A stretch of DNA of 32,959 nucleotides. Origin: a virus (lineage: Duplodnaviria; Caudoviricetes). The position numbers and the translations under genes were made by a program. The notes under the pieces were generated by a model that had not been told where the DNA came from, ran no database searches, and saw only the letters and a program-made list of their open reading frames with translations. The stretch lies in IMG/VR virus record IMGVR_UViG_3300020045_016384, positions 1 to 32,959 of that record; one strand, 5' to 3'. This document shows positions 1 to 32,959 of the stretch, in pieces; position 1 is the first letter of the stretch, and every line of letters starts with the position of its first letter.

Positions 1-19
1 CGTTTCGCAAATTGTTTAA

Positions 20-223
20 AATTATATTTCATCACGCTTTTTCTTTGACGAATTTGAAGGTATTTATTGCTATGAAATACACGATTCTAAAGAAGCTATA
101 AAAAAGCTTTATGTTGAACTTGCACATATCTGTCACGATTGCGATTATGAAGAATCTGAAATTATAAAAGCTTGCGAAACTTTTTTAAAATCGCGCAAAG
201 ATTTAAATGGTTTAATAAAATGA
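20..223 (+). CDS. Probable 3' part of a hypothetical protein; 5' end broken (possible 1-nt indel in the A-run at 18-21)
   Basis: Frame is open from 20 to 223 (NYISSRFFFDEFEG...DLNGLIK*) and its TGA overlaps the next ATG (ATGA at 220-223). It has no ATG start and is preceded by an in-frame TAA at 17-19. Confidence 0.4.
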   Translation, partial: NYISSRFFFDEFEGIYCYEIHDSKEAIKKLYVELAHICHDCDYEESEIIKACETFLKSRKDLNGLIK

Positions 224-414
224 GAAAGCCACGCATACAATCAAAACCTGAATACCGCGAAAGCAATAAAAAAATACACTTGTTTATAAAATGTAGTGAC
301 GGCCACGAAAGGCGGATTTTTTGCACTAATCATTGGCGCACTTGTCGTGACGCATTGGCGTACTATAAAGTTACGGAAACATATGAATTTACTCGTGCAT
401 CTTTTAAGTGGTGA
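220..414 (+). CDS. Hypothetical protein (64 aa)
   Basis: ORF 172..414; ATG 220 preferred because of ATGA coupling with the upstream frame. Confidence 0.65.
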   Translation: MRKPRIQSKPEYRESNKKIHLFIKCSDGHERRIFCTNHWRTCRDALAYYKVTETYEFTRASFKW

Positions 415-506
415 TGAATACCATGAAAACGCGCCCGATTTTTTATAATTTGTTCTTCTTTTCTCTTTATTTTTTAATGATCGTTTTATTTATCCGTTGT
501 TTCTAA
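414..506 (+). CDS. Small hydrophobic peptide (30 aa, MNTMKTRPIFYNLFFFSLYFLMIVLFIRCF)
   Basis: TGATG overlap with the previous stop and one TM-length hydrophobic run; below the ORF-track cutoff. Confidence 0.4.
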   Translation: MNTMKTRPIFYNLFFFSLYFLMIVLFIRCF

Positions 507-512
507 AAAGTA

Positions 513-541
513 TTGACACTTTTCTATATTTATGTTTTAAT
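513..541 (+). promoter_or_regulatory. Sigma70-type promoter
   Basis: TTGACA (513-518), 17-nt spacer containing TG, then TTTAAT (536-541); lies upstream of an AAGGAG RBS and ATG 581. Confidence 0.75.
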
Positions 542-580
542 TAATCATCATTTAATCACCGCTCTAAAGGAGCCATCATT

Positions 581-1006
581 ATGACGATGTTCTATCAAAA
601 CCCAGAAAACGAAAAAGAAGTTTTAGCAGATTATTGCCCTACCGGCTGGAATAAAATCAGCACGGCCAAGGGATCGGCAATTATCAAAGCTAACGCTATT
701 GTAGATTTGAAAGCATTACTTAGCCCTGGAGATAAGGTTTACACAATTTTGCGTAAATGCGCATCTTCCGGCATGTCGCGTCATATTTCTTTTTTTATTA
801 TCAATGTTGAAAACAAACCCCATGACATAAGCTGGCTAATGTCGCGCGCGCTTGATTATCGCCAAGGCGAAAAAGGTGGTTTAATTATTTCCGGTTGCGG
901 AATGGATATGGGTTTCCATCTTGTCTATAACCTGTCGCGCGTTTTGTTTAAAGATTCGACCGATAAAAAAGATGCGGGCTATTCATTAAATCAGGAGTGG
1001 CTGTAA
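581..1006 (+). CDS. Phage hypothetical protein (141 aa)
   Basis: Strong RBS AAGGAG; motifs SSGMSRHI and GCGMDMGFHLVY resemble a phage protein family of unknown function. Confidence 0.85.
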   Translation: MTMFYQNPENEKEVLADYCPTGWNKISTAKGSAIIKANAIVDLKALLSPGDKVYTILRKCASSGMSRHISFFIINVENKPHDISWLMSRALDYRQGEKGGLIISGCGMDMGFHLVYNLSRVLFKDSTDKKDAGYSLNQEWL

Positions 1007-1248
1007 TGAATATATTTTATTTAGAACATGGTCACGGAACATCCGGCCCGTTTCGCACCGAATCAGTGACCTTTAAAGAATCAGGCGCGGCACAAAAAAG
1101 ACGCGGGAAAGTGACGGCAACCCGCTTCATGGTTTCGGTCGATTCTCGCTGGTATCGCGTCTATTCAGATCATACGCACGGTTTATCGTTTCCCCATTTT
1201 ATAAACTTTCAAGGCGCGCGTATTCGCGTTAATGGAGTGTCGCCATGA
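1006..1248 (+). CDS. Hypothetical protein
   Basis: TAATG overlap with the previous gene; GGAG upstream. Confidence 0.7.
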   Translation: MNIFYLEHGHGTSGPFRTESVTFKESGAAQKRRGKVTATRFMVSVDSRWYRVYSDHTHGLSFPHFINFQGARIRVNGVSP

Positions 1249-1496
1249 GCAATATATTTCAAGTTATCGGCAAAAAAGTAATCGTGTCAAGACTTGGCGT
1301 GCGTTTGTTCAATACCCAATGGCCTTGTAGTAAATTGAAAGTGAGCCGTCATTATTGGTTTGAATTTGATGAAAACCAAGAAATAATAGATACGGACGTA
1401 CCAGAACATTCAGACGGGCCGGAGGCCGTGGCGCTTGGCGATGACTGCAAGCATTTTTTATTTGACAATTCATTACCGGAATGGGCCCAAATATGA
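1245..1496 (+). CDS. Hypothetical protein
   Basis: ATGA overlap; GGAG RBS. Confidence 0.75.
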   Translation: MSNIFQVIGKKVIVSRLGVRLFNTQWPCSKLKVSRHYWFEFDENQEIIDTDVPEHSDGPEAVALGDDCKHFLFDNSLPEWAQI

Positions 1497-1663
1497 ACGA
1501 TAAAATCACCTATCATAGAAACCCAACGCCAAGCGAAATTAAATTCGGTTACGGGGCTATCCATTATGCCGATTTTGATCGGGAAGAATGTACCAATCCA
1601 AAAACCGGCAAACTAAAAAAATGGTTTGTCTCCCCTTATGATGGCCTGAGGTATTACAGATGA
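1493..1663 (+). CDS. Small phage hypothetical protein (56 aa)
   Basis: ATGA overlaps at both ends; contains RNPTPSEIKFGYGAIHY...DGLRYYR. Confidence 0.75.
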   Translation: MNDKITYHRNPTPSEIKFGYGAIHYADFDREECTNPKTGKLKKWFVSPYDGLRYYR

Positions 1664-1869
1664 AAGAATTTATTAAATTAAAAGTCACAGAATCAGAATT
1701 GTCTGTAATTCTGTCCGCGCTAATGTGCGAAGAAAAACGCCAACTTGATATATGGAACGATAGAGAGAATGCAACTATTGCGCGCTCTCAAGCGAACCAC
1801 GAAGCAAAAATGTTAAACAAACTTACAAACGAATTGATGGCTCAGCAAAATTCAAGACTACAACCATGA
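1660..1869 (+). CDS. Hypothetical helical protein
   Basis: ATGA overlap; GAGG RBS. Confidence 0.7.
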   Translation: MKEFIKLKVTESELSVILSALMCEEKRQLDIWNDRENATIARSQANHEAKMLNKLTNELMAQQNSRLQP

Positions 1870-2033
1870 TCGAGAAAAAGCCCTGCATTAATTCTAGTCC
1901 GGCTGATTCCGATACATGTGCTGAGATTTACAATTGTTGCGATTGTGGCGGCAACGATTGCGGGTGCGCTGGTTGTTACAGTTGCCACGTTTGCGACAAT
2001 TGCAAGGATGATGAAAATGATCGAGAAAATTAA
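1866..2033 (+). CDS. Cys-rich microprotein (55 aa, 11 Cys), metallothionein-like composition
   Basis: Translated by hand: MIEKKPCINSSPADSDTCAEIYNCCDCGGNDCGCAGCYSCHVCDNCKDDENDREN*. ATGA-coupled to the previous stop and fills the gap in the operon. Confidence 0.7.
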   Translation: MIEKKPCINSSPADSDTCAEIYNCCDCGGNDCGCAGCYSCHVCDNCKDDENDREN

Positions 2034-2310
2034 CGCTTTCGAGAAACTACTAGAAACGATGCGCGACAATCCACAAACCGATGACATAACGGCCCAATGG
2101 CTTCACAGATTGTTAGGCAACGTACGCAAAGTTCATGGCATAGCGCGACAGCAACAATTCAGCAGACCGCCAACGCCTAACGGCGTAACGCCAGACATGA
2201 TGGGGGATTTACGCGAAGCCGTGCGCACCATAAGCAAAGCAGCGGGCGTCAATAACTACGAATTATATGGTAGTGGTGGGTTCCGTATTGAATGGAAGAA
2301 CGGACTATGA
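2017..2310 (+). CDS. Hypothetical protein (97 aa)
   Basis: ORF 1918..2310; ATG 2017 has AAGGA upstream and avoids a long overlap with the Cys-rich ORF. Confidence 0.7.
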   Translation: MIEKINAFEKLLETMRDNPQTDDITAQWLHRLLGNVRKVHGIARQQQFSRPPTPNGVTPDMMGDLREAVRTISKAAGVNNYELYGSGGFRIEWKNGL

Positions 2311-2564
2311 GCGCGCGCTATCAGGTGTTAAAGGGGTCGCAGTCGGGCCATTGCTGCTTTAGCTTTTCAGTTATCGACACAGAACGCGCCGCGCCGGTAC
2401 CAAACTTGCCGGATTTTCATATGGGTGAACCGCGCGTTTATCTCACTGTCTGCGAATGTACAGAAGAGAATGAAGCGCGCTTGATCTGCGAAGCCATGAA
2501 TCATTCGCACGTTAAAATACCCCCATCCGTAGAGATTTTATATTATGACACCCAAAGACGTTAG
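2307..2564 (+). CDS. Hypothetical protein
   Basis: ATGA overlap; GSQSGHCCF and VCEC motifs. Confidence 0.75.
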   Translation: MSARYQVLKGSQSGHCCFSFSVIDTERAAPVPNLPDFHMGEPRVYLTVCECTEENEARLICEAMNHSHVKIPPSVEILYYDTQRR

Positions 2565-2742
2565 GGACTGGCATTTAAACCGCGCCAATGCGGCCAGGGT
2601 TACGCAAAATTTATACCAGCGGCAAGCGGATAGCCCGAACCATTCCGCAAGCCGTGGGCATTGTCTGCGCAGGGCTAATGCTAACCGGCGTAAGGCGGAC
2701 TTTCACATGAAATGCGCGCAGGCTTTAAGTGTAATGTTATAA
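2545..2742 (+). CDS. Small basic hypothetical protein
   Basis: ORF continuing the + strand operon. Confidence 0.6.
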   Translation: MTPKDVRDWHLNRANAARVTQNLYQRQADSPNHSASRGHCLRRANANRRKADFHMKCAQALSVML

Positions 2743-2774
2743 CATCGCATTGACACTTTTTGTAATGTTATAAC
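2730..2774. promoter_or_regulatory. Direct repeat TGTAATGTTATAAC (x2) flanking a TTGACA; putative operator pair
   Basis: Copies at 2730-2743 and 2761-2774; the first lies within the palindrome ATGTTATAACAT. TTGACA at 2750-2755 has no well-spaced -10. Confidence 0.5.
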
Positions 2775-2787
2775 GTTTTATCGACCT

Positions 2788-2840
2788 CTACCCCCTTGTA
2801 GCGGAATTTTTGGGCTACCCCCTTGTAGCGGAATTTTTGG
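2788..2840 (+). repeat. Tandem doublet of CTACCCCCTTGTAGCGGAATTTTTGG (27-bp period)
   Basis: Identical copies at 2788-2813 and 2815-2840; the last copy runs into the GGAG RBS of ATG 2850. Confidence 0.95.
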
Positions 2841-2849
2841 AGAAATTGT

Positions 2850-3095
2850 ATGCGTGAGTTTTGGGAAGAATTTTTGTTACCAGTCGGTATCGTATTGGCA
2901 ATTTTATTTGTTGTTTGTTGGCTTGTAAGTTTGTTTATTAAATCTCAACCAACAATCGAATTGAAAAAGATTCATTGGACTTGCACAAAGGAGCGCGGCA
3001 ACGATGAAATGATTAGCGCGGTATCAGTCGGCAACGGTGTTGTTGTTCCCATCTACGGTGAATCATCTGAGTGCGTACAATGGACGAAAAATTAA
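2850..3095 (+). CDS. Membrane-anchored hypothetical protein
   Basis: N-terminal TM helix (LLPVGIVLAILFVVCWLVSLFI); WTC and CVQW Cys pair. Confidence 0.75.
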   Translation: MREFWEEFLLPVGIVLAILFVVCWLVSLFIKSQPTIELKKIHWTCTKERGNDEMISAVSVGNGVVVPIYGESSECVQWTKN

Positions 3096-3271
3096 AAGTA
3101 TTTAGACGCAATGTTATATCTGGTTACAGATCAAGCGGTAACTTAAGCAATTACTATTGCGTAACACTGTCTTGCGGACATAAGAATCAAACTGCTATGG
3201 GTAGCAAGGGAAATATACCGAAAACGTCAAGCTGCCATGCGTGCTTGGTGGAAAGTAAAAAAATTAAGTAG
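3080..3271 (+). CDS. Small putative Zn-binding protein
   Basis: LSCGH...CHAC motif. Confidence 0.6.
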   Translation: MDEKLKVFRRNVISGYRSSGNLSNYYCVTLSCGHKNQTAMGSKGNIPKTSSCHACLVESKKIK

Positions 3272-3273
3272 TA

Positions 3274-3327
3274 CTATCCCCCTTGTAGCGGAATTTTTGG
3301 GCTACCCCCTTGTAATGGAATTTTTGG
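3274..3327 (+). repeat. Second tandem doublet of the 26-bp motif
   Basis: 3274-3300 (1-nt insertion) and 3302-3327 (2 substitutions); ends in GGAG before ATG 3336. Confidence 0.95.
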
Positions 3328-3335
3328 AGAACGAC

Positions 3336-3524
3336 ATGCTAGACCTTAGTAGGAAAATAATTGAACGTGCCGATGCAGACAACTTGCCGGAAGATCACGA
3401 ATTAAGAATCCTGGTGAAAGAATTAGAAGACGCTCAAGAAAAAGGCGTACCACATAGCGAGCTTAATGCTAAGTGGTACGCCGCATTTAATATGTTTGAT
3501 GAGTATGAAAAATCAACACTCTAA
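3336..3524 (+). CDS. Small acidic hypothetical protein (62 aa)
   Basis: ATG 3336 follows the repeat-provided GGAG; the upstream part of ORF 3237 is only translated repeat. Confidence 0.7.
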   Translation: MLDLSRKIIERADADNLPEDHELRILVKELEDAQEKGVPHSELNAKWYAAFNMFDEYEKSTL

Positions 3525-3878
3525 TTTATTGAAAGTTCTTTTCCAAATGTTACATGGTTTGCGCTCAAGTCTTAATTGTTTGAGCGCTTTTTCCACAATA
3601 ATGATCCCGCCCTTTTTATCTTGCTCACTTTGAAAAAATGAGTCTTCTAGTTCTAGTGCACACTCATCATGTGAGCCGTTTGTCTTGCTCAACTCAACAC
3701 AATAAATTTTACCGTTACTTAGGACTCTCGGCTTCAACCTGGTCTTGACGCTGTTCAACATCGCGTCCAAATCGCTCTCTTGCGATGCGTCTTTCTTTGG
3801 CGAGCTTACGCAAGCTGTCAGGACGAATGCCATCAGCCCAATTACGCACAACCGGATTGGTTTGATATTCTTTAGCAT
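3513..3878 (-). CDS. o-spanin (Rz1-like outer-membrane lipoprotein)
   Basis: Signal MLKNIKPIRLCVIGLMAFVLTA-C with lipobox LTAC; GGAG RBS; overlaps the 3' part of the i-spanin in another frame. Confidence 0.75.
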   Translation of the reverse strand: MLKNIKPIRLCVIGLMAFVLTACVSSPKKDASQESDLDAMLNSVKTRLKPRVLSNGKIYCVELSKTNGSHDECALELEDSFFQSEQDKKGGIIIVEKALKQLRLERKPCNIWKRTFNKLEC

Positions 3879-4122
3879 AACTTTCTCCATAAACATTTTT
3901 TGCACCAATGACACCTGTGTCGATAGCGTCAGCTTTCTTTTGCTCTTCGGCACCATCGGAAATAATGTTACTTGTAGCGTTTATTTTGGCTCCACGTTGT
4001 TCACCCACAGCGGCGTCCGCTTTCCATCCCGCAATCTTTAACCCAACAATGGTGAGTGTGACCGCCATTACCAAAACAATTACCAATGCAATTATCACTT
4101 TTACTTCTTTGAAAGCATCCAT
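3715..4122 (-). CDS. i-spanin (Rz-like)
   Basis: Single N-terminal TM helix, helical periplasmic part, GGGGAG RBS, and an overlapping lipoprotein gene. Confidence 0.75.
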   Translation of the reverse strand: MDAFKEVKVIIALVIVLVMAVTLTIVGLKIAGWKADAAVGEQRGAKINATSNIISDGAEEQKKADAIDTGVIGAKNVYGESYAKEYQTNPVVRNWADGIRPDSLRKLAKERRIARERFGRDVEQRQDQVEAESPK

Positions 4123-4123
4123 A

Positions 4124-6079
4124 TTAATCTCCCCAAGGAGTGAAGCCAGTCGGACTAGCATACGGCATTCTGTCGGAAGTAAATGCCATTTCGCAACCGA
4201 ATGTGTTTTCAGCAGACGTTACAACAGGGAACAAATCAAGAGCGCCAGTGTAAGTGCAAGACTCGCCGGTTCCTGCCACCGGATCACCTGACCAAACGTT
4301 ATTTTTTCCGACCCATACTTTTTTGGTATTCGCATTTAGCGCCAACATTATCCAATCTTCCGGGCCAGCTATGCCTGTAATAGAGCCAGGATCGGTACCA
4401 TCAGTAAATGAGCCACCAACATTCACCTGGCCTTGGAAAGCGCCACCGACACGCACTACCATCGCATTAGCGGCAGCTGCGTCGAATATGCCAATTGAAG
4501 TAGTATAAGTTCCACCTGTCAATTGAGCAAAATTCCTAACCGCAAACCAATAGAGTCCGCTTCCGCGTGATGTGTTACAAAAATTACCTCTAGTTACACC
4601 AGAAGTATTTATCATAGCAAGACTCAGACCATCATAACTGGTATTTAGTTTACTGATACCTGGATACGAATCGCTCATTCTACAAGCGGGGAGAGAATAT
4701 GAGGCATCTGAAATAATATCGCTTATCGTTTTACCATTTCCACCATCGTAACAATACGAAAGTTGATCTTGATTTATTACGCCTAGACCAAATGCCATAA
4801 AGGCGACATTGGCAGGTGAGCTTATCGCAGCGCCTACAGCGCCAATGCCGACACTTTGTGTCGGATTCAAATTAACGTTGCCAGTAGCGATGTCAACATC
4901 CATGACATCGTTTACGTGTTTTATAATTTCACCAGTTGCCAAATGTTGAGTAACTATCATTGTCCATTCCGCAACGGTGTCAGAACTTGTTGCAGCATAA
5001 ACAGTGCCACCATTTAATCCTCGTGCAACAAAGCCTGTTGAATTTTCACCGATAGAAATTGATTCATTACTACCATCTTGGTATAAAAAACAAATGACAG
5101 AAGGATCGACAAAAAACGAAGCTTGTCTAACCATAGCTATCATGAAAAAATCTTTACCATTTGCCCAATTAGGTAAGTTATATGCGGAACGAACATTACC
5201 TGTTGATATTGCTCTTCCAAAAGGCGGCGCGTCCACGTAAGCGGGTGTCAATCTTTCATCGGTTAATGGGTTCGGCCCCCAACCATCAACGGTAGAATCT
5301 TCTAAATCAAACCAGCTGCGTAATATCTCAAGCAGGCTTGATGCCACTAAGGTCAAATCGATTGGAGAAGGTGTAATAGTTGAAATATTGTCCTCAGACT
5401 CGGGATCGACTGATACGGAAGTGACAGTTGCAGTATTCTCATAGGAACCTGTCGATAGAACAGTTGCGACTATTTCCAAAGTAACACTTTCTGTATTTGC
5501 CAAAGTACCAATACCTGACCATTCGCCGGTAACGTCATCGTAAGTGCCAACGCTAGGTGTAGCAGAAACAAACGCATAACCATCCGCCAACAAATCGCTA
5601 ACAACAATACCTATAGCAGAATCGGGGCCGTTGTTAGTAACCGTGATAGTGAAAGTAATATTGGCACCAACAGCGGGCGCTAGTGTATCTGCCACTTTTA
5701 TAATTTGTAAATTAGATTCCAACACTGGCGGCGCTTCGACTTCCAAAGCACCGTAGCATTGTAAGAAGTCCATCGTAATTGTAAATTGCATGCCGCCAAC
5801 ATTTACAATCTTGTACGAACCTTCTAATGTGAATGTGCCAAGATCAGCGAGCGGCGGTTTCCACAAAAAAGGTGTAGCTTTATTTCTTCGCAAGAAGGAA
5901 ATAATACTAAGCATTTTAGTCGTGTCACCTGAAACAACAACAGTCCATTTGTTGATTTCAGAATTGATATCGACAACACCTTGCTGAGCGTATTGATCGG
6001 CAAACTGGATTTGAAGCGCAGTGAATTCCGGCCCACCTCCCGAGTCCGTATTGACGCGCCACGTAAATTCTTCAGTCAC
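4124..6079 (-). CDS. Decorated distal tail protein paralogue: gpM/Dit domain + DUF11 Ig-like + LamG/ConA-like + SPRY-like domains
   Basis: aa 1-110 align without gaps to the 28612..28968 product (51/110 identical by hand count). TFTITVTNNGPDSA...ENTATVTS is a DUF11 pattern. C-terminal GLYWFAV...MLALNANTKKVWVGKN...MPYASPTGF is SPRY-like. Confidence 0.8.
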   Translation of the reverse strand: MTEEFTWRVNTDSGGGPEFTALQIQFADQYAQQGVVDINSEINKWTVVVSGDTTKMLSIISFLRRNKATPFLWKPPLADLGTFTLEGSYKIVNVGGMQFTITMDFLQCYGALEVEAPPVLESNLQIIKVADTLAPAVGANITFTITVTNNGPDSAIGIVVSDLLADGYAFVSATPSVGTYDDVTGEWSGIGTLANTESVTLEIVATVLSTGSYENTATVTSVSVDPESEDNISTITPSPIDLTLVASSLLEILRSWFDLEDSTVDGWGPNPLTDERLTPAYVDAPPFGRAISTGNVRSAYNLPNWANGKDFFMIAMVRQASFFVDPSVICFLYQDGSNESISIGENSTGFVARGLNGGTVYAATSSDTVAEWTMIVTQHLATGEIIKHVNDVMDVDIATGNVNLNPTQSVGIGAVGAAISSPANVAFMAFGLGVINQDQLSYCYDGGNGKTISDIISDASYSLPACRMSDSYPGISKLNTSYDGLSLAMINTSGVTRGNFCNTSRGSGLYWFAVRNFAQLTGGTYTTSIGIFDAAAANAMVVRVGGAFQGQVNVGGSFTDGTDPGSITGIAGPEDWIMLALNANTKKVWVGKNNVWSGDPVAGTGESCTYTGALDLFPVVTSAENTFGCEMAFTSDRMPYASPTGFTPWGD

Positions 6080-6227
6080 TTTTCTGCACCGGATTGTTTA
6101 TCTTGAATTTCAAATTAAGCAGATCAAGATTGACGCATTTGCTACCGAGATTTTTTATCCCGGCATCGAAAATGACTTTCAACAATGAATGCTCAGCGTC
6201 AGTAAGCGGGGCTATTTCCTTACTCAT
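6072..6227 (-). CDS. Small protein (51 aa), possible fibre chaperone or accessory protein
   Basis: MSKEIAPLTDAEHSLLKVIFDAGIKNLGSKCVNLDLLNLKFKINNPVQKSD*; ATGA overlap with the fibre stop and GTGACTGA overlap with the next start. Confidence 0.65.
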   Translation of the reverse strand: MSKEIAPLTDAEHSLLKVIFDAGIKNLGSKCVNLDLLNLKFKINNPVQKSD

Positions 6228-7717
6228 ATCGGTGTCGCCGGTACAGTCCATCGATTGCCAACCGTATCTCTTAGCTCAATGGTAGTGCCAGTGGAATTTG
6301 TAGGTAAACAGGCATCTAACTGGGCCTTGTTCGGAACATCGGTAGGGTCAACCGCTGGCGCTGCACGCTCAATAATTCGCTGGGTGGTACCATCGCCCAC
6401 CGATACCCGATTAGCGCCTGTAGTGAGTGATCCTTTGCCCAGTGCAACAGAATTTACGTGAGCCGCGAAAGCTTGATAGCCTATGGCAGTAGCATTAGTT
6501 TGTTCTGCATGGGAAGCGGTACCGAAAGCATTTGCCCCTGAATGATCTGCCACAGAAGCGTAGCCGACTGCCATGGTATAGGTACTAGATGCATTTGCAT
6601 TTTTACCTATTGCTACAGATTGTCCCCCAGTACCTTGTGCCGAACGGCCAATGACAACTGAATTGGCCGCATTGCAATATGCTTGATGACCAATCGCAAC
6701 GACATCAGTTGAATAGGCTTTGGCGTAACTCCCCATCGCAACAGTATTATCATAATCTGCTTTTGCGAAAGCACCTGTAGCAGTGGCATTGCTACCCGCC
6801 GCTCTGGAAACAAAACCCACCGCAGTATTGTAGTTTTGCGTAGCTTGCGAATATGGCCCTAAAGCAGTTGACATAGTTCCTGTCGCGTGCGCTTCCCTAC
6901 CACCTGCAAAACTATTTGCACCCGATGCAATACTGTAATAACCCAATGCAGTAGAGAAATTCGCAGACGCCAAAGCTTGCACACCGAAAGCTGAAGATTG
7001 CGCGCCAGTAGCCTGTGAATCTTTACCACCAGCTATTGAATTTACACCAATGGCCTGTGCGTTTTTACCGAACGCAGAAGAACCTATACCTGCGGCTCGT
7101 GAGTACGCGCCGACAGAAACAGAATTTTGACTTTCCGCAGTGGCATACAAACCCAATGCTGTCGAATAGGTGCCAGTAGCAGAAGCGTAGGCACCCAATG
7201 CCGTTGAATATTTCCCACTAGCAATTGACGTTTTCCCGAGTGCAACATTTTCATCTATAGTGAAAGAGCCAACATCCCCGTTGCGACCTTGGAAATAATT
7301 TGACAAATCTCCACCGCCACCACCTGAACCTGGTGGGCCGACCAAGCTAACACCTGAGCCCCAATCACCGGCATTTTTCTGGAACAACGTAACGGCTACG
7401 CGATTAATATAAAAGTTGCCATTGACGCCAAGAGAGTTATCAGGATCAGTGTCACCAAACAACACGGTGTTACCATCAGCACCATCTTGTCCATCAGCAC
7501 CATCAGTTCCGTTTGTGCCGTCCGCACCAGCATCACCAGTGTCCCCTTTTTCACCTTGCGCTCCTTGCGGGCCGACAATCCCTGAAGACAGAATATTTAA
7601 AAATGCCGCCACTTCTTCTGGAAATTCTCCGATATCGTCCAAGTCATCGCCGGAACCAATCGTAATATCCAATAAGTACATGGGAGTTATTTTTGCACCA
7701 ACAAGAAAAAGGCTCAT
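6224..7717 (-). CDS. Tail fibre/adhesin with collagen-like repeat and YadA-type (Hep_Hag) head repeats plus neck motif
   Basis: About 11 G-X-Y triplets, about 20 14-residue repeats of the STALG type, and a neck motif VSVG...RII...DPTDVPNKAQL. No signal peptide and no beta-barrel anchor. Confidence 0.85.
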   Translation of the reverse strand: MSLFLVGAKITPMYLLDITIGSGDDLDDIGEFPEEVAAFLNILSSGIVGPQGAQGEKGDTGDAGADGTNGTDGADGQDGADGNTVLFGDTDPDNSLGVNGNFYINRVAVTLFQKNAGDWGSGVSLVGPPGSGGGGGDLSNYFQGRNGDVGSFTIDENVALGKTSIASGKYSTALGAYASATGTYSTALGLYATAESQNSVSVGAYSRAAGIGSSAFGKNAQAIGVNSIAGGKDSQATGAQSSAFGVQALASANFSTALGYYSIASGANSFAGGREAHATGTMSTALGPYSQATQNYNTAVGFVSRAAGSNATATGAFAKADYDNTVAMGSYAKAYSTDVVAIGHQAYCNAANSVVIGRSAQGTGGQSVAIGKNANASSTYTMAVGYASVADHSGANAFGTASHAEQTNATAIGYQAFAAHVNSVALGKGSLTTGANRVSVGDGTTQRIIERAAPAVDPTDVPNKAQLDACLPTNSTGTTIELRDTVGNRWTVPATPI

Positions 7718-8046
7718 GGCGGCGTCACCGATTTTTCAAGGAAGTAAGTGTAGGTTTTGGAAAAACCTGGCAAGCCGCCTGGGGGAGAGAATCTGATATC
7801 GATTGCAATCTTTTGGCTTGTCAAAATTGCAGTGGTATCAAGCGTATAAAAATACGTGTCATCAGGTGATGTTTTTTTTACAAAGTTACCGACAATAGCG
7901 CCATTAACATCTTCATCGCGAACACTCGATGAAATTTCCCAATCCGTAATATCGGTCAAGTATTCATGTAAACCAGTAAGTTCGTTGAACTTCTTGATTT
8001 TCCCGTAGAGAACAATTTGCTCTCCGATTTTGATTGGACGACTCAT
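7714..8046 (-). CDS. Putative fibre adaptor/attachment protein
   Basis: Beta-rich 110 aa (DITDWEISSSVRD...DIRFS...SKT...VT), coupled directly upstream of the fibre gene. Function is inferred from context. Confidence 0.55.
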   Translation of the reverse strand: MSRPIKIGEQIVLYGKIKKFNELTGLHEYLTDITDWEISSSVRDEDVNGAIVGNFVKKTSPDDTYFYTLDTTAILTSQKIAIDIRFSPPGGLPGFSKTYTYFLEKSVTPP

Positions 8047-8369
8047 GGGTTTTTATTCCTACGTTCTGTTCCAACCCAAGGGGTACCGTCTGCATTTTTA
8101 CCACTAATCCACTGCCACCAAGGCGGTAGATATGGTGTGGTCACAAAAACTAGCGTCAGGCCAAATCTAAAAACGACTTCGTAAATGTTTGGTGAAGTAC
8201 CATGCCATAAATCATAACCGATAATACCTATCGATCCTGCGCCGACAAGTATGAAACCGATTAAACGAAAATTCCAATGCCAGCCTTTTTGCCATCGCAA
8301 ATCATGCGCGCGTGCCAACATAGTTGCTGCAATTATCAGCAAGCAAATAATATTTAATATATAAAGCAT
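8043..8369 (-). CDS. Membrane protein, holin/antiholin candidate
   Basis: Three hydrophobic helices; GGAG RBS; lies in the lysis cluster. Confidence 0.65.
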   Translation of the reverse strand: MLYILNIICLLIIAATMLARAHDLRWQKGWHWNFRLIGFILVGAGSIGIIGYDLWHGTSPNIYEVVFRFGLTLVFVTTPYLPPWWQWISGKNADGTPWVGTERRNKNP

Positions 8370-8372
8370 AAA

Positions 8373-8768
8373 TTACTCCTTGTCCTTTTTCTGTAAAAAT
8401 GGAACACGATCAAGCCAGCTTCCCGACCTGGCAACTTCCGCAAGCCAAGGTAAAAAGAAACGACCGATAAATGACACGATTGTTCCGACAGCGACTTTGA
8501 AGCCCTCGGAAAAAACCATTTTAGGTTGGAAGTATTGGATCACTTCAAACGAAATCGCAGTCAGTGCGCAACCCATTATCACGCATGCGATAAATAAGCC
8601 GAACAACTGACTGCGAGTTTCATTACCTTTTGAAAAACTGAATGCCGCGTAGGTGCCTGCACTACATGCGACCATAACGTTCAATCCGACTCCAATATAG
8701 GCAACGGAAATATCTTTAGTCAATATTGCCGCGCCTATCGGAAGTATCGCGCAAAGAACGTCTTTCAT
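8373..8768 (-). CDS. Membrane protein, holin candidate
   Basis: Three to four TM segments, charged C-terminus (QKKDKE), immediately downstream of the endolysin. Confidence 0.65.
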   Translation of the reverse strand: MKDVLCAILPIGAAILTKDISVAYIGVGLNVMVACSAGTYAAFSFSKGNETRSQLFGLFIACVIMGCALTAISFEVIQYFQPKMVFSEGFKVAVGTIVSFIGRFFLPWLAEVARSGSWLDRVPFLQKKDKE

Positions 8769-8771
8769 CAG

Positions 8772-9425
8772 CTATATCCCCATTAATGTCTTGATTCGTA
8801 ACAACGCTTTCTTGCGGTCAGAATAACCATTGGGTGTGCCGCCTGCGCTGGCGCTGCCAAGATTAACAGCCTTGGAAACGGATAGCAAATCGTCCTTCAG
8901 GGCGTATTTACCAATATCTCCCGAACGCCAATACCAGATTGCAGACAGTAATGCGTCAGGCATGGTGCGCAAAGCAGCAGGGTTTTTCAAAATGCGCAGA
9001 TCGTTATATACAGCCATGCTATATCTTTTCGCATTATCACGGCCAGTTAAATGAAAAACACCAACACCTGCGAAATCATAACCATCATTAATTTCAGTGT
9101 TGCCGAGATTTTTAAATCCCCATTCGCCACCATAAACACAATTGCCAATTGCTTTTACATTGGCCGGTTGCGATGCGCTGCGCCCGTATCTTTTCGCGTC
9201 CTCTTCACTAATCCGATGACGTGCAAAAGTTTTCAGCAAACCTTCAACCGAGTAGTTCAAATTTTCTGCAAACTTTGTGAAGCCTAAAGTTTCCACAGAA
9301 GCTTGTGCAAGAAAGTGAGCTATTTCTAATTTGTTTGTAAATTTTTGCTCACCCATGATGGTTTGAAATTTAATAGCAAAATTTGCTTCGCCCCCTAATT
9401 TAACAATAACGTCTTTAATTTCCAT
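8772..9425 (-). CDS. Endolysin, glycoside hydrolase family 19 (chitinase-like)
   Basis: AHFLAQASVET, ENLNYS, NLGN...DG..F.G.G...LTGRDN, SAIWYW and NGYSDR motifs. Confidence 0.9.
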   Translation of the reverse strand: MEIKDVIVKLGGEANFAIKFQTIMGEQKFTNKLEIAHFLAQASVETLGFTKFAENLNYSVEGLLKTFARHRISEEDAKRYGRSASQPANVKAIGNCVYGGEWGFKNLGNTEINDGYDFAGVGVFHLTGRDNAKRYSMAVYNDLRILKNPAALRTMPDALLSAIWYWRSGDIGKYALKDDLLSVSKAVNLGSASAGGTPNGYSDRKKALLRIKTLMGI

Positions 9426-9436
9426 GATTCGACTCC

Positions 9437-9731
9437 AGGTTTGGGTTTAGGTTTGAGTACGGTTTTTTCAGACTGTCCAGAATAAATATCGTGAAACTAC
9501 TTTTATGAGATTTTATAAAATATAATTTAAACCTCCTATCTATAAATAACTCAAACCTAAACCTATCAACACTATTTTATGTAATATATGTATAAAAAAT
9601 AAGGACTTAGCGTTTTAAACCTTGGGTTTGAGTTAGGTTTGAGTTCGGCAAACTCAAACCTTTTGTGAAAATAAAGCAATAAAATCAATAACATAAAATT
9701 TCAGGAAATAATGAAATTATCAACTCAAACC
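9437..9731. repeat. AT-rich region with six GGTTTGAGT/ACTCAAACC repeats; candidate replication origin
   Basis: GGTTTGAGT at 9450, 9625 and 9636; ACTCAAACC at 9549, 9652 and 9723. Includes a 15-bp inverted pair 9444-9458/9549-9563 and an 11-bp hairpin 9635-9661. Confidence 0.7.
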
Positions 9732-12262
9732 GATGATTTATCCAAAATAGCCCTAATTTCATCGTTATTATCTGAAATACCATTTTTAACCCAAACCGTA
9801 TGAGTCGAATTCCGCCATTTAACCTGTTTTTCTAATTTTGAAAATCCCATCCTGGTCAACATGTGATTTAAAGCAGCACCTTTTGGTAGATCGAACCCAT
9901 CTTGGATAGCTTTAATTTTCATAAAATTGGATAAACAACTGCTGGAAACAACATTTTCAGTAATTCCATGAGCGCCCATCGTTATTATTTGTTGTGCTAC
10001 AGATTCAGCATCATCAACACTGGTTGCCATCATTCTTAAACGTTCTGGTGTCAAAGGTGCCGATGCGTCTTTCTTGAACTCATCACCTATTCGAATTGAT
10101 AACAACCAGGCTCGCAATTCGCCACCACAATTAATGCACGCGTAATCGATTGCCTGTGTTCTTTGTTCCCAGGTTCTCTCATCCAAAGAACATATGTCCC
10201 ACATTTGTTGTAGCGATGCCCAAGGAGTGAATACCACCATCCAACGCCGATCAGTCTTTTCCAATGGTAAGCCGTCATTATGATTCGAGTAGGCGAAATG
10301 GTTTGTCGTGTTGTAGGCCATGTAGCCCACTGAACCTTTAGGATTGATGCTAACAACATTGTTGGTAATAAATTCTTTGGTTGCATTGTAAACCTCGTAA
10401 CGTTTTTTACCCGTAAGCCAAATTTCTTCGATCAAGTTTACAGCAGCGCCAACGGCCCAATCAGTAAAACCGCCGCTATTCATGAGCGTTGCATTGCCTG
10501 TGACTTTAACGTTGCGATAACCCATAGCGGATCGAAGCACGGCACCAGACAAACTTTTACCATCACCAGGTGTTCCTTTAATGATGGGCGACCAGCGAAC
10601 TTTCACGCCAGGCTTTTGAACGTTATGTGCCATCCACCAAAGTATTTGATTGAAGACATCGACCCTTTTTCCACACATATCAAATAAGTGCGCTTGAAAT
10701 TCAGCAATGCCTTTAATACCGGCTTCCGAATATTGTGTTGCTATTTCCGGCAAAGAATTTTCGTTGTAAATGTTCGCGTATTCCAATCCGTCCCACACGA
10801 AATACATGGGCTTATCGGGACGATACGAAACTTTATGCACTGTGCGCATACCCCAACGATGCAAGGCCCACTCCACGGCATTTTCACGAGAGCCGCTATC
10901 TCTGATTGGCATGAGTCTGCCATATTCCGCAATGAACCCCTGGTACGTTAGCTGCGATCCGTTTTCCATATCATAGAAATAGTCACCGTCTTTAACGTAA
11001 CAATGTTTTTGTACCCATAGTGGTGCTTCGTTATTTCCGGAACTACCTTGCACCATTGGTGGACAAACCAGCGCGCGCAATTTTGCCACTGGCAACTTCG
11101 CGTCCCACATGTCCAATTGTTTGTTGATGCTGCGAACAAGTCTTTCGCATAGCGCAGATGGAATTTTAGCATCGCGAATTAAAGGGATCACGATGTTGTG
11201 CATTTCTTCCAGCGTCCCGCAACCAGAAATTTCATCCAGTAATTCGCCGACACGTTTAGTTGTTTCCGCAGAAATAAATTCGCCACTTTTAATTACTTCA
11301 AGTGGCGCTGCATACATTTCAAGTTGTGTTGCGACTGATCGGATAGGTTCTTGGTAAACGTTTTTACAAATTCGACATGCGTTTTGAATGGTTAGCATCA
11401 AGTAGGTTGAATCGCGGCGCGCGCTATCCCATTTCTCACGATACAGACCAGACTTGCGCATTAGCCTGTCGATGCGTGCAACATCGCATCCCGTCCAAAA
11501 GGCAAAGTAAGTGGCTAATGCCGAATCGTTTTCGCTGGTGCTTTCAACTTCACCGTTCCACAATTGCGCGAATGATGCTTTGCCGCCAAATGCCGACTCA
11601 GCACTTTGTTTTGCATTCAATGCACGTTTTATTAATTCGTCATCATCGGCAGGGCCGCGCCACTCAGGACGTGGGCCAATACCAAGATCGATTTTTTCAT
11701 GCGGTGGAAATCGCAGCGCAATTAAATTAGCGACTTGTTGATCGTTAGACCAATCGGCATCACCTATCGCACCATTACCGGAAAATGTAATGGGTTTGTT
11801 CGAGCTATAAAATTCCAAGTGCTGTCGAAGCACGTCATGGTTGCGATGCTCGATAGGCGCGCCGCCCCATTTTCCGATGACGTGTGCGCCGTTACCACTT
11901 GCACTGATTTCCATAAATGCGCCACTGAAAGCGGCAAGCATGCCGGTTGCAAGTTTGTTGAATTGCCCATTCTCAACGCACTGATCCAGATCGAAACACC
12001 AGTAGCCGCAATCGGCAGTGAGCATGAAACCAGGTGCATATTTGAGCGCCGGTTCACTGGGCAGTTTCGATATCGCCCCAATTACAATATCGTAGCTATT
12101 CCAATGAACCGGCAAGCTAGCATCGATCTTATATTTGCTGCCGTCAAGGCCGCATGGGTGCTTCTTGTATCGAGCCTCAGTACCGTCCCAGGTCAAACGC
12201 ATGATAACCCACTGAGGGATCAGCCGGAGGCCACCTAGCGTCATTCCCAGGCTCCCCGCCAC
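9725..12262 (-). CDS. Primase-polymerase/helicase (NrS-1-like prim-pol + helix bundle + SF3/D5-type helicase)
   Basis: FDLDQC...EISASGNGAH prim-pol motifs; DSALATYFAFWTG...DRLMRKSGLYREKW helix bundle; Walker A GTPGDGKS, Walker B LIEEI, SNH and DRRW. Confidence 0.9.
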   Translation of the reverse strand: MAGSLGMTLGGLRLIPQWVIMRLTWDGTEARYKKHPCGLDGSKYKIDASLPVHWNSYDIVIGAISKLPSEPALKYAPGFMLTADCGYWCFDLDQCVENGQFNKLATGMLAAFSGAFMEISASGNGAHVIGKWGGAPIEHRNHDVLRQHLEFYSSNKPITFSGNGAIGDADWSNDQQVANLIALRFPPHEKIDLGIGPRPEWRGPADDDELIKRALNAKQSAESAFGGKASFAQLWNGEVESTSENDSALATYFAFWTGCDVARIDRLMRKSGLYREKWDSARRDSTYLMLTIQNACRICKNVYQEPIRSVATQLEMYAAPLEVIKSGEFISAETTKRVGELLDEISGCGTLEEMHNIVIPLIRDAKIPSALCERLVRSINKQLDMWDAKLPVAKLRALVCPPMVQGSSGNNEAPLWVQKHCYVKDGDYFYDMENGSQLTYQGFIAEYGRLMPIRDSGSRENAVEWALHRWGMRTVHKVSYRPDKPMYFVWDGLEYANIYNENSLPEIATQYSEAGIKGIAEFQAHLFDMCGKRVDVFNQILWWMAHNVQKPGVKVRWSPIIKGTPGDGKSLSGAVLRSAMGYRNVKVTGNATLMNSGGFTDWAVGAAVNLIEEIWLTGKKRYEVYNATKEFITNNVVSINPKGSVGYMAYNTTNHFAYSNHNDGLPLEKTDRRWMVVFTPWASLQQMWDICSLDERTWEQRTQAIDYACINCGGELRAWLLSIRIGDEFKKDASAPLTPERLRMMATSVDDAESVAQQIITMGAHGITENVVSSSCLSNFMKIKAIQDGFDLPKGAALNHMLTRMGFSKLEKQVKWRNSTHTVWVKNGISDNNDEIRAILDKSSV

Positions 12263-12606
12263 CCCATGAAGGTAGTCATGTCAAGCGCGCCCAGACCTGG
12301 AGCTATAAAGTGCTTGCCGTCCCAATGCAAGGTCAGAATGTCCGGCTCAATAGGCTGGAATCGACACTGGTACGATCCTGGCTCAATGGGTCTTGTGTGC
12401 CATAGGTGCCAAGGAGATATGCGCGTGTGGGGCCATTCAATCGGCTTGGTATCTGGGCCGATTTTCTCGAATACCCCATTGAGAAAAGCATGCACGGAAC
12501 CACACTTGTAGCAGCGATCCGGCGTGGGCCGTGACCAGGTAGCTTTCAGGTATTCCGAAAAAATAATGGTGGTACCGCAACGTGTGCATTCATAACTGTT
12601 TTTCAC
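12241..12606 (-). CDS. Zn-ribbon-containing hypothetical protein
   Basis: CTRC...CYKC pairs. Confidence 0.7.
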   Translation of the reverse strand: MKNSYECTRCGTTIIFSEYLKATWSRPTPDRCYKCGSVHAFLNGVFEKIGPDTKPIEWPHTRISPWHLWHTRPIEPGSYQCRFQPIEPDILTLHWDGKHFIAPGLGALDMTTFMGWRGAWE

Positions 12607-13111
12607 AGTTCCACCTTTTCGTCAGTGTCATTGCCAAGCCTGCCGAGACTGCCCCGCCAACGTGTGTCCAATGGGAAACGTCAGGCAGCAAGCCTAGCAC
12701 TTGCAAAATGATTTCGGCAAGTACAAGCAATATCAATAGCACATCAGCACGAATTGGAATATAGAACAGTCGAATTTTGCGCGTAGGAAATAAAACCGCA
12801 TAGCCCGTCATTAGTCCAAACACGACACCGGATGCCCCAATTGCACTAACACCTGGCTGTAATAGTTGTTGAAATGCACCGGCACCGATTGCCATCAGCA
12901 AATAGTATTCGATAAATTTTCTTCGTCCCCAATGTCGTTCAAGCACCATGCCCCAAAAAAATATTCCGATCATATTCACAAGAAGGTGCCAGATATTTAG
13001 GTGAATGAAACTGTATGTAAAAATGTTGATCGGAAACCATCCAATCGGTGGAATGCTCATTATGACGTTTAGTAAAATAATGTACGGCACAAAACTAAAC
13101 TTGTATTTCAT
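12590..13111 (-). CDS. Rhomboid-family intramembrane serine protease (173 aa)
   Basis: FIHLNIWHLLVNM (HxxxxHxxxN), G..LER.WG, catalytic GASG and SHWTHVGG; about 6 TM helices; AAGGA RBS before ATG 13111. Confidence 0.9.
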   Translation of the reverse strand: MKYKFSFVPYIILLNVIMSIPPIGWFPINIFTYSFIHLNIWHLLVNMIGIFFWGMVLERHWGRRKFIEYYLLMAIGAGAFQQLLQPGVSAIGASGVVFGLMTGYAVLFPTRKIRLFYIPIRADVLLILLVLAEIILQVLGLLPDVSHWTHVGGAVSAGLAMTLTKRWNCEKQL

Positions 13112-13412
13112 TTTTAATCCTTTGCAAGCAAGCCAGCAACCAGTCCAATTGTTCAATGGGGAACGCTGCGGCATCGCCATGAGAGAAAATAACAATAGCG
13201 TCTTCGACATTAGCATCAAGCGATACCATGTATTCAAAACCACTGCCATCCGAATAAAGATGTCCGAAACTAAGCTTATCAGCACTGAGAAATGTTTGAT
13301 TCGAGTAGGCGCTGGCCCCGACTTGAGCCGGCGAGCAATTATCACAAAGTTGATTGCCCTGCCAATTTAGCCCGTCTATTTTTATCGAACATTTTCCACA
13401 TTGCATTGCCAT
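13095..13412 (-). CDS. Hypothetical protein with N-terminal Zn finger
   Basis: CGKC...CDNC; start at 13412, just after the previous stop. Confidence 0.65.
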   Translation of the reverse strand: MAMQCGKCSIKIDGLNWQGNQLCDNCSPAQVGASAYSNQTFLSADKLSFGHLYSDGSGFEYMVSLDANVEDAIVIFSHGDAAAFPIEQLDWLLACLQRIKNEIQV

Positions 13413-13413
13413 A

Positions 13414-13593
13414 TCATTGCATCCCGTAAGCATTCAAAGCATCGGCGATCTTTTCAGCGTCTTGCTGCGTATCGCACGCACAGATCGCATGTCCTGGTAA
13501 TTTGCTGAATGCAAGCGCTTGCATAGTGGTGTCGATCACCAACCATTCGCTTAGTCCAAAGAACAATTGTTTCTCATGCACAATGTATCTCAT
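13414..13593 (-). CDS. Hypothetical protein (59 aa)
   Basis: MRYIVHEKQLFFGLSEWLVIDTTMQ...AICACDTQQDAEKIADALNAYGMQ*; AAGGAG RBS and TAATG overlap; not in the ORF track. Confidence 0.75.
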   Translation of the reverse strand: MRYIVHEKQLFFGLSEWLVIDTTMQALAFSKLPGHAICACDTQQDAEKIADALNAYGMQ

Positions 13594-13913
13594 TATTTGC
13601 TCCTTGAATGTTTGCGACTTAGATTTCGCATGATTTGTTTTTGTGATTGATCGCGCACATTTATTGCGTGCTTTTTAAATGTCGCATCTTCAACCATTTG
13701 CTTTGCCATGAGCCCAATAGGAGTAATCTTTTTTCCGTTGACATCTAGTAGTACATCACCATGCATCATTTCGTCAATCATCATGGTATAGGTTGCCCCA
13801 CTCATATGTTGCATAGGGCTAATGTCATACATGAACAGACCATGTTTCCCAAGCAACACGAATTGATACGTCTTTATAGGTACCGTTCTCAAATTTAGAA
13901 ATATAGGCCGCAC
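13593..13913 (-). CDS. Hypothetical protein
   Basis: ORF within the operon; start codon uncertain. Confidence 0.55.
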   Translation of the reverse strand: MRPIFLNLRTVPIKTYQFVLLGKHGLFMYDISPMQHMSGATYTMMIDEMMHGDVLLDVNGKKITPIGLMAKQMVEDATFKKHAINVRDQSQKQIMRNLSRKHSRSK

Positions 13914-13955
13914 CTTTCAGGCTACATATTAATGATTCAAAAAGTTCACGCTCAC

Positions 13956-14147
13956 TCATTTAAATTTCTCCCCTAAGCATTCTTTGGCTTCCAGCGTATC
14001 GCGTAAAAGTTCTATGTGACGTGGCATTTCCACTGCAACGCGAACACCCTTGGCGGTTTCTCTTCCGATAGCCACATGGATTAGTTCGCCACTATCATTG
14101 TTATACAGTGTGAATGTATCGCCTGTTTTATAGTTCAGGACTATCAT
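13956..14147 (-). CDS. Divergent CsrA/RsmA-like RNA-binding protein
   Basis: MIVL..K.GDTF...IHVAI.....GVRVAVEMPRHIELLRDTL follows the CsrA pattern MLILTRR.GE....V.V.V.....QVRIGI.APK.V.VHREEI; 63 aa. Confidence 0.6.
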   Translation of the reverse strand: MIVLNYKTGDTFTLYNNDSGELIHVAIGRETAKGVRVAVEMPRHIELLRDTLEAKECLGEKFK

Positions 14148-14380
14148 GCGACAAGCCCTTGATAAGGTGCCACGTTCAAGTGCGTAGGTTGAGCAACTAC
14201 AAACATGATATCGCCACCAAATTTCAATTCACCATTGGATTCAAAATGTAAAATCTGAGAATTGGCAAGGTGAGCAAATTCGGTTTGCCCGATGTAGATG
14301 CAAACGACTTTTCCAGGGTTATCTGCTTTGACTCTGATCGCACTGAGTCTAATTTGATCGCCCAAATTCATCGCATGCAC
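14144..14380 (-). CDS. Hypothetical protein
   Basis: Overlap-coupled ORF in the operon. Confidence 0.65.
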   Translation of the reverse strand: MHAMNLGDQIRLSAIRVKADNPGKVVCIYIGQTEFAHLANSQILHFESNGELKFGGDIMFVVAQPTHLNVAPYQGLVA

Positions 14381-14883
14381 TCCACGTACACTTCGGCAGC
14401 AAAGTCATCCACAGCACGCTTCTGGTACTCTTCGCTCAAATAGCGCGTGCGACCGTAGGCGATGATAACCATATCTCGCCCTTCTTTACTCTTGGTCAAT
14501 GCGAGAACTTCTTCAATGGGCATGCCTGCTTGTCTGCCTTGCATGATCGCACGACCCATCCTGGTGTACGCTAAGCATAATTCACTATCGCGTTGCACAG
14601 GCGGTTTGGCGAAGCATGCCGTTGAGAAAAGCAACGCGGCAACCGTGAGTAATTTTGCAACTCGTACCAGGCTGTAACGTTTGATCGTGAGTAATTTTGC
14701 AACTCGTACCAGGCTGTAACGTTTGATCGTGTGTTTGATTTTATTCGGCTCGGGTAATGGTGCCACTTGCGAATTTTTTGTTTGGATGGATTGCACGAAA
14801 TAGCGTGCTGAATTTTCAAGTGCTTCAAATCCGCACCCTGTCAATTCGATTTCATTGCCGCGAAAATAAGGTCTATCGTTCAT
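14368..14883 (-). CDS. Hypothetical protein with an internal signal/TM-like segment and a Cys-flanked helical domain
   Basis: GGAG RBS; LLTVAALLFSTACFA at about aa 77-91, followed by C...IMQGRQAG...AY...F.....C. Confidence 0.7.
   Translation of the reverse strand: MNDRPYFRGNEIELTGCGFEALENSARYFVQSIQTKNSQVAPLPEPNKIKHTIKRYSLVRVAKLLTIKRYSLVRVAKLLTVAALLFSTACFAKPPVQRDSELCLAYTRMGRAIMQGRQAGMPIEEVLALTKSKEGRDMVIIAYGRTRYLSEEYQKRAVDDFAAEVYVECMR
14644..14731. repeat. Perfect in-frame 42-bp tandem duplication
   Basis: 14644-14685 is identical to 14686-14727 (+4 nt); encodes TIKRYSLVRVAKLL twice. Confidence 0.95.
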
Positions 14884-14916
14884 GTAACTGTCTCCGACTA
14901 TCGTTAATGTGAAGTC

Positions 14917-14945
14917 AGTAAAACATAAAAATAAAATAGTGTCAA
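14917..14945 (-). promoter_or_regulatory. Sigma70-type promoter
   Basis: Minus strand TTGACA-ctattttatttttatgt-TTTACT (17-nt spacer); closely resembles the promoter at 513-541. Confidence 0.75.
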
Positions 14946-14952
14946 CACAAAT

Positions 14953-14980
14953 AAAAAGCCCCGAATTAGTCGGGGCTTTT
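14953..14980 (-). terminator. Rho-independent terminator (potentially bidirectional)
   Basis: AAAAAGCCCCGA-attag-TCGGGGCTTTT downstream of the TetR-like gene. Confidence 0.85.
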
Positions 14981-15001
14981 CAATAACTTGGCAACGTTCA
15001 A

Positions 15002-15487
15002 TTATGGTAGTGGCGGCAAGCCTGACAAGGGCAATGGTGGCGGTGGCGGCAAAGCGTCAATCACAAGTGGTGGAGCTTTTGGCATGCGTGCTGCTTTTTT
15101 AGGCGGCGAAATAGAACTCGTTACCGGCTTGTTCGATACTGTCTTTACAGACTTTTTTGCAACCACCTTTACTTTTGGATTTACGATTTGCTTTTTTGCA
15201 ACAGGTGGTTTTTCCTTGTCATGCGAACGTAATTTGGCACCGATTGCTTTTTGTTTTTCAGCAGACGGTTCGACAACACCTGCTTTCTTTGCGGCGCGCG
15301 CATAAACCGCTTGTGCATCTTTGGTATTACCGAAATAATTCGTCACCAAGGGTTCCGAAACTTTGGCAGCAGTCGCCACCATTCGGCGTGTGATATTTTT
15401 TGAACCGTACTTGCCGACCAATTTGATTGCAACTTCAAGGATGGCCGCTTTGCGTTCTTTGGCAGTCATCAAGTCTTTATTACTCAT
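15002..15487 (-). CDS. TetR-like HTH protein with Lys/Pro-rich low-complexity tail
   Basis: RKAAILEVAIKL...G...ITRRMVATAAKVSEPLVTNYFGN matches the TetR N-terminal HTH; AAGGAG RBS. Confidence 0.75.
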   Translation of the reverse strand: MSNKDLMTAKERKAAILEVAIKLVGKYGSKNITRRMVATAAKVSEPLVTNYFGNTKDAQAVYARAAKKAGVVEPSAEKQKAIGAKLRSHDKEKPPVAKKQIVNPKVKVVAKKSVKTVSNKPVTSSISPPKKAARMPKAPPLVIDALPPPPPLPLSGLPPLP

Positions 15488-15497
15488 GTGTGTCTCC

Positions 15498-15980
15498 TTA
15501 AAAATTAAATGAACCTGGGCCTGTGCAGAATGCAGCATCGCCACCTTTTGATATTACAAAATTACACCAACTTAATTGCGCAGTTTCATGCGCATCGCCA
15601 CAAAAAACCCATCCTTCTTTTTTAATCTCACGACTTACAAACTGGCCGATGGTTTGACCGACATGTTGCTGCGCGATAAGTACAGGTTTGATACCAATTA
15701 AATCGCCCGACTTTATTTTTTCATTCTGCTTCTTGCTTTCGTTCGCCAAACCATAGCGAACAGGAACACCGCGACTATCAAGTAAAGCCCCAACATTGTT
15801 TCGTGTGAGCCAGATTCCTTTTTTAGCAGCTTCGATTCGGACGAGCGATTGCTGTAATGCTTCACTTGCTGTTCCCTCGTCCCCTGGCAGTGGGGCATGA
15901 TCTACGCCAAGTCTATTTCTCAAATCGAACATAGCAGCGTCCGATATGCCCCACTGCCGCGCCCAATCGTCAAGGTGCAT
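15498..15980 (-). CDS. VRR-NUC-type PD-(D/E)XK nuclease (resolvase-like)
   Basis: SEALQQ, RNNVG, SGDLIGI, FVSREIK, Q..W and GGDA motifs. Confidence 0.8.
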   Translation of the reverse strand: MHLDDWARQWGISDAAMFDLRNRLGVDHAPLPGDEGTASEALQQSLVRIEAAKKGIWLTRNNVGALLDSRGVPVRYGLANESKKQNEKIKSGDLIGIKPVLIAQQHVGQTIGQFVSREIKKEGWVFCGDAHETAQLSWCNFVISKGGDAAFCTGPGSFNF

Positions 15981-16152
15981 TTACGACACCAAAAGGAACA
16001 ACGTACCATTCAAATGCTGGATGTTGTTCTTTAAGTAGATCGCGTCTTGCATTCGCGTGCTGTTCGTCAGAATACAATTTAAAACTTTGCATATCTTCCG
16101 TGACCTCGAAAAGTACGAACACGTCAAACTTTTTGAAAACTACACCGTACAT
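15970..16152 (-). CDS. Hypothetical protein (60 aa)
   Basis: ATG 16152 with AGGTG upstream. Confidence 0.6.
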   Translation of the reverse strand: MYGVVFKKFDVFVLFEVTEDMQSFKLYSDEQHANARRDLLKEQHPAFEWYVVPFGVVNAP

Positions 16153-16319
16153 GCTTTCACCTGATTGATTGGGATTTTCTTTTTGATACGTTTGCCGCAA
16201 AGAGATTTTACAAATACTTCAATCGGCTTTTCGTAATCTACCTGACTGCAAGTCCAAAGCACTTTCCACTTTTTACCATCTGTCGTTTCGACTACTTGAC
16301 CATCTGCAAATTTTCGCAT
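16140..16319 (-). CDS. Hypothetical protein (59 aa)
   Basis: MRKFADGQVVETTDGKKWKVLWTCSQ...NQVKACTV*; strong GGAGG RBS; not in the ORF track. Confidence 0.75.
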   Translation of the reverse strand: MRKFADGQVVETTDGKKWKVLWTCSQVDYEKPIEVFVKSLCGKRIKKKIPINQVKACTV

Positions 16320-16340
16320 TTGTCCTCCATTTGAATTGTT

Positions 16341-16440
16341 GTCGGTACTTTCCCGACTGTCATCTTTGCAAAGGTTCCCAGTTATTCATCGTCAGGGGGA
16401 ACTCCACGGCAGACGATCCAGATGTTAGTTGTTGCAAAGA
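16341..16440 (-). ncRNA. Structured RNA element in the leader
   Basis: Stem TCTTTGCAA/TTGCAAAGA enclosing GTTCCC/GGGAAC, followed by the hairpin GTCGG-GAAAGTA-CCGAC just upstream of an RBS. Confidence 0.45.
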
Positions 16441-16469
16441 ATCACTAACCCACGGCTCTAAATCTAAAA

Positions 16470-16591
16470 CCCTTCGTATCCGATTTGAACGGATGGTGAG
16501 TAAAGCCGCTTTAGGCGGTGACTACACCGGAAGGTAATTCCGACTTTACCCATCTATACCCATCAACCTTAAACCACTCAGTCAACGAAGT
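16470..16591 (-). ncRNA. tRNA-like RNA with an expanded, branched central region
   Basis: Acceptor-like CTTCGT/ACGAAG, D arm TG-ACT-GAGTGGTTTAA-GGT, T arm ATCCG-TTCAAAT-CGGAT; about 70 nt lie between the D and T arms. Confidence 0.65.
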
Positions 16592-16646
16592 GTATCAACC
16601 AGTTCCTTTGGCGGGGGAGGGCTTCCGGCCCTGGTTGACGATTTGG

Positions 16647-16675
16647 ACTCTACTGCTACTTTTTAATTGTGTCAA
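16647..16675 (-). promoter_or_regulatory. Sigma70-type promoter for the non-coding leader
   Basis: Minus strand TTGACA-N17-TAGAGT immediately after the helicase stop. Confidence 0.75.
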
Positions 16676-18358
16676 CTACTTTGTCACTTTTTCAATAATC
16701 TTGTCCCGCAGCTTCTTGGCTTCCGCCGCGTTAAGTGCCTTTGCGGCCAATGTGTCAACGCCGTATGTCAGGAAAAACTTGCGGTTGTTTACCCGCTCGT
16801 TAATGTTAGGCGGTAGCACAAGCGACATGGTTTGCCGCAATTCATGTTGCGTGTGTTGACGCTCTTCATGCCGCCTGCGAACAGCAGCAACTACTTCCGG
16901 CCCAACGTCACGCGGTATTGCGCAGAAGCCATCGAGGCGTTGTACTTCACCAAACAATTTCTTCAACATTTCTTCGGTGTACAAATGCAAATCACCATCG
17001 ACATATTCTGGTCGCGAACGATCAGCTGGTGGATCGGGTTCTTTTCCACAGAAGGGGCAGGCTGGATAAATGCGTTCGTAATATTCCATGCAGGCTTTAT
17101 TATCGCACGCGCGACCTGGAATGCGATCAGGATTTTTATTTGAACGACCTTCAAGCGACCAAGGCGTGTCTCTCCAATCAGGAGGCCCATAGTGTGTGAT
17201 AGTGTTGCCCACCATGTCGATCACTATTGCGTAAGGCTTCGCGCTTTCGGCAATGTGTTTCAATCGTTGCGGTACCGAAAACGTATCCCATGCCCCGTGC
17301 AAAATTTTACTAATCATCAAGCGTAGCGATCTGCCCCATTGCTGCGTGAACAAACAGCCCGATGCAGTTGGTCGCGCCATAATGACTAATTCCAAAGCAG
17401 GTACATCGACACCTTCGCCAAATAGATCAACGTTCATCACCATCAATATTTTTCGTTCGGCTAACTCACGCATCGTTGCCCGCCGTTCGATGTCAGGTGT
17501 ATCCGCAGAAACTATTTTTGCGGGAATGCCAGCAGCACTAAATGCGTTTGCCATTTTTGTAGCTTCTTCAACATCGACACAAAACGCAATGCCGATTTTA
17601 CCCATCGCATGTTCTTTGTAAGTTTTAACTGCGTCACCAATAATTCGAGTATTGGCTTTTACTTTGCGAACGGTCTGATCGTGATTGTACTCGCCAGTGA
17701 TCGGACTGATATCAACATCAGTCATATCGAAGTCAGATGGTTGCGCCATGATGACGCGATAGCCGGTAAGAAATCCGTTGTCGATCATCCAACGTAATCG
17801 TGGCCCTTCAATCAATGCGTCAACTAGACCGGCAGAATGCGAACCCAATCCTTTACCATCGGTACGTTCTGGAAATGCGGTTGGAAACATGCCGCGTGCA
17901 TTGGGAAAAATACTAAATGCTCTACCCCATTTATTTTCACGAAGAACGTGATGCCCTTCGTCTTGAAAAACCATATCGACACGTTCTGTCCAACTACGCG
18001 GAAGTTCTCTACGTAAAATAGTATCAACGCTTGCCACTTTCCAATTAGATCGAGTGTCGTAATAAGATCGGCCGACCTCTTCCATGTGCGCAGTTACAAT
18101 TCCTTTGATGACCTGTTTGGGTGCAATGATGTCGTGACGAACACCTTCTTTGGCAAGTGCGATTGACAACTGCATATTTAATTCTGATCGATGGGCAATA
18201 GCGCAACCATAGCCCCCATGATTTCTGGCAGTGTCACCCATCAATACTGTTTTACCGGCACCTGTTGGCAGCACTGGCATAACACACCTTGCTCCTTCAT
18301 CCCAAGCGTCATAACAGCCTTGTTGTACTTGGGCCTGGAACGATCTGAGTCTTGTCAT
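16676..18358 (-). CDS. SF2 (DExH) DNA helicase with C-terminal Zn finger
   Basis: LPTGAGKT, QDEGHH, TAFPERTDG, GEGVDVP, QQWGRSLR and C..K.C...CPFCG. Confidence 0.92.
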   Translation of the reverse strand: MTRLRSFQAQVQQGCYDAWDEGARCVMPVLPTGAGKTVLMGDTARNHGGYGCAIAHRSELNMQLSIALAKEGVRHDIIAPKQVIKGIVTAHMEEVGRSYYDTRSNWKVASVDTILRRELPRSWTERVDMVFQDEGHHVLRENKWGRAFSIFPNARGMFPTAFPERTDGKGLGSHSAGLVDALIEGPRLRWMIDNGFLTGYRVIMAQPSDFDMTDVDISPITGEYNHDQTVRKVKANTRIIGDAVKTYKEHAMGKIGIAFCVDVEEATKMANAFSAAGIPAKIVSADTPDIERRATMRELAERKILMVMNVDLFGEGVDVPALELVIMARPTASGCLFTQQWGRSLRLMISKILHGAWDTFSVPQRLKHIAESAKPYAIVIDMVGNTITHYGPPDWRDTPWSLEGRSNKNPDRIPGRACDNKACMEYYERIYPACPFCGKEPDPPADRSRPEYVDGDLHLYTEEMLKKLFGEVQRLDGFCAIPRDVGPEVVAAVRRRHEERQHTQHELRQTMSLVLPPNINERVNNRKFFLTYGVDTLAAKALNAAEAKKLRDKIIEKVTK

Positions 18359-18371
18359 ATAATCCCTTGAG

Positions 18372-18423
18372 TTGACACTATTGCAATTGTGTCAATAGTA
18401 GAGTAATGTCCGTTCCGTGGCAA
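18372..18423. promoter_or_regulatory. Divergent promoter region with palindromic operator
   Basis: Palindrome TTGACAC-tATTGCAATt-GTGTCAA (18372-18395). Leftward TTGCCA-N17-TACTAT (18423-18395); weaker rightward TTGCAA-N17-TAATGT (18381-18409). Confidence 0.6.
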
Positions 18424-18456
18424 GTCCACGTAACCCACTTATAATTGGAGCAGCAC

Positions 18457-19059
18457 ATGAGTAAATTGATTCTTTTCTCCCTCGCAATCAACGCAACACC
18501 CGCAGATGTCAATGAAGTGATCGATACCATCCGCCGCACATTCAATGTTGAAGCCGAAGGTACCGTTGCACCGGCAGCAGCACTCGCAGCACAAAACACC
18601 AACGTTGTAAATTTGACACCGGCTGCAACAGGTGAACTCGATTCGAAAGGCATGGCATGGGACATGCGCATCCATTCGAGTAGCAAAGGTAAAAACGCCG
18701 ATGGTTCATGGCGCGGTAAAAAAGGTTTGGATGAAGCAACTAGAAATGCAGTCCTGGCCGAAATCGCTGCCACCAAGTCTTCGGCACCGGCAGCACAATT
18801 GCAACTCCCAACACTTCCAGCAACACCAGCAGCATTGCCACAACTTCCCGCCATCGATACGCCGTACACCAAGTTCGTACAATTTGTTGCGGCCAACACC
18901 AAGAGCGCGGAAAATCCAACGGGCCGTTTGACCGATGAATGGGTCAAATCAGCGTTGCTTGGTTACGGCATCGCCGAAGGTTCGTTGCCGAATCTCGCAC
19001 ATCGTGCCGAATTGATTGAGCCTATTCACAACGCATTTAAAACTGCGCTGGGCCTGTAA
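18457..19059 (+). CDS. Replication-module phage protein of unknown function
   Basis: GGAG RBS; ELDSKGMAWDMRIHSSSK...DGSWRGKKG motif; Ala/Pro linker. Confidence 0.85.
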   Translation: MSKLILFSLAINATPADVNEVIDTIRRTFNVEAEGTVAPAAALAAQNTNVVNLTPAATGELDSKGMAWDMRIHSSSKGKNADGSWRGKKGLDEATRNAVLAEIAATKSSAPAAQLQLPTLPATPAALPQLPAIDTPYTKFVQFVAANTKSAENPTGRLTDEWVKSALLGYGIAEGSLPNLAHRAELIEPIHNAFKTALGL

Positions 19060-20190
19060 ATGTCGTTCGCTCAATACATACGTCCTTCGGGTGCGGGTAT
19101 TTGGGCAATTTGTTCTGGGTACGCGGCCATGTGCGCCAACTACCCAGAACTTCCCGATGAACCGGATGATGAAATTCGCGAAGACGGTATCGCTTGCCAT
19201 TGGCTTGTTTATGAAATTTGGAATGGGCGATATCCGCAACTCGATTCATTGTCACCTAACAATCGCATTCTCACGGAAGAAATGTTTGACGCTGCCGATC
19301 AATGGATTGATTTGCTTTTGTCATGGGGAGAAACCCAGAATACGCAATGTGAAAAACAAATTTCTTGTGACATTATTTTAGCCGGAATGAAAGGTACTCC
19401 GGACGCATTTAATTGGAATGCTTCCACAAGAGTTTTGCGAGTAGCCGATTTGAAATTCGGTTTTAAATTTGTAGAAGTCTGGTACAACTTGCAATTGATT
19501 ATCTACGCACTGGCGTTGATTGAATACCTCGGCATCAATGGTATCGATGACCAGCAAACCGTAGTTGAATTTACCATCGTGCAACCGCGCTCATATCATC
19601 GTGAAGGTGACATCAGAACATGGCGTGTTTATGCGAGCGATTTGCGCGGCTATGCAAACATCCTTCGTGATAAAGCACATGCCGCAACGCAACCGAATGC
19701 GCCATGCACGGTCAATCCTGGTTGTCACGATTGCCGCGCGCGTCACGCTTGCATGACTTTCCAGCAAGCCGCATTAACCGCAGTGGAAATAAGTTACCAA
19801 GGCTTGCCTTTGGAATTATCACCGGCAGCACTGGGTAACGAAAGGCGCATCATCAAACAATCGATCAAGCGTCTTGAAGGTAGGCTTAGCGGCATCGATG
19901 CACAAATACAAGCATTGATTACCAGCGGTACCGTGGTTCCTTACGCGGCTATCGTTCCGCATTATCATCGCGAATGTTACTTACCTGGTGTTAAGCCAGC
20001 CGTTTTAAATTTAGGGAAGTATTTTAACAAGGATGTTGCAAAACCAAGGGAGCCGGTCAGTCCGGCCAAGTTACGAAAACTGTTGCCGCCAGATATCGTG
20101 GCAGCTTATGCGCATAAGCCGTTGAGCGGTTACAAAGTTGCGACCGCCGATCCACTCGAAGCCGTGAAGAAATTCACAAAACAACCGTAG
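19060..20190 (+). CDS. Cas4-like PD-(D/E)XK exonuclease (DUF2800 type)
   Basis: N-terminal RPS...W..C, GTPDA, DLKFG, QL..YA and C-terminal C..C.....C cluster ligands. Confidence 0.85.
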   Translation: MSFAQYIRPSGAGIWAICSGYAAMCANYPELPDEPDDEIREDGIACHWLVYEIWNGRYPQLDSLSPNNRILTEEMFDAADQWIDLLLSWGETQNTQCEKQISCDIILAGMKGTPDAFNWNASTRVLRVADLKFGFKFVEVWYNLQLIIYALALIEYLGINGIDDQQTVVEFTIVQPRSYHREGDIRTWRVYASDLRGYANILRDKAHAATQPNAPCTVNPGCHDCRARHACMTFQQAALTAVEISYQGLPLELSPAALGNERRIIKQSIKRLEGRLSGIDAQIQALITSGTVVPYAAIVPHYHRECYLPGVKPAVLNLGKYFNKDVAKPREPVSPAKLRKLLPPDIVAAYAHKPLSGYKVATADPLEAVKKFTKQP

Positions 20191-20199
20191 GAGTTTCAC

Positions 20200-21156
20200 A
20201 TGACAGTAAATTTTATTAGCCCTGTTGGCCGTCTCGTTCAAGGTGGCGTTAGCCTGAACGACAAGGTTGACGATGATGGTAAAAAAGTTATCGATCCGGA
20301 AACCGGACTTCAGATCAAAGAATGTTTCATCGCATTGGCAATCGCAAAAACCGATCCAGAATTACCGGCGTTTTATGCCAACTTTGTTGCAGCAGCGCAC
20401 GAAGCGCATCCCACTATCGTTGCCGCAAATGGCGCATGCAGCCATCCAAAGTTCTCTTGGAAAATTCAAGATGGCGATGGTGTTGACTCGAATGGTAAAA
20501 GCGTTGCCGACAAACCTGGTTTTGCTGGTCACTACATTTTCAAAATGAGTACCCGTTATTTGCCGCGTTGCTTCCATTACGGCAAGTATGATCCTTCGCA
20601 GCAAATTCAAAATGCTCACGAAGTCATCAAGAAGGGCTATTACATTCGGGTATCGGGTATCACTCGTGGCAATGGTGTTGCATTGACCGAAGTTAAAAAA
20701 GTGCCTGGTATTTTCGTGTCGCCCGACCTGATCGAATTGGTAGGCTACGGCCCTGAAATTGTCACCGGCCCAGATGCAAACAAAGTGTTCGGTGGAGCGG
20801 CTATAACCCATACCCCCGCAGGCATGTCCGCAACGCCAACGGTTGCCCCAGCAGCGCCATCAAACGGCTTGTCGCCACCGCCAATGCCAGGTGCCGCTCC
20901 GGCGCTCCCTGCGCTTCCTGGTGCTGCCGCATTGCCAGCCCTGCCTACGCTCCCAGGTGCCGCTCCGGCGCTCCCTGCGCTACCAGCCGTGACTCCGGCA
21001 ATGCCTGCCATGCCAGCAATGTCTCCGGTCGCTCCTGCGGCTCCCCAGTACGCCATGACGGCATCGGCAATGGGATTCACTCGTGAGCAAATGATTACCC
21101 AAGGCTGGAACGATGATGCGCTGATCGCACAAGGTCACATGGTACGAATAGCTTAA
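20200..21156 (+). CDS. ssDNA-binding/annealing protein (DUF2815-like) with Pro/Ala-rich tail
   Basis: SPVGRLVQG, KIQDGDG, PGFAGHYI and GYYIRV; sits between the nuclease and the polymerase; AGGAG RBS. Confidence 0.75.
   Translation: MTVNFISPVGRLVQGGVSLNDKVDDDGKKVIDPETGLQIKECFIALAIAKTDPELPAFYANFVAAAHEAHPTIVAANGACSHPKFSWKIQDGDGVDSNGKSVADKPGFAGHYIFKMSTRYLPRCFHYGKYDPSQQIQNAHEVIKKGYYIRVSGITRGNGVALTEVKKVPGIFVSPDLIELVGYGPEIVTGPDANKVFGGAAITHTPAGMSATPTVAPAAPSNGLSPPPMPGAAPALPALPGAAALPALPTLPGAAPALPALPAVTPAMPAMPAMSPVAPAAPQYAMTASAMGFTREQMITQGWNDDALIAQGHMVRIA
20887..20981 (+). repeat. 29-bp direct repeat within the SSB low-complexity tail
   Basis: CCAGGTGCCGCTCCGGCGCTCCCTGCGCT at 20887 and 20953. Confidence 0.9.
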
Positions 21157-21169
21157 TTTGTTTAACTTT

Positions 21170-21199
21170 ACTGCGGCCTTTAATCGGGCCGCAGTTTTT
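21170..21199 (+). terminator. Rho-independent terminator between SSB and DNA polymerase
   Basis: ACTGCGGCC-loop-GGCCGCAGT followed by a T run. Confidence 0.85.
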
Positions 21200-21213
21200 A
21201 ATGGGAATAGAAA

Positions 21214-23106
21214 ATGGAAGCCGAAGTCGATACCGAGTGTTACAGAAATTTTTGGTTATTTCGTGCGCTCGATCAGCACGGCAAGTTTCACACTTTCCCA
21301 ATGACGAATGAAATGCCTCTGGATCGACAAGGCGTTGCTGATTTTCTCTATCAGCACAAAATTTATACGTTCAACGGCATCAACTACGATATGCCGATGA
21401 TTACGCTGGCTTTGAATGGTGCGACATGTGCGCAACTCAAAGAAGCAAACGATGCAATAATCACAAAAGGTTTGAAGCCTTGGGATTTTTATAACTACTA
21501 CAATATCCAGCCGCTTGATTATTTGAATCATGTTGACTTGATCGAAGTGGCACCCGGCGTGCGAATCAGTTTGAAACTATACGCCGGTCGCAATCATTCC
21601 TTAAAGATGCAAGACTTACCTTATCCGCACGATAAGGAATTGTCGCCTTGGGAAATGTTTAACACGACTGACTACTGCGGTAACGATCTTTGGAACACGA
21701 AAGATTTACGGGTAGCATTGGCAGGCGAGATAGCTCTTCGTGACGCATTGACCTACAAATACCAAGTCGATCTGCGAAGTAAATCAGATGCGCAGATTGC
21801 CGAAGCCATTATTAAAACCAAACTGACGTTCAAGCCGCAACGCCGATACATTCCGCATGGCTACAATTTTTACTGCGATATTCCCCCACACATCAAATTC
21901 GCCACACCTGAATTACAGGAAGTGCTTTCGATTGTTCGCAACGCATCGTTTGTGGTGGAAGACAAAGAGCAAGCTATCGAACTTGGCATTCTCGAAGGTG
22001 TGCGTACTGGTGTAAAGATTCCCGATGAACTTAAAAAGATGGTCATCAAAATAGGCAACGGAAAATATAAATTCGGTATTGGTGGATTACATTCACAAGA
22101 ACAAACTGTTTCTTACTACACGAACGATTATGTCGAATATGAAGACATCGATGTCGATAGTTTTTACCCAACCAGCATTTTGAATGCGAACATGTACCCC
22201 GAACAAATTGGCCCAGGTTTCATTCCGATCTACCGTGAGATTTATGATCGCCGATTGTTTTGTAAATCGGAAGCTAAACGTCTTGAAAAGATCGCCGCTT
22301 ATTTAGACGGTCAAGATAAGAACGATACGATTCATCAGCAAGCGCAAATGACCGTAGAGAACGAAGGATTAAAGATTGTGCTTAACGGCACCTTTGGAAA
22401 ATTGTTCTCCATGTGGAGCGTTGTTTACGCACCTGAACTTGGCATCAAGGTCACTATCGGAAATCAATTGTCATTGCTCATGCTAATTGAAATGTTGGAA
22501 CTTAGCGGCATTCGTGTCGTGTCTGCAAACACCGATGGCCTGGTGGTCGAAATAAAAAAAGGCATGCGCAAAATATTTGAAGACGTTGTTAGATGGTGGG
22601 AACAAGTTGGCGGATTCACCATGTCGTCTAAAAAATATAGATCGATCCATTTTCGCGATGTCAACAATTACGTTGCAATCGACAGCGATGGTAAGGCAAA
22701 ACGCAAAGGTGTTTTCGGCCAAGGCGGAATTACTAAAAAGAAACATCCGGAAAAAGAAATCTGTTCCGATGCAGTGGTTGAATATTTACTCAATGGCACA
22801 TCGATTCGCGAAACGATTAAAAAATGCAATGACATTCGCAAATTCGTTGTGATCCGGCAAGCCAAAGGTGGCGCATGCTATTCCAAAACCGGAGAGTACC
22901 TTGGCAAAGCAATTCGCTGGTACTACGGCATGGAGCCTTGGTTCATCGCAACGGTTGGTAGCGGTAATCGTGTTGCCGGATCGGAGTATGCAGTACCGTG
23001 CATGCAGCTTCCGCCCATCATGCCGACCGATGTGAATCACGAATATTACATTCGTGAAGCAATGGAAATGTTGAAGGACATAGGAGTAGTTTATGGCCGC
23101 GATTAA
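21214..23106 (+). CDS. DNA polymerase, family B-type, with 3'-5' exonuclease
   Basis: Exo motifs DTECY, FNGINYD and YCGND; polymerase motifs DVDSFYP, KIVLNGTFGK and NTDG. Confidence 0.92.
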   Translation: MEAEVDTECYRNFWLFRALDQHGKFHTFPMTNEMPLDRQGVADFLYQHKIYTFNGINYDMPMITLALNGATCAQLKEANDAIITKGLKPWDFYNYYNIQPLDYLNHVDLIEVAPGVRISLKLYAGRNHSLKMQDLPYPHDKELSPWEMFNTTDYCGNDLWNTKDLRVALAGEIALRDALTYKYQVDLRSKSDAQIAEAIIKTKLTFKPQRRYIPHGYNFYCDIPPHIKFATPELQEVLSIVRNASFVVEDKEQAIELGILEGVRTGVKIPDELKKMVIKIGNGKYKFGIGGLHSQEQTVSYYTNDYVEYEDIDVDSFYPTSILNANMYPEQIGPGFIPIYREIYDRRLFCKSEAKRLEKIAAYLDGQDKNDTIHQQAQMTVENEGLKIVLNGTFGKLFSMWSVVYAPELGIKVTIGNQLSLLMLIEMLELSGIRVVSANTDGLVVEIKKGMRKIFEDVVRWWEQVGGFTMSSKKYRSIHFRDVNNYVAIDSDGKAKRKGVFGQGGITKKKHPEKEICSDAVVEYLLNGTSIRETIKKCNDIRKFVVIRQAKGGACYSKTGEYLGKAIRWYYGMEPWFIATVGSGNRVAGSEYAVPCMQLPPIMPTDVNHEYYIREAMEMLKDIGVVYGRD

Positions 23107-23401
23107 AAAACTGGAACTCGATTTAATGTCTCTTGAAATTCACATGAATGCGTTCAAGGATTTATTGCTGGAGCGTTACCCTTCGGACATTGCGATGGAA
23201 GAGCATTCGCTGAAAGCCATTAATCTATTGACACTTCATACCTTCAATAATACCCGGCATGCCCCTAAATTGCCGGATCGATTAGAAGTCGATGTCAACT
23301 TAGCTGCGGCATTGATGCATGTTCTTCTTATCGCTGCCAAAGGCAAGATACCTGTTGGCAGCATAGTAAGAGAAATGATCGAGTACGATCTGAAGCATTA
23401 A
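23093..23401 (+). CDS. Hypothetical protein
   Basis: AGGAG RBS; overlaps the end of the polymerase gene. Confidence 0.7.
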   Translation: MAAIKKLELDLMSLEIHMNAFKDLLLERYPSDIAMEEHSLKAINLLTLHTFNNTRHAPKLPDRLEVDVNLAAALMHVLLIAAKGKIPVGSIVREMIEYDLKH

Positions 23402-26400
23402 GGTTCTTCGCCTGGGAACTCACCATCACGAATAATCTCAAGAATAATATTTACATCGAGATTTCTTGTAGCGCCTAAAGAATCTGTGGCAACAACATTG
23501 TAAATATATTCTGGTGCAAAACGTGTGCCAGTTCTACTGAAAGTTGCAGTGGCAGTGCTCAAACCTGTTGCCGTATGTGCCAGTGTGCCACTTACCAAAG
23601 TCCACGCGTAAGTCCAAGGCCCAGTGCCGAAAGATGCGACAGCAGTGCTTGATCCTGAAACTGTTATTGGCGCGTAGGCGGTTGTGTGATCGACCGCATA
23701 AACATCATTCGCCGTCAAATCAGAACCAGTGATAAAACGTTGCAGTGTGACATCGCGTGTAGCAGATGCCAGTAGCCCGTCACCGTCAACACCTGTTACT
23801 TTCCATGTCTGCGTCACGTTGTAAGCAGATACACCATCAGGGATGCTTAGATCGAGTGTGCTACTTGTCAAACCAGCATCATCGAATGACGTGCCGCTAG
23901 TGCCGACACGTTCCCACACGAAGTCCACAAAAGATGTGTAACCTGTTGCATTGGCCGTCAAAGTGATTGATGGGTGAGAAGGTGTTGCACCATCAGTGTC
24001 GGAACTAGCAGATGCAGGATCAGGGGTAATCGTGATGGAGAATGGGGACGACAAAGTGAAATTGTAAAACCATTGCACACCTGTGTTATTGGTAGTCAAC
24101 CTTACAACGTCTGTTCGTCCCGCGCCATCGGATACAACATAAGGTACACCATCGACCGGAACGCAGCTTGAAGGAAATCCAAAAGTAAATGAACCAGTGT
24201 TTGTGATTTCAATTGAAATTTCATCTTGCGGTGCAACGTTAATAAACACTACTTGCGCAGGATCGATATTTTCAACAAGCAATAATCTAAATTGTGTGAA
24301 ACGGCAATCGATTACAAGTAGGCCACTATCGTTCAACGCAAGATCGATAGTTGGAAAAACTGCATCGCTTATGAACATCGCATCCGACACAACGCTTGGG
24401 CCTGTAAGCCCTTGGCTGTTGGTCGCCCATACGCGAACACGATAAGTGCCAGTGAACGCATTATCCCATTCATCATTGCTGCTATCGCGATGGTATATCT
24501 GACTCCAATTACCATTATCTTTTTGCCATTGCACGCCATAGCCTGTAGCGCCTGGTACGTTCTCCCAGTCTGCAAATAAAACATTCGCAGCAACACCATG
24601 ACCATAGCGAATATTGTTTACTACAGTGAGCCCAGTTGGCCTTGCCAGCACAGGGCGATTGGATATTGGTAAATCAGGTATTGGCGTACCGTCTTCGATA
24701 AGATCGAATTTGTAAGGGTTATGTTTTAATGCTGCCACTTCGTAACCTGGGCCTTCAGAACTTTCAGTGACAGCCAGCACGCGGAATGTCTGCGCATACA
24801 ATTCGCTAGATTCAATAAGCCATATCGCATTTTTTTCCGGCAAGCCAGATAATGCTGTTGACAAAACCACATGGTTTGTCGTGATGCTATCGACAGTCGC
24901 AGACGACAAAGTGCCATCGGCCATCATTACCGACACTGTATCGCCTGGTGCGCCAATGACTGTCGAATCTGCATAAAACTCCGTAGTGCTGATTGGATTG
25001 GATACGCGACCGCCCATGCGCTTACCTGCGCGCAGTCGATCAGCTATTTTTATGATCTTACCTGGCGCGGCCAATGCACCATCCATGCCGACATCAAAAC
25101 TGGCAACTTCAGTTTCCAATCGCTCAGAAATTAAAATGTATTTTCCTTGGCGGCGAGCTTGGCCGCGTGATGTGCAACCAAGAGCAATCACTTGTGTTTC
25201 TTGAATACCGTATTTAGCAATACCTTCTGGGTCTTCAATATATTCGACGCGTGTGCGGCCAAAATTGGACATGTCATTCCATGACACCAATGCCACAGTA
25301 TGTCGAACTTTTTTAGAGCTACCGGAATATTTGAACTTGCCATTTTTTACATTGGCGTTCGTATAAAGTAAAGTTGGGTCTTCAGGCATATCGGCAACAG
25401 CAGTTATATTGCCGGATGCGACATAACTAATGCCGCGAAACATCGTAGCCATGTCCTGCATGAAACGATAAGCGTCTTGGCGAACCTGATAATAAACATT
25501 AGCAGTAAATCGCGGCTCAACACCGCCCAAACCATCATCGATAAATTCATCACAATAGACGCCGATGCTATAAAGTTTCCATTTGTTTATTTGTTCGATA
25601 GGTAATATGTGACCAAGGCCGTAGCGATCATTAATTGCCATATCGTAGTAAACCCATGCAGGATTATTGGAATATGCAATTTGAAAAGTTCCGTCCCAGA
25701 TACCATCATACAGACGAGTTTCAGGATCGTAGTTCGATGGTACTTTAATCAATCTTCCCTTCATGTGGAAAGCGCGCGAAGGTATGCTTGGAAATTGTTT
25801 AGCGTCAACAATTGTTGAAACCAAAGCACTCATGGGCATGCGCAATTTAGCATCGACAATTTCAGTTATCGATTCTACTGCGGTGGTACCTTGCTCGGTT
25901 GAAGAAGTTGTATTTGGAGTTGTTCGACTGACGCGCACTGTCCAACCATCTGCGCTTGGTGGTAAATCGATACGATGCGAACGTTCGTACTTGGTGGTAG
26001 TTTTGCCAGTGAATGAATTTTCAAGCTTGGTCACGAAAGCGCCAACCCCAGTTTGCAATTCAATTTTATAGCCAACGCTATTACCATTGATATCACCGTT
26101 TGTTGGATCGGCTTTGGTCAATGCCAAAACTGCAATCCTTACTCTTATCGCAGTTACCGCAATGTTGCTAATGACTTGAGTGTACGCAGCTTCTGTACGT
26201 AACTCGAAGCCAACGGCAATTTCGTTTTCAACACCTTCAAATCCATTTATGTAATCTTGATCTTGGGTACCAACACGACTATCGATTTGAAAGTTAGTAA
26301 AGTTCTGCGTGCCATCGGCATTCTCAACTGGAACTTCGCTAAGATATATACAGCGCATTGGATGATCGCGATCTGCGAAACCATAAATCTCACCTTCGCT

Positions 26401-26517
26401 AACAAGGTCAAGTATTTTTGCGTAGGCGATACTATGCAGGCTATCCGGGGCTTCGATAGGAGTGCGTTGTTCCCCGCCAGCTGCTTTACCGCCACCACTG
26501 CCACGAACATCTTTCAT
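23398..26517 (-). CDS. J: Tail tip / central fibre protein (lambda gpJ-like host-specificity protein)
   Basis: GSGGGK...EAPDSL.S, DLVSEGEI.G, YSNNPAW, EPRF and GCTSRGQARR.G; FN3 domain; start at 26517 after the gpI stop. Confidence 0.92.
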   Translation of the reverse strand: MKDVRGSGGGKAAGGEQRTPIEAPDSLHSIAYAKILDLVSEGEIYGFADRDHPMRCIYLSEVPVENADGTQNFTNFQIDSRVGTQDQDYINGFEGVENEIAVGFELRTEAAYTQVISNIAVTAIRVRIAVLALTKADPTNGDINGNSVGYKIELQTGVGAFVTKLENSFTGKTTTKYERSHRIDLPPSADGWTVRVSRTTPNTTSSTEQGTTAVESITEIVDAKLRMPMSALVSTIVDAKQFPSIPSRAFHMKGRLIKVPSNYDPETRLYDGIWDGTFQIAYSNNPAWVYYDMAINDRYGLGHILPIEQINKWKLYSIGVYCDEFIDDGLGGVEPRFTANVYYQVRQDAYRFMQDMATMFRGISYVASGNITAVADMPEDPTLLYTNANVKNGKFKYSGSSKKVRHTVALVSWNDMSNFGRTRVEYIEDPEGIAKYGIQETQVIALGCTSRGQARRQGKYILISERLETEVASFDVGMDGALAAPGKIIKIADRLRAGKRMGGRVSNPISTTEFYADSTVIGAPGDTVSVMMADGTLSSATVDSITTNHVVLSTALSGLPEKNAIWLIESSELYAQTFRVLAVTESSEGPGYEVAALKHNPYKFDLIEDGTPIPDLPISNRPVLARPTGLTVVNNIRYGHGVAANVLFADWENVPGATGYGVQWQKDNGNWSQIYHRDSSNDEWDNAFTGTYRVRVWATNSQGLTGPSVVSDAMFISDAVFPTIDLALNDSGLLVIDCRFTQFRLLLVENIDPAQVVFINVAPQDEISIEITNTGSFTFGFPSSCVPVDGVPYVVSDGAGRTDVVRLTTNNTGVQWFYNFTLSSPFSITITPDPASASSDTDGATPSHPSITLTANATGYTSFVDFVWERVGTSGTSFDDAGLTSSTLDLSIPDGVSAYNVTQTWKVTGVDGDGLLASATRDVTLQRFITGSDLTANDVYAVDHTTAYAPITVSGSSTAVASFGTGPWTYAWTLVSGTLAHTATGLSTATATFSRTGTRFAPEYIYNVVATDSLGATRNLDVNIILEIIRDGEFPGEEP

Positions 26518-26518
26518 T

Positions 26519-27193
26519 TTATACGCTCTCGAATTGACCAATCCAACCAGGTAAACCATTACCGCCAGTGCCGCCGCTACCAACTGATCCGCTATTATCT
26601 GGAATGTATGCCTGATCGACTGCATTGATACCGGCAGAAATAACTGCACTGCCAATAAATAATTCACCGTAAAGCACTGGCACAGGATTCCCTTGAGCTT
26701 GCGTATTTACCGGCCCACTGAAAGTATAGCTAGGAGTATTTTCTGGCCGCTCACGCGCGTTCGGGCCTTTTGGCACAGGTGTCAATAATTGAATCACTCC
26801 ACCAACAACCAAGCCGATACCCATTTTGATTAACACTGGGCCAATCGGAAAGCCGAAGTAGGTAAGCACTGCGCCGATAACAATCAGAACGATGCCTGCG
26901 ATTACCTGGAAGACACCATTTTTTTTACTACCTTGCACAATGGGTGCGAAACGAATTGCCTTATCACCTGCGCAATTACGAAGTTCTTCTTGGTGAATAT
27001 TATTTTTGCCGTAGAAAACTGCATAGCTCAAACCATTTTCTTTGGAGTCCATAAGAAACTTTTCAAAGCCTGGAAATTGCGAACACATGGCAGAAACAGC
27101 TTCGGCAGCACTGCTAACTGCAAAGCGATGTATGCGGCCAAATTTTTTGCCGAGAACACCATACAGCTGAATTGTTTTAAGCTCGCTTTCCAT
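26519..27193 (-). CDS. I: Tail assembly protein (lambda gpI-like)
   Basis: LYGVLGKKFGR, PSYTFSGPVNT.AQGNPVPVLYGE and GSAVISAG. Confidence 0.92.
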   Translation of the reverse strand: MESELKTIQLYGVLGKKFGRIHRFAVSSAAEAVSAMCSQFPGFEKFLMDSKENGLSYAVFYGKNNIHQEELRNCAGDKAIRFAPIVQGSKKNGVFQVIAGIVLIVIGAVLTYFGFPIGPVLIKMGIGLVVGGVIQLLTPVPKGPNARERPENTPSYTFSGPVNTQAQGNPVPVLYGELFIGSAVISAGINAVDQAYIPDNSGSVGSGGTGGNGLPGWIGQFESV

Positions 27194-27929
27194 TTACGAC
27201 CCCTTTATGCCTACCAATACGCCGCGTTATCTCTTGCCAATAACCATCGTAAATATCACGACTACTTAAACGACCGGATACATGATGCAGCATTTGCCCA
27301 TTTCCAACATATACGCCAACATGATTTGTTTTTTGCGAACGTAATTGCATGAAAATAACATCACCAACTTGCAACTTACGATCCAGCACATCCACAAAAC
27401 CGCCGACTTCAAAATTTTCCATATACAAATCTTGGCCGTTATCCCACCAATGATTTTTACTATCGGGACGAATTAACTCGATACCGTATTCTCGCTTGAA
27501 GTAATCGTACATCAAAGTATGGCAATCTAAAACTCCATACGTGAAAACCCTACCAACATAGGGTGCCTGGTATCCAGATGGCTTGAAACTGCGAATATCT
27601 TTCGAGACTGGTTCTTTAGTAACGTCATCAAGCAGCACCGAAACTATGTGCCATTCAAGGCCCAATGCTTCACACATGGTCAGGTCACATTGACTTGGCA
27701 CAGACGTTGTATTTGGATGCGAATGAACTACGGCAACCATTTCTCCCAATTCTTCAGCGCGCGCGAATTGTTCACCGCTAATATAGAAATCCGAAGTCGG
27801 ATCATCGGCTTCATTGACGCATTCAAAATAAATTTCGCGCCCGTTCAAAATAATTATGAAGCCACAACATTCTTGCGGATACATTTTTTCAGCATGCGCG
27901 CGAATGCTATTTTCAGATTTCTTGTTCAT
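27177..27929 (-). CDS. K: Tail assembly protein (lambda gpK-like; MPN/JAB + NlpC/P60)
   Basis: YPQECCG, HSHP...PS..D, GVLDC, NHVGVY and MLHH. Confidence 0.92.
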   Translation of the reverse strand: MNKKSENSIRAHAEKMYPQECCGFIIILNGREIYFECVNEADDPTSDFYISGEQFARAEELGEMVAVVHSHPNTTSVPSQCDLTMCEALGLEWHIVSVLLDDVTKEPVSKDIRSFKPSGYQAPYVGRVFTYGVLDCHTLMYDYFKREYGIELIRPDSKNHWWDNGQDLYMENFEVGGFVDVLDRKLQVGDVIFMQLRSQKTNHVGVYVGNGQMLHHVSGRLSSRDIYDGYWQEITRRIGRHKGVVNGKRA

Positions 27930-28615
27930 TGCCGAATTAATCCGGCAGCTGGAAATCCTGCAAAATTCAAAACGTTGTCAGGCCAATCTCGCAAACGGCA
28001 ACTGGCTAATTTTTTACCGCAGCGATCCAAGTCTGGGTCGCTAGTCGGATTGTCTTGAGCATCCGCAACGGGATCGCCCGTATAGCCACATAAAGCGCCC
28101 CGGTAGATAGCGGGGCAATAATCGGCAATTATGGGCCTGCGCGGCAGCATGATGCCTTGGAAGTTGAGCGCAGAACTAAGCTCAAATTCGATTACTTCTT
28201 CATTTTCACCAGCTTTGCGTTCGATATAGAAAATATCAGGCGGGAACTCTTGGGTCGGATCAGCAGTTGGATTAGCTTCTGCGAAATTGGCCGAGTCCAA
28301 ATACTTCACCATCGTTCTCCGGCGTGTAATTTTAGCTCCAACAAAATCATCAAATGCCAAACACAACGCGCTCAAGGAACCATCGATATTACCAAACGTC
28401 AATTTGGGAACAGGCTGTTGGTCAGAAGTCAATGAGAAACCTTCAGCTTTCATAGGCCAATGGAAGTATTCGTTTTCTTGCCAAAATATTGACCCATCAT
28501 TGTGACCATGAAAACGAATAATGCCGGAACCAATTTCTGTAGCATCCAATTCTAACAGTTCGACCATTCCGCCAGGATTCAGCGCCATCATGTCTGCGAT
28601 AATGCCCATACTCAA
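27926..28615 (-). CDS. L: Minor tail protein (lambda gpL-like)
   Basis: KYLDSANF...NPTADP and FELSS; Cys set C...YRG..CGY...D.C.K....C; F.GFP. Confidence 0.93.
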   Translation of the reverse strand: MSMGIIADMMALNPGGMVELLELDATEIGSGIIRFHGHNDGSIFWQENEYFHWPMKAEGFSLTSDQQPVPKLTFGNIDGSLSALCLAFDDFVGAKITRRRTMVKYLDSANFAEANPTADPTQEFPPDIFYIERKAGENEEVIEFELSSALNFQGIMLPRRPIIADYCPAIYRGALCGYTGDPVADAQDNPTSDPDLDRCGKKLASCRLRDWPDNVLNFAGFPAAGLIRQ

Positions 28616-28968
28616 ATCTCCACTGGCTCATGCTCGATGCCAAACACTTGCACAAAATCCATTGTGACCGTGTAAAACATTCCGCCAACATTAGTCAATC
28701 TGCATTGGCCGACCAGTTTGTAAAAACCAATATCGGCAAGTGGTGGCTTCCAATAAAAAGCCTTACCTTTGTTTGTACGCATGAAATTTAATATTTCATC
28801 GATAACAGGCTTGTATCCTACAGAAACAACAGTCCATTTAATCAATTCCGCATTTATACCAAGTGAGACTTTTTGGAAATAACCGTCACCATAAGGGATC
28901 GAGCGAACAGCAAATTCTCCGGCACCATCGCTTGCCGTTGTTATGCGCCAAGTATATGTGTCAGTCAT
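28612..28968 (-). CDS. M: Distal tail protein (lambda gpM-like)
   Basis: TYTW, YGDGY.Q...GIN, F.WKPP and F.QVF; lies between the TMP and gpL; TAATG overlap. Confidence 0.9.
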   Translation of the reverse strand: MTDTYTWRITTASDGAGEFAVRSIPYGDGYFQKVSLGINAELIKWTVVSVGYKPVIDEILNFMRTNKGKAFYWKPPLADIGFYKLVGQCRLTNVGGMFYTVTMDFVQVFGIEHEPVEI

Positions 28969-31900
28969 TACACCGATACTCCAACTTTCCACAAACTGCC
29001 GCCAGGTTGCATGGCTCTTTGGATTTCTTGATTTGCAACATTTTTCATACGATCAGTAAATTCATTAATTGCACTGCTATTTTCAGAATCGGTATTCTTA
29101 TTGTCGCTCGATGATTTACCGTTACTATTTAGCGTTGTATTGATATTGACCTGAATGTTGGAGTTGCTTGTGACACCTGCCGATTTACCACTGACGATTG
29201 GGGAAATGGGTGAAATAGAAGTGGTACCCGCTGGTGACGATTTGCCAATGCTACCAATGGCACTGCCGATGCCGGAACCTGTTGATTCCCCGGCACCGCC
29301 ACCACCGCTACTACCGACACTTGAAGTGCCGACACCGAAGGCATTCAATATCAAGTTCACAAAAGCAACTACAGCTTGCTTGATTAGAAAGGCAGCAATC
29401 TGTTTCAAAATGTCGGCCAACATATCTTTCCAAGCCAATTTGCCCGTAGTGGCGGCGTCAACCAGACCATCGACAATCGTATCCATTGCACGTTGAGTGA
29501 TCGCTGCGGTTTGTTCGGCGACAGTACCGGCCTGATCGACCCACTGCTTGATGCCTTTTTTCAAACCACCCAGCCAGTCTTCACCGGCTTGTGCAGCCTT
29601 ATCGTAAAAACGATTTATTTCTTTTAATTTTTCCTCATTACTTTTCTTCAACGCTTCCAAATCAGCATCGTAAACTTCTTGGGTAATGCTGCCACGCGCA
29701 AGTTCATTATTTAACTTTTGCAATTCGCGCGTGAAGTCAGCAGTGATCGATATCAACTGAGCTTGCTTTTCATATTCTTTGTCACTCAAGGCAATACGCA
29801 GCAACTTAAGATCGTTTTGCTGTTTGAGAGCAAGCGTTGTGTTGTCCAAAGATTGCTTATAGGCTTCGATGGCCTGCTTTTGTTTTAGCGCACGATCATC
29901 TTCTTGAATACCAAGAATTTTAAGAGTTGTTGCAGCATCGGCACGAACTTTAGTTAGTTGTGATTCGAGTGTTGCCAATTGGCGCTGATTATCAATCGAA
30001 TCTTTACCAGTGATGTTACGTTCACGAAGCACTGCTATCTGACCAGTTATAGCTTTTTCTTGAGCGGCCATATCTTGCTCAACCAATTGCTTCGACTTGG
30101 CGTAAAACTCACTCGCACTGATTAGCTTAGCATTGAACTCAGCTTGCAAAATTCGACTATTGTTTTGAATTGCAGATTGCTCTTCAGATAATTGATCTTT
30201 GAATTGTTGCAAGTCAGCTTTGTTGTTTGCATTATCTATGGCACGTATGGTTGCCGATTGGTCTTTCGGTTTCTTTGCACCTTTAGCTATAATTTCTTTT
30301 TCAAGTAGTTCGGCATTATCCCTAATTGTTTTAGCTAATGCTTTGTCACCGGCAATTTCCGCATTCTTGATAGCTTCGCGTGTTTCCCCACGAAGTTTGA
30401 TGATAGCAGCTGCACGTTTTTGTTCATCGGACTGGTATTGCACCAATTCGTTACGAATAGCTATTGACGCTTCATTCGCGCGTTGCTTCGCTTGATCTGC
30501 AATTTTATTTTTAGCGCCAGGATCATTAGCGATAGTGGATTCAGCAGAAGCAATTGCACGCTTAGCATCAGCCACATTTTTTTCTAATTGCGGGATGTCG
30601 AAAAAGCCTTTAAATGTGGCAGTTTTTGCTTCCGCCAATTTTGCTTGTGAAAATGCAAGTTCTTTCTGAGCCGCGCTTAATTCACGCGCGGCTTTCTGTA
30701 CGGCAGTAGTGTCGCTAACTGCAAATTTAATACTGTCCCACGCATCAAGCACGTCCAACTTCAAACGCTTCCATGCAGAAGACATTAAGTTCACGTTCTT
30801 GATAACTTCGGTTGATCGCTGAGCTAAAACTTCGCTACCAGTTTTAATAGCAAGATCGACGGCTTCTTGTTCGCGACCTTGATCTTGCAATGCTTTTATT
30901 TGCTGATAAACCGCATCAGTTAGGAAATGATATTTTTCATTTAATTCCAATATACCTTTTACTGGGTCTTTGGAAAGACGTGCGAAATCGGCAATCGTGG
31001 CATCGATAGCTTGACCTGTTGCTTGCTCGAATAGAATTGCAGCGCGTGCAACTTCAGTAAGTTGGTCAGCTGTGAATTTACCTGACAACGCTACTTGCAC
31101 TACTGCCGCATTTGCAGTACCGGCAGAAATGCCGAGTTTTTCAAGTGATTGTGCGGTTGCGACCAGTTGACCTTCAGTGGCACCTAAGCCTGGGCCAGCC
31201 AGTGTCACGGCATTGGCGAAAGCCCTTGCTTCCTTGTCGGCCTGATTCCATGCGACAGCAGCCGTAGCGATCACTGCGGCCAAAACGGTATAAGGGTTCA
31301 CCAAAGCCAGCAATTGCCCACCGAGCGCCTTGGCGGCAGGCACGATGCCGCCAAACAAGTCTTTCAACTGACCGCCTTGTTGAAGCAATACGGTCAAGGG
31401 ATTCTGACCCCCTTGGAGAGATACCGCGATGTCGGTTATCTGGGCCGGTACGCCGCGTAGTGCTGCCGCTACCTGCTTGGTACTAAGGCCATAGGCATTG
31501 AGCTTCGTGGTGGTACCAAATAGTGCGTTCTCTTGAGCCTTGAGTGCTGCGATCTGCGGGGCGAGCCTGGAAGTCAAACCTAACTCAGCGGCTTCAAGCT
31601 CCAACAGTTCTGATCGTGTCTTGCCAATAGCAGCAGCTTGTTTTTCGACACTGCGAACGAATGCGTCTTGTCGCGCTGCATTTTCCGTTTCTTTGGCAGC
31701 TTTCGATAGATTTTCACGGATTGCTTTTATTTTAGCATCGACTGCACTAAGCAATGGTGTATCGACACCTTTTTGCGCGGCTTTAAAAATACGAAATTGG
31801 TCATTTGTTTTATCGATACCTTCAGCATAGTTAAGCAAACTGGTCGCAGCTTTTTTGCTTTGACCAGATGCTTGAGCAAATGCCTCTTCTGCCGCTTTAC

Positions 31901-32009
31901 CTAAACCATCGGATAAATTTTTGGCTTTCGATATCGACGCTTCGTAATCGGTAAGATTAACTGCAATGTCTAACCGAGCGGTGCCTAACGAAGTGTCTGT
32001 GCCAGCCAT
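28968..32009 (-). CDS. Tape measure protein
   Basis: About 1013 aa, Ala-rich and helical; PAQITDIAVSLQGGQNPLTVLLQQGGQLKD motif; C-terminal PGGSL. Confidence 0.93.
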   Translation of the reverse strand: MAGTDTSLGTARLDIAVNLTDYEASISKAKNLSDGLGKAAEEAFAQASGQSKKAATSLLNYAEGIDKTNDQFRIFKAAQKGVDTPLLSAVDAKIKAIRENLSKAAKETENAARQDAFVRSVEKQAAAIGKTRSELLELEAAELGLTSRLAPQIAALKAQENALFGTTTKLNAYGLSTKQVAAALRGVPAQITDIAVSLQGGQNPLTVLLQQGGQLKDLFGGIVPAAKALGGQLLALVNPYTVLAAVIATAAVAWNQADKEARAFANAVTLAGPGLGATEGQLVATAQSLEKLGISAGTANAAVVQVALSGKFTADQLTEVARAAILFEQATGQAIDATIADFARLSKDPVKGILELNEKYHFLTDAVYQQIKALQDQGREQEAVDLAIKTGSEVLAQRSTEVIKNVNLMSSAWKRLKLDVLDAWDSIKFAVSDTTAVQKAARELSAAQKELAFSQAKLAEAKTATFKGFFDIPQLEKNVADAKRAIASAESTIANDPGAKNKIADQAKQRANEASIAIRNELVQYQSDEQKRAAAIIKLRGETREAIKNAEIAGDKALAKTIRDNAELLEKEIIAKGAKKPKDQSATIRAIDNANNKADLQQFKDQLSEEQSAIQNNSRILQAEFNAKLISASEFYAKSKQLVEQDMAAQEKAITGQIAVLRERNITGKDSIDNQRQLATLESQLTKVRADAATTLKILGIQEDDRALKQKQAIEAYKQSLDNTTLALKQQNDLKLLRIALSDKEYEKQAQLISITADFTRELQKLNNELARGSITQEVYDADLEALKKSNEEKLKEINRFYDKAAQAGEDWLGGLKKGIKQWVDQAGTVAEQTAAITQRAMDTIVDGLVDAATTGKLAWKDMLADILKQIAAFLIKQAVVAFVNLILNAFGVGTSSVGSSGGGGAGESTGSGIGSAIGSIGKSSPAGTTSISPISPIVSGKSAGVTSNSNIQVNINTTLNSNGKSSSDNKNTDSENSSAINEFTDRMKNVANQEIQRAMQPGGSLWKVGVSV

Positions 32010-32014
32010 GTTTT

Positions 32015-32263
32015 TCACCGTTTATGTATGTTGGTTAAAGCGGCCATTTCTACAACTCGAAAATCGTGAATGTATTGCTCGAAGGCGTCACCTTCTATTT
32101 TCTTCCGATTCAAGTAATGGTGCAAAATGTTGTAGTCAAAACCGACTGGCCCATTTGCCGCAACTCTCCATTGACTTGAATAAGTTCGGAAGAAATCCAA
32201 CACTTCCCAATTCTCATTCCAAACTTCTACATCCGGTTCCACATAATCGCTAGGTTTATACAT
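32015..32263 (-). CDS. Tail assembly chaperone, frameshift-extension part (gpT/DUF1799-like)
   Basis: VWNENW...F....SQWR...GPVGFDY; the frame is open back to the slippery site. Confidence 0.8.
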   Translation of the reverse strand: MYKPSDYVEPDVEVWNENWEVLDFFRTYSSQWRVAANGPVGFDYNILHHYLNRKKIEGDAFEQYIHDFRVVEMAALTNIHKR

Positions 32264-32319
32264 GGTTCCTTCTAACTCTGCGGCGGTTGGACGTTCCCAA
32301 TAAAGAACTTCTACCGCCG

Positions 32320-32622
32320 CTACGAGTTTTTTTCTTTTGCTACCCTGCGTGCTTCGTGATAACCGTAAATCAAAGCCACCACCATGCCGGGACGATCATT
32401 TTCAACTTCACGAATACCTTCAAGAGTGCAAGGGTATTCTGATTCCCAATCTTTCAGAATAAATGCCAATGTTTCGGCAGGTTCTTCTGGGTTTGCCGCA
32501 AGGTGTTTGTCAAGTTCGGATTGCGGCTTATTGTGATACGTGACATTGAACTTGAACTCTTCACCCTGGCCTTTGATAGCCAGGGTGGTTTTGATTTCTT
32601 CCACAAGTGTACGTTTAAGCAT
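32320..32622 (-). CDS. Tail assembly chaperone (gpG-like)
   Basis: Lies between the major tail protein and the TMP; GGAG RBS; ends KEKNS. Confidence 0.85.
   Translation of the reverse strand: MLKRTLVEEIKTTLAIKGQGEEFKFNVTYHNKPQSELDKHLAANPEEPAETLAFILKDWESEYPCTLEGIREVENDRPGMVVALIYGYHEARRVAKEKNS
32326..32332 (-). other. Programmed -1 ribosomal frameshift site A-AAA-AAC
   Basis: GAA AAA AAC TCG TAG; the -1 frame reads LVAAVEVLYWERPTAAELEGT and joins MYKPSD at 32263 without a stop. Confidence 0.85.
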
Positions 32623-32623
32623 T

Positions 32624-32959
32624 TTATGCTCCAAAACGAACAGGATCGGATTCAAGCGACAGCGATGCTTGAACAGTCATGTTCTGGTTGACATCCTTTG
32701 TAGGGACTTTATTAAAGGCCAAGGTACCGACATAATAAATCGTGTCGCCGCTTGGGAGAATTTCACGGATAACGACCAAGTTTCCAAGACGATCCAATTC
32801 AATCATTTCTTCATACCAAGCCAAATCTGGATCGTAATCGAGAACAAAAGTGATCGCGCTTGCAGATTTGAATGTTGGCTTTTTGCGTTGACGACCACCT
32901 TCATCTTCAACGTATTGGTACTCGAAATAGTTTTGCTCACCACCTTCGAGTTTTACATC
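32624..32959 (-). CDS. Major tail tube protein, C-terminal part (truncated by the window edge)
   Basis: Open frame to the window end: DVKLEGGEQNYFEYQYVED...PTFKSAS.ITF..DYDP; first gene of the tail block. Confidence 0.85.
   Translation of the reverse strand, partial: DVKLEGGEQNYFEYQYVEDEGGRQRKKPTFKSASAITFVLDYDPDLAWYEEMIELDRLGNLVVIREILPSGDTIYYVGTLAFNKVPTKDVNQNMTVQASLSLESDPVRFGA

Follow-up and report, generated by a model that had tools for sequence, protein, structure and literature searches.

The Dit (distal-tail) ring, from which tail assembly starts, is generally regarded as one ring encoded by one gene. In phage lambda, the ring is made of gpM (PF05939; PDB 8IYK), the product of one 109-aa gene with no extension. 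Its E-loop is described as contacting the gpL/gpJ hub, and its beta-sandwich faces the tube (PMC10721106).

In phage T5, an extra tube-fold ring of p140 lies above the Dit, and a collar of p132 around p140 holds the fibers (PMC10038345). p140 is an undecorated, trimeric duplicate of the tube protein, and the authors of that work state that the collar requires a decoration-less ring. Lactococcal phage p2 is proposed to hold two Dit hexamers of the same protein, back to back, in one baseplate (PMC7472080); two p2 rings from one gene are also proposed in PMC6315561 and bioRxiv 10.64898/2026.05.20.726473.

The evolved Dits of lactic-acid-bacteria phages combine a ring domain with predicted carbohydrate-binding folds and act as accessory adhesins. 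Their modules are inserted in loops of the galectin domain (PMC7291167). The original prediction, which placed decorated Dits mainly in phages of Gram-positive hosts, overstated this, since T5 pb9, JBD30 gp49, and LSH1 gp24 (PMC13243795) are described as decorated Dits from phages of Gram-negative hosts. A 2026 paper sets out three known ways, and adds a fourth, of attaching side fibers at the level of the Dit; none involves two Dit genes (PMC13455828).

Metagenomes also contain extended gpM proteins. A C-terminal extension is present in P0269-P0271, where gpM is joined to two Ig domains, and in P0273 and P0275. P0272 (233 aa) and P0279 (1496 aa) have two PF05939 domains per chain, which suggests trimeric, pseudo-hexameric rings. 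Burkholderia phage vB_PR2b (PQ789827.1) has two gpM genes in one record; they belong to a tandem repeat of the tape-measure end, gpM, and fiber, and both copies are short and unfused. A piece of gpL lies between the repeats (L002, PQ789827.1:13346-18691).

The locus described here has a canonical gpM, gpM1, in the same H-M-L-K-I-J order as lambda, and a second copy, gpM2, in which the E-loop is altered and a tail of 540 aa is added. As in T5, a tube-fold protein that arose by duplication is encoded next to a side fiber and a putative collar protein of Ig type. Unlike p140, gpM2 derives from the Dit instead of the tube protein and is decorated, and its stacking is proposed. As in the evolved Dits, a ring domain is joined to predicted carbohydrate-binding folds, but gpM2 has no galectin domain; a C-terminal fusion adds one Ig-like, one LamG-like, and one SPRY-like domain in series, and a plain copy coexists with it. 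By the strict definition, gpM2 thus falls outside the evolved Dits, although its function would be similar. Two genes are present here, in contrast to the single Dit gene of p2. The long gpM fusions share the C-terminal position of the extension but differ from gpM2 in their domains, their intact E-loop glycines, and their separate origin in the tree.

The virus record and its two gpM genes

The window is the whole stretch analyzed, a virus contig of 32,959 bases. Replication genes and a lysis region are present, as is an operon for a tail tip of the lambda type (tape measure, M, L, K, I, J). Its near-complete relatives in IMG/VR (G004, G016, G020, and G072) are 44-47 kb long and have the same gene order as the window. 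Compared with them, about 12 kb is absent from the contig, head genes among it, and more fiber genes could sit there. Cultured phages are distant, with DNA polymerases at most 44% identical. The host is probably Gram-negative, because the tip is of the lambda type and spanin-like genes are present. A rhomboid-family protease gene (Pfam E 1e-26) is also found in G004, G016, and G072.

The canonical slot between tape measure and hub is held by gpM1 (Table 1). gpM2 is encoded in the lysis region, 22 kb from the tail-tip genes, and its base composition (GC 0.438, GC3 0.347) matches that of its neighbors.

Table 1. Coordinates of the gpM2 locus, the domains of its product, and other genes of the window referred to in the text.
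Feature	Position	Strand	Basis or remark
Rz-like gene, downstream flank of block	3715..4122	-	By position and N-terminal hydrophobic stretch
gpM2, second gpM/Dit paralog with three extra domains	4124..6079	-	651 aa; GTG 6079, stop 4124
SPRY-like domain, ~aa 460-651, predicted	4127..4702	-	ESM Atlas viral SPRY clusters, TM 0.73-0.79, score 0.96
LamG/ConA-like domain, aa 244-450, predicted	4730..5350	-	ESM Atlas TM 0.77-0.83, feature score 0.98
DUF11 Ig-like domain, aa 124-236, likely stalk	5372..5710	-	Pfam PF01345, E 1.6e-32
gpM/Dit tube-fold domain, aa 1-110	5750..6079	-	Core residues kept; E-loop Gly27, Gly29, Gly37 replaced
51-aa ORF, overlaps fiber stop and gpM2 start	6072..6227	-	Likely translational coupler or small fiber partner
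497-aa fiber, collagen repeat and YadA-head repeats	6224..7717	-	Pfam PF01391, PF05658; PHROG tail-fiber matches
110-aa beta-sandwich protein, likely p132/LtfC/BppU-N-like fiber collar	7714..8046	-	Predicted model
108-aa membrane protein, upstream flank of block	8043..8369	-	Holin-like by position
GH19-type endolysin gene	8772..9425	-	
Rhomboid-family protease gene	12590..13345	-	Pfam
102-aa ORF	23093..23401	+	
gpJ	23398..26667	-	
gpM1, canonical short gpM, 118 aa	28612..28968	-	Between tape measure and gpL

The ring domain of gpM2 is matched by PF05939 over aa 3-108 (58 bits; curated cut-off 39) and by solved chains 25vf_6 (E 2e-5), 9l9p_H, and 8iyk_M. The three domains named after it in the original prediction are borne out, DUF11 by Pfam and the other two by ESM Atlas models. 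Repeats in bacterial surface proteins share 40-50% identity with the DUF11 domain. The LamG-like and SPRY-like domains have no match in Pfam or PHROG; their ESM Atlas matches compare predicted models on both sides, and the SPRY clusters span aa 455-651. L001 encodes a 795-aa viral protein that is 32% identical to the SPRY part and has matches to virion-structural and tail-fiber families in PHROG. Judged from fold alone, the arms of gpM2 may bind glycans.

Origin of the ring domain and change in the E-loop

gpM1 and gpM2 are 46% identical without gaps over codons 2-110 (50/109), the value first reported for them, and BLASTP aligns them with 54/119 identities (E 9e-34). None of 91 other rows is as close to gpM2, the best reaching 37%; the best cultured-phage match of gpM1 reaches 39%. 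In a tree of 21 rows, hand-chosen from 86, the two domains are sisters (support 98/95) inside the clade formed by the single gpMs of the four relatives, and a quick tree of all 86 rows agrees (SH-aLRT 95). Over codons 2-110, pS is 0.733, with synonymous sites saturated, and pN is 0.345. These values fit an old duplicate within the lineage that has been under purifying selection.

The core of the ring domain is intact. All 11 columns that are invariant in a 10-sequence alignment, gpM2 itself included, are present in gpM2, which also keeps its aromatic core along with the FxWxPP motif. The E-loop lacks three conserved glycines.

Gly27, Gly29, and Gly37 are present in 77/79, 76/79, and 78/79 homologs, a conservation inflated by the many homologs that were found with an FGDGY-type pattern. 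All three are kept in gpM1 and replaced in gpM2, and none of 80 homologs lacks all three. Gly68 also differs between gpM1 and gpM2, depending on the alignment. By profile, gpM2 belongs to PF05939; in gene position and in the E-loop glycines conserved among gpM-type proteins (FGDGY, GxN), it departs from the family. Alignment with lambda gpM places Gly27, Gly29, and Gly37 in a long hairpin, which is taken to be the E-loop. Its profile score is 1.43 in gpM2, 2.04 in gpM1, and 2.17-2.62 in the four relatives; gpM2 regions outside the E-loop score within or close to the range of the relatives. The E-loop of gpM1 also scores below all 80 homologs, so the drift is partly lineage-wide. The net charge of the gpM2 E-loop, -2, is low and within the homolog range (3/80 at or below).

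These changes could mean that the gpM domain serves as a docking module away from the tube channel, on a collar, a fiber, or the side of the tip, or that gpM2 is a loosely attached adhesin. The four conserved glycines that differ from gpM1 (27, 29, 37, and the alignment-dependent 68) and the position of the gene with a fiber block, distant from the tail-tip genes, agree with such a role. The retained aromatic core and FxWxPP motif argue against it, and no precedent was found in the literature for a gpM domain outside a ring. This role is quite unlikely.

The original prediction also allowed for two virion types, in which either gpM2 or gpM1 would form the sole Dit ring and the particles would differ in host range. 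The ring core is kept in both domains, and some phages are described as carrying a pair of receptor-binding proteins on a single baseplate (PMC6315561). The window has a single tape measure, gpL, gpK, gpI, and gpJ, no switch is seen, and the part of gpM2 that has changed is the hub-facing loop. Two virion types are accordingly very unlikely, and this part of the prediction is not supported.

A four-gene block inserted in the lysis cassette

gpM2 is the last gene of a block that also contains the 110-aa gene, the fiber gene, and the 51-aa ORF, with an overlap at every junction. Neither this cassette, nor its place in the lysis region, nor the E-loop changes figured in the original prediction. 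The end of the 51-aa ORF overlaps the GTG of gpM2 by 8 nt, and no Shine-Dalgarno-like run lies upstream of that GTG. The start without a clear ribosome-binding site had been described before and stands; translational coupling, also proposed, is plausible, with the previously unnamed 51-aa ORF as the partner. This ORF has no Pfam or PHROG match. The ribosome site of the Rz-like gene falls within the last codons of gpM2. Promoter and terminator scans of the sequence were not above shuffles (11 versus 14.1 and 4 versus 6.8).

The block occupies 3920 bases between the holin-like and spanin-like genes. In G004, G016, G020, and metagenome contig L251, two holin-like genes directly abut the spanin-like genes; G072 has a different lysis set. 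By this comparison, the block has been inserted into a lysis cassette that runs uninterrupted in the four related sequences named first. The window has a GH19-type endolysin gene; the lysis region of four relatives encodes an unrelated, amidase-looking protein of 166-177 aa, and the lysin has thus apparently been exchanged too.

The model of the 110-aa protein has a pLDDT of 60 and no PDB match at E <= 0.001. Its top four PDB rows are tail-tip chains of 137-140 aa from T5 and DT57C (E 0.005-0.016), which we take to be p132 from their length. BFVD rows for the model carry BppU N-terminal and LtfC/p132 names. The protein has no Pfam or PHROG family match of its own, and its identity to the protein from G016 that was included in the alignment is 25% (E 0.16); Pfam LtfC appears below the cut-off only, in small proteins of G016 and G072. 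On these grounds, the 110-aa protein is weakly identified as a likely p132/LtfC-like collar. In G016 and G072, a gene for a comparable small beta-sandwich protein sits next to a collagen-like gene at another place in the genome, without gpM2, which suggests that the pair is a movable fiber cassette. The small LtfC-like and collagen-like genes lie between terminase genes in G016 (492-1693, L038) and after the lysis genes in G072 (527-1381, L307).

gpM2 could also be a passenger, an evolved Dit from an unsampled sister phage, where it would be the sole Dit, that is dispensable or decaying here and not incorporated. The block is absent from the four related sequences that show the cassette, gpM2 is a singleton, and exchange with a close unsampled lineage would also give the sister position and the low pN. 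Against this, the frame is intact over 651 codons, the overlaps are tidy, the downstream ribosome site lies inside gpM2, and the GC and GC3 of the gene are like those of its neighbors. Furthermore, a sole Dit should retain the hub-facing glycines, as the long fusions P0269-P0271 do. A passenger is therefore unlikely.

Distribution among phages

The reading of gpM2 as a selected second gpM paralog is upheld, and two gpM genes per phage are rare. Searches of cultured phages gave 981 gpM places in 980 records, and the sole record seen with two places is a tandem repeat with two short gpM copies. The four relatives have one gpM each. Three partly overlapping sets of IMG/VR records were matched by gpM in 14/19, 50/50, and 2/35 cases, each record once, although matches are not copy numbers; the 50/50 set comes from 50 of 78 loci submitted and includes 20 records that are at least 90% complete. 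Two gpM copies within 10 kb were found in 0/80 GTDB loci, a flank shorter than the layout here. One locus (L082, G049:7219-7536) has a gpM match with one internal TAG.

Long gpM proteins are uncommon as well. Among 7997 candidates scored, 12 gpM proteins exceed 208 aa, including those with gpM and two Ig domains. A gpM-domain search of proteins of 358-1140 aa gave gpM2 alone among 135 candidates. The gpM2 protein is a singleton cluster from one contig. The same architecture is absent among the best 120 of 268 and the best 150 of 16,275 full-length matches, which are dominated by DUF11 repeats. IMG/VR scans with gpM2, gpM1, and gpL gave no close relative. The 110-aa protein, the 51-aa ORF, and the LamG and DUF11 parts of gpM2 have no match in any of 392 fetched loci; the SPRY part is matched by one. 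The gpM2 layout was found in no other genome among those examined, and a comparable pair of gpM-type genes did not come up for any phage in the literature searched, mainly open-access.

No locus was found to encode the long fusions P0269-P0271; four IMG/VR loci that resemble them were rejected because the extra domain sits in gpL, not gpM. Long inserts interrupt or extend gpL in L120 (1958-3640), L150, L151, and L161, giving decorated hub proteins, and the 560-aa gpL of L120 shares a domain with P0269.

The slot after gpJ differs from that of the relatives. It is filled by adhesin-like genes in G004, G020, and G072, and G016 has an extended gpJ of 1837 aa, of which a 1074-aa ORF is the end. 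Here the slot is empty, with gpJ head-on against the 102-aa ORF. The LamG and SPRY parts of gpM2 have no detectable similarity to the post-gpJ proteins of the relatives; a replacement of those genes by gpM2 is therefore an argument from position only.

Proposed assembly of gpM2 at the tail tip

gpM2 is probably present in the virion in some ring form. The original prediction proposed a mixed or a stacked ring, and such a ring is still the best reading, resting on inference and one weak complex score.

In a mixed ring, gpM2 would replace some gpM1 subunits in a single Dit hexamer, for example in an alternating 3 + 3 arrangement, and display one to three arms. A predicted complex of three gpM1 and three gpM2 domains scores 0.43, versus 0.00 for the best control, and lends weak support (the runs agree in 90% or more of the contacts, and the partner pLDDT is 74 or higher). 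The mark for this score is reached by 116/157 solved complexes and 2/215 mismatched pairs; only 18 of the 157 solved complexes, and both mismatches, reach it with a score of 0.60 or less. The lambda gpM ring is reported to be 3-fold, with the E-loop in two conformers (PMC10721106), and the Dit of JBD30 alternates two different tube domains per ring (PMC11445458). The weak, coupled start of gpM2 would fit a minority subunit. The score may, however, reflect likeness to solved gpM hexamers, and close cousins of true partners passed in 10/12 calibration pairs. The same 79 homolog rows were used for both chains, so mixed and separate rings are indistinguishable by it, and it indicates only that gpM2 still resembles a ring subunit. 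The E-loop of gpM2 would also still face the hub in a mixed ring, though three of its glycines are lost. A mixed ring is doubtful, though it ranks not far below the stacked ring.

The favored reading, with a probability of roughly 0.4, is that gpM2 forms an extra, adhesin-bearing ring between the tail tube and the normal Dit, as p140 does in T5. It is preferred because the hub-facing loop is what has changed and because the gene sits with collar-like and fiber genes, as does that of p140. The short gpM1 would retain the gpL/gpJ hub contact and initiate tail assembly. gpM2 would then join gpM1 on its tube-facing side, with the altered E-loop packing on gpM1 instead of the hub, and the tube protein would polymerize on gpM2. 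The C-terminal DUF11-LamG-SPRY arm would point outward and reversibly bind surface glycans, and the p132-like protein would form a collar around the tip that holds the collagen-YadA fiber. Together, the four genes would make up an accessory module for side adhesion, convergent with T5 p140-p132-pb1 but on a lambda-type tip.

Several points weigh against the stacked ring. p140 is undecorated and derives from the tube gene, whereas gpM2 has 540 extra residues. G016 and G072 have the collar-like gene without gpM2, so a collar does not need a second ring, and a lambda collar is described on the ordinary gpV-gpM junction (PMC12617516). Part of the E-loop drift is lineage-wide, with homolog conservation inflated by the FGDGY-type search. 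The collar identity is weak at the model quality given above, and gpM2 is a singleton from a single contig.

Whichever ring is formed, the odds are slightly better than even that this lambda-type tip is built from two Dit paralogs, a plain one for the ring that holds the hub and an arm-bearing one for a second ring or an alternating subunit. gpM2 would then be a plug-in adhesin platform with its own collar and fiber, encoded by a mobile side-adhesion cassette.

Significance

The gpM2 duplicate is real and unusual, and it most likely gives the tail tip a structural platform for adhesins. The candidate new structural system of the original prediction has to be narrowed, since gpM is found in other long fusions, and T5 (p140) and p2 (Dit-2) are described as having additional tube-fold rings. 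The weight of the finding is limited by its single genome and incomplete contig, and the decorated Dit, the extra ring, and the collar each have precedent. If the proposal is true, the Dit can duplicate and split into structural and adhesive roles. To keep a plain gpM gene together with a diverged, arm-bearing one would be a further route by which receptor-binding modules are added to a lambda-type tip, with the hub-binding ring unaltered, and would arrive at the T5 layout by convergence.

Follow-up and report, generated by a model that had tools for sequence, protein, structure and literature searches.

A 356-base gap between the stop codon of a superfamily-2 helicase gene and a 59-aa open reading frame holds, on the minus strand, an element with the outer parts of a tRNA and an unfamiliar middle, and the question raised by this locus is whether that element is a real RNA and, if so, what a phage would use it for. 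The window analysed here is the whole virus record (32,959 bases, estimated to be ~64% complete), which derives from a tailed phage with lambda-like tail genes, a DNA polymerase, a primase and the helicase (16676-18358, annotated by profile). A sequence-only reading had described the element as a tRNA mimic with canonical D and T arms, lacking an encoded CCA and mismatched at the first acceptor pair, in which an insert of ~70 nt replaces the anticodon and variable arms. Every letter quoted in that reading was found at 16470-16591 on the minus strand, and the outer architecture is as it had been given: the D arm is present, the T stem has 5 bp with a TTCAAAT loop, no CCA is encoded, and A1.G72 is a mismatch in a 7-position acceptor. 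The insert does take the place of the two arms, at 71 nt, but the two inner hairpins proposed for it are not its preferred fold. The claim that a 7-nt anticodon loop is missing also agrees with the sequence, in which the D arm is followed by 13 nt outside the nested fold and then by a long arm; a 5-bp anticodon stem with a 7-nt loop directly after the D arm is absent.

The 5' strand of the acceptor stem, together with C-1 and A-2, lies at 16585..16593 (positions 1-7 are 16591-16585) and is followed by U8, G9 and a class II (Ser-type) D arm at 16566..16584, with a 3-bp stem and G15, G18 and G19. The next stretch, 16553..16565, carries a signature common to the family described below, composed of TGA after the D stem, the 5' strand of a predicted pseudoknot (16561-16557) and a TAGA linker (16556-16553). 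The long arm (16497..16552) consists of a 9-12 bp basal stem and a small hairpin, and the loop of the latter (16536-16532) is the predicted partner of the 16561-16557 strand; an additional 3' hairpin in this arm, probably at 16529-16516, is missing from compact family members and has a similar counterpart in Xanthomonas phage FoX2. C47, C48 and the T arm occupy 16478..16496, with C48 as the Levitt partner of G15, and the 3' strand of the acceptor stem is found at 16469..16477, where G73 falls at 16470. Six of the seven acceptor pairs and all five T-stem pairs can form, and the elbow bases are present.

The window copy was examined alone with ARAGORN and Rfam, both proposed in the sequence-only reading, and by folding. 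ARAGORN detected no tRNA or tmRNA in the element, and Rfam returned nothing at E<=1 across the window and only chance-level matches at E<=10 in 16300-16700. The single-sequence fold is not better than those of shuffled sequences (z of -0.76, and -0.77 in a second run). Acceptor pairs 2-7 have pair probabilities of 0.86-0.98; the T stem has a probability of ~0.15 in the free ensemble, in which a GATGG/CCATC helix competes. Within the insert, the 9-bp basal stem of the earlier fold was recovered (p ~0.88), but its two inner hairpins, TCGGAA/TTCCGG and CCGC/GCGG, are not preferred, with probabilities of 0.01-0.03 for their outer and 0.29-0.39 for their inner pairs. That fold reaches -28.1 kcal/mol, whereas an arm of 12 bp carrying the hairpin CGGTG/CACCG reaches -30.8 kcal/mol, and the best fold is separated by less than 1 kcal/mol from several other inner arrangements; the folding models suggest that the window's inner hairpins probably differ from those first drawn. 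The A1.G72 mismatch is probably internal rather than terminal, because C16592 (C-1) can pair with G16470 and A16593 (A-2) with T16469. The element is judged to be real because homologues support it, and not on account of its own folding.

A first search pattern comprising the D loop, 58-88 free bases and the T loop found 89 viral loci. At least four of the five T pairs and six of the seven acceptor pairs are formed in 49 distinct matches, the window included, although pairing in these stems was no requirement of the pattern; four of the 49 (L010, L064, L046 and L033), which by eye are ordinary interrupted or tandem tRNAs, were later removed. Tighter patterns with TGA after the D stem gave 31 viral and 20 metagenome loci, and the same D arm with TGA is present in 41 distinct elements, counting that of the window. 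The window element belongs to a phage RNA family missing from Rfam, whose members retain the acceptor stem, a Ser-type D arm and the T arm but have an insert of 50-80 nt where a tRNA has its anticodon and variable arms. In compact members TGA is followed by a single base, then by five variable ones, the TARA linker, a stem of 9-10 bp enclosing a 3-4 bp hairpin and a 3-nt bulge, the 3' strand of that stem, CC and the T arm. The features defining the family, namely the Ser-type D arm with TGA, the TARA linker, the long arm, C48 and the T arm, are all found in the window element, and C48 occurs in 29 of 30 dereplicated members though it is absent from the search patterns. Among 148 tRNAs called by ARAGORN in the fetched loci, a sample biased by the fetching, the D arm of the window is shared by 4/13 tRNA-Ser, 4/13 tRNA-Leu and two others.

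A covariance model (R1) built from 16 compact members, with the window left out, scores the window element at 62.3 bits over its full length, the second-best match within the window at 15.6 bits, and T4 tRNA-Ser, tRNA-Leu and rnaC at 47.7, 27.5 and 17.5 bits, respectively. Other held-out members of the subset score 47-66 bits, and long-insert RNAs outside the subset 39-55 bits. Rfam assigns a sub-optimal tRNA score (35-47 bits) to long-insert relatives in 8 to 10 of 20 loci; in another 20 loci, no element of the TGA type receives a match. Variants were also seen: L254, L263, L278, L279 and L292 (at about 350-511) are family members with a hairpin insert in the D loop just before GG, and in L107, L123, L087 and L221 an added hairpin separates TGA from the knot strand. 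Long-insert tRNA-like RNAs that lack TGA form another and larger group within L007-L095 (e.g., L007, L011, L040, L075 and L077); A73 is more frequent there (13/25), a CCA is sometimes encoded (5/25), and the group probably comprises several distinct families.

Covariation among homologues, also proposed with the sequence-only reading, is seen in the acceptor, T stem and long arm of 26 relatives. The nested helices are paired in 92.6% of 691 cells, as compared with 55.5% after shuffling and 38-45% in slid controls, a count that leans toward the model since the alignment was fitted to the model's own structure. Two-sided changes occur in all seven acceptor pairs and in four of the five T pairs.

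The family has a further feature that the first reading overlooked: the long arm's tip loop base-pairs with a five-base segment that follows the D arm, and this pseudoknot shows compensatory changes across the family. A blind search of 26 dereplicated inserts (of 39) found a mean of 5.15 Watson-Crick pairs against 4.04 +/- 0.16 in shuffled inserts, with at least five pairs in 20 of the 26. When the 5' segment was fixed by position (n = 17), cognate loops offered 4.88 pairs and non-cognate loops 2.81, and the cognate value was reached in 0/100,000 permutations. The comparison was repeated on seven new members kept out of the 47 distinct matches of a later scan (six in a stricter first pass, seven in the final set), giving 4.29 vs 2.86 pairs (58/50,000 permutations). 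In the model alignment, for which the model contains no knot, the five knot pairs are formed in 76% of 121 cells vs 52.8% in shuffled and 30-41% in slid controls, and two-sided changes are present in all five pairs. The controls in these comparisons remove shared ancestry only in part. The window knot would join 16561-16557 to the loop at 16536-16532 by four Watson-Crick pairs and a G-U, one base off the usual register. Taken alone, four pairs are reached by 17.6% of non-cognate pairings, and the blind per-sequence p is 0.935; the predicted knot of the window is weak, and its assignment derives from a position homologous to that of the family knot. FoX2 has five complementary bases at the predicted place, and its insertion holds a second copy of the knot 5-mer, which by eye would permit a nested alternative.

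Family members, with their conserved knotted fold, are found in many phages that are not related to one another, on contigs of 40 kb to 250 kb. Some lie at tRNA cluster ends, some follow late-control genes in lambdoid phages and others stand alone, and several directly precede the start of an open reading frame. The flanking late-control genes comprise one Q-like protein and three of phrog_3412; among 48 flanking proteins, neither a further shared family nor a defence-related partner gene was detected. One member lies in a cultured phage, Xanthomonas phage FoX2 (MT161382, 22322-22439; 64.3 bits), where it is unannotated, is covered by a short hypothetical open reading frame and carries a 3' insertion resembling that of the window; FoX5 has the same blastn match. 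Three other members used as queries had no full-length match in cultured phages, the window region itself had no blastn match among GenBank phages, and a match in ICP1 falls within a protein-coding gene and was regarded as chance. No member was found in 80 loci around related helicases (a single helicase sequence found no viral locus as query, but an alignment did), in five GenBank phage helicase loci, or in the five closest whole genomes (method control 5/5), and because it is missing from these loci and genomes the element is an accessory gene. Exact patterns, which miss variants, found no match with a T loop in 185,579 GTDB genomes, and six D-loop-only matches without a T arm. The FoX2 member is part of a stretch of ~900 nt (~21730-22630; L234:1900-2800) with several hairpins and only very short predicted open reading frames, which also contains a second odd tRNA, annotated as tRNA-Leu, with a 24-nt loop replacing the anticodon loop. 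Proteo-phage-1 RNA (RF03044) occurs near three of the lambdoid members (L099:2382-2454, L102:3242-3322 and L116:3153-3231).

In the window, a candidate sigma-70-type promoter (TTGACA, 17 nt, TAGAGT; 16647..16675, minus strand) overlaps the end of the helicase gene and has 10/12 consensus matches, a score reached by four sites in 2.5 kb when 3.0 are expected; judged by its sequence, it would start a transcript at ~16640. It is followed on the minus strand by a leader hairpin (16594..16639) with a 9-bp outer stem and a folding energy of -19.7 kcal/mol, which ends 2 nt before the acceptor stem and has no homologue among the fetched loci. Downstream, between the element and the next ribosome-binding site, a structured non-coding trailer (16325..16468, minus strand) may share the element's transcript. 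No conservation of flanks was seen among the fetched loci. At 16341-16363 (minus strand) in the trailer, GACAG is followed by a small hairpin with GGAAAG(T)AC in its loop region; this motif lies within 300 nt of 5/42 family elements, as against ~0.6 expected from helicase loci, occurs twice in FoX2, and is possibly a separate small phage RNA motif. A possible H-type pseudoknot of 6+6 pairs at 16374-16417 (minus strand) was discarded, its partner strand being present in 2/88 pattern matches and the window having about seven such sites, and a 9-bp complement between ~16432-16440 and 16361-16369 is also a DNA palindrome and has no family support. Hammerhead, HDV-like and twister readings of the trailer, made by eye, found no support in Rfam, nor did a group I intron, which would need a longer insert.

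The closest parallels among known RNAs include the anticodon-less RNAs of T4 and the class II tRNAs. T4 species 1 RNA (rnaC, AF158101 70908-71046) and species 2 RNA (rnaD) are likewise small stable RNAs encoded in a phage tRNA region, and the 3' part of rnaC resembles the family, by eye, in that an acceptor-like stem is accompanied by a T arm while the anticodon loop is missing. In the passages available from PMC9697503 and PMC3014915, the function of both is still described as unknown. Unlike the family, rnaC and rnaD lack the Ser-type D arm and the TGA and TAGA signatures; the score of rnaC on the family model is under those of most ordinary T4 tRNAs and rnaD is not matched at E<=5, and the two are analogues, not detectable homologues. 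Bacterial tRNA-Ser, tRNA-Tyr and tRNA-Leu share with the family the type of D arm, G15-C48, the T arm and a long arm that stops two bases short of the T stem, but the family differs from them in having no anticodon stem-loop, a bulged arm of 12-14 bp that takes part in a pseudoknot, a discriminator that varies and no CCA. In tmRNA, as in the family, the upper half of a tRNA is joined to a long helix in place of the anticodon arm; the window element differs in having U3-A70 rather than G3-U70, a D stem and no tag frame, and ARAGORN was negative. YrlA and other bacterial Y RNAs (RF02553) have an acceptor-like stem that is an internal stem-loop and a gene beside Ro60, according to the available text of PMC4201824, unlike the window element, whose 5' and 3' ends form the acceptor stem and which has no Rfam match; no TROVE protein was found among 44 (PHROGs) or 20 (Pfam) proteins of the window, in a record that is 64% complete. 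Allo-tRNAs and tRNA-Sec also have a long variable arm, sometimes an 8-bp acceptor, and occur in some phages, and some allo-tRNAs are not used in translation; but they keep the anticodon loop, have 8/4, 9/3 or 8/5 folds and a long D stem, and have no pseudoknot described in the available sections of the same source (PMC5389517). The window has neither that loop nor an Rfam match, and its D stem is 3 bp, though an eighth acceptor pair is possible. The allo-tRNAs of PMC7609411, the Lak tRNA introns (PMC6784885) and the tRNAs in GOLLD linkers (10.1101/2024.12.08.627333), as described in the portions available, differ from the family in their defining feature or layout. No description of the family was found in the accessible portions of the literature; the 10,006 viral candidate RNAs of PMC10690425, which lay outside the comparison, may include it. 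The family is a new instance of phage tRNA mimicry with a covarying pseudoknot, of a kind that annotation tools overlook or mislabel.

The acceptor end and the insert bear on whether the RNA could act in translation. The discriminator base and CCA are not conserved: N73 is A, C, G or U in 12, 10, 6 and 2 of 30 dereplicated members, respectively, and NCCA is encoded in 1/30. Positions -1 and 73 form a Watson-Crick pair in 21/29 members vs 8.3 in shuffles (0/5000 shuffles; four pair types; L017 and L036, in shifted register, left out), whereas 102 ordinary phage tRNAs show no excess (37 vs 37.7 expected). The excess was not repeated in the seven new members (2/7 vs 1.7 expected), so that an 8-bp acceptor is likely a trait of only part of the family. 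A mimic that is serylated through its long arm and sequesters EF-Tu, or that goes into the ribosome, where its self-paired loop would substitute for codon-anticodon pairing, could draw on the fact that serine identity lies mainly in the variable arm and ignores the anticodon (PMC9976931, in the part available), on G73 in the window, on G2:C71 as the commonest second pair (14/30), and on a CCA after one base in a few members. N73 varies freely and is often paired, however, and by the identity rules in the same part of that source the window carries C2-G71, which acts against E. coli SerRS as an antideterminant, and has no G1-C72, nor does it have the A73 and A15-U48 required for leucine; such a charged mimic is quite improbable. 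Far less credible still is a tRNA with an intron whose splicing would yield a decoding molecule, in the manner of the "enigmatic introns" of Lak phages, tRNA introns that are on record (PMC6784885, in the part available). ARAGORN, with a lowered threshold and introns allowed, does yield a call for 49/49 elements, SeC(tca) in the window, but the forced anticodons are scattered across the subfamily (Pro, Asp, Leu, Arg, Ser, SeC) and differ even between near-identical inserts (Ile in L013 vs His in L022); in these calls, taking out one segment does not give the same anticodon across homologues, and the covarying knot binds the supposed intron to the core. Because there is no conserved discriminator or CCA and the forced anticodons are inconsistent, the window element is taken to be neither a decoding nor a spliced tRNA. 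The earlier proposal of a tRNA mimic is supported by covariation in 26 relatives, the missing anticodon loop and the lack of a consistent intron, and the element is very probably a real, selected, non-decoding mimic.

Three accounts of its role or state then compete. The one preferred here, if tentatively, is a trans-acting decoy that would engage host proteins able to recognise a tRNA by its shape, with defence enzymes that destroy tRNAs as the likeliest targets. For an RNA that is carried by a phage as an accessory, is shaped like a tRNA and would not be charged, the simplest use is to occupy host proteins that read that shape, and the tRNA-gene-like locations, at tRNA cluster ends and behind late-control genes, count in favour. 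Transcription from the promoter at 16675 would give a stable RNA, trimmed by host tRNA enzymes, uncharged and unable to decode. The 5-bp knot helix would stack below the D stem in the place of the anticodon stem, with the long arm beside it like a tied-down variable arm, giving the outline of a Ser/Tyr/Leu-type (class II) tRNA that offers neither a free anticodon loop nor any single-stranded site for cleavage; the RNA could then bind tRNA-targeting effectors and escape cleavage. That the decoy targets anticodon nucleases proper, as suggested in the sequence-only reading, is doubtful because no free anticodon loop is offered as bait; better suited would be enzymes recognising the elbow or variable arm. 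Both Septu and retron Eco7 cleave a class II tRNA in its variable loop, and a phage tRNA may serve as decoy or supplement, as the authors suggest in the available part of PMC13096335; the anti-defence tRNAs known from that part are full decoding tRNAs, not mimics, which speaks against a decoy, as do the lack of a defence partner among the flanking proteins, the weak window knot and a T arm that is disfavoured in free folding. The more specific notion of an uncuttable class II tRNA, whose knotted variable-arm tip poses as a false anticodon stem so that an RNA-only inhibitor jams tRNA-cleaving immune enzymes, is rather unlikely as it stands.

The main rival of the decoy, though itself rather unlikely, is a module acting in cis, whose tRNA shape would either guide cleavage by RNase P or further enzymes of tRNA processing or else stabilise a longer transcript of the phage, composed of the leader hairpin, the element, the structured trailer and the downstream small genes. 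Pairing past position 1 and structured flanks suit a module in a longer RNA equally well, as do the unconserved discriminator and CCA, the ~900 nt without convincing genes around the FoX2 copy, and the members just upstream of an open reading frame. RNase P recognises the acceptor and T arm, and a covarying pseudoknot and long arm would seem needless for a processing signal; moreover, -1:73 pairing did not recur in the new members, and the flanks vary among the fetched loci. Improbable, though less so than a charged mimic, is that the family is real but the window copy is drifting or in decay, as its A1.G72 mismatch, weak and shifted knot, 18-20 nt insertion, competing GATGG/CCATC helix, near-equal inner folds and element-free close relatives might indicate. 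All core positions are nevertheless intact, including six of seven acceptor pairs, all T pairs and a 9-12 bp arm; its 62.3 bits fall within the 47-66 of held-out members with insertions; 1:72 is unpaired in 6/29 members and FoX2 has a similar insertion; and a promoter candidate lies just upstream. With its covarying knot, a compact form of 100 nt and a member in a cultured phage, the family makes the purpose of anticodon-less tRNA mimics of phages directly testable. If the family blocks tRNA-targeting immunity, it would be a new RNA counter-defence, and if it acts in cis, a new phage RNA-processing module; should the uncuttable-tRNA reading be true, it would define a new counter-defence class and hold the key to the purpose of anticodon-less RNAs like T4 species 1.

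Other genes of the record deserve mention. A phage-encoded rhomboid intramembrane protease is found at 12590-13345 on the minus strand (PF01694, E 1e-26), with its real start probably at about residue 80 of the listed open reading frame. The run of genes downstream of the tRNA-like element includes one for a 63-aa CsrA-like protein (13956-14147, minus strand; PF02599, E 9e-4, under the curated cut-off), and the open reading frame at 14368-14883 (minus strand) contains an exact tandem duplication of ~16 residues.
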